DNA of 64,000 nucleotides from Alphaproteobacteria bacterium (GTDB lineage Bacteria > Pseudomonadota > Alphaproteobacteria > MPNO01 > UBA830): contig OZ251539.1 of NCBI GenBank assembly GCA_965243135.1, forward strand, positions 1,376,001 through 1,440,000. Direction: 5' to 3'. Positions 1 through 64,000 of the stretch are shown here, piece by piece. The position numbers and the translations under genes are program-made. Each line of letters opens with the position of its first letter. Within the stretch, counting starts at the first letter, position 1. The notes under the pieces are model-generated. The model was not told the DNA's origin, made no database searches, and saw nothing but the letters and a program-made list of their open reading frames with translations.

Positions 1-596
1 ACTGTTTCCGCCTCGCGGATGCTTTCCATGGCTTCCTGCTCCTTTTCCTTCCAGAGACTGCCCGTCGTCTCCAACAGACGCTTCAGGTGACTCGACGACG
101 GGTTCATGCCCCCCAACTCCCCGAAGAGTTGGGCCGTTTCCTGCGGCGTGCAGTGCTCCAGAAGCAGGAGAGAAGCGGCCGGGTTCAGCCGTCAACCAGG
201 CCCAGGTCGTTGTCGACCGGCGAGAACGACCCGTTTTCCGAGCGCGTTCGAAAATACCGGACCGGACCGAACAGCGTGTGGACGGTCTTCTGCGTCCGCG
301 CAGCCCGGTAGAAGACCTTGTCGTCCTTGCGAATCGGGCCTCCCCTTTCGTCCCGGTCCTCGTTGCAAATCACCGTCCGGCACAGCGCAGCGACCCGCTT
401 ACCCAAGCTCGAAATCGGCGAACGCCTCGGGACCCTCCCCCTCGGACCCTTCCTTGAGGAAGGCCGCGAATTCCCCGAACGCCTTGGCGGTCGCGGCCCC
501 TTTCTCGACGATGGACGCGAAGGATCGCACCGCCCCGGCGGCCACCGGGGAGAGGCTGGAAAGGGACAAACCGCTCGAAGATTGCGAAACTGACAT
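1..596 (-). pseudogene. Degenerate transposase N-terminal part, ISKra4/ISLre2-like
   Basis: Fragments MSVSQSSSGLSL... and ...KTVHTLFGPVRYFR... separated by stops/frameshifts; leader and start are homologous to 15975-16150. Confidence 0.55.
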
Positions 597-720
597 GGGA
601 ATGCTCCTGATGTTGTGGGTTAGAGCCAACATTCTGCCGCATTTTGCGGTCTGGAGCATTCCTTTTTTTCGTCTTCCGGCCCCCTGATCGTGACAAAATC
701 CGCGCCCGGAACGGCGTTTT

Positions 721-961
721 GCTGTGTAACTACCCCGAACTGCCGGCCACACAAAACCGTTCCGCGAATCGAAGATTTTTTCGCGGCGGCACTGGCCGTT
801 CGAGAATTCGGGAGCGTGACGCTGAGGGCAGCCCCGTATAGCCCTGTTTTCGCGCCGCGCCGCCCGAACCCGGAACGGTTATGTCGGCGCATGATAGCGG
901 CGCGACGCCAGCAAAACCACCAGTTACATGCTACGGGGCGAGCAGGCGCCGATCATGAGCG
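721..961. repeat. Dispersed non-coding repeat A (~240 bp), copy 1
   Basis: Close reverse-complement match to 23843-24077; partial copies at 13211-13323 and 16431-16530. Confidence 0.85.
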
Positions 962-1027
962 TTTGTCACGAAATCGCCGATTTCGTCCTTGAAGCGTCGC
1001 GGTTAGTGCTCGAATAATTGTTGAAAA

Positions 1028-1336
1028 TCAACAGGTTGTTTCCCGTTTGGCAATATCAGACCTGCACCCGTTGAGGGAAGAGAATGGCTGGCAAGGCGTG
1101 CAAGCGGAGTACAATGTCGCATCCGTCGATTTTATTCCTAATTCGGACCGAAATCTGTCGATGTCTATTTCAGTAATGTCTCTAGCAAAAAAACGGCTCG
1201 GCGCGTTGTTATGCTCATAGGTTTTTTGGAGCTTACGATCATTGTCCACGCCCGCAACGACCGAGATACCTGCGTCCAACAAACCCCGCGTCAAGCCGCC
1301 GGCGCCGCAGCAAAAATCGATAGCTTTAATTGACAT
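1028..1336 (-). pseudogene. Truncated DNA cytosine-5 methyltransferase
   Basis: Motif I (IDFCCGAGG) and catalytic motif IV (TPCQPFS) present; ORF stops at 102 aa. Confidence 0.85.
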
Positions 1337-2454
1337 TCGCTTTTCGCTTTTCCTTTGGCGTAGTTCGTCTTGGTGAAAGGAGTGCCCGGCACGCCCTGTC
1401 TTTTGCAGGCTCTCGAGGGCGTCGCTGCGGGACTAGAGTGCCGTCGCATCGCCGAGCCTGTTCGGACAGATCTATTATGTGCCATGGGCAATCGGGCGGC
1501 AAGGGCGGCTTGGTGAATATCGGCAAGGCGGTCCAACCGTTCGGTCAGAGGATTGTTCGCCTGTCCGCACCTGATGATCAGCCGCATCCTGAGCGGGTCG
1601 CATAGCTGCAGGACGCAATTCCACTGCTGCTGGCGGCGGCGAGCGCGGCATAGGCTTTGTCTGACAGGATCCCGGGAGGCGCTCGGTCGCGCGCCTTCCG
1701 TCTCTCCGCATGTTCGGGTGCCGGCCGCCGTTAGCGACCGCAGCACGAACGAATCGGAAGAGTTCACGCTTCGAGACAGGTCCGGTCGCGGAGGGGGTGT
1801 GTGCGGCTGCGTCCTGCGGCAGGCCCTTCGCGACGACATACTGCTTGTCGGGGCCGGGCGTCACGAGCCGTTCCCTGACGGTCGATGCCGTCTCCCACGC
1901 CTGTGACGACGCCCTGCTTTCTTGAACGGCTGGAGCGACTGAACGCCGCCTGGAGGGAGCGTGGCCCGCGTCCACGCCGGCGGCATCATGTATTGCCACT
2001 CGGAGCTCGTCGGATCCGTGCCGAGCTGGACGACAATGCGGGACAGCGGCTCGACCGGGCGCTGGAACATCTGGTGGCGGGACGGGTGGCGCATCGGCGA
2101 GCACATCGCGGCCGTCGCCAGGAACGACGGGCGGCGCACGGAACTCTTCGAGGATTGGGAATGCGGCAGCAACGTCGACGAGGGACATTCCTTCCTATGC
2201 CGCTTGGTGGGTGGATCGGCCGCTCGCCGCCGGGCGTGCCATTCTCGAGGACCGGAACGGCCTCGCAAGCGACGACCTCGTTTCTTGGACGGGCGGTGGA
2301 ATCGAAAAGGCTTACGAACGCGACGATGCGGTCAGGAATCCGCTATGGCCGGACGAACCCGACTCCTTGCGGCCCGAGGTGCCGAGTGCGGAACCCGGGA
2401 GGGTGATCGTTGCGGATCCTGCTGACCTCGCGCACAGCGATGTTCTTCGGTGGA

Positions 2455-2780
2455 CAGAAGATGCCCGGCGTGGGGGTGACCGTGCCGGTGGCGATGTCGT
2501 CGCTGCCGGAGTGGGCGGCGACCGGCACCCGCACGGCCAGCGTTTCCACGGCGGCGAAGTCGCCCGTGAGGGCCGGCGTGAGGGTGGCCACGTTGGTGCC
2601 CGTGACGCCGACCTGCAAGACGGAGATGCTCGGGATGTCGGTGATCAGCGCGAAGCTCGACGCGGTGGCGTCGCTGGCGAAGGTGGCGTTGGCAAGCGCC
2701 ACGGTGACGGTGGCGGTGTGCAGGTTCGCCTCGGTCAGGTTCGCCGGGTTGGTGGAGGTGACGCTGACGCCGACCTGTGT
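2455..2780 (-). pseudogene. Fragment of a Thr/Val/Ala-rich beta-strand repeat, probably from a surface protein
   Basis: VSVTSTNPANLTEANLHTATVTVALANATF...ATGTVTPTPG; GC3-rich codons; no clear start. Confidence 0.4.
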
Positions 2781-2847
2781 GCAAGGGCCGTTGACTGGCT
2801 GCGCCGCTTCTGCTGCCCGCTTTGCTCCGAAGGGAGCCTCCGGCGCG

Positions 2848-3099
2848 CTATCTTGCCCGTACCGTATGACCGCCCGGGGGTGCGCCGGTCCGCCGGTCCG
2901 CCGTCCGTTCGGGCAGCGCCCCCTCCTCGTCGCGAATGACTTCCAGCCACTCGTCCACGATCCCGCACAGTTCCCGGTACACCGCCACTTCGTCGTCGCC
3001 GTGACAGCACGGGCCGATGACCCCAGGGCAGGAACCGACGAAACACCGATCCTCGTCCGACCACTCGACCCGCTTGACGTATCTTGCGCTGTCCTTCAT
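2848..3099 (-). CDS. hicB: HicB-family antitoxin
   Basis: MKDSARYVKRVEWSDEDRCFVGSCPGVIGPCCHGDDEVAVYRELCGIVDEW, typical short HicB. Confidence 0.8.
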   Translation of the reverse strand: MKDSARYVKRVEWSDEDRCFVGSCPGVIGPCCHGDDEVAVYRELCGIVDEWLEVIRDEEGALPERTADRRTGAPPGGHTVRAR

Positions 3100-3281
3100 T
3101 CCTGCCACTCCCTTCCGCCGCACCTCTCGTTCAGGGCTTGGCATCGTCACCCGGGGTTCCGGAGATCGTCACGCGCAGCCCCTTCGGGTGCCGGTAATTC
3201 CTACTGGCTGCCCCCGCCGCCGCGCGACACGAGCCCCGCCCGCTCCAAGTCTTTCACCAACGCTGCGATTTTACGCGGCAT
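3097..3281 (-). pseudogene. hicA: HicA toxin, frameshifted
   Basis: MPRKIAALVKDLERAGLVSRGGGGS, then in shifted frames RNYRHPKGLRVTISG and GDDAKP; directly upstream of hicB. Confidence 0.75.
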
Positions 3282-3289
3282 GGCGGCGC

Positions 3290-3410
3290 CGGACAGTGGA
3301 AAATGTCGTAGTTGCCGACGGCGCGGCGCAAGTCCGCCCGCCGCGGCCGGCCGGTGTCGGCCTCCGCAGGTCGGCGGCTATCTGCAAGAGGTGCTCCGGC
3401 GCCGCGCTGC
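3290..3410 (-). pseudogene. HEPN-like protein N-terminal remnant
   Basis: PEHLLQIAADL / EADTGRPRRADLRRAV...IFH resembles the HEPN-type RPRQADLRRAVSTAYYALFH motif. Confidence 0.6.
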
Positions 3411-3414
3411 TCCG

Positions 3415-3695
3415 GCTCGTTCCCGACCTCCGATTTGGCGGTGAACGAGACCACGGGAGACGCTGTCCGCATCCTTGAGTTCGGTGGACAAGCGAACCAT
3501 CAGCTTGAGCAGCGCCGGGGAGCCGGGAAGGCCCTCGGCGTCGTTTCCGTCGTCATAGGTGAGGCGTATCAAGAGGAGATCGTCGCCGTCGCCGTTCACT
3601 TCCGGGTCCACGGAAAGCACCGTGAGCGGGGCGGACTGCCGGTGCAGGAAGCCTTCCACGGTGTTGCGCGCCCGTTCCAGAATCTGCTGTTTCAT
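3415..3695 (-). pseudogene. Small hypothetical protein (putative HEPN partner), frameshifted near C-terminus
   Basis: MKQQILERAR...DGDDLLLIRLTYDD...; continues in another frame as PVVSFTAKSE. Confidence 0.5.
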
Positions 3696-3779
3696 CGCCC
3701 GCTACCTGTCTGGCAGTGTGGAAAACGGGGGTTACGCTACCAGCGGCGTAAGCTGCCCGCTCCCGCGCTCCCGCCGAAA

Positions 3780-4030
3780 TGTCCAGTTTCCCTTGGAAGA
3801 AGCCGTACTCCGGGCGCATGGCGGAACCGAAGCGTGGCGGCGACGATGCCGGCGCCCTGAATCCGGAAGGTGCGCTCGCCGCGGGAATGACGGGTGCCAG
3901 CCGCGCATTTCTGAAACTATGGCTTCGGCTTGCCGAGTCTCGAAGCCGTTTCGAGCAGGTTGAAGGCGGTAGTGACCATGGCGTATTCCACGAAGATACC
4001 ATAAGATGGCTTCCATCAAGTCATGCGGGT
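3780..4030 (-). pseudogene. IS5-family transposase remnant
   Basis: Pieces EAILWYLR / TPWSLPPSTCSKRLRD / RLAPVIP resemble IS5 motifs. Confidence 0.4.
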
Positions 4031-4365
4031 TCGCGGCAAAAGTCCTCCGGGTGCCGGTGGGGTTGCGCTGAATGCCTCGGACGGCGACCCGGTGGATCCC
4101 GCCGCGGGCGGCGGCGCAGAACGCTGCGGCTTTCTCCGCGGACACGCCGCAGAAATCGCGGATCGGTGCGTCCGGGCGGAACCGTTTCGCCTTCTCAACA
4201 GGATGGAGATCTGCTTGCGGTTCGTCGCCAAGGAGGAAGGCAACGGTGCAGGTTCGAGCAGGCGTTGTGCGCCGGCCAGCCGTTCTGGACCCACCCATAT
4301 TGACGGTGTTCATGGCGTCCCGTATTCTATATTCGTCCAGTGAAAATTCGAATGAAGACCGACGC

Positions 4366-5526
4366 ATGCGCCTTACTCGCCTCACGCTCAAGAATTGGCG
4401 CAATTTCAAAAAGGCCGATTTCAAGATCCAGGATCGTATGCTGATAATCGGTTCCAATGCTTCCGGCAAGTCGAATCTGCTCGATGCGCTCCTGTTCCTG
4501 AAACAAATTGCCTCTCCAGGAGGGGGATTCCAGAAAGCTGTCGAGAGCCGCGGAGGCATGTCGCGCGTTCGTTGTTTGGCGGCCAGAAGCTTCAATCACG
4601 GATGGGTGACAATGGCGATTGAAATTGGCGACGACAAATGCTCCAGTCGTTGGTCTTACGACTTGACGTTCACCGCAGAACGTCGGGGACTTCATCGACC
4701 AATCGTCAAAAGCGAGATCGTAAGGAAGAACGGCGAGGTGTTGCTCGAAAGGCCTACGGAAGAGGACGACAAAGATCCTGAACAAATGACTCAAACGGAT
4801 CTGGAGCAGGTGAAGGCCAACAAAGAGTTCCGAAATATCGTTGAATTTCTGAAGTCGATCCGCTATCTTCATCTTGTTCCGCACATTATTCGGGACCCGG
4901 AACGTAGCGGAGACCGGAATGACGATCCATACGGCGCGGACTTTTTGCTTAGAATCGCCAAGACTCCACAGAAAACTCGCAACCGTCATCTAAAAAAAAT
5001 TAACGAAGCTCTTAAAGCCGCCGTGCCGCAACTTGATCGCCTTGAACTCAAGCGGGACAAAATGGGAAGCTGGCATCTGGAAGCGCGCTACCAGCATTGG
5101 CGTCCGCAAGGCGCGTTGCAGAATGAACGGGATTTTTCGGACGGCACGCTCCGTTTGATCGGTCTGTTGTGGTCCCTGATAGAAGAAGGACGAGTCGGAG
5201 GGCCAGTGCTTCTGGAGGAGCCTGAGTTAACGCTGCACTCGTCCGTGGTATGCCAGATCCCTGCTATCCTCAGCCGGGTTCGCGCTAATGGCGGTCCCCA
5301 AGTGGTAGTTACCACGCATTCTAACGAAATATTGCACGATCAAGGCCTCGGAAAAGATGAAGTTGTCGTACTCATTCCGGGCGCGGACGGTACGGAAACT
5401 CAAGAAGCCGCGGGGATCCCGGATATTCAAGATCTTCTGGATTCAGGTTTGAGCATGGCAGAAATCCTCTTGCCGAAAACCCAGCCCGAAATGGTTCATG
5501 AATTGCCCCAAAGAATTACTCAATAG
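4366..5526 (+). CDS. ABC/AAA_21-type ATPase (defence-associated)
   Basis: LKNWRNF, Walker A GSNASGKS, signature FSDGT, Walker B LLEEPE, H-loop TTHS. Confidence 0.9.
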   Translation: MRLTRLTLKNWRNFKKADFKIQDRMLIIGSNASGKSNLLDALLFLKQIASPGGGFQKAVESRGGMSRVRCLAARSFNHGWVTMAIEIGDDKCSSRWSYDLTFTAERRGLHRPIVKSEIVRKNGEVLLERPTEEDDKDPEQMTQTDLEQVKANKEFRNIVEFLKSIRYLHLVPHIIRDPERSGDRNDDPYGADFLLRIAKTPQKTRNRHLKKINEALKAAVPQLDRLELKRDKMGSWHLEARYQHWRPQGALQNERDFSDGTLRLIGLLWSLIEEGRVGGPVLLEEPELTLHSSVVCQIPAILSRVRANGGPQVVVTTHSNEILHDQGLGKDEVVVLIPGADGTETQEAAGIPDIQDLLDSGLSMAEILLPKTQPEMVHELPQRITQ

Positions 5527-6119
5527 ATGACCCTTGTCAACTTGGTCGGCGAAGGCATTACGGATATTTCTGCGGCGATGAGCTTGGCAAAAATTGTTGC
5601 AACTGAAACGCGGCGCGGCAAGCTCCGTCGGAAGCAAATCCAAGATAGACGCCAAATTGCAAGAATTCAACCGTACAGGCGGACGCTTGAACTGGTTGAT
5701 TTTGCGAGATCTCGACTACGACGAGAAGCGCGCATCCCGGTTAATAAAGAGACTGATGGAAAATCGTTCGCCCGAGCATACGGATTCCTGTCAGAGCGAT
5801 GGAGAGTTGGCTGCTCGCGGATGTTGATGGCTTCGTCGAGGAGTTCTATGTGGATCGACGTCGTTTGCCAAAATATCCTGACGAATTGGATGATCCGAAA
5901 CAACGGGTTGTCGAAATCTGCAAATGGTCAAACCAGTCGAAGATTCGAAAGGCTATGGTGCCCCGGAACGGAAGCGGAAGAAAAGTTGGTCCAGAATTCG
6001 ATAACAGAATGTCTACTTTCGCAACAAACCAGTGGGATCCGCAACGGGCGGCGCAGCGGCCGCCAAGCCTTCAACGAACCCTCGCTGCGTTGAGAAAACT
6101 GGTCAAGGTTTGGACATAG
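5527..6119 (+). pseudogene. DUF4276-like TOPRIM-fold protein with two frameshifts
   Basis: VGEGITD, LRDLD and MESWLLAD...DDPK motifs spread over three frames; begins immediately after the ATPase stop. Confidence 0.75.
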
Positions 6120-6420
6120 TTCGTCTTTATATTTTCCGCTGGAACGAACTAATCGCCAAGAGACGAGAGGCCTCCAAGGGGCCAGTCGCTCCAGATGCGA
6201 ATTTGAAAACTTTATTGGTGCGCCGTGTAAAGGCGCTTTCTATGGTGGGCGCGAAGCTCACCCAACAACTGTGGTTCCAGTTGGTGGCGGTCAGGGCGGT
6301 TTACATAGGCGTAGGTTGAAGCGCTCTGGCGGAAGGGCGGCAAGAGCGCTCATCGAACCCGCTCTACCCCGATCAGGTCGGGGCGCCCGACGGCCAGCGC
6401 CAGCACGCCGTCGCCCCGCG

Positions 6421-6660
6421 TCATGATCGTTCGTGTCCTTGTAACCCAACGAAAGGCCGAACAGCCGCTGCGCAACCAGTTGCTTCACTGGGTGCGTTCC
6501 TGACATCTGAGGTCGCCCGCGGCGTCAGGCCGAGCAGCAGGTCGGCCTGACGCAACGGCAGTGCGCCGCCATCGGTACCGAAGCGGCCGCCTTCGAAATA
6601 GCCGACCACCTTTTCGAAGCCTTGAAACTCGAGCCGCGACGGTTTACAGTCCGTGGGATT
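6421..6660 (-). pseudogene. IS1380-family transposase N-terminal remnant
   Basis: FEGGRFGTDGGALPLRQAD and QRLFGLSLGYKDTNDHD. Confidence 0.75.
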
Positions 6661-6843
6661 CTCTTCCGCAGGTTGTGTAGATGCTTGCTTCTTCCACATT
6701 TACTGCGAAGCGGAGGCAACCGGTAGAGGAAAGCGCCTTTCCACGGCGCACTGAGATGGCCATGGTTTTCTCCAGGAGGCGAGAGCCATGAGGCTTCGCC
6801 GCCTCGTCGAGGCAGCCGCCGAAGCGCGGACAGGGAATCGCGG

Positions 6844-7132
6844 ATGCGCTACGAGTGCAATGAAAAGCACAAGCAACCTTGGCAACGGGGACGGCGCGGT
6901 TCGCTTTGTCCGAGGACCATGGACCCGGCGGCGGCTCAGGAATCGGACAGTGAACCGGTGGGCGACAAGCGCTATGCGGTCCATGAAGGCAGGGCGTATT
7001 GTGCGCAGGAGCGCGGCGCAGATGCTTGGCACGGCTGTCGGCTGGGCGGAGGTGCACGAAAGCCTGCGTCGTCGATGGCTGGCGGAAGGGCGCCTGCGGA
7101 GACGAGACATGAAGAAGCACTGGAATGATTAG
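6844..7132 (+). pseudogene. Small hypothetical protein (putative toxin), frameshifted
   Basis: MRYECNEKHKQPWQRGRRGSLCP...AYCAQE...AWHG joins the other-frame VGWAEVHESLRRRWLAEGRLRRRDMKKHWND; ends 6 nt before the next ATG. Confidence 0.6.
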
Positions 7133-7138
7133 CTTGCC

Positions 7139-8719
7139 ATGACGACTCGGTGGGAAAGGCTCGATGGCGACACGAGCGTGTTCGCGCTGAAGCTGTCATT
7201 CGCCTCCGATCCGGACGAAGGGCGGGGCATCGACCCCGAGACCGGCCTTTCTTGGGGGAGCTTCCAAATCTGGGTTCGGGACAGGAACCTGTGCGCCCAC
7301 TGGGAGGAAGGCGAGCGCATCGACTCGGTTCACTGGTATCTGCTGCCGCTGCTGGAGTGGTTTGCCCGCAACTGGGATGCCCTGCTTCACGAAGAGCGCC
7401 TGTCGGCGAAGAATGCGGGCGAGACCGCCTGGGAGTCGCTGCGGGCGACTTGTTTCCCGCCATCGGCCGACGACGAGGATAAGGCTTCCGCCTGGGAGGG
7501 CGCTTGGCATGGCTGGTGGTCCCGGCACGCCCTCCAGGCTGCAAGGGAAGGCGGATTGTTTCCCGACATCGTGCTCCGGCGCTTGCGGGACCGGGTAGAA
7601 GTCTCTTGGGGTTCCGTTCGCAGCGCGGGGATGCCGGGCCATTACCGATTCATGGAGTCGGACCGAGGCTCCGCTCTGCTGGAGCCGCAAGCGGTGGCTG
7701 GAGCGTTGCACGAGGTCCTGTCGCAGGCTGCGAGCTATCTGTCGTCGTCGATGCCGAATTCGAAGCGTATCGTGGCTTTGAACCGGAAGCTGCGAAATCT
7801 GAATGCGGGCGGAAAGGCCCGGAACGAAGCTCGCGAGCGACGGCTGGCATGGCTCGCCGGGCTGGGGACGACCAAGCACGGCATGCGGGCTGGGTGGCGC
7901 CGGGCGGTGGAAGGCCTGTTGCGTTCGGATCTGGCGGAGCGGCCGCGCCAGGCTCTGCTGGAAGCCGCGGAGACGCCGCTTGTCGTCACCGGTTCTTGCC
8001 ATGCCGCGCTTATGTTCGGTTCCCTCGCCCCCAACGTGACGGAGGCGGATGTCCAGGAGCTCGTTCGGGCGACGGTCGGCCTCTACGCCCCGGAGGGCGA
8101 GGCCGGGGCGATGAGCGGGATGTACCGCGCCGCGCCCATTGAGGACTCCGCCTCCCGCCCATGGAACCAGGGATACGAATTGGCGGAAAAGGTCCACGAG
8201 GATCTCGGTGGTGACTTCGAGAAGGGCGCTCTCGTCGATGTGAAAAGGCTGGTCGAGGCACTCGGCGTTCGCATCGAGCTACTGGACCTGTCGGACACGC
8301 ATGTGCGGGGTGTCTCCATCGCCGGCCCGCAGCACAGGCCTGGAATCTTCGTCAACGGGCGCCATGCCTCCAATGCCCATGAGGCCGGCCGCCGCTTCAC
8401 GCTTGCGCACGAGCTTTGCCACCTGTTGTTTGACCGGGAACAAGGGCGGCCGCTGGCCGTCGCCAGTGGACCCTGGGCGCCACGCGCCATCGAGCAACGC
8501 GCCAACGCTTTCGCAGCGATGCTGCTGATGCCTACGTCCCTGGTGAAGCGGACACTGGCGAGGTTGACGGTTGCGGTCGCCACGAAGGAAGGCGTGGACG
8601 AAGTGGCGGAACGCTTGGGCACCGGCCGCCTTGCCGTGCTCAATCACTTGGTGAATTTGGGCTTCATGGACGAGACGGACCAGCGACGACTGGAAGTCCA
8701 GTTGTCGTCCCTCGCGTGA
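7139..8719 (+). CDS. ImmA/IrrE-family zinc metallopeptidase with long N-terminal domain
   Basis: RRFTLAHELCH (HExxH) and EQRANAFAAMLLMP in the C-terminal third; 526 aa. Confidence 0.9.
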   Translation: MTTRWERLDGDTSVFALKLSFASDPDEGRGIDPETGLSWGSFQIWVRDRNLCAHWEEGERIDSVHWYLLPLLEWFARNWDALLHEERLSAKNAGETAWESLRATCFPPSADDEDKASAWEGAWHGWWSRHALQAAREGGLFPDIVLRRLRDRVEVSWGSVRSAGMPGHYRFMESDRGSALLEPQAVAGALHEVLSQAASYLSSSMPNSKRIVALNRKLRNLNAGGKARNEARERRLAWLAGLGTTKHGMRAGWRRAVEGLLRSDLAERPRQALLEAAETPLVVTGSCHAALMFGSLAPNVTEADVQELVRATVGLYAPEGEAGAMSGMYRAAPIEDSASRPWNQGYELAEKVHEDLGGDFEKGALVDVKRLVEALGVRIELLDLSDTHVRGVSIAGPQHRPGIFVNGRHASNAHEAGRRFTLAHELCHLLFDREQGRPLAVASGPWAPRAIEQRANAFAAMLLMPTSLVKRTLARLTVAVATKEGVDEVAERLGTGRLAVLNHLVNLGFMDETDQRRLEVQLSSLA

Positions 8720-8789
8720 GGTGCGCCCGGCGATGGCGAAGAGCCGGGCCTTGGTACAGGGTCGTCCGTCTGAAGGAGGGGACAGCGAC

Positions 8790-9342
8790 GCGCGCCCTCG
8801 AAGTCGCCGTTGCGCAAGGCGTCGGCAGACCTCCCGCGACAGCGTCCGGCGGTGGCCCCTCGCGGCGCGAATCATCCCGTCCCTGGAGAAATCGCGCCCG
8901 CAGTAGCGGCAAGGGTTGCCGCTCCATGGGGGAAAGGCCAGAAACGGAGACGCTCCTCGTCGGCGCCCCACGGCAGCCAGACAGCCGGGTCTTCAGGCGG
9001 CGGACGCCGGGCGCAGGCATTCAGCCATGGCGAGGCCATCGCGCCGAGGATAGAGCATGCCTGCCAACCGCGCTCCGTCTACGCTTTGCGGCGAGAGTTC
9101 CGGCTGAGGCCGCGCAAGCCGCGTTCGGCGGGGTTGTTGTCCACGGCCGCGTTGTCGACGAACACTGTCAGGCTGTCGCGGTGGCGCAGCAGGGAGTCCA
9201 GGCGTCTGCGTTGCGGTTTGCTTTCGGGAAGTTCGTTTCGCGCCTTCTTCGCTGTCGCGAAGAACGCTCGGGCGAACTTTGCGAACTGCTGTTGGGCGGC
9301 AGCGTTGCTCGGGCACGCCAGACGCCTGGCGTTGAGACGGTC
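8790..9342 (-). mobile_element. Internal fragment of the IS66/DUF4338 element
   Basis: Homologous to ~14040-14622 (DNNPAERGLRG; PCRYCGRDFS). Confidence 0.85.
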
Positions 9343-9489
9343 CCTTAATCAATTCCGAAGCGCGGCGGTCGGCAATCTCTCTCGCGAGGCAGTATGGGCT
9401 TCGCGGCGAGTTAAGCGTCTCACTTCCCTCGTCCCCCCGAAGGCCGCTGCGCGACGCTCTTCGCAGTCGCAGCGCGTTACCGGGATCTC

Positions 9490-9880
9490 CAAGCCGCCCA
9501 CGCCTTCCCGCGACGTTTCAGGCGCTTATCGGCCGGGTGCTGCGCGAGCAACGAACGCCGCCTCCGCGCCGCGCCTTTCCGGCGCCGGCAGAGCAAAGAC
9601 CCCGGCGAGCGCGGCAAGCGCGACCCACCAAAGTCCGTCTCGCGGTCAGAGACCCCCGAGCAAGATCCCTGCGCCCAGGGAATGGCCGCCGAGCGGCAGC
9701 CCGAGCGTGAGGCCCTTGACAGGTAATGCGCCGCGGCGATGTTGGCGATCACCGGGAAGACGGCGAAGTTGAGAACGCCGAAGAGGGCCGCGAAGACAAA
9801 CAGCACGGAGATGTCGGCTACGACGAACGGCAGCAAGACGAAGGCCACGGCGCGGCAGAAGAATATGCTCGCCAGCGGGC
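9490..9880 (-). pseudogene. MFS transporter C-terminal remnant
   Basis: Hydrophobic helices LASIFFCRAVAFVLLPF...FAALFGVLNFAVFPVIANIAA; GLTLGLPLGGHSLGA in another frame. Confidence 0.6.
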
Positions 9881-9894
9881 GCGGGCGATGGAAC

Positions 9895-10136
9895 GGAAAA
9901 CCGAGAATTTTCCGCGTCGAGAACGTCGTTTTCGCACACCCCAAGCCGCTCCGAGACCGCAGACGATCGCCCGCGTTCGGACCCCCCAAGTTTGCCGCGC
10001 GGCATCAGGGCGACCGGATATTCCGTTTTCATTTCGCATTCGCCAGCCTGTGCAACCCTTGGGGCCGGCCGACGGCCGGCCGGGCGGTCCGCGGGAGCGC
10101 CGAGCTAACGACAAAAAAATAACGCAAACGCCCTCA
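9895..10136 (+). repeat. Dispersed non-coding repeat B, copy 1
   Basis: Shares gaccgca.acgatcgccc, caggg..accggatattccg and gacaaaaaat...gcaaacgcc with 23563-23819 and, more loosely, 42815-43020 (rc). Confidence 0.75.
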
Positions 10137-10293
10137 AGGTACATTGACTCGCCGACGATCCCGGACTATCGTAATAATTGAGGTTGCTACCCTCCTGTGG
10201 CAAATGTAGAGATGGATGGATGATGACTGAATCTTTCTGCGTCTGAATTTCGCGGCTAGAACTTGCTGGAATCGTAAGGTTAAACTACAGCTT

Positions 10294-10965
10294 TTGGATC
10301 GCTATATGCCTGCAAGACCGCTGACCCCACCTAGGCGCGTCGATGCTCTGGTTGATTGGAACAGCCAATTTCATATGGTCCAGAACCGGTCACTTCCCCC
10401 GCATTCAGCGTCACTGTCTCGGCTTGTTCTCAAATACCTCTGCCGAAACGTAAGCGAATGTCTGGTCAAGGCCGAGCCAGGCGGCAGGTTTGAAGTGCAC
10501 CTCCGAGCATATCACGGCTGGCATAACGGCTTCCAGCCAACACCACGGAGAAGGGCCGCTATTGATGCACAGTCTGGCGACCCAAACGATCCGAACGACC
10601 AAGGCCTGTTAGGCTACTCGCCTCGACGAGAGGTGATTTTTCGTTCGTTTGCGTTCGGCGACAAGCTTCTTTTTGCGCTTGATAAACGTTTACATGTTGG
10701 ACTGGATTGCCATCTGCCGGGAACCCTTCAGCGGATTCGCGACGATTACGAAGAAAAGATGGTTGATACGGCACTTGCAAGTGACCTTGTCTATCTTGCG
10801 CTCTCGGATACGAATAGCTGGCTTATGGTTGTCGGGCAGGATCGCGATCTGGTGCCCGCACTCTACGTTGCCGAGGCGGCGGTCGACGGAACGGAACGCC
10901 GCGTGTTTTTTCTCGCCCGCGATAGCATAAGTCTACTCAAGCTGGATGGGTTACAATATCCATGA
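10294..10965 (+). CDS. NYN/PIN-fold ribonuclease-like protein (start may be ATG 10306)
   Basis: Acidic active-site pattern ALVDWNS ... EKMVDTALASDL ... VVGQDRDLVPAL. Confidence 0.75.
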   Translation: MDRYMPARPLTPPRRVDALVDWNSQFHMVQNRSLPPHSASLSRLVLKYLCRNVSECLVKAEPGGRFEVHLRAYHGWHNGFQPTPRRRAAIDAQSGDPNDPNDQGLLGYSPRREVIFRSFAFGDKLLFALDKRLHVGLDCHLPGTLQRIRDDYEEKMVDTALASDLVYLALSDTNSWLMVVGQDRDLVPALYVAEAAVDGTERRVFFLARDSISLLKLDGLQYP

Positions 10966-13160
10966 ACGCTCCTGTTCCCCTGATCCGTAGTGACCTCGTG
11001 CCTTTTGCGGATTTCGGCACGGAAGTGCCGGAACCGCGGGTGACCGAATCCGAACGTAGATTCACTCTCACCCGTAACGGAACCGAGTGGACAATTACGG
11101 TCGGATCGGATCAGCGCATCACGCTGTCCGGACCCGTTGACCAGAGGCAGTCCTTTCCGTCCGCGGCAGCGATGTTCGCCGGACCTGCGTTTGGAGATCT
11201 TGATCGCTGGTCGCGGCATCAGGCTTATGTCTCCATGAAGTCGGCTAGCTCCGCTGAACCGATTCCGATGATGGGAACTTTGCGAACAGCCGAGAGCGGG
11301 ACAACGGACTCGGATGCGTTAGATCTTGACGTCGAAAAATTAGATGCGTTCCTGACGGCGCATCGATCCAGCATGACGACCGATACATCCCTCATCCTAG
11401 TCGTTGACGGACCGGCCGGAAGCGGAAAAACAACTCTCATCGAGGATCTGACACTCCGCCGCGCCAATGCATGGCAGAGCTATTTGAAGCCTTTGGTTCT
11501 TCATGTAGAGAGCCGTGGACGTGTGTTACAGAATCTGCGAGACTTATTGGCGTTTAGCTTGCAAACGTTGCGTGTGACGGTCACCTACGATCAGGTCGTG
11601 CCGCTGGTGCGGCACGGCCTTGTCATGCTGGCGATAGATGGCTTCGACGAGCTAGCTGACCCGACCGGTTACCAGACGGCTTGGTCGCAACTCAACGAAT
11701 TGATAATCCATACGCGAGGTCGGGCAACCTTGATAATGGCAGGACGAGAATCTTTCATTTCGCGCCCCCGGGTGGAGAGGGCGTTGCCGGCGTATAGGCG
11801 GAAAGACGATCGGATGCCATTGTTTACCATTGACGAGGTACGTCCTCATGAGGCGAAGAAATGGCTTCAAGGCCTTGGATGGACGGACGCGGCCTTCTCG
11901 TTACCGGCTGTGGAACCTATATTTGAACCAGGTTCATATGCGTTGCGACCGGTTTTCCTCTCACAGTTCCATCACCTGAAGGACGAGCTTCAAGAACGGA
12001 ACGAGATTGTTTCAGATCTGCTATCCTTTCTTGTTGAGCGGATGCTGGATCGGGAGTCGAGCAAGTTTACCGAGGCTGTTGAGGGAAACGAATTGCCGCG
12101 GATCCGAAGCTTTTTGAAGCGTCTGTTGCAGGAGATCGCGCGCGATTTGGCCGAGAATCAAGTTAACGCTATTCCAAACGAGAGTTTACGCTGGATCGCT
12201 GAGTTTGTCGCATCCGGGGTTTTCCCTTCTGATTTTGTCGACCTCCTTGTTAACCGAGCTGAAAGCGTTGCCTTTTTGATGCCTGACGCGCGCTTCGAAC
12301 ACACGCGTTTTAGTCATGAGCAAATTTCGATCCATTTTCTCGCTCAGGAAAGCCTGCGAGCGATTGCCGATGGCGAAGTGCCGAAGTATGTTCGGCGTAA
12401 CATTTTCGGTCGAGAGGTCTTGGATGGATTTGCGCGAGCTGTAGAATCGCTAGATGCTCTCAAGGCTAATGAATTCGTTACGGCTTGCAAAAAACAGTTT
12501 ACCGTGTTCGGAAATGCGGACAGGTCGAAGCGGAATCTAGCGGCGTTGGCTATAGTCGTTTCTTGCATGGTGGAGATCCCGTCAGAAGAACCGCTGCGTT
12601 TTGACAATGTCGACTTGGGCGAAATTCTGATACCGGCGGATGCTGCGCCAATCGTTTTTTCCAAAGTTGTCATCGGGACGCTCTATGCAAGGAATGTAGA
12701 TCTGACGTCCATTGTCTGGGACAATGTAGGAATCGTTACGCTTTTTTCGAACGAATTTACTGTGTACGGAGACGGTATTCCGTTGCCTGCCGTAGTGGAG
12801 CTGCCTGGAAGGACATTGCGAAATCGTCAAGAGATCGAAGAATGCCTATACCCGGTAACGTCCTCTATGAGCGCAGAGGGATCGACTGCGTCGGTGGAAG
12901 ATGTTGATCTTCTTAAACGGATCGACCGATACCGTCACTTCTGGTTGCGTGAAGCTCGGGATACTACAGATCGATCCGCCCGCAAGATCATCAGTGATCC
13001 AAACTGGGCAAGGGTTCGTCAAATTTTGCTGGAAAAACAGCTTATGATAGAGCGCACCGTTGCAGCTTCCGGTCCCCACGATAAGTTTATACACTTTCGC
13101 AACTCCATAAATAAGTTCGCTGATAATTATGAGTTGATTTCCGCTCTTCAAAATGGATGA
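10962..13160 (+). CDS. NACHT/STAND P-loop NTPase (NLR-like)
   Basis: Walker A VDGPAGSGKTT, Walker B LAIDGFDEL, AGRESF; C-terminal beta-solenoid-like stretch (FDNVDLGEI, ARNVDLTSIVWDNV); ATGA overlap with the NYN gene. Confidence 0.85.
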   Translation: MNAPVPLIRSDLVPFADFGTEVPEPRVTESERRFTLTRNGTEWTITVGSDQRITLSGPVDQRQSFPSAAAMFAGPAFGDLDRWSRHQAYVSMKSASSAEPIPMMGTLRTAESGTTDSDALDLDVEKLDAFLTAHRSSMTTDTSLILVVDGPAGSGKTTLIEDLTLRRANAWQSYLKPLVLHVESRGRVLQNLRDLLAFSLQTLRVTVTYDQVVPLVRHGLVMLAIDGFDELADPTGYQTAWSQLNELIIHTRGRATLIMAGRESFISRPRVERALPAYRRKDDRMPLFTIDEVRPHEAKKWLQGLGWTDAAFSLPAVEPIFEPGSYALRPVFLSQFHHLKDELQERNEIVSDLLSFLVERMLDRESSKFTEAVEGNELPRIRSFLKRLLQEIARDLAENQVNAIPNESLRWIAEFVASGVFPSDFVDLLVNRAESVAFLMPDARFEHTRFSHEQISIHFLAQESLRAIADGEVPKYVRRNIFGREVLDGFARAVESLDALKANEFVTACKKQFTVFGNADRSKRNLAALAIVVSCMVEIPSEEPLRFDNVDLGEILIPADAAPIVFSKVVIGTLYARNVDLTSIVWDNVGIVTLFSNEFTVYGDGIPLPAVVELPGRTLRNRQEIEECLYPVTSSMSAEGSTASVEDVDLLKRIDRYRHFWLREARDTTDRSARKIISDPNWARVRQILLEKQLMIERTVAASGPHDKFIHFRNSINKFADNYELISALQNG

Positions 13161-13210
13161 TGCAAGTATAGAATGTGCCGGGTACAGATCTATTTTTGCA
13201 AAATTTTGTC

Positions 13211-13323
13211 GTGTAACTAACCCCGAGCTGCCGGACGTCCGAAACCGTTCCGCAACCGATGATATTTTCGCGGCGGTGCTCACTGTTTGAGAATTCGGGA
13301 ATGGGACGCTGAGGACGCTGAGG
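13211..13323. repeat. Repeat A partial copy
   Basis: gtgtaactaaccccgagctgccgg...gagaattcggga...gacgctgagg matches 724-830. Confidence 0.7.
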
Positions 13324-13374
13324 TCTGCTTCGTGGTGCAAGTCTGACGTAAGCGTTCGGTCGTGGGGTGACGGT

Positions 13375-14165
13375 CTATTTGTTGAGGCTCCTCTTCCAGT
13401 CCCGCCGCAGGGGCTTCAGCGTCCTTGACCGGGAGAGCGCGTTCTTTCCGGGTCTTGCCCCGGCCCTGTGTTTTGCCGACCTTGCTGGCGGCCCGGTAGC
13501 AGCTTCCTTCGAAGCGCGGCGCCTCGCAGAAGGTCTCGAGCAGGACCGGAGCGTAGCGGTGCTCCCAGTCGTCCGGCAACCGTCGTTCGACCAGAGCGAG
13601 GGGACGCGAGGTTTTTTATCCGAACCCAGGGCAGGAACCGGGCATTGTTGACCGCCAGCGGTGCGGCGGCGGGTCTCGGGGTTCCACGAGCTTGTCCCGG
13701 GGCGCGATCTTCCAGGCCGCGGCGCCGAAGCCGAGGACGGCGAGGGGTTCGCCGCCAGCGGCCCGGACGAAGTATCGCATTTGCGCGCCGGGCAGCGTGG
13801 AGTAGCCAAGATAATGGTAGCGAGCGACGAACTCGTTCCAGAGGCGGCCTTCGCCTGCGTTCCGGACAGGCTCCGCGGCGACGGGCTGGACATCGGCGAG
13901 ACGTTCGGGGACCGGGAACAGGGGCCTGTCGGTCGCGGGGCCGGGCACGGGCGTACGGTCGGCGTTTGCCTCGGCGGCGGCAGGACGATCACGCCGTGCA
14001 TGCGCAACATGGCCACCCGCGCGCTCATATCCTTTAGGCCGCCGTCGGGCTTGCGCCAGTCGAGGCGCCGGCAGACCTCCCGCGGCAGCGCCCCGCGGCT
14101 GAGGCTGCACCTCAGGGAGCGGCTCGTCCTCGGAGAAGTCGCGCCCGCAGTAGCGGCAAGGGCCG
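13375..14165 (-). pseudogene. DUF4338 (DruA-like) protein, multiply frameshifted
   Basis: LWNEFVARYHYLGYSTLPGAQMRY...LGFGAAAWKIAPRD; PVLLETF...FEGSCYRAA...GKTQGRGK. Confidence 0.8.
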
Positions 14166-14169
14166 CCGC

Positions 14170-15690
14170 TCACGGTCCCTGGGGGAGAGGCCAGGAGCGG
14201 AGGCGCTCCTCGCCTGCGCCCCATGGTAGCCAGTCAGCAGGGCCTTCGGGCGGTGGACGACGGGCGCAAGCATAATCAAGCAGCCAGCTGTACGGCGAGA
14301 TGCCGGCCATCGTGCCGAAGATGGACATGCCCGCCAACCGCGCTCCGTCCACGCTTTGCGACCCGAACGAAAGTTTCCGGCTGAGGCCGCGCAAGCCGCG
14401 TTCGGCGGGGTTGTTGTCCATGGGAACGGCCGCGTTGTCCACGAAGGTTGTCAGGCCGTCGCGGTGGCGCAGCAGGGAGTCCAGAGGGCCGCGTTGCGCC
14501 GCGCTCTCCGGGAGCGCGTCCCGCGCCTTTTTCGCCGCCGCGAAGAACGCTTCGGCGAACCTCGCGAGCCGCCGCTGGGCGGCGGCGTTGCCCGGGCTCG
14601 CCAGACGTCTGGCGTTGAGACGGTACAATGCGTGACGAAGCCACTTTTGGGCGAACCGCGCGAGGTTCGGGTAGCCGGTCTCGAGGTTGACGAAGTCGCG
14701 CCTGGCATGGACCCAGCAATATGAAAGGACGATGCACCCCTCCATGACGCGCGCCAGCAGGCGGAGTAGCGGTCGCAGACCAAGTAAGCCGCCTGTCCGG
14801 GCGAGCCGAGCCCCCTGAACAACTCAAGGGCGGCTTCCGCGCTGCGTGACGGCAACGATGCGGACCGCGTCCGTCGCCCGGGCGGCCCAGGCGCGAGCGT
14901 TGCCTCCGTCCTCCTCGTCCAACTCCCGTCCACCCCGTTTCGTCGCCGTGAACGACCGGCGCCTCCGACAGGCGCCGTGAGATCTCTTCGTCGAGCGGTC
15001 AGGCGCAGGAACCGTCGCTGGGCGTCCGCCAACGTGCCGGGGGCGAGCCCGTGCTGGCTTAGCGCGCGGCAGACCGAACGCAGCGGACGATGCAGGCCGT
15101 ACCTCTCCGCCAGGACGTTCGCCCAGACGGAGACTCCGTACCGGGTAAACAGCCTCGCCGGGGCCGGGCCGACGACCTCCTTTTCCGGTCGGCAGGTACA
15201 GGCCGGGCGCAGCCGCTTCCGTCGAATCCTCCTGACATAGGTGACGGTCCTGGTTTCGACGAGCTCCGTGTCCTTCCAACCGTTCGAGACCCAGGCCTTG
15301 CCGCAGTCCGGGCACGTGCGCTCGTCCGGAATCGACTCTTCCTCGCGAACGGGCAGTTCGGGGCGCTGCGTGCGACCATGCGACGGCGTTCCCTGGCGGC
15401 GCCCCCGGCGTCGACCGGTTGCCGTAGGCCGCCGCTCGCTGCGGCGCCCGAACAACTCCCGGGCAAACCTGCGGCTGCGGGACTTCAGACTCTCGTTCTC
15501 CGGCGTTTCCGCAGTTCGACACGGGGGCGGCACCTCATGTCTCTTTATCTCGGCGTCGCAGCAACACTTCTCCGCTTTCTGGACCGCGGTCTCCAGCTCC
15601 CGGCCGAGATCCGCACTCTCCCGGCGCGCCGCGGGCAGCTCCTGGCCGCCGCCCGACAACTCGGTCCCCGGAAGTGAATGTTCGCTCGAC
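14170..15690 (-). pseudogene. tnpC: IS66 TnpC transposase, degenerate
   Basis: LFGRRSE, zinc finger CPDCG...CTC, LVCDRYSA, CWVHARRDF, MDNNPAERGLR. Confidence 0.85.
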
Positions 15691-15974
15691 ATGGCGACCG
15701 TGGAGCCAAAAACGCGTGTCCAGCCCCCGCCCGAATCATTCGCCAAGCTCAACCGAACGTTTACTCCGCGAGGAGCGCCGGGCCGCCAACCAGGGGTGGA
15801 CAGCCTCAGGCACCCGGAACGAACGCGCTCTCCCGGTCAAGGATGTCTGGTTGAACCCTTGCCTGGAGGCGGACTCTCAAAACCGTCACCCCACGACCGA
15901 ACGCTTACAGTCTGACATGGCCAAATCGGAAACGGCTATTGATGTTTAGAAACTGTGCACGCTGCAAGGCCAGA

Positions 15975-16150
15975 GATTTCGTGACAAAGCGTCGTTCCGA
16001 GCGCGGATTTGGTGCGGGCTGGAGGACAAAAAAAAGGAATCCTCCTGGTTCGCGGCAGAATGTCGGTTTGAACCCACAACCCATGTCGATCTTGAAGTCT
16101 TCGAATGGTTTGCCCCTTGCGAAGTTCTCCTCGGTTTCCGCTGGTGGGTG
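15975..16150 (+). mobile_element. Left-end fragment of the same element as 1-975
   Basis: gatttcgtgacaaa...aaaaaaaggaat...gcggcagaatgt..aacccacaac...ATG (MSILKSSNGLPL) matches rc of ~560-720 plus 962-975. Confidence 0.7.
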
Positions 16151-16430
16151 CGCTCACCGACAACCGTCGTTCCGGTGAAACCGGAGCGGTTTACGGAGGC
16201 TGAAGCACTCTGGGAAAGGCCGGCGAAGGCCGCTCGGCGAACATACGGGCCGAATTGTGTAGTGAACATTGAGCAGAACACAGACAATTCGGAGGTTAAC
16301 TCCGGCGAACGTGGGAGAAATCCGCTGACGGCCGGGAAGAGAACGACGAGCGCGCCGGCCGGATCCGGCGGGCTCGCGTCATGCCACGGCCGTGCCAGGT
16401 TCGGATGTCGGGGCACAGGGCGGGACAGTC

Positions 16431-16530
16431 TTCGGCGTCACGCTCCCGAACTCCAGGGTATCGCTGCGAAAAATTCCTTGTTTCGCGGAACGATATTCTC
16501 CTGCCCGCAGCTTGGGGGTAGTTGCGCAGC
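16431..16530. repeat. Repeat A diverged partial copy
   Basis: gcgtcacgctcccgaa...cgcggaacg...gggggtagttgcgcagc. Confidence 0.6.
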
Positions 16531-16862
16531 CGAGAGTGTTCATGGCTGACGCTTGCTTCTCGGGCTGCAAGCGTTGGCCTGCGACGGACATTCGACCTGT
16601 GACGCACGGCCACTGGCCTTGACCGGCTCCCATTCGACGAGCTTGACGCTCCGGACGGGTTTTTCGGTGCCGGTTTTGCCACCATGCTTGCACCGTGCGA
16701 GGTTTCCAGGAGTGCGCTGAAGGTGGCTCCGTGTCTCTTCCGGGCGCGCCCGGATGCCTTGAACTTCCGCGGGCTCGGCGTCCCGCACGGCTGATAGGCT
16801 GCCCTGTTTCGGAGCGGTGTCCCGTGCGTGCGATCGGGCGCGGCAGGCGTTATAGTTCACCC

Positions 16863-18461
16863 ATGCGCCGTTTCAATACAGAGGGGCCGGTGCGCCCGGA
16901 CAAGCACTACGCCATCCAGCCGCTGGAGCGGATGGGCTTGGAGAAACTGCTGGACCTGATTCGGACCCGGAACTACTTCGTGCTGCACGCGCCGCGCCAG
17001 ACGGGCAAGACCTCCGCCCTGATCGCCCTGCGCGACCTGCTCAACAGCGGCGAAGCCGGCAATTTCCGTTGCGTGGACGTGAACGTCGAATCCGCCCAAG
17101 TGGCGCGGGACGACACCGCGCGCGGCATCCGCGCCATTCTGGGCAGCCTGGCCACGAGCGCGCGTCTGCTGGGCGACGACTACCCGGACGGCGTCTGGCC
17201 GGACATTCTGGCGAAGGCGGGGCCGGATAGCGCGCTGAACGAGCTGCTCTCCCGCTGGTGCGCGGCGAACCCGACGCCGCTGGTGCTGCTGGTGGACGAG
17301 ATCGACTCGCTGGTCGGCGACACCCTGCTCTCGGTGCTGCGCCAGCTCCGCGCCGGCTACGAACATCGTCCCGAGGGCTTTCCGCAGAGCGTCGTGCTGT
17401 GCGGGTTGCGCGATGTCCGCGACTACCGCATCCGGTCGACCGTCGGCGAAGTCGTCGCCGGCGGCAGCCCGTTCAATGTCGCGGCGAAGCCGGTTCGCCT
17501 GGGCGACTTCACCGAGGCGGAGACGCGCGCGCTGATGGCGCAGCACACGGAGGAGACCGGCCAGCGCTTTTCGGAGGCGGCGCAGGAAGCGGTGTGGACG
17601 CAGACGCGAGGCCAGCCGTGGCTGGTGAATGCGCTGTGCGCGGAGGCATGCTTCGACAACAAGGCGGGGCGGGACCGCTCGCGGACGATCGAACCGGACG
17701 ACGTCTACGCGGCGCGGGAGGAGCTGATCCTGTCGCGGCGCACGCATCTTGACCAGCTGCTGCACAAGCTTGAGGAGGAGGAGCGGGTGCGGCGCGTCGT
17801 CGAGCCCATCCTGGCCGGCGGCCTGCCGCAGTACGATGCCGACGACTTGGGGTACGCGCGCGACCTGGGCCTGCTCGCGCCGGACTCGCCCCCGCGCATG
17901 GCGAACCCGATCTATGCGGAGATGGTGCCGCGCGAACTGGGCTATATCCTGCAAAGCAGCCTGGACATGCAGTTGGCTTGGTACGTGGACGGGCGGCTGG
18001 ACATGACGAAGCTGCTGACGGCGTTCCGCGCGTTCTTCGGCGAGCACGCGGAGCATTGGCTGGAGCGCTTCAGCGAGTATCCGGAGGCTGGCCCGCAACT
18101 CATCCTGCAGGCGTACCTGCAGCGGGTGGTGAACGGCGGCGGGCGGATGGAGCGGGAGTACGGCCTCGGGCGGGGGCGGACGGACCTTCTGGTGCTGTGG
18201 CCGCGGGAGGCGGGTCAGCCGTCGGATCTGTGGGAGCGTTTCGTGGTCGAGTGCAAGGTGCTGCGGGACTCGGACCGCAAGAGCTTGGAGCGGACCGTCG
18301 AGCAAGGGGTGGAGCGGACGCTGGGCTACATGGCGAAGTGCGGGGCGGACGAAGGGCATCTGGTGGTGATCGACCGCCGGGCCGCCGCGGAAGAGCGCCG
18401 GAGCGGCGAGGCGGGCGGGGACCGGCAGGACGAGCGCGGGGTGACGGTCTGGGCGCTGTAG
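16863..18461 (+). CDS. AAA-like ATPase with C-terminal PD-(D/E)XK domain
   Basis: MRRFNTEGP, HAPRQTGKTS, LLVDEID; C-terminal EREYGLGRGRTDL...VVECK. Confidence 0.88.
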   Translation: MRRFNTEGPVRPDKHYAIQPLERMGLEKLLDLIRTRNYFVLHAPRQTGKTSALIALRDLLNSGEAGNFRCVDVNVESAQVARDDTARGIRAILGSLATSARLLGDDYPDGVWPDILAKAGPDSALNELLSRWCAANPTPLVLLVDEIDSLVGDTLLSVLRQLRAGYEHRPEGFPQSVVLCGLRDVRDYRIRSTVGEVVAGGSPFNVAAKPVRLGDFTEAETRALMAQHTEETGQRFSEAAQEAVWTQTRGQPWLVNALCAEACFDNKAGRDRSRTIEPDDVYAAREELILSRRTHLDQLLHKLEEEERVRRVVEPILAGGLPQYDADDLGYARDLGLLAPDSPPRMANPIYAEMVPRELGYILQSSLDMQLAWYVDGRLDMTKLLTAFRAFFGEHAEHWLERFSEYPEAGPQLILQAYLQRVVNGGGRMEREYGLGRGRTDLLVLWPREAGQPSDLWERFVVECKVLRDSDRKSLERTVEQGVERTLGYMAKCGADEGHLVVIDRRAAAEERRSGEAGGDRQDERGVTVWAL

Positions 18462-18577
18462 TTTCTGTGCCGCCCGGGAGGACGAACGGGCAGCTGATGG
18501 TCAGGATCGTCGCAACGGCTTGCAAGGATCGGCGGGGCCAAGATCGGTAGCGGGCCGGCGAGAAGAGGGCTCCTGCC

Positions 18578-18665
18578 GCGTGCGCCTGACCCGCCGACCG
18601 CAAAACGCCGTTTCGCGAACTGGAAAACTTTTCGTGGCGACGCTCGCTTTTCGGGAGTGCGGCAT
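18578..18665 (+). repeat. Dispersed repeat C, copy 1
   Basis: gcaaaacg..gtttcgcgaac.ggaa.acttttc shared with 24280-24376. Confidence 0.55.
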
Positions 18666-19125
18666 CCGTGTTGTCTTCGCGCCGACAACTCCCGCCAAGG
18701 CTCGAATCCCATGGAAAGTGAGCGTTCGCTACCCGGGGGACGAAAAAATTTGTCTGGGGACCGGACACGGGGTTTTTAATCCTTGCGCCTTCATTGGCGA
18801 TACCAGATTTTCGCTTCGAAATGACTGACAGACGGGGTTGCTGGCAACGACCCTCCGGCACCGGGATGAGGCGGACCTTCCACCTCCTCGGGCGAAAAAT
18901 CCCCTAAGTCCGGAGCGGAGGTCTTGTTTGAAGCCATGGCTGGCGAGTAACCGAATCGGCTTGCGAAAGCTAAAGAAAGACGCAGCGCGGCGAAGAAAAA
19001 GCGGAATCATGCCGCAGCCCTAACGCGGGATCGCCTTGGCCCGCCCCGGTATCTTGACTCGCTGGCCAACCTACCCCGATAATGCCCCTGCGACAGGGGT
19101 TGCCGACCGCCTGCCGTGCACTTCA

Positions 19126-19760
19126 TTATGGACGCCCGACGAAAGCGTTTTTTCATGGAAAGCTCGGTGCATGTGGTCAAGTGCATTCGTGTCTCTCAGC
19201 GACTTCGGTGGCCGCGGACAGCGATACGCGGGCCGGATCCAAGTTGCGTGCTCGAAGTACGCAAGAAGTGCCGCTTTAGCGGTTCTATGACCATTTGCCC
19301 TTACTCTCCCTCCATCCTTGTCCCCGACGTCCAGCGCAAGCGTTGCCTGACCCTAGGAAACCCTTCTGTCGAAAGTCGGCACGGTCGCCGGCGCTCGGTA
19401 GGACTCCTCCTTCTTCGTCGGTGGCGCTCAGGCGCATGCCGTTGGCCAGAGCCGCCGCCGCCAGCTTCGGAGGCTTGGTCGCAAGCGCCAGCCACGAGCC
19501 CGCGCCGCGTCGTTTCGCCAACCGAACGACCGGCATGTCGCCGATGCTTTGTCACGCCGCCCCGTGGCCGAGCCTCGCCTTGCCGCCCGTGTTGTCTTCT
19601 CTCGGCATCAGACCCAGCCAAACCGCGGAGTCGGGCCCCAACCGGAAATTTGGCGGTGCGAAGGCTGCCGAAGCGGTCATGGGACCGGCGTCGAGCATGC
19701 TTCGTATCAAGTTCTCGTCCTCCCTTTATGGGGGACGGGACCACCGTTAGAGTAGCATTA
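19126..19760 (-). mobile_element. Internally deleted IS110-family (IS1111-like) remnant
   Basis: AVWLGLMPREDNTGGKARLG and SWLALATKPPKLAAAALANGMR at ~19430-19650; ~300 bp non-coding tail ending gggcgtccata. Confidence 0.55.
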
Positions 19761-21140
19761 GGCCGTGGCTCTCATGGCGTTGAACTGAATAAAGAATTCT
19801 GTCAATATAATGTTGATGAAGGACTCTAGATGTATTTTTCAGCGGAACAGATAAAGAGAGCGATAATCCAACTAAAGGATGTTCACCCTTTTTTTGGTAT
19901 AACTTTTCTTGCCTGTAAAAAAGAAAATTTGCCGATTGGAAAGCCGATTAAATTTCATTTAGGAAGAATAACTAAAGAGCACATGGAAAAACATCACAAA
20001 TTAAATCAAAATTCCAAACACTATTTTCAGCCATTTCATAGAACAAGAAGATGGGTTAGAAATGATTATCCATCCAGCGGGTTACAAGAGATCAATACGC
20101 AAACCTTCAAAGACGCCTTTATTCATCCGCCCAAAAGGCCGCAATGGGGATGGTCCGACGATTACATCAGCTTCTTGAATAAATTTCTTTCTCGCAATAT
20201 GGGGGAAAACAAAATTCCAGCTTACGCCTTGGCTGTCTGGTTATATAAGGAGCAAGAAGTATCGGACGCCACCGCGATGGAATTGATTTCAAAATTCATG
20301 GAAGAATATAACATTATCGAAGAAGAGACCCATTTTTTTAATCAACAGGCAACGGTATCGGACGGTGGCCCCACCGAAGCGCATGTTGCTGTCTGGCGCG
20401 ATCTTCGTCCATTCGTCGGCCGTCCTCCGGATGCGTCGCCCATAAGAGGCGGCCCGCTCGGGCATCTTCATATTAGAGGGAGTGGGCCAGCGCCAGAGCT
20501 TCGTATGGAGCCTTCCGAACACATGACGATCATTACGGGGGACAATGGCCTGGGAAAGACGTTTCTGCTCGATTGCGCTTGGTGGGCGCTAACCGGTACA
20601 TGGGCGGACCAGCCTGCCACGCCCCGGGATGACAGCGCCAAAAGGAATGTTTTGATTTCTTTCGGAATTCGGGACCAAGAACTAATGGAGGCGGGCGAAG
20701 CTTTCACGCAAGAAGTATCCTATAATTGGGATTTGCAAGAGTGGTCGAAGGCCGACAGGACAGCTACCGTACCCGGGCTGATCTTGTATGTACGCGTGGA
20801 CGGTTCCTTTGCGATATGGGATCCGATTCGACGCGCGGAAGCGCAAAATGGGGCGGAAAATCAAACCGCCCTTTCAAGTAAGGAAATATGGTATGGTAAA
20901 GAAGGAAAAACGGAAGGCCTGATTAGGGATTGGGCACAATGGCAGAGTAATCCAAAGACTTCGCCGTTTTCGATTTTTTCAAAAATCTTGAAAGCACTAT
21001 CGCCGCCGGATCTTGGTGAGCTGTCACCAGGAAAGCTTGTTCGTTTGCCTCGCGAATTGCGACCTATTCCGACTATCCGGCATAACTATGGCGAAATTCC
21101 GATTGTAAGCGCATCAGCCGGCGTGAAGAGGATAGTCACG

Positions 21141-22223
21141 CTAGTGTTCTGTCCCAGAAATACGCATAGATAATCTTTGAACCTTTTCGAGAATGGATTC
21201 GGCGGTGGCAATCCAAACGAAGGGAGCGGCATCGCGATTGTAGTCCTCGGTGAACTGCTTGATGCATTTCACCAATTGGCTGACGTTTGCGAACGATCCC
21301 CGGCGAAGGGCGGTCTCCGTGATGAGGCCAAACCAGCGCTCGACCTGATTGAGCCAGGAAGCGTAGGTCGGCGTGAAGTGGAGATGGTAGCGAGGTCGCT
21401 GCGCTATCCAGGCGCGAACCTTGGGATGCTTATGGGTCGCGTAGTTGTCGGCCACCAAATGGATGTCGAGTTCTTTGGGGACGTTGCGGTCGATGAGGCG
21501 CAGAAAATCGAGGAAATCCTGGTGGCGATGACGTTGCTTGCAGGTGGCGATGACCTGCCCGGTGGCAATGTCGAGCGCGGCGAACAACGTGGTGGTGCCG
21601 TGGCGGATGTAGTCATGGGTGTAGCCCTCGACATAGCCAAGCCCGAGGGGCAGGGTCGGCTGGGTACGGTCGAGGGCCTGAATCTGCGATTTCTCGTCGA
21701 CGCACAGCACCACCGCGTGTTCCGGAGGGTTGAGGTACAATCCAACGATGTCGCGCACTTTCTCCACGAAGAACGGGTCTGTCGACAGCTTGAACGTCTT
21801 GCGCAGGTGGGGCTTGACGCCGAACAACTCGAACCAGCGCTGGACGGTGCTCTTCGAGAGGCCGGCATGGCGGGCCATTGAACGAACGCTCCAGTGCGTC
21901 GCATTCTTCGGCGTTTCCTGAAGGGCGCTCTTGATGACCTCGGCAACCCGTTCGTCATCGTATGTTCGGGGCCGGCCGCTGCGCAACTCGTCGTGTAGCC
22001 CTTCGGTCCCGCCTTCCACAAACCGCTTTCGCCATTTGCCTACGGTCAACGGCGATACGTCGAGCTTTTCGGCGACCGCCTTGTTCGACATTCCCGCAGC
22101 GCAATCCAGAACGATCTTGGCGCGTAGAGTCAAACCGGAAGGCAGCGACGTTGCATTCGCAATGCTGCGCAATTGCGCTTCCTGATCCAAAGTGAGAACG
22201 AGCGGCGGCTTTCCTTTCGGCAT
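21141..22223 (-). CDS. IS630 transposase
   Basis: HTH; [22 protein letters not shown] (DDE triad); 360 aa uninterrupted. Confidence 0.95.
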
Positions 22224-22284
22224 GGCGACCTCCTCCTGAAAATGCCCATGCCTGTATATAATATGTATTTGAGGGACACAACAC
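21144..22284 (-). mobile_element. Intact IS630 element
   Basis: 20-bp imperfect TIRs (gtgttctgtcccagaaatac / gtatttgagggacacaacac); TA duplication at a CTAG target. Confidence 0.95.
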
Positions 22285-22861
22285 TAGCGTACCTTTTGGT
22301 ATGGCTCTTGGAGGAACATTATATACGCGCACGCTTTATCAAGCGTCTTCCCGAGAATAGAATTGTCGTACTCGTCGATGAAATGGAAGCGCATCTGCAT
22401 CCAAAATGGCAACGGCTAGTGCTGCCGACCGTTATTTCTATAATAGAATCCGATTTAAAAGAAAGGTATAACGATATAAGCGCTCAGATCATTGTTACCA
22501 CGCATTCGCCGTTGGTTCTTGCATCTATAGAAGCCAAATTTGATGACGAAAAAGACTCTCTGATTCACCTTGGATTAAAGGAGGGAGAACCAATATTGGA
22601 ACCAATAAACTTTATCAAATACGGCAGCGTAGAGCTTTGGTTGACTTCGCCAATTTTTGGACTCGGGGATGCACGATCTCGCGAAGCTGAAGCCGCCATT
22701 TTCCAAGCGATGGAGCTGAAAGATCTTAAATTATTGGAGAACCAGGAAATTGGTCGGGAAGAAATTTGGGAAGTGACAGAGAAATTACGTAAGCATCTGC
22801 CGGATCATGACGATTTTTGGCCTCGTTGGATCGGATTTGCCAAAAAATTTGGCGTCGATAT

Positions 22862-23470
22862 ATGATCCCGGTGGTGAGACAGCCCGAACCGAGCGATTTT
22901 AATCGGCTTGTAAGGCGACCTGGTCGAACATTTATTATGGCGAATAATCCACGAAAGAGTAAAGAGTTTGAGCCATATTGGAGGAGAATAAGTCAAGATC
23001 TCCATGAGGCGTACAGCAACACTTGTGCGTACACCTGTATCTACTTGGCGTCGTTGTCGGGAACCGTGGATCATTTTATACCAAAGAGCGGATGTCCCCG
23101 CTTAGCATATGAATGGGATAATTATAGACTTGCATTGAATGTCGTAAATCAATACAAAGACAACTCGGTGGGTCTTTTGGATCCATTCGAGATCGGGGAG
23201 GATTGGTTTGCTTTGGATTTTCCCACTTGTTATGTTATTATCGGTGATCAAATGCCGAATTACCTAATCGATAAGGCGAAGGAAACAATTGAAATTCTGA
23301 AGCTAAACGAAAATTATTTTGCGCGTCTGCGTTTCAGTATCGTTAAAAATTTCTGGAATAGGGAACTGGAATGGCCGACGTTGCAACAAAAATATCCTTT
23401 TTTAGCGAATGAATTGGAAAGGCAGGATCTTAGAAACAGGAGACAAATACGTCTGCGTTTTCAATTTTGA
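22862..23470 (+). CDS. ptuB: HNH endonuclease (Septu PtuB-like)
   Basis: CAYTC...TVDHFIPKS...LAYEWDNYRL...N.YK...LLDPF; ATGA overlap with ATPase stop. Confidence 0.8.
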   Translation: MIPVVRQPEPSDFNRLVRRPGRTFIMANNPRKSKEFEPYWRRISQDLHEAYSNTCAYTCIYLASLSGTVDHFIPKSGCPRLAYEWDNYRLALNVVNQYKDNSVGLLDPFEIGEDWFALDFPTCYVIIGDQMPNYLIDKAKETIEILKLNENYFARLRFSIVKNFWNRELEWPTLQQKYPFLANELERQDLRNRRQIRLRFQF

Positions 23471-23562
23471 CTTTTATCTATCTTATGCACGGCGAAAGTG
23501 CGTATTGCATCCTCTCTCTCGGCTCCGAATGGCTTTCAAGGGGTGGAATTTTTCCTCGGGTA

Positions 23563-23819
23563 CGGAGAACCCCAAATTTTTCGCTCCGGGAATGCCATTT
23601 TTGCAGATTCCACCAGCCCCTCCACGACCGCAAACGATCGCCCACGTCGGACCTCGCCCCAAGTTTGCCGTACCGCACCAGGGCAACCGGATATTCCGCT
23701 TTCGTTCCGTGTTCGCCAGCTTTTGCTTCCCTTGGGACTTGCCGACGGGCGGCCGGAGCGACCTGTGGGGAGCCGAACGGACGACAGCCGACAAAAAATG
23801 GCGCAGCGCAAACGCCTCT
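23563..23819 (+). repeat. Repeat B, copy 2
   Basis: Similar to 9895-10136 and rc 42815-43020. Confidence 0.75.
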
Positions 23820-23842
23820 GGAAAACGCGGATTCGAGATAAA

Positions 23843-24077
23843 CGCTCATGATCGGCGCCCGCTCGCCCCGTAGCATGTAACTTTGGGGGTGGTTCTCCCG
23901 GCCTCGCGCCGCTCGCCGACATAACCGTTCCGCGTCCGGGCGTCGCGGCGCGAAGACAGGGCTATACGGGGCAGCCCTCAGCGTCACGCTCCCGAATTCT
24001 CGAGCGGCGAGCGCCGCCGCGAAAAAATCTCGCGGAACGGTTTTGTGTGGCCGGCAGCTCGGGGGTAGTTACACAGC
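23843..24077. repeat. Repeat A, copy 2
   Basis: Reverse-complement match to 721-961. Confidence 0.85.
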
Positions 24078-24279
24078 AAATTTCTCGTGGATTTTTCCGG
24101 GTGTTTCGGTGCGATTTGCTTCGGATGAGGGAATTCTCTCGTGTCGCGGCGCCTTTGGCGACTCTGCCTTCCCTGCGTGTCTTTCGGTGCCTTGGCGGGA
24201 GTGCCCGCCTTCGCGCTGGGCCGTCATGTCGCCCGCTGCTCCCGGAAGCCCTCGAAGCGTCCACTGAGCATGGAACCGT

Positions 24280-24376
24280 AGTGCGGCGTCCGCACCGCCG
24301 CTGCGTCCAGCTGCAAAACGTGGTTTCGCGAACCGGAAGACTTTTCTCGGCGGCGCTCCCCGTTCAAAAGTGCGAC
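24280..24376 (+). repeat. Repeat C, copy 2
   Basis: Similar to 18578-18665. Confidence 0.55.
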
Positions 24377-24451
24377 GCTTCGCCCTGCGCTGTTTGAAAC
24401 CGGATTGTTGCAGCGCGGCGTGTGCCTGGGGGAACCATGCTGCGGTCGCGT

Positions 24452-25759
24452 CTACATCAAGCTGGGTAGCCACAGGGCGAGATCGGGAGCGGCGATCAGT
24501 ATCAATATCAGTATCGCGTCGCAGACCAGGAACGGGAACGCGGCCTTGGCCACCTCGATCAGATTCGTCCCCTTGGGAGCGACCCCCAGCATCACGTAGA
24601 GCAACAGCCCGAACGGCGGCGTCGTCCCCGCCATCTCTATGGTGATCAGCACGAACAGGCCGTACCAGATCAGGTCGAAGCCCAGCGCGTTCGCCAGCGG
24701 AAAGAAGATCGGCACCGTGATCAGCATCATCGACGTCGCGTCCATGAACATGCCGAGCAGGATGAGGACGCAGAACATCATCAGCAGAATCGCCAGCCGG
24801 TGCAGCTCGTAACTCGTCACCCATTCGATCAGGCCCTTGCTCGCGCCGGAATAGGCGAGCATCTGGCTGAACACCGTGGAGTTCATGATGATCAGGAACA
24901 CCATGGCCGCGACCCGCACGGTCGCCTCGACCGAGGTCGTGAGCGCCCTGAACCTGAGCGCGCCGTAGCCGACGGCGATCGCCATCACCCCGAGCACGCC
25001 GCAGGCGGCCGCTTCCGTCGGCGTCGCGATGCCGAGCACGATGAAGCCGACCACCATGAACACCACGAGGCCCATCGGCAGGATGTTGGTCGCCACCATG
25101 CGCAGTCGCGTCGCGAGACTCATGGGATCGACGTCGTAGGCCGGCGCCGAGCCGGGATTGCGGACCAGCTGAAGGGTGATCATCGCCGCGTACAGCCCGG
25201 CGAGCACGAAGCCCGGCAGGAATCCCGCCACCAGCAGCCGTCCGACGTCGATTTCGGCGATCGCGGCGAGAAGCACCCCGAGGGCGGACGGCGGGATGAT
25301 CATGGCGAGGCCGCCGGTGCCGAGAATCGGCCCCATCGACATCTTCTTGCTGTAGCCGCGCCGCTCCATCTCCGGAACCATGAGGGAGCCCAGCATGGCG
25401 GTGTTGGCCATGGACGAGCCCGTCAGCGTCGAGAAGATCGCGCCGCCGGCGACGGTCAGATAGCAGAGGCGGCCCGGCAGCCGTCCGAATATCGCGTCGA
25501 GGCCGTCGAACACCTTGATCGCGAGGCCGGTGTGGAAGAACAGCGACCCCATCAGGATGAACATCGGCACCGGGCCGAGAATGAAGCGCGATATGAGCTG
25601 CGTCGAATTGTCCACCACCTGGATCAGGCCGCCGGCGCCGGCGAAGATCAGCACCGCCAGAAAATTGGTCATGATGAAGGCGAACGCGACCGGCACGCCC
25701 AGCGCCATGAAGGAGATGACCATGCCGAGGAGAAGGGCGAACGCCCAATACCACTCCAC
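24452..25759 (-). CDS. dctM: TRAP transporter large permease
   Basis: VPMFILMG, LAMIIPPS, TPTEAA, TPPFG; many TM helices; GTG start. Confidence 0.92.
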   Translation of the reverse strand: MEWYWAFALLLGMVISFMALGVPVAFAFIMTNFLAVLIFAGAGGLIQVVDNSTQLISRFILGPVPMFILMGSLFFHTGLAIKVFDGLDAIFGRLPGRLCYLTVAGGAIFSTLTGSSMANTAMLGSLMVPEMERRGYSKKMSMGPILGTGGLAMIIPPSALGVLLAAIAEIDVGRLLVAGFLPGFVLAGLYAAMITLQLVRNPGSAPAYDVDPMSLATRLRMVATNILPMGLVVFMVVGFIVLGIATPTEAAACGVLGVMAIAVGYGALRFRALTTSVEATVRVAAMVFLIIMNSTVFSQMLAYSGASKGLIEWVTSYELHRLAILLMMFCVLILLGMFMDATSMMLITVPIFFPLANALGFDLIWYGLFVLITIEMAGTTPPFGLLLYVMLGVAPKGTNLIEVAKAAFPFLVCDAILILILIAAPDLALWLPSLM

Positions 25760-25761
25760 GA

Positions 25762-26286
25762 CTACATGCCTTCCCGCGCGTCGGTGCGGCTGCCGTACAT
25801 GTCGTCGATGCCGAGAAAGTAGCGCAGGAATTCGATCGCGAGGAGAAAGAAGGCGATCGGCATGGGGGCGTACAGCCACCAGTTCATCAGTTCCATTCCG
25901 CGCTCGTCGATTTGTTCCGTCTCCCAAGTTTCGAGGAGCAGAACGACGGAATAGTAGCAGAATCCCGACGAGCCGGCGATCGCCACCAGATAGGCGAACT
26001 TGGCGGCGATCTTCTGCGCCGCCGGAGCGAAGAGCTGCGTCAGCGCGTCGATGAAGACGTGCCCCTTGATTCGGGCGAGCCAGGGCGCTCCGAGCATGGT
26101 GAACCAGAGCAGCCCGTATTCGACGAGCCCGATGGTGCCTTCGAAGGGCGTGACGCCGAGCGTGGTCAGCGCGACGTCCGCGACGATCAGCAGGAAGATC
26201 GCGAACACGACGACGCCCGCCAGGATTTTCAGCGCGTCCAGCAGCCAGTCATGCGCCCTTGTTAAGATTTGCATGTTCCTTTCCAC
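25762..26286 (-). CDS. dctQ: TRAP transporter small permease
   Basis: Four TM helices, GHVFID motif, adjacent to dctM. Confidence 0.88.
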   Translation of the reverse strand: MERNMQILTRAHDWLLDALKILAGVVVFAIFLLIVADVALTTLGVTPFEGTIGLVEYGLLWFTMLGAPWLARIKGHVFIDALTQLFAPAAQKIAAKFAYLVAIAGSSGFCYYSVVLLLETWETEQIDERGMELMNWWLYAPMPIAFFLLAIEFLRYFLGIDDMYGSRTDAREGM

Positions 26287-26479
26287 GCTGCCGACGCGGG
26301 CTTCTCACGATAGCCGGGAAGCTGCCGCGCGGCAACCGGCGCCCGGCGACCGGCGAAATTTCCGGTTTCGCCGTCGCGCTCGCGCTGCGCGAGGTTGCCG
26401 GGAGCGCGCCGAGGCGGCCCCGCGTCTTGGCGACCTCGGACGCCTTGAGCCTGGGCTCGGCGCCGTGCGGACAGCGGGC

Positions 26480-27379
26480 TCAAAGGTCGATCCGCATCAG
26501 GTCGCGCGCCATTCGCAGTTCGCCCTGCCAGTTGCGGCGTATGTCGGCCGCCATCTCCTCCATCATCTCGGGACCCATCAGGTCCGTCGGCATGTGCCTG
26601 GACATGAGGTCGCGCATCATGGGGCGCGTCGAGTCGAAATGGCCGAAATGCGTGGCGACGAGGCTTTTGACCTTCGCCTTCGTCGCGATTTCGCCGAGTT
26701 CGGTCGGGCTGGTGTGCGCCCACGTGCCGATGCCGGCCTTCGACCGGAAGTCGATGGCCGATTGCGGGAAGGTGCATTCGTGGATCAGCAGGTCGGCTTC
26801 GCCCGCGAGCTCGATCAGCCGGTCGCACGGCGCGGTGTCGCCGGAGAAAACGACCGATTTCCCGTCGACGCTGTCGAGGCGGAGGCCGAAGCAGGGCGAT
26901 ATCTCCATCGGGATGTGCTCGACGTAGCAGGCGGTCACGCGAACCAGATCGTCCTCGAAGAGCGGCCCGGCTTCCTTCTCCCTCACGTCGGCGCGAAGCG
27001 CGCCGAAGTTGGCCTTGCGCTGCGGGTACTGGACGCGAGCTTCGATGTCCTTGCGGAACGCGCCGCGTTCGGGATCGAGCAGCGACTCGACGAAGTGCGC
27101 CGTGTCGTCCGGGCCGATCACCACCGGCGGCGCCTGCCGGTTGGCCATCCAGGTCGTGATCATGAAGTAGGCGAAATCGGCGATGTGGTCGTAATGCAGA
27201 TGCGACAGGAAGACGTGATTCACCTCCGCCGGGTTGACGTTGGCGGCCACCATCTGATTGGTGGCGCCGTGGCCGCAGTCGAACAGGTAATGGCGGTCGC
27301 GAACGGTGATCAGGATGCCGGAATCGTGCCGGTCGGGATTCGGCATCGCGGCGCCCGTGCCGAGCATGATTACGCGCAC
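26480..27379 (-). CDS. MBL-fold hydrolase (RNase Z/AtsA-like)
   Basis: LGTG, FDCG, SHLHYDH, FSGDT, LIHEC, HTSP. Confidence 0.9.
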   Translation of the reverse strand: MRVIMLGTGAAMPNPDRHDSGILITVRDRHYLFDCGHGATNQMVAANVNPAEVNHVFLSHLHYDHIADFAYFMITTWMANRQAPPVVIGPDDTAHFVESLLDPERGAFRKDIEARVQYPQRKANFGALRADVREKEAGPLFEDDLVRVTACYVEHIPMEISPCFGLRLDSVDGKSVVFSGDTAPCDRLIELAGEADLLIHECTFPQSAIDFRSKAGIGTWAHTSPTELGEIATKAKVKSLVATHFGHFDSTRPMMRDLMSRHMPTDLMGPEMMEEMAADIRRNWQGELRMARDLMRIDL

Positions 27380-29298
27380 GTCGACCTCCCTTGCCGGCGG
27401 GCGGCCAGCGTTTCCCCGGCGATCAGCGCGGCCGCCGCGGCCGCGCCGGCGACGTCGGTCCAGACGCCGTTCGCCACCGCGCCGGCCGGGATCATCATGG
27501 CGACGCCGCTCGCGACGAACAAGGCGCGCCGGGCCGGATCGAGCGGACGCGCGAAATAGCCGACGAACCCGGCCGACACCGTCCATACGCCGGCGATGGC
27601 CGTCGCCGCCGTTTGCGCGACCAGCCAGACGGATCCCTGCATCGTCAGTTCGGGCGCGACCACGAACATGAACGGCACTACGTAGGCCGACCAGCCGAAC
27701 TGGACCGCCGCCGTCGCGGTCTTCATCGGGTCGGACTCCGCGACGGTCGCGGCGGCGAACGCCGCGATCGCCACCGGCGGCGTGATCATCGACAGCATTC
27801 CGAAGTAGAGCGCGAACAGGTGGGCCGCTATCGGCGAAATCCCCACTTCGACCATGGCCGGCGCGACGAGCGTCGCGACCAGCAGATAGACCCCGAGAGT
27901 CGGCATGCCCATGCCGAGAATGATCGAAATCACGGCGGCCATGGCGAGGATGAGAACGAGATTGCCGCCGGCGAACTGAACGAGCGACTGGGTCAGCGCG
28001 AAGCTCAGCCCGGTGATGTTGAGGACCCCGATGACGATGCCGGCCATCGCGCCGATCATGATCAGTTGGACGACGAGGGATCCCGTTTCGGCGAGGGCGC
28101 GGACCGGCGCGATGAACGCCATGCGTTCGCCGTCGTAGCCCAGCGCGAGGCCGATGGGCAGCAGGCTGACCGATGCCCACAGCGCCGACGCCTGCGGCTG
28201 CAGATTGAGGTGGAAGAGGCAGACGATGATGACGACGAAGGGCGCGATGTAGGGCCAGCCGGCGCGGAATACCGGCCATCGCGCCGGAATCCGGTCCCGG
28301 TCCACGGCCTTCAGCCCGTCGCGGGCGGCGACGAGGTCGGCCTGGATGAACAGGGCGACGTAATAGAGGACCGCCGGAATCAGCGCCGCGAGCACGACCG
28401 TGCGGTAGGCGATTTCCAGGAACTCCGCCATCAGGAAGGCGGCCGCTCCCATCATCGGCGGCATCAGCTGGCCGCCGGTCGACGCCACCGCTTCGATCGC
28501 GCCGGCCTGGTGCGGCTTGTAGCCGCCGCGGGCCATCAACGGTATCGTGATCACGCCGGTCGAGACGACGTTGGAGACGGCGCTCCCGGAAATCGACCCG
28601 AACAGCGAGGAGGCGGTGACGGCGATCTTGGCCGAGCCGCCGCGGTATCTTCCCATCAGGGCGCTCGAGACGTCGGTGAAGAAGCGCGAACCTCCCGACA
28701 TCCCCAGAAGCGTCCCGAAATAGATGAACGTGATGACGATGGTCGTCGAAACCCGTAGCGGAAAGCCGACCAGCCCGTTGGAATCGAGTCCGGCGTAAAT
28801 GAACAGCCGGTCGAAGCCCACTTCCTCTCCCTGGAAATCGCCGGGCACGTAGTGGCCGAACAGTCCGAAGGCCACGAAAAAGATCAGGAAACCGAACAGC
28901 ACGTTGCCCGCCGTCCGCCGCAATCCTTCCGCCACCACGACGATGACGACCGCGCCGATCGCAACCGCTTCCGGCGGGTTGTCGGCCATCGCCTCGAAGA
29001 TCGGTTCGTAGCGCCAGGCGGCGTAGAAGCAGACCCCGGATCCGGCGATCGCGATTATCCAGTCGTGGAACGGCACGCGCGTTCGCTCGCCGTTGCGGCG
29101 GGCCGGTTTGAGGATGAACAGCGCGGCGATCGCCACGCCGAGATAGACCAGCAGGCGCGCTTCGGGATAGGGAGCCCACCCGAACAGTTCGTCGACCGCC
29201 CCGGCTTCCGCCAGAGCCGCCAGCGTGAGCGCGCCTGCGAGCCAGCGCCCGAGAACGCGGACGGTCCAGCTTTTCCCGTCGTTCGGCAACGGCGTCAC
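27370..29298 (-). CDS. TRAP fused permease (TAXI type)
   Basis: GSISGSAVSNVVSTG, ASTGGQLMPPMMGAAAF, ITPPVA. Confidence 0.92.
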   Translation of the reverse strand: MTPLPNDGKSWTVRVLGRWLAGALTLAALAEAGAVDELFGWAPYPEARLLVYLGVAIAALFILKPARRNGERTRVPFHDWIIAIAGSGVCFYAAWRYEPIFEAMADNPPEAVAIGAVVIVVVAEGLRRTAGNVLFGFLIFFVAFGLFGHYVPGDFQGEEVGFDRLFIYAGLDSNGLVGFPLRVSTTIVITFIYFGTLLGMSGGSRFFTDVSSALMGRYRGGSAKIAVTASSLFGSISGSAVSNVVSTGVITIPLMARGGYKPHQAGAIEAVASTGGQLMPPMMGAAAFLMAEFLEIAYRTVVLAALIPAVLYYVALFIQADLVAARDGLKAVDRDRIPARWPVFRAGWPYIAPFVVIIVCLFHLNLQPQASALWASVSLLPIGLALGYDGERMAFIAPVRALAETGSLVVQLIMIGAMAGIVIGVLNITGLSFALTQSLVQFAGGNLVLILAMAAVISIILGMGMPTLGVYLLVATLVAPAMVEVGISPIAAHLFALYFGMLSMITPPVAIAAFAAATVAESDPMKTATAAVQFGWSAYVVPFMFVVAPELTMQGSVWLVAQTAATAIAGVWTVSAGFVGYFARPLDPARRALFVASGVAMMIPAGAVANGVWTDVAGAAAAAALIAGETLAARRQGRSTCA

Positions 29299-30245
29299 AT
29301 CAGGCCGGCTTCCATGAAGAACTTCCGGGCGCCGTCATGGTAGGGCAGGCCGATGTCGCGGCCGATGTTCTTGGGGTCGAAGCTGCCGAACGCCTTGTGC
29401 GACGCCACCAGTTTTTCCTTGTTGCCGTAAATCGCCTTCACGACCTTGTAGACCAGCTCGGCGGGCGTGTTCGTGCTTGCGTTCAGGATGAACGGAGCGA
29501 CGAGCGTGTTGGTCGGCCCCTCGACGCCCGGGAATCTCGGCGTCGGCTGGATCGTTCCGATGTAGGCGCCCGGCGCGATGCCCTGAAGAATCTTCTGGGT
29601 CTTCTCGTTGAGTTCGGCGGAAAGCACCCGGATTCCGCCGACCGCGGCGTGAGCCTGGCGGGTCTTGCCGGACGAAAGGGAAAAGTTCGCCGCGTCGACC
29701 TTGCCCGCCATGAAAGCCTCCACGCCGCGGACGCCGTTCGGAACCGGGAAGGGTTTGGTGTCCTTTTCGGCGACGCCCGCCGTGGCGAGCAGCGCCCTAG
29801 CGAACAGGCTGGCGATCCTCTGCTTGGTGTATTTCGAGGGAAGCCGCGCGCCCTTCAGGTCGCCGATGGTCTTGATCGGCGAATCCTGGCGCACGAACCA
29901 TCCGACCACCAGCGGGAACAGCGACGCCGCCATGCGGACGTCTTCCTGCTTCTTGTCCTTGAACATGACCGCGCCTTGCCGCGCGAAAGCGGTCACCACG
30001 CTGACCGAGATCGTGAAGTCCAGACGCCCCTTGTTCAGCAGCGGCAGCGTCACGACCGGTCCGCCCTGGGGCACGACCCGCATCTTCACGTCGGCGTTTT
30101 CGATCGCGACCCTCGCGATTCCGGCGCCGGTGGCGTAGGCGAGCGAACCCTGCGGGTTCGTGCCGATGCTGATCGTCTGGGCCGACGCCGTCGCGGCGGC
30201 GAGGCCTCCGACGATCAGCGCGCTGGTCATCATGGCCGTTTTCAT
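29295..30245 (-). CDS. TAXI-family solute-binding protein
   Basis: Signal peptide, SIGTNPQGS, C-terminal PYHDGARKFF. Confidence 0.9.
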   Translation of the reverse strand: MKTAMMTSALIVGGLAAATASAQTISIGTNPQGSLAYATGAGIARVAIENADVKMRVVPQGGPVVTLPLLNKGRLDFTISVSVVTAFARQGAVMFKDKKQEDVRMAASLFPLVVGWFVRQDSPIKTIGDLKGARLPSKYTKQRIASLFARALLATAGVAEKDTKPFPVPNGVRGVEAFMAGKVDAANFSLSSGKTRQAHAAVGGIRVLSAELNEKTQKILQGIAPGAYIGTIQPTPRFPGVEGPTNTLVAPFILNASTNTPAELVYKVVKAIYGNKEKLVASHKAFGSFDPKNIGRDIGLPYHDGARKFFMEAGLM

Positions 30246-30314
30246 GTGTCTTCTCCCATTTGGTAGCCGGTTGCCGAGCGTCGTTGTATCACCGGGAGCG
30301 CGCGTCCGAAAACT

Positions 30315-31028
30315 TCACGCGAGGCCCGCCCGGATCGGTCCGTCGGGGGTCTTGCGCACGAACTGCGCGACGTAGGGGTTGTCGGCGGCGTCGATATCCG
30401 CGCCCGTCCAGACCACGCGCCCCTCGTGAAGCATCACGGTCCGATCCGCGATCGACCGGGCGACGTCGAGGTTGCTGGTCGCGGTGATCGCCGTCGCTCC
30501 CAGTCTCGCGACGTTTTCGGCGATCAGGTCGGTGATGATTCCGGTCATGACCGGATCGAGGCCCGCCGTCGGTTCGTCCAGCAGCAGGAGGTCCGGATCG
30601 TCCGCGAGCGCCCGGGCGAGTCCGACCCGTTTCTGCATGCCGCCGGACAGCTCGACCGGATAGAGGAAGGCCGCTTCGGCGTCGAGGCCGACCTGAGCCA
30701 GCCTCGCCGTGGCGGCGGCGATCGCGTCGTCCCGCCTGGCCCTGAGCCTGAAAGCGATGTTTTCCCAGACCGTCAGGCTGTCGAACAATGCGGCGCGCTG
30801 GAACAGCATGCCGATCCGGACGCCGTCGGCGAACCCTTCGACGCTTCCCGACTCCGGGCGGAAAAGGCCGGCGAGCGTCTTCAGCGTCACTGTCTTGCCC
30901 GCGGCGGTGGGGCCGATCAGGACCAGGGATTTTCCGCTCTCGGCCTCGAAGCCGACGCCGTCCAGAACGCGCGCGCCTTCCAACCGCACGGTGACGTTCC
31001 TCAGCGAAATCCCCGCCCGGCCGGTCAT
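30315..31028 (-). CDS. ABC transporter ATP-binding protein (MlaF-like)
   Basis: GPTAAGKT, LFQRAALFDSLTVWEN, LSGGMQKR, LLDEPTAGLDP. Confidence 0.85.
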   Translation of the reverse strand: MTGRAGISLRNVTVRLEGARVLDGVGFEAESGKSLVLIGPTAAGKTVTLKTLAGLFRPESGSVEGFADGVRIGMLFQRAALFDSLTVWENIAFRLRARRDDAIAAATARLAQVGLDAEAAFLYPVELSGGMQKRVGLARALADDPDLLLLDEPTAGLDPVMTGIITDLIAENVARLGATAITATSNLDVARSIADRTVMLHEGRVVWTGADIDAADNPYVAQFVRKTPDGPIRAGLA

Positions 31029-31310
31029 GCGCCGCCGGATCCCGGCAAGCGCCGCCGCCGCCCGCGGCGGGACGCGGAAGAGTCCCGGCCGGAGACGCCC
31101 GCGCCGCGAACGGCCGCGTCGACTCGACAGCGCTTCGGCATGATCGTCCCTTCAAGAGTCGTTCCGGGCATCATGTCACCCTTGCGCGGCGGTGTCATGT
31201 CCGCCCGCGCCGCCGTCCCGCGAGGCGAGGCGTCGGCGCCGCCCGCTTCCATTCCGGCGGAAATTCGTTCAAAACGCTTCCGGAAGCGGCGGCATGGAAG
31301 GGTTCGAGTC

Positions 31311-32357
31311 ATGTTCACGGATCGCATCGAGGCCAAGTGGATCGACACGTTCTGTTCGGTATTCGAGCTGTGCGGGTTGTCGCCGGGCGACACCGCTGCC
31401 GTTTTGTCGGAAACGCAGTCGCGCGAGCTGAACGTCCATCTCGCGGAGCTCGCCCTGCGGCGTCTGAATGTCCGCGCCTTTCACGTGAAGCTCGTGTCCC
31501 CGCTCCAGACCGCGCCGGTTCCGGTGCGCTCCACGGGCGCGTCGAACGCGGTGCAGGGGCTTGCTCCCGTCGTCGCGGCCCTGGGAGCCTCGACGATCGT
31601 GGTGGACTGCACCGTGGAAGGGCTGCTTCATGCGCAGGAATTGCCGCAAATCCTCGAGGGCGGCGCGCGCCTCATGATGATTTCCAACGAGCATCCGGAC
31701 GTTCTCGAACGGCTGGCGCCGGATCCCGAACTCGCCCCGAGGGTGAAGAACGGCGTGCGGAAACTGTCGGCCGCGAGCCGCATGACGGTCGAGTCCGATG
31801 CCGGCACCGAACTGGAGATCGACGTCGACGGGACGCGCGGCGCGGGCGTCTGGGGCTTTTGCGACCGGCCGGGGCACGTCGCTCACTGGCCGGGCGGACT
31901 GGTGCTCTGCTTTCCGGCGGCGGGCGCCGTCAACGGCAAGCTGGTGCTGGACGCGGGCGACGTCAATCTGACCTTCAAGCGCTATCTCGAAGCTCCGATC
32001 GCCCTCGAAATCGAAAACGACTACATAACGGACATCGCGGGCGACGGGCTCGACGCGGACCTCTTCCGCAACTACATCGCCGCTTGGGGAGATCGAGAGG
32101 CGTACGCGGCGTCGCACGTAGGTTGGGGCATGAACCCCGCGGCTCGCTGGGAGGCGCTCGCCATGTACGACAGGCGGGACGTCAACGGCACCGAACTTCG
32201 GGCCTTCGCCGGCAACTTTCTCTATTCGACGGGCGCCAACGAAACCGCGGGCCGCTACACCTTGGGGCATTTCGACATTCCCGTGCGCAACTGCACGATC
32301 CGCCTCGACGGCGAGGCGGTGGTGGACAAGGGCGTCCTGCAGGGAGAACTGGCGTGA
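31311..32357 (+). CDS. NicX-like (2,5-dihydroxypyridine dioxygenase)/peptidase M29-fold protein
   Basis: PVPVRSTG, HWPGG, SHVGWGMN, NFLYSTG, GHFDIP. Confidence 0.75.
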   Translation: MFTDRIEAKWIDTFCSVFELCGLSPGDTAAVLSETQSRELNVHLAELALRRLNVRAFHVKLVSPLQTAPVPVRSTGASNAVQGLAPVVAALGASTIVVDCTVEGLLHAQELPQILEGGARLMMISNEHPDVLERLAPDPELAPRVKNGVRKLSAASRMTVESDAGTELEIDVDGTRGAGVWGFCDRPGHVAHWPGGLVLCFPAAGAVNGKLVLDAGDVNLTFKRYLEAPIALEIENDYITDIAGDGLDADLFRNYIAAWGDREAYAASHVGWGMNPAARWEALAMYDRRDVNGTELRAFAGNFLYSTGANETAGRYTLGHFDIPVRNCTIRLDGEAVVDKGVLQGELA

Positions 32358-33184
32358 CGGGCGTTCCCGACTGCGCGGTCGCCGGCGACGGCGAGGTTCT
32401 GCTGTTCCTTCACGGCGTGGGCGGCGGCGCGCGATGCTGGGAGCCGCAGCTGGCCCATTATTCGGACCGTTATCTCGCCGCCGCCTGGGACATGCCCGGC
32501 TACGGGAACAGCGTCCTGAACGGGCGCATGACGTTTCCGCTGTTGTCGGAGGCCCTTCTCGCGCTGTTCGACGCGCGCGGCTGGGAACGGGCGCATCTGG
32601 TGGGACATTCCATGGGCGGAATGGTGGCGCAGGAGTTCGCCGCGGACCATCAGGACCGTCTGCATTCCCTTGCGCTCTCGGGCACCAGTCCCGCCTTCGG
32701 GCGGCCCGACGGCGAATTCCAGAAGAAGTTCGTGGCCGACAGGCTGGCTCCGCTCGCGGCGGGCGCGTCGATGGAGGACCTCGCCCGGGAGCTGGTCGAG
32801 GACATGATGTCGCCGGACGCGGACCCGGACGGCCGGGCGATCGCCTACGCCTGCATGGCCGAGGTCTCTCCCGACGCCTACCGCGCCGCGATCGAGTGCA
32901 TCGTCGGTTTCGACCGCCGCGCCGATCTCGCCCGCATCCGCGTCCCCGCTCTGGCGCTCGCGGGCGGGGAAGACGTCAACGCGCCGGCGGCGATGATGGA
33001 GAAGATGGCGGCCCGCATCCCGTCCTGCCGCTACATATGCCTGGAAGGACTCGGGCATCTCGCCAATCTGGAGGATCCGGCGGCGTTCAACCGCGAGCTG
33101 GACTCCTTTCTCGAAACCGCGGCGGCATGGGTGGAAGAACTGTCTTCGGACGAGGAGGTCTATCATGGCAAGCCGCACCCGTAG
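32354..33184 (+). CDS. Alpha/beta hydrolase
   Basis: FLHGVGG, DMPGYG, GHSMGG nucleophile elbow, GHLANLE. Confidence 0.9.
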   Translation: MTGVPDCAVAGDGEVLLFLHGVGGGARCWEPQLAHYSDRYLAAAWDMPGYGNSVLNGRMTFPLLSEALLALFDARGWERAHLVGHSMGGMVAQEFAADHQDRLHSLALSGTSPAFGRPDGEFQKKFVADRLAPLAAGASMEDLARELVEDMMSPDADPDGRAIAYACMAEVSPDAYRAAIECIVGFDRRADLARIRVPALALAGGEDVNAPAAMMEKMAARIPSCRYICLEGLGHLANLEDPAAFNRELDSFLETAAAWVEELSSDEEVYHGKPHP

Positions 33185-33226
33185 AACGGTTCCCGAGGCG
33201 CCGCGAGGCCCGAGGTCGAAAAAACG

Positions 33227-34654
33227 ATGATAGGCGTCGACTATCTGGCGAAGAAGCTCGGTCGCGAGCCGAAGAGCGTTCGTCGGAGCCTGCGCGCCCT
33301 CTACCCCGACCACCGGAAGCACTCCCGGTGGCAGTGGGAATCGGAGGAGAAAGCCGATGAAGTGATCGAACTGATCAGGGGGGGCGCGGCGGAAAACGCG
33401 GAGAAGATCCGAAAGGCTGACGAAGGGGAAGGCGAAGCGATGGAATGGCGCGAGTTGGCGGGCGACGCGGAAGGAATCCGGCGTGTCGTCGAGAAGCTGG
33501 GCCGCGAGAAATTCGCGCCGCGCGCCTCGAGATACGACGAGGAGGCGTCGTTTCCGGTCGAAAACTACGACGACATGCGCGAGGCGGGGATCCTCGCGAT
33601 GACCGTGCCGGAGCGGTACGGCGGCCTCGGCGTCGAGTACGCCGGCTACGCGATGATCGCCGCCGAGATGGGACGCTGGTGCGGGGCGACCGCGTTGACC
33701 TACAACATGCACGCCTGCACGCCGCTGTGGACCGGGCATATCACGGACGATCTCGACATGCCGGATGTCGATCGCCGGCGGCACGAGAAAAACCGCGAGC
33801 TGCATTTCGGGCGCATCGTCGAGGACGGCGCGATCTTCGCGCAGCCGTTCTCCGAAGGATCGGCCGCCGCCGCGGGCAAGGCTCCCTTCGGCACGCTGGC
33901 CAGCAAGGTGGACGGCGGCTGGCTCCTGAACGGCAAGAAAATCTTCGCGTCGCTGTCCGGGGCGGCGACCTATTACGGCGTTCTCTGCACCGAGGACAAG
34001 CCGGACCGCTCGGTTCGCGACACGCTTTTCGTCGCGGTTCCGGCGGCGGCCGAGGGCGTTTCGATCGTCGGGCCGTGGGATCCGGTCGGAATGCGGGCGA
34101 CCGTCTCGCGCACGCTGCTGATGAACGACGTTTTCGTGCCGGACGAGCAGATGCTGATGCCGCGCGGCGTCTATCACCAGGCGGCGCGGCGCTGGCCGCA
34201 CATGTTCCTGACCCTGTGCCCCACCTACATGGGCATCGCCCAGGCGGCCTACGACTTCACGGTCTCCTACCTTCGGGGCGAAGTCGAGGGAATCCCGGTC
34301 AAGAGGCGCATGTATCCGACCAAGCAGATCACCGTCGCCGAAATGTGGGTCAAGCTGCAGCAGACATGGGCGATCTTCAGGCAGGCGCTGGCCGAGGCGC
34401 GGATCGATCCGTCCAAGGAGGACCGCCTTCGCGCCTATGCGGCGCAGTACACGGTGATGGAAAACGCCAACGAGATGTGCCGGCTCGCGATCCGGACCTG
34501 CGGCGGCCAGTCGATGCTGAAATCCCTGCCGCTCGAGCGCCTCTACCGCGATTCGCGCCTCGGATCGCTGATGCTCCCGTGGACGGCCGAGCTGTGCCTC
34601 GACCGGCTGGGGCGCGAGACGCTCTACGAGCACGGCGAGTCGGACGACGATTGA
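33227..34654 (+). CDS. Acyl-CoA dehydrogenase family protein with ~70-aa N-terminal extension (alternative start 33440)
   Basis: FPVENY, YGGLG, QPFSE, LNGKKIFAS, WDPVGMRAT, LERLYRD. Confidence 0.9.
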   Translation: MIGVDYLAKKLGREPKSVRRSLRALYPDHRKHSRWQWESEEKADEVIELIRGGAAENAEKIRKADEGEGEAMEWRELAGDAEGIRRVVEKLGREKFAPRASRYDEEASFPVENYDDMREAGILAMTVPERYGGLGVEYAGYAMIAAEMGRWCGATALTYNMHACTPLWTGHITDDLDMPDVDRRRHEKNRELHFGRIVEDGAIFAQPFSEGSAAAAGKAPFGTLASKVDGGWLLNGKKIFASLSGAATYYGVLCTEDKPDRSVRDTLFVAVPAAAEGVSIVGPWDPVGMRATVSRTLLMNDVFVPDEQMLMPRGVYHQAARRWPHMFLTLCPTYMGIAQAAYDFTVSYLRGEVEGIPVKRRMYPTKQITVAEMWVKLQQTWAIFRQALAEARIDPSKEDRLRAYAAQYTVMENANEMCRLAIRTCGGQSMLKSLPLERLYRDSRLGSLMLPWTAELCLDRLGRETLYEHGESDDD

Positions 34655-36201
34655 TGGACGTCTCGCACTGGATCGAACGTTGGGCGGATTTCCACCCGGA
34701 CAAGACGGCGATCCGGTTCGAGGGGCGGGAAATTTCCTACGCGGCGCTAAATGCGCGGATACGCCGGACGGCCGCGTCGATGCGCGAATCGCTCGGCGTC
34801 GGTTACGGCGACCGCGTGGCGTTTCTCGGTTTCAACTCGCCGGACATGCTGACGCTGCTGTTCGCCTGCGCGCGGCTGGGCGCGATGCTGGTGCCGCTCA
34901 ACTGGCGGCTGGCGCCGCCCGAACACCTGTACATCCTGCAGCATTCGGGAGCGAAGGCGCTGTTCTGCGAACCGGAATTCGTCGAGGGCGCGGAAGCCAA
35001 CCGCGACGCGCTGCCGGATTGCCGCCGCGTGAGGATGGCGGGGGAGGGCGAAGGCTGGGAAGATTTCGAGGCGCTCCACGCCGCTGCTTCCGGCGAGGCG
35101 TCGGACGCGAGGGCCGGGCCGGACGCGCCGCTGTTGATCGTGTACACGTCCGGCACGACCGGCCGTCCCAAGGGTGCCGTTCTCGACCAGAACGCGCTCA
35201 CGTTCAACGCGGTCAACTCGATCGCCATGCACGACATGACGAGCCGCGACCTCGTCCTCACCAACCTTCCGATGTTCCATGTCGGCGGCCTCAACATCCA
35301 GACCACGCCGGCGCTTCACGCCGGGGCGGAAGTCATCGTGCACCGGCGTTTCGACGCGGACGCGACCGTTCGGACGATCCGGGAGGAACGGCCGAGCCTG
35401 ACGATCCTCGTGCCGGCGCTGATGGCGGCGGTGATGGCCCATCCGGCCTGGGGAGACCTGGATTTCGGATCGCTGAGGGCCGTCAACACCGGGTCCACCA
35501 CCGTTCCGCCGTCGCTGCTCGACGCCTGGCTGGGCCGGGGCGTTCCCGTGATTCAGGTTTACGGATCGACCGAAACCGCGCCCATCGCCATTCACCAGCG
35601 CATTCCCGGGGCGTGGACGACCCGAGGCTCCACCGGCCGCGCGGCCCTCCACTGCGACGCGAAGATCGTCGACGCCGACGGCCGGGAACTCGGCCCCGGA
35701 GAAAAGGGCGAGATCCTGGTGCGCGGCCCCAGCGTCATGAAGGAATACTGGAACGATCCCGAGGCGACGGCCGATGCGCTCAGGAACGGCTGGTTCCATA
35801 CCGGCGACATCGGGCACGCGGACGCCGACGGCCTCTTCTACGTGGACGACCGCGTCAAGGACGTCATCATCTCGGGGTCGGAAAACATCTACCCGGCCGA
35901 ACTCGAAATGGTGCTCGACGAATGCGCCGACATCGCCGAGGCGGCCGTGGTCGGACGGCCGGACGTAAAATGGGGAGAAGTGCCGGTCGCGGTCGTCGTC
36001 GCGGCGGCGGGTTCCGAACCGACCCGCGCAAGCGTGATCGACCTGTTCCAGGGACGTATCGCCCGCTACAAGCATCCTCGCGACGTCGTGTTCGTCGAGT
36101 CGCTGCCGCGCAACGTGATGGGCAAGGTTCTTAAGTTCGAACTCAGGAAGACGCTGTCCGGCGAGGCGGGCCGGCCGGCAGCGGACGGCGCGCCGTGTTG
36201 A
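34654..36201 (+). CDS. Acyl-CoA synthetase (AMP-binding)
   Basis: YTSGTTGRPKG, YGSTE, WFHTGD, LPRNVMGK. Confidence 0.93.
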   Translation: MDVSHWIERWADFHPDKTAIRFEGREISYAALNARIRRTAASMRESLGVGYGDRVAFLGFNSPDMLTLLFACARLGAMLVPLNWRLAPPEHLYILQHSGAKALFCEPEFVEGAEANRDALPDCRRVRMAGEGEGWEDFEALHAAASGEASDARAGPDAPLLIVYTSGTTGRPKGAVLDQNALTFNAVNSIAMHDMTSRDLVLTNLPMFHVGGLNIQTTPALHAGAEVIVHRRFDADATVRTIREERPSLTILVPALMAAVMAHPAWGDLDFGSLRAVNTGSTTVPPSLLDAWLGRGVPVIQVYGSTETAPIAIHQRIPGAWTTRGSTGRAALHCDAKIVDADGRELGPGEKGEILVRGPSVMKEYWNDPEATADALRNGWFHTGDIGHADADGLFYVDDRVKDVIISGSENIYPAELEMVLDECADIAEAAVVGRPDVKWGEVPVAVVVAAAGSEPTRASVIDLFQGRIARYKHPRDVVFVESLPRNVMGKVLKFELRKTLSGEAGRPAADGAPC

Positions 36202-36632
36202 GCGAACTTCCCGAGAACGCGGCCGAGGAGTCGCTCGGCGAAAGCGCCGTCCGCCGGAAATCGAGGGAGGCGGCCGGAGAAAAAATGCGGCGCGGACTCG
36301 TCCTTCGCCCGGGCCGGCTCGACGTCGCGAGGCGGCGAGGGCGGTTTCTGACGTTCGAAGCGGAAGGAGTTATCGCTGCCGCTTCGAATTCCCCAGGCGC
36401 CTGCGGAAGCGTTCGCGGCTGCGTTACCGATGATCGCTGAAGAACGATCTTCAGGAGCGCCCGTCGCCGGTTGCGCTTCTGGCCGGTTCCCGCCCGGAAG
36501 CGCCATTCCGGCAACGAGACGCGGCCCTCCCTGCGAACCGCCCAGACGCGTTCGGGAGGCGATCTCCGTCGCCCGCCGGAGCGGCGAAAAACGACGAAAC
36601 GGCGCCGGGACGTTCCGTCGGGGGGTAGCGGC

Positions 36633-37469
36633 ATGAACGGAGGCCGGGCCAGGCGCATCGTGGACGAACGGCAGCGGGAATGGGCGGCAGGGCTCGGACT
36701 CGAAGTCGACGCCCGGGGTTATCTCCCGACCGTGAACGAGAATTTGTTCGAGCCTCTTTCCGGGGAGGCGTTGTCCGCTTTCGGAACGGCCGCCGGACAG
36801 GAATTGTACGACAGCGGCCGCAGGCCGGCGAAGATGAGGGCGTTGCATTCCTCCGCCGTACTCGTGTGCAACCTCTTCGATTGCTGGATCGAGAACGATC
36901 GAGGAGCCATAGGCCGAGCCTTCGGGATATCGAAGCGGATTAGCCGCGTCGAACTGGAAGCGAAGCTGCCGACCGGTCTTCCCGGCACGCCGCCTACGCT
37001 GGACTTGTTGCTGACCGGGTGGTGGGGCAAAGCGTGGGCCGTCGAATCCAAGTTTACCGAACCGCTCGCCGGCCGTCCCGAGGGCGAGCGCTTCAAGGTG
37101 GCGTATTTCGAGGGAAGGCTGTGGACCGGGCAGGGCCTTCCTCGCTGCCAGCAGCTTGCCGAAAGGCTTCAACGGGGCGAAACGGGCTTTTCCTATCTGG
37201 ACGCGTTCCAGCTGCTGAAGCACGCTCTCGGCGTCAAACGAAACCACCCGCGAGGACGGCTCATCCTGTTGTGGTTCGACACCGGCGAACGGGAGTCGCG
37301 GGATCTGGCGCGGGAGATAGACGAGTTCGCCGCGTCCGTGGACGATGCGTTGGGTTTCAGAGGCATTTCCCATCAGGAAGTCTTCGGGCGACTCGCGGCC
37401 GAAAAGGGCGCAAGGCGCGACTACGTCGATTACATGAAGGCGAGATATTTCCCGAAGCGCGGTCCATGA
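36633..37469 (+). CDS. PGN_0703-like putative PD-(D/E)XK endonuclease
   Basis: HSSAVLVCNLF, PPTLDLL...AVESKFTE, YLDAFQLLKH. Confidence 0.7.
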   Translation: MNGGRARRIVDERQREWAAGLGLEVDARGYLPTVNENLFEPLSGEALSAFGTAAGQELYDSGRRPAKMRALHSSAVLVCNLFDCWIENDRGAIGRAFGISKRISRVELEAKLPTGLPGTPPTLDLLLTGWWGKAWAVESKFTEPLAGRPEGERFKVAYFEGRLWTGQGLPRCQQLAERLQRGETGFSYLDAFQLLKHALGVKRNHPRGRLILLWFDTGERESRDLAREIDEFAASVDDALGFRGISHQEVFGRLAAEKGARRDYVDYMKARYFPKRGP

Positions 37470-38656
37470 CGAACGAAATTTCCGTGCGGAGGGCGATGAG
37501 CGTTCTTCTGCTGATCGCCTTTTTCGACATGCTGGCGCTAGGGATCATCATTCCCTTCATGCCGTTCTGGGCGGAACGCTTCGGCGCGTCCCCGGCGCTG
37601 GTCGCGATTCTTTTCGCGACCTTTTCCCTGTTCGCGTTGCTGTCGTCGTTTCCCTGGGGCGTGTTGAGCGACAGGTGGGCGCGCAAGCCGATCATTTGTC
37701 TCGGGGTCGCGGGTTCGGCGATTTCCTTCGCGTGGATCAGCCAGGCGGACACGCTTTGGGAGCTGTTCGCCGCCCGCGCGCTCGGCGGGTTGATGGGGGG
37801 CACCTTGCCGGTGGCGCACGCCTATATCGCCGACATCACCCCGGTTCGGGATCGCGCGGCGCGCATGGGGCAGATGGGAGCCGCGGTCGGAGCCGGCTTC
37901 GTCCTGGGCCCGGCGGTCGGTTGGTGGTTGACGGGCTTCGGCACGGGAGACGCGGATTTCCGGACGGCGTTCATGGTGGCGGCGGGCGTGGGCATCGCTG
38001 GCTGCATCGCCGGACTCTCGTTGTTGCGGGAGCCGCCGCGCCGCGAACCGACGAATATGCCGCGCAGCATGCCCGACCGATTCAGGGCGATCTCCGCGGC
38101 GGCGAAAATGCCCGGCATTCTGTATCCCCTTGCGGTCCTGACGATGTTCGCCTTCTGCATGGGCGGCCTCGAGAGCACCTTCGCGATGTGGACCGAACGG
38201 CAGCTTCAGTGGAACGTGCGCGAAAACGCCATCTTCTTCTTCTACATCGGCATCATTCTCATCGTGGTCCAGGGCGGGCTGGTCCGCCCGCTCGTCAGGC
38301 GGGTGGGCGAGGCTCCGCTTGCCGCCGCCGGGGCGTTTCTCATGTGCGCCGGGTTCGCCATGGTGGTCGTGGTCTATGCGGCGCCCATGGCCTTTGTCGG
38401 AGGAGCCTTGATCGCGACCGGCCTGGGTCTGGGGCAACCGGCGCTGACGGCGATGATTTCCCGTGCGGCGCCTGCCGAACAACAGGGCGCGGCAATGGGC
38501 GCGTCGCAGTCCGCCCAATCGCTGTGCCGCATTCTCGGTCCGACGTCTGCCGGGCTTGCTTTTTCCGGTTTCGGGCGCGACGCTCCGTATCTGGGGGGAG
38601 CCGTCATCCTGTTTTTCGCGTTTGTCGTTGCGCTCCGCGCGGCAAGAAGGCGATGA
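37466..38656 (+). CDS. MFS transporter (DHA1/TetA-like)
   Basis: GVLSDRWARKP motif A, AYIADIT, GFVLGPAVG; ~12 TM. Confidence 0.9.
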   Translation: MTNEISVRRAMSVLLLIAFFDMLALGIIIPFMPFWAERFGASPALVAILFATFSLFALLSSFPWGVLSDRWARKPIICLGVAGSAISFAWISQADTLWELFAARALGGLMGGTLPVAHAYIADITPVRDRAARMGQMGAAVGAGFVLGPAVGWWLTGFGTGDADFRTAFMVAAGVGIAGCIAGLSLLREPPRREPTNMPRSMPDRFRAISAAAKMPGILYPLAVLTMFAFCMGGLESTFAMWTERQLQWNVRENAIFFFYIGIILIVVQGGLVRPLVRRVGEAPLAAAGAFLMCAGFAMVVVVYAAPMAFVGGALIATGLGLGQPALTAMISRAAPAEQQGAAMGASQSAQSLCRILGPTSAGLAFSGFGRDAPYLGGAVILFFAFVVALRAARRR

Positions 38657-38870
38657 CGCGCCGGAGAGTGGGCCAACGCGGCGTTGAAGCAGGAGTCGGA
38701 GAAGTTACGTGCAACGGAAAGGTTCGGGAGTGGATCATGCGATGCGACTTCGGTTGGCGACAACGGGGGGGATTGACAACTCTGGGTTCGGAAATTACTA
38801 TAAGGCTTTCTTGCTGCCAACATGGCTGTTGCGTGCTCTCGGATGAACATCGGCAGGATATGGCGAGGAC

Positions 38871-40295
38871 ATGAAAGACGCACAAAAGACTTTTGAACTC
38901 GAAGTCGCTGATTTCGGCCCGATCGTGAAGGCAAAGATCGATCTGCGGCCTCTCACGGTTTTCGTAGGACCGAGCAACACCGGCAAATCATACTTGGCGA
39001 TGTTAATTTACATCCTTCACCGTTATTTTAACGATAAAACAGGTGTTATTCGACAATTGATGCAAATTGCAGAAAATCTGATCTCTGAACAAGACTCCAA
39101 TGAGGGTAGGTTGCAATCTGCTATACCTATCATTGACACTACTTCGTCCTCCATCGATAGCGAGTATTTTACCAGTGAAATTGAAAGGTGTTTCGGGTCA
39201 AATGACATATCAACGTTGATTCGAAAACAAAAAAAAGGTAGAGCATCTATAGTTTGGCGGTTTTCTGGAATAGCTGAAAGCGAAACGAAGATGATCGAAA
39301 ACCATTTGCGGATAGGATTGAGAAAGACCGAATTTGTTACAAATCTACATGACGAAATATCATCATCTATAGATTTAGAGAAGATGAGTGAGGAAATTGA
39401 AAGAAGTCGAAATTTTTTGCGTTCTATCTCGTCCGGTCAGATCGACGAAAGAGATTTAGACTTTGGGAGAACTGGTATAATAGCTGATATCCTTTGGTCT
39501 CTTCTTGAATACGCCTTGGTTTCTTCTGCCTACTATCTTCCGGCTGGTAGAACCGGGATAATGCACGCCCACGGCGTTATCGCCGCCGCTCTAATTGCAA
39601 GCGCGTCTCGACCGGAAGATTTGATCGGTTCTACGCCGACGCTCTCTGGAGTGTCGGCTGATTTTCTCGGACAGTTGCTCCAACTGGATCCGCGGCGTAA
39701 ATCGACAGCGGATTTCGGAAAGTGGATTGAGAAAGCCGTTCTTCAGGGCTCGATAAATGTCGAGAGGTCGCAGATCGGATATCCGCGCTTTACATATCGG
39801 CCGGAAGGATGGAGGGAAAGCCTTACCTTCCTGAAGACGTCGTCAATGATATCGGAACTAGCCCCAATAGTATTATATCTGCGGCACATAGTCAGTCCAA
39901 ATGACATGTTGATCATCGAAGAGCCGGAATCGCATTTGCATCCTGCCATGCAAATTGAATTTATGCGTCAAATCGTGCCCGTCGTTCGTGCAGGAATAAG
40001 GATCGTGATCATAACTCATAGCGAATGGATACTTGAGGAACTAGCCAATATAGTGCAACGGTCGGAAGTACCCGCATCCTGTTCCGATGAAAACGAACGC
40101 GCTTTTTCGCTGCCTTCGAAGGATGTAGGCGCATGGCTGTTCGAACCAAGAAAACGGCCGGCTGGTTCCGTAATTTCGGAGATCGGGTTGAGTGAATCCG
40201 GACTTTTTGCTGCAGGATTTGACGAGGTAGCGATGTTGCTCCACAATGACTGGGCTGAAATAAGAAGCAAAATTGGAATAAAAAATGATGATTGA
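38871..40295 (+). CDS. AAA_15/AAA_21-type ABC ATPase
   Basis: FGPI, GPSNTGKS, SSMISEL, IIEEPESHLHP, ITHS; AT-richer than flanks. Confidence 0.88.
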   Translation: MKDAQKTFELEVADFGPIVKAKIDLRPLTVFVGPSNTGKSYLAMLIYILHRYFNDKTGVIRQLMQIAENLISEQDSNEGRLQSAIPIIDTTSSSIDSEYFTSEIERCFGSNDISTLIRKQKKGRASIVWRFSGIAESETKMIENHLRIGLRKTEFVTNLHDEISSSIDLEKMSEEIERSRNFLRSISSGQIDERDLDFGRTGIIADILWSLLEYALVSSAYYLPAGRTGIMHAHGVIAAALIASASRPEDLIGSTPTLSGVSADFLGQLLQLDPRRKSTADFGKWIEKAVLQGSINVERSQIGYPRFTYRPEGWRESLTFLKTSSMISELAPIVLYLRHIVSPNDMLIIEEPESHLHPAMQIEFMRQIVPVVRAGIRIVIITHSEWILEELANIVQRSEVPASCSDENERAFSLPSKDVGAWLFEPRKRPAGSVISEIGLSESGLFAAGFDEVAMLLHNDWAEIRSKIGIKNDD

Positions 40296-40752
40296 TGCCG
40301 TTTTAGAAAAGGTGGATCAAGAATGCATTAGAAAGACAAGATTAGGCAAGGAAGGCTGCAAGATATCACTCGATAATGCTCCGCAACCGAGATTGGTTGT
40401 TGATCTCGATAAGCTAAGTTGCGCTTACATCGAGAATCAAACGAGATGCGATTATCTGTTTATTTCGGAACCCCCGGAACAACCAGGTTGGATCGTTCCA
40501 ATCGAGCTGAAGAAGGGCGAACCGAAGGTCGGAGAGGTCGAACGTCAGCTTCAAGGAGGTGCAGATGTTGCGGCGTCGCTCGTCCCGAGGGACGTTGATA
40601 TAAAATTTTGTCCTGTTGTCGCTTCCGGTGAAGGAGTTTCCAAAGGTCAGAGACGAAACCTGAAAGATATTTTCATTCGTTTTCGCGGTAAAGCGGAACC
40701 TGTTCGCCGAATTCGCTGCGGCGGTTCGCTTCATGCAGCGCTTAAGCAATGA
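40285..40752 (+). CDS. Small putative PD-(D/E)XK-like nuclease
   Basis: RCDYLFI...IELKKG...QLQGG; overlaps the ATPase end. Confidence 0.65.
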   Translation: MMIDAVLEKVDQECIRKTRLGKEGCKISLDNAPQPRLVVDLDKLSCAYIENQTRCDYLFISEPPEQPGWIVPIELKKGEPKVGEVERQLQGGADVAASLVPRDVDIKFCPVVASGEGVSKGQRRNLKDIFIRFRGKAEPVRRIRCGGSLHAALKQ

Positions 40753-40859
40753 ATAGGTAAATCCAATCTTGAGTAGCTTTAATTCGCTCCTCGTCCCCGA
40801 CGGATATGGGGGATTCTGCTCTTTTTTGTAAAAACTTGTCTTGAAATCAGGATTCCCGC

Positions 40860-41200
40860 TGGCAGGCCGTGTCAGCACTTGGTTTTCGTTTGGGCGCACG
40901 ACCCAATCATCGCCTGCAGCGCGGCACAGCCCGACATCACCCTGAAGGTGAGGACGTTCTGTCCTCCGCTCCAGCGCGCGCGTCGGCCCGTGAGTTGGTG
41001 CACCTTGTCGGTGGCCTCGACGACGCCGGCATGCAGCTTTTGAGGTTCGCGTAGCGCATGCGGGCCTGTATTTACGGAAAAGCTCGCGTTTGAGAACCTT
41101 GACCGCCGTTTTCGTCGCCGCCTTGTCGCGGAGATGGCGGGCCGCCGGCCGTGTCGACGCGGGTGCAGATCCGAAATTGTAAAGCCGAAAGATCTGCAAT
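40860..41200 (-). pseudogene. ISKra4/ISLre2-like transposase C-terminal remnant
   Basis: GVVEATDKV...RWSGGQNVLTFR resembles GSGVVEAA.K...MRW...GGQ.VL. Confidence 0.6.
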
Positions 41201-41217
41201 GCTTGCGGCTCCCGGCT

Positions 41218-42765
41218 TCAGGCGGTCTCGAATTCGAATCCAACAATGTTGCGCTCATTCCGGCCGAACTCGATGCCGATCAGCCGGATCGGCACGCCCA
41301 GATGCCGGTACTTGTCCGCGTAGCCGCGCTCCCGCATCTGCGCGAGCGTCCGCCCTTTCGGCTTCCCGTCCACGACCTTGAATTCGTACAGATGCACGCA
41401 TCCCGGAGTTAGCACTGCCATGTCCAGACGCCCTCGGGCGGTCGCTTCCTCGACCCGAACGTCCAGAGCCGCCGCCGCAAAGTGCGAGTAGACGAGGGCC
41501 GCCCAGTAGCCTTCGTAATTCGCAATATCGTTCTTCCGATACCAATCGTGAGGAATGCTCGCGAAGAACGCCTCGAACAACTCCTTCACCCCCTCCGGAT
41601 CGTCCCCCGCCGTCAGCTTGGCCAGATCTGCCTGCCTCGTCGCCTCCCGTCCCGTTACCGGCGCCATCATGCGCAGCAGCCGCCTGTTCAGGCTGAACTT
41701 CACCTCGTGGTTCGGGTAATCCAGCCGGTACAGGCATCCGCCGGCGGCTGCTTCCTCGCTGGCGATGGTCAAGTAGCCGGTCTGGAACAAAAGCGCTTCA
41801 ATCCCGATGTCGTCGACGTCGAAGGCTGAAAGCAGATCGTCGTCCGCGACCAAGCCTTCCAAGGTCGGCGTCGCGACCCGGCACCGTGACAGAAGGTCGA
41901 CGAGGAAGGTCGGCGTACCGCTCTGGAACCAGTAGTTGCCGAACCTGCGGTCGGCAAGCAGCAGCAGGACATCGAACGGATTGTAAACCTTTTCCGGCCC
42001 GAGCCAGTTGTAGCCGTTGTACCAGCGCCGGATCTCGTTCCGATCCAAGCCCTCGAGTTCCGGGGCGAAGACCACGTCCAGCTCTGCGTCCGTGTAGCCG
42101 CAAATGGCCGAAAACTCCGGCGCCAACGTGATGTCGCGCAGGTTGTTCAGGCCCGAGAAAATGCCCGCCTTCGAGAACTTGGTTACGCCGGTAAGAAAAA
42201 CGAAATGAAGCTGCTCGTCGCAGTCCTTGATCATCGCGTAGAAGCCGCGCAGGAAGTCGCGGTTCGCCAGCGCCAGCTCACGGTCGCCGAGCGCGTCCAG
42301 GATCGGCTTGTCGTATTCGTCCACCAGAACGACCACTTTCTGCCCGGTGCGCTCGTGCAGCGTCCTTATCAGGCGGCGGAAACGGATCGACGCCTCGACA
42401 GGGCCCGGATCGACGCCGGCCAGCCGCTCCGTCTCCTCCAGCTGGTCTTCCACATTACTCCGAACGAAGTCCGGGACGCTGAAATCGCCCCCGCCAAAGC
42501 TGATCCGCACGACCGGATGGCGCACCGACCAGTCCCATGCGCCGTGGACGGCGAGGCCCCGGAACAACTCCTCGTTCCCCTCGAACAGCTTCTGCAGCGT
42601 ATCCACCAAGAGGGTCTTGCCGAACCGGCGCGGACGCGACAGGAAGTAGTACTTGCCCCTCTCGACGAGACGGCGCACATGGTCCGTCTTGTCGACGTAG
42701 TAGCAATTCATCCTTCGGATCTCCCGGAGGGAGGTAACGCCGGTCGGAAGCATGCGTTTCATCAT
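41218..42765 (-). CDS. AAA-ATPase-like protein with C-terminal PD-(D/E)XK (PDDEXK_9-type) domain
   Basis: YYVDKT, SRPRRFGKT, VDEYDKP, FSGLNN, WYNGY, GRLDM...YEFK, GYADKY. Confidence 0.92.
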   Translation of the reverse strand: MMKRMLPTGVTSLREIRRMNCYYVDKTDHVRRLVERGKYYFLSRPRRFGKTLLVDTLQKLFEGNEELFRGLAVHGAWDWSVRHPVVRISFGGGDFSVPDFVRSNVEDQLEETERLAGVDPGPVEASIRFRRLIRTLHERTGQKVVVLVDEYDKPILDALGDRELALANRDFLRGFYAMIKDCDEQLHFVFLTGVTKFSKAGIFSGLNNLRDITLAPEFSAICGYTDAELDVVFAPELEGLDRNEIRRWYNGYNWLGPEKVYNPFDVLLLLADRRFGNYWFQSGTPTFLVDLLSRCRVATPTLEGLVADDDLLSAFDVDDIGIEALLFQTGYLTIASEEAAAGGCLYRLDYPNHEVKFSLNRRLLRMMAPVTGREATRQADLAKLTAGDDPEGVKELFEAFFASIPHDWYRKNDIANYEGYWAALVYSHFAAAALDVRVEEATARGRLDMAVLTPGCVHLYEFKVVDGKPKGRTLAQMRERGYADKYRHLGVPIRLIGIEFGRNERNIVGFEFETA

Positions 42766-42814
42766 CCGAAGAGAGTAGGCCACCGCGCCGGAGCCGTCAA
42801 CGAGGAAGCTCTTC

Positions 42815-43020
42815 GAGGCGTTTGCGCTGTGCCATTTTTTGTCGGCTGCCGTCCGTTCTACGCCCGCCGCGGGTCGCTCAGGCCGCCCGCGGGCAAGCCC
42901 GCAAGGGTCGCTCAGACGGACGACCGCGGAACGAAAATGGACTACCCGGTTGCTCCGGCACCGCTCGGCGAACTCGGGACGAGCTAGGCCGTGGTCCGAA
43001 CGCGGACGATCGGTTGCGGC
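42815..43020 (-). repeat. Repeat B, copy 3
   Basis: rc contains gccgacaaaaaatggcacagcgcaaacgcctc, as in copy 2. Confidence 0.7.
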
Positions 43021-43421
43021 CATAGCGGCGGTCAAGATGTCGGAGCCGAGGCCGGAATCGTGCGAGGATCACGCGGCCTATGCCGACGGTGGACGACAAG
43101 AAAATCTTCATCACGGTAGCCGCCGCGAGGGCGGTCGAGAGCGGACTGACCGAGGGTTACCGTCAGCCGGGTCGTAATAGACATGGCGTTCCATGCCTTC
43201 CACGTCGCCCGCCGACTTGCGAGACATGTGCTCGACGGCGACGAGCTCCAAGTTTCGTCCGCCGATTCACGGGATTGAAGGGTCGGGCGGAACCGGCCTA
43301 TTATTTGCCGCCGGAAAACTTTGGGAGAGCTCTTGCATGCCGTTGCGGAACTCTCGTCGCCCTGACGCCGCCTTCGAGGCCGCATTTCGACTGGCGACCT
43401 CGCAAAGTGCTGCGGAGGAGA

Positions 43422-43895
43422 ATGCGTCCTGCGACAGGAGAGGAGAATGATGCACGCGCGGTCGCGAACGGCCTGATCGACCGGGCCGCGCGGGAAGGAA
43501 AGCGGTACACCCCGCTGCAGATCATCAAGCTGGTTTACTTCTGCCACGGTTGGATGCTCGGTCTCTACGAACGACCGCTCATCCGGCAACGCGTTCAGGC
43601 ATGGCTTTACGGCCCAGTCGTGGTCGAGGTCTATCGTGGCTTGAAACGGTACGGCGGAGAACCCGTTGCGAGGAGGATGAATGTCGCGGACGAGGATTTC
43701 GACGAACTTGAGGAAGATCTCGTCGATCAGGTTCATGAGAAATACGGGTCGCTGAGCGGCCGGGAGCTTTCCCGGCTCACGCATGCGGTGGGAACGCCGT
43801 GGCATCAGGTCTGGTACGGCAAGGGAAGAAACTCGATCATTCCGAATTCCCTGATCCAGGAACACTACGCGGAAAAAGCGAGGATAGCTTTGTGA
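43422..43895 (+). CDS. Panacea-domain (SocA/DUF4065) antitoxin
   Basis: TPLQIIKLVYFCHGW, QAWLYGPVV, LSRLTH..GTPW; GGAGGAG ribosome site. Confidence 0.88.
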   Translation: MRPATGEENDARAVANGLIDRAAREGKRYTPLQIIKLVYFCHGWMLGLYERPLIRQRVQAWLYGPVVVEVYRGLKRYGGEPVARRMNVADEDFDELEEDLVDQVHEKYGSLSGRELSRLTHAVGTPWHQVWYGKGRNSIIPNSLIQEHYAEKARIAL

Positions 43896-44212
43896 ACGAT
43901 CGCCGTACCTTTCCGGAGCTGGATTCGCTCGGCTACGACGACCAGGTCAGCCGGGAGGAGGAGCAGGCGCACGCCACGACCTGGAAAGGCAAAACAAGGC
44001 ATATCTGCGCCAGGAAAAAGGCCGGGAACTGGAGAGGATACGGTGGCTGATGACCGTCCTGATTGCGCTGGCAATATTCACGATACTCGTGGTCGCCTGG
44101 CACCATCTGTTACCGGCTAACCTCTCCACTGGTTGGCGGAGGAGCAACTCGCCGACCTTCGGACATTCATCTTTAGCGGCGCGCTCGTCGGCGTGGTTTC
44201 TACGCAGCGGTA
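43892..44212 (+). pseudogene. Putative membrane toxin partner of Panacea, frameshifted
   Basis: GTG overlaps antitoxin stop; pieces VLIALAIFTILVVAWHHLLP and HWLAEEQLADLRTFIFSGALVGVVS in different frames. Confidence 0.55.
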
Positions 44213-44605
44213 GCTCCTGCCGTCGGCGCGTCCTTGGCGATGTTGCCGAACCGCGCCCCGCTGTATACCTCGGTTCGCCGCAGAATGGGCACGGGTCTGT
44301 CGGGAGGCGCAACCCATGCTTCGTTCCGTCGCCGTCGAAAAGATGGTCCCCCGATCTCCGCGACGGCGAAAAACAGGTTCCGTAGTTCGAATCAATCGCC
44401 AGCAGGGTTGTCGGACAGTTCCGCTACGGCGCTCGCTTTCCTGCGTGAGGCTTCGCTGCGGCGACGGGCCGAAATAGGTGACAGTCGCGGACCTGCCTCG
44501 GCGAGCGCGTTGCGGCCGCAGACGGTTATCCCGTGCGCTTTGCGTCGACGCGTCTGCGGAGTTGGACGCAGAAGTCGACAAATCGTCCTTGCTTCCGCTG
44601 CCTCG

Positions 44606-45454
44606 TCAGCGCTCGTCCGAAGGATAGATCGCCTTCGATTCAAGCTGCGTCCATGCAACCGGCGCGCCGGCCCGGGAAATGCGCTCTTCGATTTCCAGAT
44701 CCTCGTTCCACAGCGCGGCGATGAACCGCATGCCGTTTATGCCGTCGGCGGCGTCCGAGGCCAGCCAGACGATCGGCTTCCGCATCGTTTCCGGCTGTAT
44801 CAGCGCCCCCCGCGGGAAACCCGACGCCTCGGGAATCATTCGCGTGTTCACCGGACCGCCCGGTATGAGCACGTTGGCCGTCACGCCGGTTCCTTCCAGA
44901 TCCTGCGACATGATGCGAGTATGCGCTTCGAGGGCCGCCTTCGACGGACCGTAGCAACCGGCTCCGGCCCGGTACATCGTGTTGAAACTGGTCGTGACGT
45001 TCACGATGCGGCCCCAGCCGCGTTGCAGCATGAGAGGCGCGCAAAGCCGCGACATGAGCTGGGGGCCGAATACGTTAACCCGCAGCATCGCATTCCATAG
45101 ATCGTCGTCGAGGTTCCAGAACTCCGTATGTTCGACCATGAAGCCGGCGATCCGTTCGGGACCGACCACCGCGTCGTTCACGAGCACGTCGAGCGAACCG
45201 AAGGAGGAAACGATCTCGTCTATCGCGCTCTGCGCCCGGTCGGCGTCCGTAACGTCGCAGACCAGAGCCTTGGCCGAACCCTGGCCGCCGGCTTCTTCGG
45301 CGTCCCGGGCGGCGGCGCGAAGCACGTCTTCGTCGATGTCGATCATCGCGACTTTGGCTCCGGCCGCCGCAAGCGCAATGGACATCGTGCGCCCCATGCC
45401 GCGCCCGGCCCCCGTCATCAGAACGGTTTTTCCTTCGAGATCGCGGCCGGTCAT
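44606..45454 (-). CDS. SDR oxidoreductase
   Basis: TGAGRGMG, YGPSK. Confidence 0.92.
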   Translation of the reverse strand: MTGRDLEGKTVLMTGAGRGMGRTMSIALAAAGAKVAMIDIDEDVLRAAARDAEEAGGQGSAKALVCDVTDADRAQSAIDEIVSSFGSLDVLVNDAVVGPERIAGFMVEHTEFWNLDDDLWNAMLRVNVFGPQLMSRLCAPLMLQRGWGRIVNVTTSFNTMYRAGAGCYGPSKAALEAHTRIMSQDLEGTGVTANVLIPGGPVNTRMIPEASGFPRGALIQPETMRKPIVWLASDAADGINGMRFIAALWNEDLEIEERISRAGAPVAWTQLESKAIYPSDER

Positions 45455-46335
45455 CGTTGCCTCCGTTCGTTCTGCAGTTCTTCGTGCTCCCAGCCGCCGG
45501 GCCGCACCGAAAGCGAGCCGATCTGCGGCCAGGCGGCCGGCGCTCCGGCCGCGGCGATCCGTTCGTCGCGCGGCAGATTGGCGTCCCAGCGGGCGGCAAT
45601 GAACCGCATGCCGTTAATGTCGTCGGCGTCCTCGGAGCACAACCAGCAAACGGGCGCCTGCATCGCCGCCGGCTGGACCAATTCGTCGCGGTCGAAGCCG
45701 GTTTCCTCGGGAATCATGCGCGTATTGGCCGGACCGCCCGGTATGAGGACGTTGGCGGTAACGCCGGTGTCGGCGAGATCGTGCGCCATGATCCGGGTGT
45801 TGGCCTCGAGCGCCGCCTTGGACGGGCCGTAGGAGCCGCAACCTCTGAGATACATCGTGTCGAGGCTGGTGGTGACGTTGATGATGCGGCCCCAGCCGCG
45901 TTCGGTCAGATGCGGCGCCGCGATCGCGCTCATCAGCTGCGGGCCGTAAGCGTTGACCGTAAGCGCCCTGAGCCAGAGGTCGGGATCGACCTGCCAGAAC
46001 TTCGGCGCGTCGTTGACGAAATCCCGGGTGAAGAACTGCGGCCCCATCGCGGCGTCGTTGATCAGGATATCCAGCCCTCCGAACGTTTCGAGGGCGCCGT
46101 CGACCGCAGCCCGCGCGCGGTCGCTGTCCGTGACGTCCGCGGCAACGGCCAGGGCGCATCCCTGGCCGCCCGCCTCCTCGATGGCCGCGACGGCCGCGGA
46201 CAATACGTCCTCCTCCAGATCGACAACAACGATACGCGCGCCCTGCGCCGCCAGTCCTTCGGCCATCGCCTTCCCGAGGCCGCGGCCCGCGCCGGTGATC
46301 ATCGCGGTTCTTCCCTCGAGCGGCCGATCCGTCAC
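45451..46335 (-). CDS. SDR oxidoreductase
   Basis: TGAGRGLG, YGPSK; GTG overlaps upstream stop. Confidence 0.92.
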   Translation of the reverse strand: MTDRPLEGRTAMITGAGRGLGKAMAEGLAAQGARIVVVDLEEDVLSAAVAAIEEAGGQGCALAVAADVTDSDRARAAVDGALETFGGLDILINDAAMGPQFFTRDFVNDAPKFWQVDPDLWLRALTVNAYGPQLMSAIAAPHLTERGWGRIINVTTSLDTMYLRGCGSYGPSKAALEANTRIMAHDLADTGVTANVLIPGGPANTRMIPEETGFDRDELVQPAAMQAPVCWLCSEDADDINGMRFIAARWDANLPRDERIAAAGAPAAWPQIGSLSVRPGGWEHEELQNERRQR

Positions 46336-47198
46336 GACTCCGACTCCCTTCTCGCGGCGGGGTTGCCGCGCGGATCTCCTTGCGGATGAATGGCTTGCCC
46401 GCCCAACTGAGGCCAGGCGATCGGCGCCCCCGCTCTTTCCAGATTCTCCCCGGAGCTGCGGTTCGGATCCCAGAGCGCGGCGCGGATGCGCCTGCCGTTG
46501 ACTTCGCCGCCTTCCTCCGAAACGAGATGGAGCAGGGGCGGGACCATGACCTCCGGCCGTATCAGTTTCGAACGATCCGCGTAGATCCCGGTCGACGAAA
46601 TCATTCGCGTATCCGCAGGACCGCCCGGTATCAGCACGTTGCAGGTGACGCCGTTCACGTCGTCGAGTCCGCCGGCGATCATGGAAGCCAGCGCCTCCGC
46701 GGCGGCCTTGGACGGGCCGTACGCGCCGTTGGCGGGATCGATCATGGTTTCGAGGCTCGTCGTCACGTTGACGATCCGGCCCCAGTTTTGCGCCCGCATG
46801 TACCGCATCGCAGCTCTTGTCATCACGAAATGACTGCTGACGTTGACCAGGAGATACAGCAGCCAGTCCTCGGGGTCGATTTCCCATACTTTCTTGACGT
46901 TGGAGCGGTCGGTGTCGCGGAAACGCTGCGGGCCGAGCCCTGCGTTGTTGACCAGTATGTGGATCGCGCCGAACGCGACGCGAGTCTCGTCGAACATCAA
47001 TCCCGCATCGAGATACTTCGTAACGTCGCCGACAAGCGCAAGCGCGTCGAGGCCGGAGACGGCGTCGTCGAGAGCGTCGCGGTCGCGTTCCACCATCGCG
47101 ACCTTCGCGCCGCGCTCCAGAAGTCCCTTGGCCATGGCGCGCCCGAGGCCGCGGCCCGCGCCGGTGACCATCGCAACCTTCCCCTCAAGAGAGGTCAT
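46332..47198 (-). CDS. SDR oxidoreductase
   Basis: TGAGRGLG, NNAG, YGPSK. Confidence 0.92.
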   Translation of the reverse strand: MTSLEGKVAMVTGAGRGLGRAMAKGLLERGAKVAMVERDRDALDDAVSGLDALALVGDVTKYLDAGLMFDETRVAFGAIHILVNNAGLGPQRFRDTDRSNVKKVWEIDPEDWLLYLLVNVSSHFVMTRAAMRYMRAQNWGRIVNVTTSLETMIDPANGAYGPSKAAAEALASMIAGGLDDVNGVTCNVLIPGGPADTRMISSTGIYADRSKLIRPEVMVPPLLHLVSEEGGEVNGRRIRAALWDPNRSSGENLERAGAPIAWPQLGGQAIHPQGDPRGNPAARRESES

Positions 47199-47634
47199 GA
47201 AGGGGCTCGTTATGGTAGCCGGTCACCAGCGGGTCGAGTTTCTCGCGATAGAAGTCCGGCATCGCCTCGGATTTGCGGGTTTCGGGGTTGAAGAACACCT
47301 CGACCGTGTTCTGCGTCGCGCGAATTCCGCCGGTATCCGCGTCGTACATGCGAAGGTGATGGCGGATCGACTTTCCGCCGACGTGGGTGAAGGCGCCGCG
47401 CACCATCAGCAGGTCGCCGGCGTTCATTTCGGCGACGTAGTCGATCTCGATCTTGGCGACGACGAGGCCGACGCCGCTGGCGTGCACCTTTTTCTGGCTT
47501 GCGCCGGCGACCGTCCACAGGTGGAAGCCCGCGTCGTCGAAGTGATGCGCGTACCAGCGGACGTTCATGTGTCCGATGTGGTCGCAGTGCCAGGGAAAGA
47601 CAACCGAGCGGTAAAGCTCGAACACGTTCTCCAA
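47185..47634 (-). CDS. Acyl-CoA thioesterase (hotdog fold)
   Basis: WHCDHIGHMNVRWY motif. Confidence 0.85.
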   Translation of the reverse strand: MENVFELYRSVVFPWHCDHIGHMNVRWYAHHFDDAGFHLWTVAGASQKKVHASGVGLVVAKIEIDYVAEMNAGDLLMVRGAFTHVGGKSIRHHLRMYDADTGGIRATQNTVEVFFNPETRKSEAMPDFYREKLDPLVTGYHNEPLHDLS

Positions 47635-47724
47635 GCGCGAAGCCTCCTCGTTCTGCGGGGCTTCGCGACCTCGGAGCGGCGGAAGCCGTTTCGCCGGATT
47701 ATAGCAGGGCAGGCGGTCGGCGCA

Positions 47725-48456
47725 TCAACCCTGCCAGCCCAGCCTCGCGCGGGCGAATTCCGGATAGGTCTCGGCGACCTCGCCCGCGACGCGGTTTCGC
47801 AACAGGGAAAGGCGCTCGGAATCGGGCGGCCGCAGCTCTCCGATCGCCTCGGGGCAGTCGAACTCGAACCCCGTATTGTCGCGCACTTCCTCAACGGACG
47901 TTCCGGGCAGCAGGCCGTCGAGCCGGAAGCGGCGGCGCGCGCGGTCGTACAGGAACAGGCACAGGCTGGTGATCAGCGCGTAAGGGCCGCCGGGACGGTG
48001 GATTTCGGGCGGACTCCAGCCCGGCGCGCTTATGAAATCGACGCGTTCGACGAGCGCGCGCCGGGAGTGTTCCTCCCTGAACAGGATTACGCGAGGCACC
48101 ATGAAGTACAGATAGGCGGATCCGAAGCTTCCGGGAAAACGCGTGCCGGCGGCAGGGTAGGGACCGGCGCCGACGAGGTTGATATTGGCTTCTCCGTCGA
48201 TCTGGCCGCCGCCGAGGAAGAAGGCGTCGACGCGGCCCTGGCCCGCGCGGTCGAACAACTCCGGGCCGCCGTCGTTGAACGGATTGTGGGCGTTGCTGCC
48301 GAGAATGCTGGCGCGCGCCGTTCCGTCGCTGGCCGCCTGGGTCAGCAACGCCGCGGCCGCCGGAATCGGGGACGCGGCGCCCACGGCTATGTTCCGGCAG
48401 CCTTCGAGCAGGCCTGCGATGACGGAGATCAGAAGCTCTTCGCGCGTGCAGTCCAT
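47725..48456 (-). CDS. CoA-transferase beta subunit
   Basis: FFLGGGQIDGEANIN, FPGSFGS, VDFISAPG, DNTGF. Confidence 0.88.
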   Translation of the reverse strand: MDCTREELLISVIAGLLEGCRNIAVGAASPIPAAAALLTQAASDGTARASILGSNAHNPFNDGGPELFDRAGQGRVDAFFLGGGQIDGEANINLVGAGPYPAAGTRFPGSFGSAYLYFMVPRVILFREEHSRRALVERVDFISAPGWSPPEIHRPGGPYALITSLCLFLYDRARRRFRLDGLLPGTSVEEVRDNTGFEFDCPEAIGELRPPDSERLSLLRNRVAGEVAETYPEFARARLGWQG

Positions 48457-49274
48457 CAGGCCGCGGCGGCGACCGGATCGTCGCGAAGCCAGGCGTCGAA
48501 ACCGTCCGCGGTTCGCGCCGCCGTCGCGTAGGCGCGCAGGCGTTCGGCGTCGCGACCGTAGCATCCCGCGAGCGGCAACGGGCGGGCGCCGCCCGGCGCA
48601 AGGGCCACCTCGTCGACGTAGACCGCCGTGATCGTTCCCGGCCGCAACGCCTCGTCGTCCATCAGGTTGCCGTCGAGAAATTGTTCGACGGTGACGAAGG
48701 TTCTTTTCGCGGCGTGCGCGAGAATCGCGCATTCGCGTCCGGCCCAGACGTTGCCGCGGGCGTCGCCGTAGCGCGCATGAAACAGGGCGATGTCCGGCCG
48801 AATGGGCGGCAGCGCAGCCACGGGATCGCCTTCGCCGAACGGATTGTCGATGACCTTCCAGTCGGGGCGATTGGCGAAAACGTCGGAGCCAAGCAATCCG
48901 CGGAGAGGCATGAAGGGAATGCCTTTCTCGGCGGCCTGGAGTCCTGCGTAGATCGCCGGGCACGTGGCGTCGCGAATCGCGATCCTGCCGTTCTCGACGG
49001 CCTCGCGGAAGCGCGGAGCGAACCCGAATTCGCCCATCGAGACGCCGCTGGTCTCGATCTCCGTCACGCAGCCGGCTCCGATCAGGAGATCCGCCTGCAG
49101 CGAGCCGACAGGCACCGTAAGCAGACGAAGATTTCTTGCGCCTCGGCGAATCAGCGCCAGCGTGACGGCAATCGCCGCCCCGCTATCCTCCTTGGGAACG
49201 CCCAGAAACGAACCGTCCGGGATGCGGTCGGCAATGGCGTTCGGGGACAGGCGTTGCTCGGTCATCGGCTCCAT
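48456..49274 (-). CDS. CoA-transferase alpha subunit
   Basis: DLLIGAGC, AAEKGIPFMP, PDIALFHA, VTVE. Confidence 0.88.
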   Translation of the reverse strand: MEPMTEQRLSPNAIADRIPDGSFLGVPKEDSGAAIAVTLALIRRGARNLRLLTVPVGSLQADLLIGAGCVTEIETSGVSMGEFGFAPRFREAVENGRIAIRDATCPAIYAGLQAAEKGIPFMPLRGLLGSDVFANRPDWKVIDNPFGEGDPVAALPPIRPDIALFHARYGDARGNVWAGRECAILAHAAKRTFVTVEQFLDGNLMDDEALRPGTITAVYVDEVALAPGGARPLPLAGCYGRDAERLRAYATAARTADGFDAWLRDDPVAAAA

Positions 49275-49409
49275 TCTGCCTCCGGTTTTCCATGGCGGCA
49301 ACCGGAACGCGCCCGTCCGGGCGGAGCGGCGCGCGGCCGCCGCCTCGTTCCGGCGCGAGAGCTTCCCGCGTCCCGTTCTCATCCGCGCAGTGCGCGAACC
49401 CCGTCAGGC

Positions 49410-49655
49410 CTATGGCGACCCTGCGGGCGCGGCGTCCGCGGCTCGCCGCGTCATGGCGAGAATCTCGCCTTCATCGGGGAAGCGCCCGGTTTCGAGCTTG
49501 GAGAATACGAGCGCGCCGTCGCGCGTAATTTCGAACGACCCGGTACGCCCCGGTTCGATCGTCGCCTCGGCTCCCGCGCCGGCCAACAGGTCCCTCGCAC
49601 GGAGGGCTCGCGGCTCGTAGTTTCAGCGGCGGCAGTATTCGATTCGAAACGTCAT
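49410..49655 (-). CDS. SelT/SelW/SelH (Rdx family) selenoprotein, CxxU
   Basis: MTFRIEYCRR-UGA(49623-49625)-NYEPRA...GSFEITRDGALVFSKLETGRFPDEGEI; 81 aa with read-through; downstream hairpin. Confidence 0.9.
49592..49606 (-). promoter_or_regulatory. Putative SECIS hairpin
   Basis: mRNA CCCUC-CGUGC-GAGGG starting 16 nt after the UGA. Confidence 0.7.
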
Positions 49656-49978
49656 CGGTTTCTCCCAAGGTTTCGGCGAAGATAGGACGAAAGGCCGGCA
49701 TCGTCGAGACGCGCGGCCAACGGACGCGGCGGCGGAACGATCGCCGCGCCCGGCCGGCGGCCGGGCGTTCGAGAGCGCGTCCAGGGACGTCGCTTCCGGT
49801 TTCTCGCTCCGCGAGCCCGAACGATCGCCGCGCCCGGCCGGCGCGTCTCCCCCCGTCCCGCCTGCGCTCGATCGGACGAGCGGGTTCCGGCCGCGTCCGT
49901 CCGCTTCCGCCGCCGCGTCGGGATTCTCGCAGAGGAGCGGGTCGGCCCGCGGAGCCGGCGTTCGCGGAATGCCGCCGG

Positions 49979-50599
49979 TCAGCCGCGCTTTCGGACGCCC
50001 GCCTGCTGCACCAGTCTCTCCAACGCCTCGTAAGGTTGGGCGCCGACCATGCCGTATCCGCCGGCGACGTAGGTGGGAACGCCGGTCACTCCGTATTGCC
50101 GGGATCTTTCCCAATCCCTGTCCACCGCGTCCCGGAACGTTCGTTCTTCGATGACGGCGCGGGCCCCCGCGGTCGGCAATCCGGATTTCTCCGCGACGTC
50201 GAGCAGGACCTCCGCGTCGCCGATATTGCGCGCGTCGACGAAGTACGCCCGATACAGGCCGTCATGCAGGGCTTCGCCGTCCTCGACCGTGTCAGCCCAC
50301 TTGCCGAGTTCCTGGGCGAGGCGGCTGTTGTAGGTATGCGTCCGCCGGCCGTAGGGCAGGCCTTCGGCGTCCATCCGCGCCTTCATGTCGCTGTACATTT
50401 TTTCGGGATCGAGCCCGCGCTGGGCGTAAAATCCGGCCATCTCGCGGCCTTCGGGAGGGGTGTCCGGATGCAGCGGGAAATGGACCAGCTCGAACCGGAT
50501 TTCGTAGTTGCGGCGCAGTTTTTCGGTACGCACGGTACCGAGATAGCACCAGGGTCAAACGTAGTCGCTGAAAATTTCCAGCGTTACGGGATCGGTCAT
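49979..50599 (-). CDS. DsbA/FrnE-like selenoprotein, UxxC
   Basis: MTDPVTLEIFSDYV-UGA(50555-50557)-PWCYLG...; GVTGVPT and GAQP motifs; 206 aa with read-through. Confidence 0.92.
50523..50541 (-). promoter_or_regulatory. Putative SECIS hairpin
   Basis: mRNA UCGGUAC-CGUGC-GUACCGA starting 13 nt after the UGA. Confidence 0.75.
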
Positions 50600-50838
50600 G
50601 CGATTCTCCATCGGCGTTGCGGCCCCCGGCGCGGAGGATGCAGGGGCGCGGTCAACATGCCACCGACGGCGGCGCGGCGCCAGCCGCCCGTTGCGGCGGA
50701 GGCCGCGAATCGCTTCCGGTCGCGCAGCCGCCGCGTCCGCGTCGCGGGCTTCGTTCCTTCTCCGTTGTATTTCGCGGGCGCGACCGGTACAGGGTGCTTG
50801 CGGGACGTTTCCGCCCGCGGGATTTTCAGGGCCGGCAG

Positions 50839-52635
50839 ATGAAACCGTCGATAACGACAGTATTGGTGGCGGGTTTCGGACTGCTGATCCTCGTCGGCAT
50901 GACGCTCGTTCTGGGGATTTCCATGTGGAGCGCCCGGGAGAACACGCGCACGCTGATCCGGGACAACGCCAGAACGGGCATATTGTCTCTCGCCCACGCG
51001 ATCCGCAGCCACCTCGATCCCGCCGAGGAGGCGAGCGCCTACGTCGCCGAGATGATCGGCGCCGGCCGCCTGGATCCGGCGAACGACGACCGGCTGGGCG
51101 AGATGCTGCTCGTCACCTCGGCGGCCGCGCCGCAGTTGTTCGGACTGGGATTCGTCCATGCGGACGGCCGCTTCCTGCGCGTGCCCCGCGGAAAGGCGCC
51201 CCTGAAGGGGGCGCGGGCGAGCGATTTCGAAGGCCTCTCCGATTTGCTCGCCGGAGCTTCCCGGCTTCCGCGCCGGCCGTTCTGGAGCGACCTCGCGGGG
51301 GTGGAGGAAATCGACGCGACGCTGATCGAGTCCTGGGTGCCGGTCTGGAAAGGAGATTCGTTCGTGGGCCTGCTGGTGTCCACGGTGTCCGCCAGCGACC
51401 TTTCGCGCTTCATCGCCGTTTCCTCGGGCTCCCCATTGAGGCGGAACCGTTTCATTCTTTACGGAAGGGACCACGTGCTCGCCCACCGCAACATGGCGGA
51501 CGGCGGATTTCGGCGGAACGCGGACGTTCCGCTGCCGCGGCTGGGCGAGGTCGAAGACCGCGTGCTGGAGCGGATATGGAGTCCCGACGCCCGGGAACTG
51601 CGCATCGACGACCTCGGCGAAAACGTGCACGGACATTCGGTCGACGTCGACGGCGAACAGCACGTTTACGTCTTCACTTATCTGAGGGATTACGGAACGA
51701 CGCCGCTGATCGCGGGCGTCTACGTCGGTCCGGCCGACGGTCTCGGCGCCGAATTCCGGCGTCTGACGCAGGCCGGCGTCGCGGGGCTCGCCGTGATCTT
51801 GCTCAGCGTGGCCGTCGCGGTCTTTTTCGGCCGCCGGGTCAGCGCCCCCGTCAGACGCCTCGCGGCGGGGTCGTCGGCGGTGGCGGAGTTCGAATTCGAC
51901 CGCGTGGAGCGGCTGAGGCCCAGCCGCCTGCGCGAACTCGACGAGGCGGCGCGCGCCTTCAACCGGATGATGGCCGGCCTGCGATGGTTCGAGACCTACG
52001 TTCCGCGGCGCCTCGTCCGGCGCCTCGTCGAGCGCGACGCGCCGGTGGTGTCCGAGGAAAAGCTGGTGACCGTGATTTTCACGGACATCGTCGGCTTCTC
52101 GACCCTGGCGGAGCGAATGCCGGCCGCCGAAGTCGCGCGGCTTCTCGACGAGCACTTCGCGATTCTGGTCGATTGCATCGAGGCCGAAGACGGTACGGTC
52201 GACAAATATATCGGCGATTCGATAATGGCGTTCTGGGAAGCGGACGACACGGCCGACCGCGCCTTGCGCGCGGTCGCGGCCATCCGCGCCGGCATCGGGA
52301 AAGAGAACCAACGTCGGAGCGCGGGAGGAAGTCCGAAGATTTTCTTGCGAATCGGCGTTCACACCGGTCCGGCGATCGTCGGCAACGTCGGAGCCGCCGG
52401 GCGGGTCAATTACACTTTGATCGGCGACACGGTGAACGTCGCCGCGCGGCTCGAGCAGCTCTGCAAGGAAGCGGCGACCGGCGGCGGCGACGTCGCTGCG
52501 CTCGTGAGCGGCGATACGGCGAAGCATGCGTCGGAAGGACGCGGCCTTGCGCATCGCGGGCGATATTCGGTTCGGGGCCGCGACGGCGACATCGACGTTT
52601 ACGAACTGAAGGAGCGGGATCAAGCGGCTCGTTGA
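50839..52635 (+). CDS. Membrane class III adenylate cyclase (periplasmic sensor, HAMP, cyclase)
   Basis: Two TM segments, HAMP, FTDIVGFS, DKYIGD, NYTLIGDTVNVAARLE. Confidence 0.92.
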   Translation: MKPSITTVLVAGFGLLILVGMTLVLGISMWSARENTRTLIRDNARTGILSLAHAIRSHLDPAEEASAYVAEMIGAGRLDPANDDRLGEMLLVTSAAAPQLFGLGFVHADGRFLRVPRGKAPLKGARASDFEGLSDLLAGASRLPRRPFWSDLAGVEEIDATLIESWVPVWKGDSFVGLLVSTVSASDLSRFIAVSSGSPLRRNRFILYGRDHVLAHRNMADGGFRRNADVPLPRLGEVEDRVLERIWSPDARELRIDDLGENVHGHSVDVDGEQHVYVFTYLRDYGTTPLIAGVYVGPADGLGAEFRRLTQAGVAGLAVILLSVAVAVFFGRRVSAPVRRLAAGSSAVAEFEFDRVERLRPSRLRELDEAARAFNRMMAGLRWFETYVPRRLVRRLVERDAPVVSEEKLVTVIFTDIVGFSTLAERMPAAEVARLLDEHFAILVDCIEAEDGTVDKYIGDSIMAFWEADDTADRALRAVAAIRAGIGKENQRRSAGGSPKIFLRIGVHTGPAIVGNVGAAGRVNYTLIGDTVNVAARLEQLCKEAATGGGDVAALVSGDTAKHASEGRGLAHRGRYSVRGRDGDIDVYELKERDQAAR

Positions 52636-52680
52636 TGCGCGGCGCGGCCAGGGGCCGCGCCGAGCGCCGCCGACCGGCGT

Positions 52681-53811
52681 TCACGCGCTCGCCGCGGCGA
52701 CCAGATGGTTGTCCCAACGGGAGTTTTTGACGAAGTCGCCGTCGAGAGGCCTTGCGGCGCCCGACCCCGGATCGATGGCGAACGCGCCGCCGCGGCCGCT
52801 GCTGGCGACGATTCGGCCTTCCATGTCGCTCGGCGCGACGCCGCTTCCGTCGGCGACGCGCGCGGCGGCGGCGTAACGGCCGGTATCGGCGTTCCAGAAG
52901 GTGACGAGGTTGCCGCGCGGAGCGGACGCGGCGATCGTCCGTCCGCTTTTGTCGAATGCGACGCTGCCGCAATATTGCTTCATCGCCCGCAGCGCTTTCG
53001 CGGGGCCTCCGAGCGGCCGCAGGCTTTCGGCGCCGGGCTCGAGCAGGGCCACGAGCGGCACCACGTCGTTTGCGGGACCTTCGTACTGCATGGCGACCGC
53101 GACGGTATCGTTTCCGCTGACGGCGAGATGCCGGATGCTGAGCTGGCGCAGCGCGTTTCCGAGCCGGAATTTCCGCAACAGCGCGCCGTCGCGGCGGTCG
53201 ATGCAGCACAGCGACGGCGCCATGGTGGGCAGGTTGAGCTTGACGCGCGGCAGATCCGGCCGCGTCAGGATTCCGCCGTTGGCGACGACCAGCGTGTCGC
53301 CGTCGGAAAGAAGGCGAATGTCGTGAGGACCGGCGCCGTGCGAGGCCAGTTCTCCGACTCGCCTGTAGCCGTCCGCGGCGTCGTAGACCCCGATGACGCC
53401 GCGCTCGCCCTCGAAGTCGTTTTCCGTGGCGTAGAGCAGGCGCCCGTCGCGGCTGAACGCGCCGTGGCCGTAAAAGTGCCGGTTCTCGGGCGCGAAGAAT
53501 TCGGTCGAGACGATTCCTCGAGCGAGGTCGATCTCGAGGGCGAAGGCGCCGGGCCTGCGGGCGAAGTGCACCGCGACCCGCCTAGCGGGGGCGACCGCGA
53601 AGGAATGCCCGCGCGCCGGCGTCGGCAGGTCGAACGCCCGCGCGCCGGACGGGGAGAAGCCGGCGACCCGGAAGCTGCCCGCCGTTTCGCCGGCCCGCGC
53701 GGAGAGATAGATCGCGCCGGCGGCGCGCAGCGGAGCCGGCGCGAGCGGCAGGAGGGCGCCGCCGACGAAGAGCCGAAGCAGGCTTCTGCGCTCAATCCCC
53801 GTCGAGCGCAT
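52681..53811 (-). CDS. DUF1513 beta-propeller protein (Tat-like signal)
   Basis: RRSLL, ARRPG, HFYGHG, ATEND, GPHD, WDNH. Confidence 0.88.
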   Translation of the reverse strand: MRSTGIERRSLLRLFVGGALLPLAPAPLRAAGAIYLSARAGETAGSFRVAGFSPSGARAFDLPTPARGHSFAVAPARRVAVHFARRPGAFALEIDLARGIVSTEFFAPENRHFYGHGAFSRDGRLLYATENDFEGERGVIGVYDAADGYRRVGELASHGAGPHDIRLLSDGDTLVVANGGILTRPDLPRVKLNLPTMAPSLCCIDRRDGALLRKFRLGNALRQLSIRHLAVSGNDTVAVAMQYEGPANDVVPLVALLEPGAESLRPLGGPAKALRAMKQYCGSVAFDKSGRTIAASAPRGNLVTFWNADTGRYAAAARVADGSGVAPSDMEGRIVASSGRGGAFAIDPGSGAARPLDGDFVKNSRWDNHLVAAASA

Positions 53812-54853
53812 TGAATCCGATGGAAAACCCGAGCGCCGGCGCGAGGCGGTCCCGGACGATTTGCCTGAGCGCCTGCGCCTGGACCGCCAGTTTCCCGGCC
53901 TTGGGCTTCAGGGAGGGGCTTGCGGCGGCTTCTTCCAGCGGACGCCCGATGGAGCGCGCCGTCCCGATGGTGATGCGGAACGCCTTGCGCATCAGGCTGT
54001 CGAGCTTCGGGTCGCCGGCGCGGGCGAGTTCGCCGAGACCCGGCCCGTTTTCTCCGAGATACATCGCCTGCAGCGACTCCAGGTTCCGGATTACGTTGCG
54101 CAGCGAACGTCCGCTGAGACGCGATTCGGCGAGGCGCGGCCGCCCGGCCGCGCCGACCACGGGCTTGAGCTTGGCGTCGGCGACGAATTGCAGGCCGTCG
54201 TGAAGGCTCTTGAAGAAGGCGAGGGTGGCTTCGCGATGATCCGCGAAGTTCGCGTTCCCGGGCGCCGTCACGGTCCGGGAGAACGGCGCGTCGCCGTCCT
54301 CCCATTCCGCGAGGATGTCCGCGGCCATGACGCGCATGTTGCCCGTCGCGGCTTCGAGGAGGTCGCAGCCGGGACCGTTCCGGACTGCGCGCGGCTCGCC
54401 GTAGAGGAGCGTCTCCGCGGCCAGCAGGCCCTGGAGGGCGGCGTTGGTCCGCCCTATGCGCTCGGGGAGGGTCGCGGCGCGGTCCTCGTCTTCGATCGCC
54501 TCGCGGATCGCGCCGGCGACCTTGCCGCGCGCCTGCGGCCAGAAGTGGAAACGAAAGACGCGCATTGACAACTCGACGGGACCGAAGCGCAGGTGGCGAA
54601 CGCCCATCCAGGCGTCCATGGCCTCGTGAAAGCCCGCCCTTGCGGCGCCGAGGGTCGCCTCTCCGCCGCAGAAGGCCTTGGCGGCGTCGGCGAGGTTTCC
54701 GGTCGCGGCCGACAGGAGCCGGTAGCGCGGCAGAACGTGATTCTCCACGAGGGCGGCGTTGACGCGCCTCGACGCGTCGCCGGGCCCTTCGGCGCGGACG
54801 GTCGCCGGGCTCGCCCAGACCAGGACGGCCAGAATCAGCGGCAGGAACTTCAT
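53792..54853 (-). CDS. Imelysin-family protein
   Basis: Signal peptide, FGP...FWP, QGLLAAE, C-terminal GFNALDGD. Confidence 0.85.
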   Translation of the reverse strand: MKFLPLILAVLVWASPATVRAEGPGDASRRVNAALVENHVLPRYRLLSAATGNLADAAKAFCGGEATLGAARAGFHEAMDAWMGVRHLRFGPVELSMRVFRFHFWPQARGKVAGAIREAIEDEDRAATLPERIGRTNAALQGLLAAETLLYGEPRAVRNGPGCDLLEAATGNMRVMAADILAEWEDGDAPFSRTVTAPGNANFADHREATLAFFKSLHDGLQFVADAKLKPVVGAAGRPRLAESRLSGRSLRNVIRNLESLQAMYLGENGPGLGELARAGDPKLDSLMRKAFRITIGTARSIGRPLEEAAASPSLKPKAGKLAVQAQALRQIVRDRLAPALGFSIGFNALDGD

Positions 54854-54870
54854 CGCGTCTCTCCCGTCGT

Positions 54871-56370
54871 TCAGAGTGAATTCAGGAACGCGAGCAGCGC
54901 GGCGCGCTCGTCCTTCGTCATCTCGACGACGCGCTGCTTCGCCGCCCGCGCTTCGCCGTCGTGCCAAAGGATGGCTTCGAGAAGGTTGCGCGCGCGGCCG
55001 TCGTGCAGGAAAAACGTATGGCCGTTCACGGCCTTCGTCAGACCGATGCCCCACAGCGGCGGCGTCCGCCACTCGCGTCCGGACGCTTCCCACTCGGACC
55101 GTCCGTCCGCCAGTCCTTCGCCCATGTCGTGCAACAGCAGATCCGTATAGGGCCAGATTAGCTGAAACGACTGTTCCTCGCCGATCGAATCGCGGCGGGT
55201 CACGTATTTGGGCCGATGGCAGCCGATGCAGTTCGATTCGTAGAACAGGCGCTTGCCTTCGAGCACCTGCGGGTCGTCCAGGTCCCGCCGCGCCGGGACG
55301 CCGAGGTTGCGCGTGTAGAAAACGACCAGGCCAAACATCCTTTCGTTCGCCTCCGCGCCGTTCGGCGGGCTGCCGTGAGGCGCGGCGCGGCAGACCGGTT
55401 GCCGGGACGTGCAGTCGCCCGCCGGATTCGGATAGAGCGGCGTCGAGATGCCGATGTCGCCCAGGAAAGCGCTCGCCGTCTGTTGCGCGACCGTCGGTTG
55501 CGACGCCTTCCACCCGAATCGTCCGAGCGTCGTCCTTCGGCGTTCGTCGCTCCACACCCGGTTGGGCCGCCCCGAGATGCCGTCCCCGTCGGCGTCGTCC
55601 GGATCGGCGCGGGAAACGATGTCGGCTTCCGGGATGGCTTCCAGCAACCCGATGCCGATCATGGGAGGCGCGACGCGGGGCGACAGCATCGTTCGCGGGT
55701 CCAGGGGACCGTAGGAAAGGTTCGCGAACCCGTAGGTCGGGGCGCGCAGATGCGCCGTCTCGCCGCCCGACAGCTCGACCGGGATCTCCCGGTACGAGAT
55801 CGTCATGTCGCCCTCGGCGGGAACGCCTCGAACCGAGAAATTCTGCAGCTGCGTTCCGTAGGTCGGTTCCGGGACGACGGCCGTTCGACGGGTTTGCCGC
55901 GCCTCTCGCGCGTCCTGCGGCGGGATCGAGAGCCGCAGGAACATGGATTCGGCGCGCTCGCCGGGAGCCGGCGGGCGGCCGCGCCCGTCCTTGAGGTGGC
56001 AACGCTGGCAGGACCGCGCGTTGAAGAGGGGACCGAGGCCGTCCGAAGAGGCGGTCGAACTCGGCGCCGACACCCAGAGCTTCTTGAAGATCCCGTTGCC
56101 CACTCTGAAATTCAGCTGGCGTTCGAAGCTCATGTTTCCCGAGGGATGCGAAAAGGAGTTTCGGTTCGGCGGCCTGAGGACCGTCGCCGCGCCGCCGGGA
56201 CGGCGTTCGAATCGTTCCGGTTTGGAAAAGTCGGTCGCCGGTCGGGTCGCCGCCGCCGCCCGCTCGCGGTCCGACTGGGCCGGAGCCTCCGCGGCGGCCG
56301 CGACGCCCATCGCGGCCAGAGCCGCGAGGCTTGCGCGCCGGGCGGCGCGGAAGGGAAGCGGGCGAGTCAT
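54871..56370 (-). CDS. Di-heme oxidoreductase (DHOR/DUF1111)
   Basis: GLGPLFNARSCQRCH, GRFGWKA, CIGCH, WRTPPLWG, LHDGRAR. Confidence 0.92.
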   Translation of the reverse strand: MTRPLPFRAARRASLAALAAMGVAAAAEAPAQSDRERAAAATRPATDFSKPERFERRPGGAATVLRPPNRNSFSHPSGNMSFERQLNFRVGNGIFKKLWVSAPSSTASSDGLGPLFNARSCQRCHLKDGRGRPPAPGERAESMFLRLSIPPQDAREARQTRRTAVVPEPTYGTQLQNFSVRGVPAEGDMTISYREIPVELSGGETAHLRAPTYGFANLSYGPLDPRTMLSPRVAPPMIGIGLLEAIPEADIVSRADPDDADGDGISGRPNRVWSDERRRTTLGRFGWKASQPTVAQQTASAFLGDIGISTPLYPNPAGDCTSRQPVCRAAPHGSPPNGAEANERMFGLVVFYTRNLGVPARRDLDDPQVLEGKRLFYESNCIGCHRPKYVTRRDSIGEEQSFQLIWPYTDLLLHDMGEGLADGRSEWEASGREWRTPPLWGIGLTKAVNGHTFFLHDGRARNLLEAILWHDGEARAAKQRVVEMTKDERAALLAFLNSL

Positions 56371-56887
56371 CGCCGCGGCGCCTTCCCGGGAGCGGCGGCG
56401 TTTTCCGTCGACCGGGACGGCGAGCCCGCTCGGGAGAGAGGGTTCGTTCCCGGCTTTCCGGAGGCGGCCGGCCGGCCGATTCGCGCGCCGCGGCGGGACG
56501 ACGGGAAGCGGGCCCCCGGGAGCGACCGGACGATTCGGGCTCGGAAGGACGAATCGTCCGTCCGCCCGATGCGCGGGGCGGAGGCGGTCGCCGGAGTTTC
56601 GGCTCTCCCGGCGCGCGCTTCCTCGGCGGGGCGGGGGACGCGCCGCGCCGACTTGTTCTCGCAAACCATGTTCCGGAGCTGTTCTGCAATGGAAACGGGC
56701 GATAATGAGACGGTTAGGCAGGCGATTCCAGCATTTCCCGCCCTCCCATCAAGCGCCCGGGCCAACCGAACGGGCGCGCCGTCCGCCCCCGGCTCGCCGG
56801 ACAGGTTGGCGGGACCGCGCCGCGCCTCGCGGACTTCCGTTTCCGCGCCTCGTCTTTCGCGTCGTCGGGGAGGGGTTGACATGACCG

Positions 56888-56935
56888 TAATGATAATGAG
56901 AATGAGTTGCATTGCAAATGATAATCGTTATCATT
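56888..56935. promoter_or_regulatory. Fur-box-like cluster in divergent promoter
   Basis: Palindrome AATGATAATCGTTATCATT (56917-56935) plus TAATGATAATGAGAATGAG; AT-rich patch between iron genes. Confidence 0.8.
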
Positions 56936-56969
56936 GCGAATGATTGTCAATATCACGGAAGGACTACCG

Positions 56970-58094
56970 ATGAAACTGGGAACCTTGGCGGCCGTCGTTG
57001 CCGTAATGCTCCATCTGCCCGCCATGGCGCAGGACTCCTTCGAGGAGCGCCTCGCCAAGATGGAGCAGCGCATACGCTATCTGGAAGAGCGGGTCGCGGT
57101 GCAGGACAGGGTGATCGTCGAGAAGGATCGCCGGATTTCGAGTTTGACCTCCCAGGAAGACGCCTGGTTCGGCCGCATGGAGGTGGGCGGCGTCGTGGAA
57201 GTCGAGGCGGTTTACGAAAGTCCCGGCGAAGGAAAGAGCACCACCGACGCCGACGTGGCGACCGTGGAGCTCGGCGCCGCGGTCCAGGTCCACGACTGGG
57301 CCGGCGCGGAGGTCGTTCTCCTCTACGACGACGAGGAGGACCTGAACGTCGACGCCGCGACCCTGACGGTCGGCCCGCCGGACGGCCCGTGGTCGTTCAC
57401 CGCTGGTCAGTACACGTTGCCGTTCGGAACGTACGAAACCAGCCTCGTTTCCGATCCCGTGACGCTCGAGATCGGCGAGACCGGCGAGACCGCCCTCGAG
57501 TTGGGCTTCGAATTCGACGGGTTCGGGGCGTCCGCCTTCGCTTTCAACGGCGGATTCGACCGGGGCGGCGACGACCGCATTTCCGGTTTCGGCGCCGCGG
57601 CCGGATGGGCGATGGAATCCGAAGATTCGGCTTTCGGCGTCAACGTGTCCTGGATCAACGATCTGGGCGAATCGGATGCCGTCGAGGAAGCGGTCGGAGA
57701 GGAGGCCGGCGACCGGCGCGTCGCCGGCTGGACGGCGAGCGGCTTCGCCAGTTTCGGAGCCGTAACGGTCTCCGGCGAATACCTGGCCGCCGCGAGCGAA
57801 TTCCGCGACGAGAATATCGCCGGCGCCGAACCGGCGAGCTGGTCGCTGGAGGCCGCCTACGATTTCGAGATCGGAGGCAAGGAGGCGACCGTCGCCGCGA
57901 GCTGGCAGCGGACGGAAGACGCGGTCCTCCTTGAGCTGCCCGAGACCAGATGGCTCGTCGGACTCTCCGTCGGCCTTGTGGACGGTGTCGCCCTCGGGTT
58001 CGAATATAAGCGCGACGCCGGTTACGGCGAGGCGGAAGGCGGCGACGGAAAGAACTCCGACGCCTTCGCCACCCTGCTTTCCGCCGAATTCTGA
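56970..58094 (+). CDS. LbtU-family siderophore porin-like outer-membrane protein
   Basis: Signal peptide, coiled coil, VEVEA...ATVELG, PFGTYETSLVSDPVTLEIGET, terminal F. Confidence 0.75.
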   Translation: MKLGTLAAVVAVMLHLPAMAQDSFEERLAKMEQRIRYLEERVAVQDRVIVEKDRRISSLTSQEDAWFGRMEVGGVVEVEAVYESPGEGKSTTDADVATVELGAAVQVHDWAGAEVVLLYDDEEDLNVDAATLTVGPPDGPWSFTAGQYTLPFGTYETSLVSDPVTLEIGETGETALELGFEFDGFGASAFAFNGGFDRGGDDRISGFGAAAGWAMESEDSAFGVNVSWINDLGESDAVEEAVGEEAGDRRVAGWTASGFASFGAVTVSGEYLAAASEFRDENIAGAEPASWSLEAAYDFEIGGKEATVAASWQRTEDAVLLELPETRWLVGLSVGLVDGVALGFEYKRDAGYGEAEGGDGKNSDAFATLLSAEF

Positions 58095-58120
58095 AACGAT
58101 CCGAAGAGGAGAACGAGACG

Positions 58121-59374
58121 ATGAGAACGTTTCTTGCGACGTTGCTGCTCCTGTCGACGTCCGCTTTCGCGGCGGCCCAGGAGCGCGCGGTGCTGTCGCA
58201 CTACGCGACGGTGGCCCACGCCATGTACGAGGACTCGCTGATTGCCGCCCGCGGCCTGCAGAAGGCCGTGCGCCGGTTGGTCGAAAACCCCGGCGAAAAG
58301 AACCTTGCCGCCGCGCGGGCGGCGTGGAAGGCAGCCCGGGTTCCCTATCAGCAAACCGAAGTCTACCGCTTCGGCAACGCCATCGTCGACGATTGGGAGG
58401 GCAAGGTGAACGCTTGGCCGCTCGACGAAGGGCTGATCGACTATGTCGCGGCGAGTTACGGCGCGGAGTCCGAGGAGAACCCCGGATTCCGGGCGAACGT
58501 CATCGCGAATCCGTCGTTCGCGTTCGCCGGAAAGGCCGTCGACGCGCGCCGCATCACCAAGAGTCTGCTTGCCGACACGCTGCACGAGATCGGCGGGGTC
58601 GAGGCGAACGTCGCGACGGGCTACCACGCGGTCGAGTTCCTTCTCTGGGGACAGGACTTGAACGGCACGGGACCCGGAGCGGGCAGGCGGCCGGCGAGCG
58701 ACTTCGATCCCGCCGCGTGCTCCTGGGGGAATTGCGAACGGCGCGCGGCTTACCTCGAGGCCGCCGCCGGTCTCCTGATCGACGATCTGGCGTGGATGGC
58801 GGCTCAATGGGCGCCCGGCGGCAAGGCGCGCGCGGGGCTGCTCGAAGGGGAGGTCAAAGCGGGTCTGGCGACCATCCTCACCGGCATGGGCAGCCTGTCC
58901 TACGGCGAACTTGCGGGCGAGCGCATGAAGCTCGGCCTGCTGCTCCACGACCCGGAGGAAGAGCACGACTGCTTCAGCGACAACACCCATTACTCGCACT
59001 ATTACGACGCGCTCGGAATCCGGAACGTCTACCTCGGCGAATACCGGCGAATCGACGGGACGACGGTGAACGGGCCGGGTCTCACGACGCTCGTCGAGGC
59101 CGCTTCGCCGGGCGTCGACAGGAGCCTGCGGGACCGCCTCGACGCGACGATGGCGGCCATGGACGTGCTCGTGAAGACCGCCGAGGGCGGCGAGGCGTAC
59201 GATCAGATGATCGGCGAGGGCAACGAAGCGGGCAACGCCAAGGTGCAAGCCGCCATCGACGCCCTGACGGCGCAGACCCGCGAGATCGAGAAAGCCGTCG
59301 CTGCGCTTCGACTCGCCGCGATCGAGTTCGAGGGGTCGGACAGCCTCGACAATCCCGAGGCCGTGTTCAAGTAG
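58121..59374 (+). CDS. Imelysin/IrpA iron-regulated protein
   Basis: NAWPLDEGLIDY, ATGYHAVEFLLWGQD (GxHxxE), EHDCFSDNT. Confidence 0.92.
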   Translation: MRTFLATLLLLSTSAFAAAQERAVLSHYATVAHAMYEDSLIAARGLQKAVRRLVENPGEKNLAAARAAWKAARVPYQQTEVYRFGNAIVDDWEGKVNAWPLDEGLIDYVAASYGAESEENPGFRANVIANPSFAFAGKAVDARRITKSLLADTLHEIGGVEANVATGYHAVEFLLWGQDLNGTGPGAGRRPASDFDPAACSWGNCERRAAYLEAAAGLLIDDLAWMAAQWAPGGKARAGLLEGEVKAGLATILTGMGSLSYGELAGERMKLGLLLHDPEEEHDCFSDNTHYSHYYDALGIRNVYLGEYRRIDGTTVNGPGLTTLVEAASPGVDRSLRDRLDATMAAMDVLVKTAEGGEAYDQMIGEGNEAGNAKVQAAIDALTAQTREIEKAVAALRLAAIEFEGSDSLDNPEAVFK

Positions 59375-59590
59375 ACCGCTCGTCTCCGGGCCCGCCCCCA
59401 CCCTCCCGCGGGCCCGGCCTCCGCCGAAAGGTCGGGCAGAGTGCGCCCGGCCTTTCCGGCGGAGGTCCTTTCGCGCGCCGGGCGCTTCCTCCGCCCGCCG
59501 GCCCGCGCTGTTCGGTCGGCGCCGGTTCGTCTATGATCGAAGCGTTGGCCGGCGCGGTTCCCGCTGTCGGCGAAGCAGAAGGAGGAAACG

Positions 59591-60676
59591 ATGCCATTCC
59601 GTTCACGCAACCGCGCCGGAGCGCTGATCGCCGCCGCCGCGCTTTTTCTCGTCCTTCCCGGCGGCGCCGCGATGGCCCAGAAGACCATCGCCCTGACCGC
59701 CGTCGACGGCTACCCGCCGCGCGCGCTGCAGGTCAGGACGTTCATCGACTACCTCATTCCCGAGGTCGACAAGCGGCTGGCGAAGGACAACGAGTACAAG
59801 ATCCGCTGGAACAAGGCGTTCGCCGGCCAGATCGTCAAGGTCCGGCACGTCATGACGGGCATGCAGAAGGGATTGGGCGACATCGGCGTCGTCACCAGCG
59901 TCTTCCACCAGGACAAGGTGCCGATGCAGGCGGTCGCTTACGTCACCCCGTTCGTCACCTCCGATCCGGTGCTTCTGTCCCGCACCGTCGACGAGCTCGC
60001 CGAGCGATTCCCGGAGATGAGGAACGCCTGGCTCAAATACAATCAGGTGCTGCTGTCGAGTTTCTCGGTGATCGACACCTACCAGATGTTTTTCCGCGAC
60101 CGAATCGAGAAGGTCGAGGACTTCAAGGGCCTCAAGATCGCCGGCGCGGGCATAAACATGCGGTATCTCACCGGCACCGGGGCCACGCCGGTGATCGGCT
60201 CGATGGTCCATTACTACAACAAGTTCAAGACGGGCGCGATCGACGGCTCCATGCTCTGGACCGACGCCGCGGTCGCCTTCAAGCTCGTCGAGGGCGCCAA
60301 GTTCATGTTGAAGGCGGACATCGGCACAGCCAACTCCAAGGCGCTCACGATGAACCGCGAAGCCTACAAGCGGCTGCCGCAGGCGGTGCGCGACGTCATA
60401 CACGAGGTTGCGGGCGACTACCGCGACCACACCGCGCGACAGGCCGTCGCGGACGCGGACAAGGCGTACGAGAACTTCCGGAACAAGGGCGGTACGATCG
60501 TCCAGATGTCGCAGGCGGCGCGGGAAAGCTGGGCCCGGACCATGCCGAACATCGCGAAGGACTGGGCTTCCAAGCTCGATGCGGACGGACTTCCGGGCGC
60601 CGGGATGCTGGTCGCCTATATGGACAGGATGCGGGCGGCCGGACAGCCGATCATTCGCCACTGGGACAAGGAGTAG
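59591..60676 (+). CDS. dctP: TRAP solute-binding protein
   Basis: Signal peptide, GLGDIG, DFKGLKI; upstream of dctQM. Confidence 0.88.
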   Translation: MPFRSRNRAGALIAAAALFLVLPGGAAMAQKTIALTAVDGYPPRALQVRTFIDYLIPEVDKRLAKDNEYKIRWNKAFAGQIVKVRHVMTGMQKGLGDIGVVTSVFHQDKVPMQAVAYVTPFVTSDPVLLSRTVDELAERFPEMRNAWLKYNQVLLSSFSVIDTYQMFFRDRIEKVEDFKGLKIAGAGINMRYLTGTGATPVIGSMVHYYNKFKTGAIDGSMLWTDAAVAFKLVEGAKFMLKADIGTANSKALTMNREAYKRLPQAVRDVIHEVAGDYRDHTARQAVADADKAYENFRNKGGTIVQMSQAARESWARTMPNIAKDWASKLDADGLPGAGMLVAYMDRMRAAGQPIIRHWDKE

Positions 60677-60682
60677 CCGTCC

Positions 60683-61216
60683 TTGCGGGCGCCGGCGAGC
60701 GGGGCGGGGCGGAACGCCCCGCTCCGGGCCTTCGGGGCGGTCGTCGGCAGCATGAACGCCGCCGGATCCTGCTGGATCGTCGTGCTGATGCTGCTGATCA
60801 ACGCCGAAGCGATCAGCCGCTCGGCTTTCAACGAGCCGATCATCGGCGTCATCGAAATGATCGAGATTTCGATCGTCGGGATCGTCTTCATGCAACTCGC
60901 GGATTCGTTGCGCCGGGGCGTGCTGACGCGCTCCGACGGCCTGTTCAACCAGGTGATGCGCCGCAAGCCGGCCGCCGGGCACGGAATGGCGGTCGCCACC
61001 TACCTGCTCGGCGCCTGCTTCATGGGCCTCGTCCTGTGGGGCAGCGTGCCTTACTTCCTCGAGTCGTGGGCGAACGACTACTACGTCGGAGTCGAAGGCA
61101 TGTTCACCGCCCCGGTGTGGCCGGTGGCCCTGATCATCGTCGTCGCGGTCGTCGTCACGATGGCGCAGTTCCTGATCATGCTGGCCGGGCACTGCGCCCG
61201 CCTCGCCGGCCGATAG
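60683..61216 (+). CDS. dctQ: TRAP small permease
   Basis: Four TM helices, FNEPIIGVIE. Confidence 0.85.
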   Translation: MRAPASGAGRNAPLRAFGAVVGSMNAAGSCWIVVLMLLINAEAISRSAFNEPIIGVIEMIEISIVGIVFMQLADSLRRGVLTRSDGLFNQVMRRKPAAGHGMAVATYLLGACFMGLVLWGSVPYFLESWANDYYVGVEGMFTAPVWPVALIIVVAVVVTMAQFLIMLAGHCARLAGR

Positions 61217-61226
61217 GGCGGGAGCC

Positions 61227-62543
61227 ATGGTCGGGGTCGAAGTCGGAATCGCGTCGGTCGCCGTCATCCTCGTCCTGATCTACGCGGGCATCCACGTCGC
61301 CGTCGCGCTCGGGCTGGTCTCGTTCGTGGGCGTTTGGATCTACCGGGATTCGATCGACGTCGCGATCAACCTGCTGGCCGCCGCGACCCACGACACCATC
61401 GCGCACGCCGTCTTCGCCAACATCCCGCTGTTCGCGCTGATGGGCATCGTCTCCAGCGAAATCGGACTCGGAGGAGACGTCTATCGCGTCGCGGACCAGA
61501 TTTTCCGCCGCGTGCGGGGCGGCCTCGGAATGGCGACGGTCGCCGCCAACGCGCTGTTCGCGTCGATCACCGGATCCTCCATCGCCTCGGCCTCGGTCTT
61601 CACCCGCATCGCCGTTCCCGAGATGAGGCGGTTCGGATACACCCGCCAGTTCTCGGTCGGAGTGGTCGCCGGCAGTTCGGTTCTCGGCATGCTGATCCCG
61701 CCGTCGTCGATGCTGATCATTTACGCCATCGTCGCCGAGGTTTCGGTCGGCCACATGTTCATCGCCGGCTTCGTGCCCGGCGTCCTGCTCGCGACCGCCT
61801 TCGTGCTGGGCATCTTCGTCATGGCGCGGCTGACGCCCGCCTTCGTCGGCGGAGAGCGCCTCCCGGCCGCCGACGACGCGGAGCCGGCGCTGTCCCTGTG
61901 GCAAATCGCGAAGCTGCTGTTCCCGGTCGCGTTTCTCGTCGTGCTGGTGCTGGGAGGCATCTACACCGGGTGGTTCTCGCCCGAGGAGGCGGGCGCCGCG
62001 GGGTCGGCCGGCGCGCTCGCGATCGGCGTTCTCAAGCGGCGGCTGACATGGCGCGGATTCTGGCGGGTTCTCGTGGAGACCGGCCAGATCACGGCCGCCA
62101 TCCTTTTCCTGATCATCGCCGCCTCGATGTACAGCCGCATGCTCGGGGTCGCGGCGCTGCCGACCCTCTTCAGCGACTGGCTGACCGGCATGGACTTCGG
62201 GATGGCCGGCCTGATGGCGATCTACGTCGTCCTGATGGTCCTTCTCGGCACCATCATCGAGACGGCCTCGATCATTCTCATCGTGGTGCCGCTGTTCCTG
62301 AGCTCGGTCGAGGCCCTCGGCGGCGACATCATCTGGTTCGGCATCGTCACCGTCATCGGCGCGGAAATCGGGCTGCTGACGCCGCCGCTGGGAATCTCGT
62401 GCTTCACGATCAAGAGCACGATCAAGGACCCCTCGATCACGCTTTCCCACATCTTCAAGGGCGCCTTCCCGTTCGCGTTCGTGATGCTGCTGATCCTGAT
62501 CCTGATCATCGCCTACCCGTCCCTCAGCCTCATGCTTCTGTAG
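61227..62543 (+). CDS. dctM: TRAP large permease
   Basis: IPLFALMG, LGMLIPPS, LTPPLG. Confidence 0.92.
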   Translation: MVGVEVGIASVAVILVLIYAGIHVAVALGLVSFVGVWIYRDSIDVAINLLAAATHDTIAHAVFANIPLFALMGIVSSEIGLGGDVYRVADQIFRRVRGGLGMATVAANALFASITGSSIASASVFTRIAVPEMRRFGYTRQFSVGVVAGSSVLGMLIPPSSMLIIYAIVAEVSVGHMFIAGFVPGVLLATAFVLGIFVMARLTPAFVGGERLPAADDAEPALSLWQIAKLLFPVAFLVVLVLGGIYTGWFSPEEAGAAGSAGALAIGVLKRRLTWRGFWRVLVETGQITAAILFLIIAASMYSRMLGVAALPTLFSDWLTGMDFGMAGLMAIYVVLMVLLGTIIETASIILIVVPLFLSSVEALGGDIIWFGIVTVIGAEIGLLTPPLGISCFTIKSTIKDPSITLSHIFKGAFPFAFVMLLILILIIAYPSLSLMLL

Positions 62544-62623
62544 CCGGCGGTTGTCCCGGCGGCGAATTCGGCTATCATCCGTTTCGCGGCCTTCTCGGCG
62601 CGAAAAAAAGGGAGAGCAAGATC

Positions 62624-63577
62624 ATGCGATTCGGAAAACTGGCGCTTGCGGTTCTCGCCGCTTCGTTCGCGGCGGGCGCGGCGGAAGCGCAGACCATCGG
62701 CATCGGCAGCACCAAGGGGTCGGTGGTGGCGGCCATGACCACGGCCATCTCGAAGATGGTCAACCAGAAGACCGACCTGAAGATGCGCCGCCAGGTCATG
62801 GGCGGCACCCAGAAATACATCCCGGTGGTCGATGCGGGCGAGCTCGAGTTCGGGCTGTCCAACATCGTGCAGTACACGATGGCCAAGGAAGGCCGGGATC
62901 TGTCCAAAAAACCGTACGGCAACCTGCAACTGGCGGCGACGCTGGTGCGCTTCCGCACCGGGCTGCTGGTGCGCAACGACTCCGACATCCGCAAGATCGA
63001 AGATCTGAAAGGGAAGCGGATGGCGAGCGGATTCAAGGGCGCACCGTTGTTTCAGACCTATTTCAGCGCGTTCCTGTCCAATGCCGGCCTCACGTGGGAC
63101 GACGTCAAGCAGGTGCCCGCGGTCGGCCTGCGGCAGCACTGGAACCTGTTCAAGCAAGGCAAGGTCGACGTCGCGATGGCCGGCGTCGGCGGCGGCCCCA
63201 ACAAGGACATGAACGCCAAGATTCCGAGCGGCGTCCGCTACATCAGCCTCAACACCGGAACGCCCAACGCCCTCAAGGCGACCGAACGGCTGCGGGGCGG
63301 CGAATATTCGCTGGTGCAGAAAAAGAAGGCGTTCGTCGCGATCAAGGAACCGGCCGTCCTGTTCGGCTACGACTTCATGCTGTTCACGCACAAGGGCGTG
63401 GCGGGCGACCTCGTGTACAAGGTGACGAAGGCGCTGGCCGAGAGCGAAAAGGAGTTGCGGGCGGTCAGCCCGATCTGGGCCAGCTTCAGCCCGGCCCGCA
63501 TGCCGAGGGACCAGCGTCTCGCCTATCACGCCGGCGCGATGAAGTATTACGAGGAAGCGGGCCTCTGGAAACGCTGA
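62624..63577 (+). CDS. TAXI-family solute-binding protein
   Basis: Signal peptide, DLKGKR, YHAGAMKYYEEAG. Confidence 0.9.
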   Translation: MRFGKLALAVLAASFAAGAAEAQTIGIGSTKGSVVAAMTTAISKMVNQKTDLKMRRQVMGGTQKYIPVVDAGELEFGLSNIVQYTMAKEGRDLSKKPYGNLQLAATLVRFRTGLLVRNDSDIRKIEDLKGKRMASGFKGAPLFQTYFSAFLSNAGLTWDDVKQVPAVGLRQHWNLFKQGKVDVAMAGVGGGPNKDMNAKIPSGVRYISLNTGTPNALKATERLRGGEYSLVQKKKAFVAIKEPAVLFGYDFMLFTHKGVAGDLVYKVTKALAESEKELRAVSPIWASFSPARMPRDQRLAYHAGAMKYYEEAGLWKR

Positions 63578-63666
63578 ACCCCATTGCTTCCTGACCGGCC
63601 CGCGCCGCGCGTCGGCGCGGGCCGCCGCCGCGTCGGCAAGGCGCGCGTCGGCAGGCGCTCCCCGAA

Positions 63667-64000
63667 ATGACGGACGAACGGCCGCCCGTCGTCTCCGCGG
63701 TCCGCAGCGAAGGCGACGCCGATCTTTCGCTGAACCGGCGATGGAGCGGCGTGGTCGCCTGCCTCGGCAGCTTCCTGGCGCTGATCCCGGTGTTTTTCGC
63801 CTCGCAGATCCACCTCGAGCTGGGTTGGCAGGTCTTCACGGAACAGGGCATGGCGCTGGCGCTCGGACTGGCGCTCGCCATCGTCTTCCTCAAGTCGCCC
63901 TTCCGGACGGGGACCGTCAAGACCTCCGTTCCCGTCTGGGACGTCGGGCTCGCCGTTCTGGGGCTGGGCGCGGGGATCTATCTGGCCGTCCGCTTTCCGG
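63667..64000 (+). CDS. TRAP fused permease (runs off window)
   Basis: ATG 63667, hydrophobic helices, VPVWDVGLA; follows TAXI gene. Confidence 0.7.
   Translation, partial: MTDERPPVVSAVRSEGDADLSLNRRWSGVVACLGSFLALIPVFFASQIHLELGWQVFTEQGMALALGLALAIVFLKSPFRTGTVKTSVPVWDVGLAVLGLGAGIYLAVRFP

Follow-up and report, generated by a model that had tools for sequence, protein, structure and literature searches.

A two-gene cassette of a NYN-like protein and a NACHT NTPase as a candidate NLR-like defence system in an alphaproteobacterium

Two overlapping genes in an alphaproteobacterial genome probably constitute a self-contained and horizontally mobile NLR-like anti-phage module, so far unnamed, whose effector is supplied in trans. 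They lie in the window, by which we mean the whole stretch of 64,000 nucleotides that was analysed (Table 1). Both genes are uninterrupted and on the same strand, and the stop codon of gene 1 shares the four bases ATGA at 10962-10965 with the start codon of gene 2. The homologues of gene 1 favour ATG 10306 as the start, which would probably give a protein of 219 aa. Because full-length homologues exist, with an E of 0 for NACHT and as low as 3e-132 for NYN, both ORFs are genuine and did not arise by chance. The G+C content is 0.50-0.56 across 10001-13500 and 0.66-0.70 on either side, and the cassette is bracketed by two IS66-like fragments in direct orientation. The initial annotation had described two intact, ATGA-coupled genes, AT-richer than the backbone and surrounded by decayed elements, and this description was borne out, the decayed elements being the IS66-like fragments, the remnant of an IS66 transposase and a DruA/DUF4338 fragment. 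A scan for promoters and terminators stayed at chance level, with 3 promoter matches in the region against 2.0 +/- 1.6 expected.

Table 1. Coordinates of the gene pair, its motifs and domains, and the flanking elements within the window
Feature	Position	Strand	Remarks
IS66-like fragment, left copy	8878..9341	.	direct repeats D1-D3, 82-98% identical to 14125-14624
Sigma-70-like promoter match (TTGACT, 17 nt spacer, TATCGT)	10144..10172	+	upstream of gene 1; lead only
Gene 1, putative divergent NYN/LabA-like (PIN-fold) nuclease	10294..10965	+	223 aa from TTG 10294
D21 (in VDWNS, aa 20-24)	10354-10356	+	candidate catalytic Asp of gene 1
D158 within EKMVD (aa 154-158)	10753-10767	+	candidate catalytic Asp of gene 1
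D183/D185 in DRD (aa 183-185)	10840-10848	+	candidate catalytic Asp of gene 1
Gene 2, NACHT-type STAND NTPase	10962..13160	+	732 aa; start overlaps stop of gene 1
Gene 2 N-terminal domain (about aa 1-110)	10962..11291	+	invariant F15/D17 motif PFADxGT
Walker A GPAGSGKT (aa 150-157)	11409..11432	+	G150, G153, G155, K156 invariant 89/89
Walker B IDGFDE (aa 225-230)	11634..11651	+	D226, G227, F228, D229, E230 invariant 89/89
Beta-solenoid-like stretch (aa 545-620)	12594..12821	+	secondary structure of model
DruA/DUF4338 fragment	13616..14224
IS66-like fragment, right copy	14125..14624	.	overlaps IS66 transposase remnant
IS66 transposase remnant	14170..14745	-	PF03050 DDE_Tnp_IS66, 1.5e-16

The pairing of the two families is close to obligate. 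Co-occurrence had been proposed as a check on the initial annotation, and it was observed in both directions. Eighty genome-contig loci were picked with peptide patterns of the NACHT protein only, and a NYN-family ORF, counted whether complete, interrupted or truncated at a contig end, stood directly upstream on the same strand in 77 of them. The three misses were a NACHT gene cut by the contig end (L014), an N-terminally truncated remnant (L083) and the locus L048, to which we return below. Among 52 metagenome loci picked by the NYN motif alone, 50 carry the family, and a NACHT ORF followed in all 46 informative loci, those with at least 200 nt downstream. Both full-length NYN matches in a sample of 400 genomes of the phylum were likewise followed by a NACHT gene. 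At the junction, the genes overlap by four bases in 41 of the 77 loci and to some extent in 54, and are separated by 0-15 nt in 19; in the remaining 4 the NACHT gene is frameshifted. No third conserved gene was found, the commonest flanking family being present in 8 of the 80 loci at varying positions. The pairwise identities of the NYN and NACHT proteins correlate with r = 0.93 over 3916 pairs, in line with co-evolution, although the number overstates independence because the sequences are kin to one another. A search for longer proteins recovered no NYN-NACHT fusion that would link the two in function, which is weak evidence, and the best 150 of 928 representatives were 68-403 aa long. The same genome also has a second copy of the pair, with identities of 28% and 31%, the same gene order and the same 4-base overlap. 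It lies between acyl-CoA dehydrogenase-like and peptidase-like ORFs, as named by eye from their translations.

Gene 1 appears to encode a divergent NYN/LabA-like protein, as suggested by several weak but concordant lines of evidence, its own Pfam score staying under the cut-off. The acidic motifs which the initial annotation had pointed out, VDWNS, EKMVD and DRD, are present, and D164 is a further candidate catalytic residue. All of the unique full-length homologous pairs (89 of 89) retain D21, D158, D164, D183 and D185. Pfam and hhalign place these residues on the motifs of canonical NYN domains, where they align with D7, D97 and the D114/D116 region. They follow the pattern of the NYN metal site, with an N-terminal D, the D in K-x-V-D, another D after it, and D-x-D ahead of the last helix. 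The family profile of gene 1 also matches a 205-aa protein (6.6e-8 and 7e-11) which is a bona fide member of PF01936 (56 bits, 8e-15). The assignment to NYN made in the initial annotation finds support in the five aspartates and in this match, but gene 1 itself scores 13 bits against Pfam NYN (PF01936; E 0.15), under the cut-off of 24.2. At E <= 1, 21 of 28 relatives of gene 1 matched Pfam NYN, the best at 5.2e-5, and hhalign against canonical NYN domains gave a probability of 4.9% and an E of 0.008. A search of PDB sequences with the NYN family profile gave matches at chance level only.

The AlphaFold2 model of gene 1 has a pLDDT of 92.1. In the Foldseek search against the PDB, the LabA-like structure 2qip was the match with the best probability (0.98), and CARF or ring-nuclease folds (7pq2, 9w3u, 3qyf) and other Rossmann-like folds scored about like it, all of them above an E of 0.001. 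This ranking would suit a different reading, in which the NYN-like protein is the sensor or regulator, a Rossmann/CARF-like binder of nucleic acids or nucleotides, and the N-terminal domain or the oligomer of the NACHT protein is the effector. The conservation of that N-terminal domain, which has no known family, would agree with it as well, and so would its retention beside a different partner in L048. We consider this reading unlikely, because the five invariant aspartates fall on the metal-site pattern of PIN/NYN enzymes, the gene 1 profile finds a true PF01936 protein, and no CARF family in Pfam was matched at E <= 1 by any of the 28 members scanned.

Gene 2 encodes a STAND NTPase of the NACHT type, and its model matches the NLR fold, which consists of an NTPase followed by helical and winged-helix domains. 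Pfam NACHT (PF05729) matches residues 146-247 with 28.8 bits, over the cut-off of 26.7 (E 1.3e-6), and a precomputed match to this family is present in most homologues. Its Walker A motif fits GxxxxGK[ST], and DGFDE in Walker B fits the NACHT signature D[GAS]hDE, as worded by Kibby et al. (bioRxiv 10.1101/2022.07.19.500537). R262 is invariant in the 89 unique pairs as well, and the active sites of both proteins thus look live, judging from the invariance of their residues. The AlphaFold2 model (pLDDT 81.5) has its best Foldseek matches in the PDB with NOD2, NLRC4 and NLRP3, at E of 6e-11 to 1e-8 and a probability of 1.00; the global TM-scores, at 0.25-0.35, are low, which is normal where a chain has several domains. 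A search of PDB sequences with the NACHT profile returned nothing at E <= 0.01. The NACHT core read in the initial annotation is confirmed by the two motifs, the Pfam score and the NLR-like matches.

Outside the core, the domains of gene 2 are less familiar. Its first ~120 aa matched no domain in Pfam, NCBIfam or PADLOC and contain no recognisable fused effector, in agreement with the initial annotation, and a search of the Atlas with the N-terminal domain gave scores of at most 0.82, which is the noise level. F15 and D17 of this domain are conserved in 89 of 89 pairs, and we regard it as a candidate adaptor for the partner protein. The C-terminal part had been called beta-solenoid-like. The model bears this out in part, with paired short strands at a spacing of about 20 residues over aa 545-619, but Pfam returned no repeat family for gene 2 at E <= 1, pentapeptide repeats included. 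The helical region, this stretch and a C-terminal alpha/beta domain (aa 645-732) together could be the sensor.

L048 bears on the role of the N-terminal domain. At this locus a DUF1643 gene (6e-37) takes the position of the NYN gene, with the same 4-base overlap, and the NACHT protein shares 78% identity with another whose partner is NYN. From this close relative it appears that the partner slot of the NACHT protein is exchangeable, NYN being replaced by DUF1643. The N-terminal domain was kept despite the different partner (about 70% identity over aa 1-120), which fits poorly with an adaptor that is specific to one partner. Prediction of the NYN-NACHT complex, another check put forward with the initial annotation, lent weak support to binding. 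The median ipSAE was 0.49 (runs 0.59, 0.00 and 0.49) and the best control reached 0.01, but one run scored 0.00 and no interface was reported; the partner pLDDT was at least 78 and the runs agreed in at least 0% of contacts. In calibration, 58 of 80 solved complexes and 2 of 110 mismatched pairs attained the mark of the tool, but those that did so at a score of 0.60 or under were only 7 of the 80 and both mismatches.

The pair is rare, patchy, accessory and mobile, with low G+C content and IS66 fragments on both sides. It occurs across several bacterial phyla and in some prophages. There were no full-length relatives in 40 related genomes, and of the 400 other genomes sampled from the phylum, 3 matched the NYN profile. 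In IMG/VR, the pair is complete on the 3 contigs that have room downstream, where it adjoins genes for tail, baseplate, terminase-like, Ogr-like late activator or SSB proteins. Because 50,697 records of isolated phages and 72,556 plasmid records gave no match, its carriage on mobile elements rests on these three contigs.

As a rare and patchily distributed set of a putative nuclease and its closely coupled partner, with IS fragments on either side and carriage on prophage-like contigs, the two genes might also be an addiction module like a toxin-antitoxin system. The NYN protein would then be a toxin that the NACHT protein restrains, and the pair would stabilize mobile DNA without dedicated sensing of phages. 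The weakly supported complex in the prediction would be in line with this as well. However, known antitoxins do not resemble an NLR-type NTPase of 732 aa whose Walker motifs are invariant. Two loci (L007 and L021) have a frameshifted NACHT gene beside an intact-looking NYN gene, which argues against an indispensable antitoxin unless the frameshifts are assembly errors of the MAGs. Protection from phage has moreover been demonstrated for several NACHT proteins (Kibby et al., bioRxiv 10.1101/2022.07.19.500537), and we judge the addiction module to be quite improbable.

Canonical NYN/LabA genes are common core genes, with PF01936 matched in 19 of 21 related genomes, and the second copy of our pair has the two neighbours named by eye above. 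One could therefore suppose that the pair processes or turns over RNA under the control of NTP, as a housekeeping or regulatory function outside any conflict. We hold this to be very improbable, because the pair was not found in the 40 related genomes and in only 3 of the 400 of the phylum, and its foreign composition, its place in a defence island and its phage neighbours are unlike those of core genes.

The pair in the window sits in a defence island. The window also contains a HEC-01A ATPase (5e-152), a Septu system with PtuB and a PtuA gene that is split by an IS, and an M78 peptidase like capP/RmrA. At other loci, some of the adjoining genes encode type III or type II methyltransferases, DpdE, DndH, DrmA/DrmD and PDC candidates. 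The PADLOC scan of the neighbours counted hits per family without a background control, and these genes are given as examples only.

No description of a NYN and NACHT operon was found in the literature searched, PADLOC has no model of the pair, and neither protein is matched by a specific model in PADLOC, NCBIfam or Pfam. The view in the initial annotation that the pair belongs to no named system holds to this extent, with the proviso that supplementary tables, among them those of a 2026 STAND survey, may list the clade. The nearest relatives in design are the bNACHT proteins, which resemble gene 2 in their central NACHT NTPase, D[GAS]hDE Walker B and variable C-terminal region, and resemble the pair in their defence islands, horizontal spread and predicted NLR-like fold, as far as they are described. 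According to Kibby et al. (bioRxiv 10.1101/2022.07.19.500537), the effectors of bNACHT proteins are fused domains, mostly N-terminal; the bNACHT01 clade has none, and bNACHT01 itself is described as standing outside an operon. NYN does not appear in the main text of that report, whose Table S1 may list the family as a clade. Gene 2 differs in that its first ~120 aa have no known domain, and the candidate effector is a separate, coupled NYN-like gene. A fused effector or adaptor, which marks all bNACHT clades except those like bNACHT01, was not recognized in gene 2, as aa 1-120 match no family.

HEC-09, a NYN (MARF1-like) protein proposed as a defence candidate of RNase type, is the sole PADLOC model that touches gene 1. 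The match (E 5.5e-5) extends over 51 residues, at model positions 97-147 of 203, and we rejected the identity of gene 1 with HEC-09 because this partial match covers the catalytic core only. HEC-09 is described as a single gene with an HTH-like N-terminus, embedded in Hma systems, which gave no protection in the tests of its authors (Payne et al., bioRxiv 10.1101/2024.01.29.577857), and unlike gene 1 it is presented there without an NTPase partner. Gene 2 was also compared with Avs2. The PADLOC model matched with an E of 0.0021 over aa 115-170 and the NCBIfam model with an E of 0.15 and 9.9 bits, its cut-off being 1000. Both matches cover the P-loop only, and the candidate was rejected. The effectors of Avs proteins are fused. 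These STAND NTPases are reported to oligomerise on phage proteins and to activate a nuclease or other effector (10.64898/2026.01.04.697583). Hachiman, Gabija, Septu and HEC-03 (PIN + ABC ATPase) follow the same logic as our pair in their available descriptions, with a nuclease effector beside a controlling NTPase and in complex with it. However, their NTPases are helicases or of the ABC/OLD type and not NACHT/STAND, their nucleases are not NYN, and PADLOC gave no sequence relationship between them and the pair.

For the pair we infer defence, physical binding, a mechanism of activation, a substrate and a trigger along the following lines. The NACHT protein would be both sensor and switch, whose C-terminal half detects a cue of infection. 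Binding of NTP at the invariant Walker A/B site would then lead to its oligomerisation. The overlapping stop and start codons may ensure that synthesis of the two proteins goes hand in hand, and the NYN-like protein would be held by the NACHT protein, probably through the conserved, enzyme-free N-terminal domain of the latter. Assembly of the NACHT protein would turn the NYN-like effector on, and the activated protein would cut nucleic acid with a metal-dependent site of the PIN/NYN type. The substrate in this model is more likely RNA, the alternatives being that the protein is a DNase or an inactive binder. In the end, phage replication or the infected cell would be stopped.

Characterised bacterial NLR-like defences such as bNACHT and Avs carry, in the accounts available, their effector on the same polypeptide. 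If our interpretation is true, the NACHT sensor of this widespread family would have shed its effector and would always be accompanied by a separate nuclease. With two proteins only, the pair would then be a simple system for studying how an NLR-type oligomer brings in a separately encoded enzyme and switches it on, the step that defines animal inflammasomes. We tentatively extend it to a minimal bacterial inflammasome, in which the NACHT oligomer may recruit the trans nuclease by a new adaptor domain and activate it by induced proximity, with an exchangeable partner slot. Such a system would parallel the recruitment of caspases by animal NLRs and not the fused-effector design of characterised bacterial NLRs. 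A NYN-type nuclease would also join the proven anti-phage effectors; the sole NYN candidate tested so far, as described by its authors, gave no defence. The natural replacement of NYN by DUF1643 and the presence of two divergent pairs within a single genome provide ready material for tests of specificity.

The NYN-like gene and the NACHT gene (genes 1 and 2) form a real, intact two-gene module that is widely but thinly distributed. Both open reading frames (ORFs) lie uninterrupted at exactly the coordinates of the initial annotation, and they are joined, as it described, by the ATGA at 10962-10965, in which the gene 1 stop codon overlaps the start codon of gene 2. Because homologues of 219 aa begin at the ATG at 10306, this is probably the true start of gene 1. 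The pair is indeed AT-richer than its surroundings, with a GC content of 0.50-0.56 compared to 0.66-0.70 in the flanks, and the decayed elements described around it were found again as two IS66-like fragments that enclose the cassette, an IS66 transposase remnant and a DruA/DUF4338 fragment. The left repeat region encodes a similar N-terminal DruA/DUF4338-like peptide at 8279..8971 (-).

Features of the window around the NYN-NACHT pair
Feature	Position	Strand	Remarks
HEC-01A ABC-type ATPase	4072..5526		PADLOC 5e-152; Pfam AAA_21, AAA_15
M78/IrrE capP/RmrA-like peptidase	7139..8719		526 aa; peptidase is the C-terminal domain; capP 1.5e-16, RmrA models down to 6e-13
IS66-like fragment, left copy	8878-9341		direct orientation; 82-98% identical to right copy
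Gene 1 (NYN-like)	10294..10965	+	223 aa from TTG
Gene 2 (NACHT)	10962..13160	+	732 aa
DruA/DUF4338-like fragment	13616..14224	-	Pfam 8e-11, model positions 53-119 of 297; adjoins IS66 remnant
IS66-like fragment, right copy	14125-14624		direct orientation; overlaps IS66 transposase remnant
AAA_22/AAA_35-type ATPase	16695-18461		588 aa; no PADLOC match; just past IS remnants
Septu, disrupted	19830..23470		PtuA split into 19830..21173 and 22173..22865; PtuB 22817..23470
DDE_3/HTH transposase gene	21141..22223		minus strand; interrupts PtuA

Co-occurrence of the two families was evident from both sides. Peptide patterns specific to the NACHT protein, run over a genome collection, picked out 186 relatives; in 77 of the best 80 loci an NYN-family ORF lay directly upstream on the same strand. 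Among the three misses, one locus (L014) is cut at a contig end, another (L083) is an N-terminally truncated remnant, and the third (L048) carries a DUF1643 gene in place of NYN. A metagenome collection scanned with the NYN motif only gave 52 loci, 50 of which carry the NYN family, the other two encoding a different protein with the same motif. Leaving out four of the 50 with less than 200 nt downstream, the NACHT ORF came next in 46 of 46, some of these loci being one sequence from different samples. Of the 77 junctions, 54 are overlaps (41 of them of 4 bases) and 19 leave a gap of 0-15 nt; in the remaining 4 the NACHT gene is frameshifted. There is no conserved third gene, the commonest flanking family occurring in 8 of the 80 loci. 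Across pairs of loci, identity in one protein follows identity in the other (r = 0.93), a correlation inflated by sequence relatedness. In seven loci (L007, L021, L031, L058, L072, L079 and L082) one or both genes are split by frameshifts; many such relatives come from long-read MAGs, in which decay is indistinguishable from assembly error.

By record titles, the loci cover Alpha-, Beta- and Gammaproteobacteria, Acidobacteriota, Spirochaetia and one myxobacterium. Of 400 sampled genomes of the phylum, three matched the NYN profile, and the NACHT gene follows both full-length matches; the pair is present in about 0.5% of the sample. A search of 40 related genomes yielded no full-length relative. 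With this distribution in view, we consider a housekeeping role very improbable. The same genome holds a second, strongly diverged copy (G000:C1:3368596-3371384, minus strand; locus L002 1411-4289), whose proteins of 212 and 747 aa are 31% and 28% identical to those in the window, with the same gene order and 4-base overlap. It lies between acyl-CoA dehydrogenase-like and peptidase-like ORFs, both named by eye from their translations.

The NACHT core proposed for gene 2 is supported. The protein exceeds the Pfam NACHT cut-off (28.8 vs 26.7 bits) and contains both GPAGSGKT and IDGFDE, the latter fitting the NACHT signature D[GAS]hDE given in the Kibby et al. preprint. Its AlphaFold2 model (pLDDT 81.5) best matches NOD2, NLRC4 and NLRP3 in the PDB (E 6e-11 to 1e-8), and no sequence-related solved structure was found. 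Searches of Pfam, NCBIfam, PADLOC and the Atlas gave no match for the first ~120 residues, which include an invariant, family-specific F15/D17 motif, PFADxGT, at the extreme N-terminus (aa 11-19, window 10992-11018). Of the suggested C-terminal beta-solenoid-like stretch, the model retains paired short strands at aa 545-619, beyond the NTPase and helical domains, and adds a C-terminal alpha/beta domain; however, no repeat family matches, and the stretch is therefore solenoid-like by model only.

Gene 1 is NYN-like on pieces that are individually weak and concordant. Its own Pfam NYN match has an E of 0.15, and a partial PADLOC match to HEC-09 points the same way. NYN is the sole recurring family among 28 relatives (21 match, best 5.2e-5), and the family profile matches a clear PF01936 member at 6.6e-8 and 7e-11. 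All 89 unique homologues share the five aspartates D21, D158, D164, D183 and D185. Alignment by hhalign with canonical NYN domains of related genomes superimposes K-x-V-D and D-x-D, although at a probability of only 4.9%. R71-x-Y73-x-G75-W76 (window 10504-10521) is equally invariant and family-specific, being absent from canonical NYN domains. Foldseek of the model (pLDDT 92.1) gave no PDB match at E <= 0.001; LabA-like 2qip had the best probability, and CARF-type folds scored similarly. That the NYN protein is instead a sensor or regulator seems to us unlikely.

The window is a defence island, and this context fits a predicted anti-phage role of the pair. The ~350-aa N-terminal region of the M78/IrrE-type protein has no family match. 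At other loci, immediate neighbours include methyltransferases, DpdE, DndH, DrmA/DrmD and PDC candidates in a scan without background control. Three IMG/VR contigs extend far enough downstream, and all of them hold the complete pair, which lies among phage genes. L094 encodes an Ogr-like late activator, a terminase-like protein and a minor tail protein directly upstream, L093 has baseplate genes downstream, and SSB and a partition/Arc-like gene are present in L092. Against such a role, neither 50,697 isolated phage records nor 72,556 plasmid records matched the pair. Its interpretation as an addiction module appears improbable.

Among known kinds, the bNACHT/NLR-related anti-phage proteins come nearest; unlike them, the gene 2 family carries no fused effector and has a near-obligate separate NYN-like partner. 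PADLOC HEC-09 matches gene 1 partially (5.5e-5); only the NYN core is common, and we rejected this identity. HEC-09 consists of one gene, for which Payne 2024 reports no defence when tested. Avs2 was likewise rejected for gene 2, the similarity being confined to the P-loop. In agreement with the initial annotation, the pair is undescribed in what was accessible of Kibby 2022, Payne 2024, Kaur 2020 and 2021, HEPN and Dnd surveys, DefensePredictor, a nuclease-NTPase preprint and a 2026 STAND survey, whose supplementary tables, outside this scope, may list the clade.

An NLR acting through an effector in trans is the best-supported reading of the pair, and we hold it to be probable with some reserve. 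The NACHT protein would sense through its C-terminal half, NTP binding would lead to its oligomerisation, and the co-translated NYN protein, once bound, would be switched on to cleave nucleic acid. Complex prediction gave a median ipSAE of 0.49 (runs 0.59, 0.00 and 0.49; best control 0.01) and returned no interface; by the tool's own calibration, most passes at <=0.60 are wrong unless the pairing was already likely, and the result lends weak support to the predicted binding. In one Pseudomonadales MAG (L048 3492-6229), a DUF1643 gene (PF07799, 6e-37) occupies the NYN position, with a 4-base overlap at the NACHT start. This NACHT protein keeps its N-terminal domain, which does not suit a strictly partner-specific adaptor. 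It is 78% identical to the NACHT protein of L055, whose partner is NYN, and the replacement may be an effector swap. Though a single case, it hints at an upstream position in which effectors can be exchanged.
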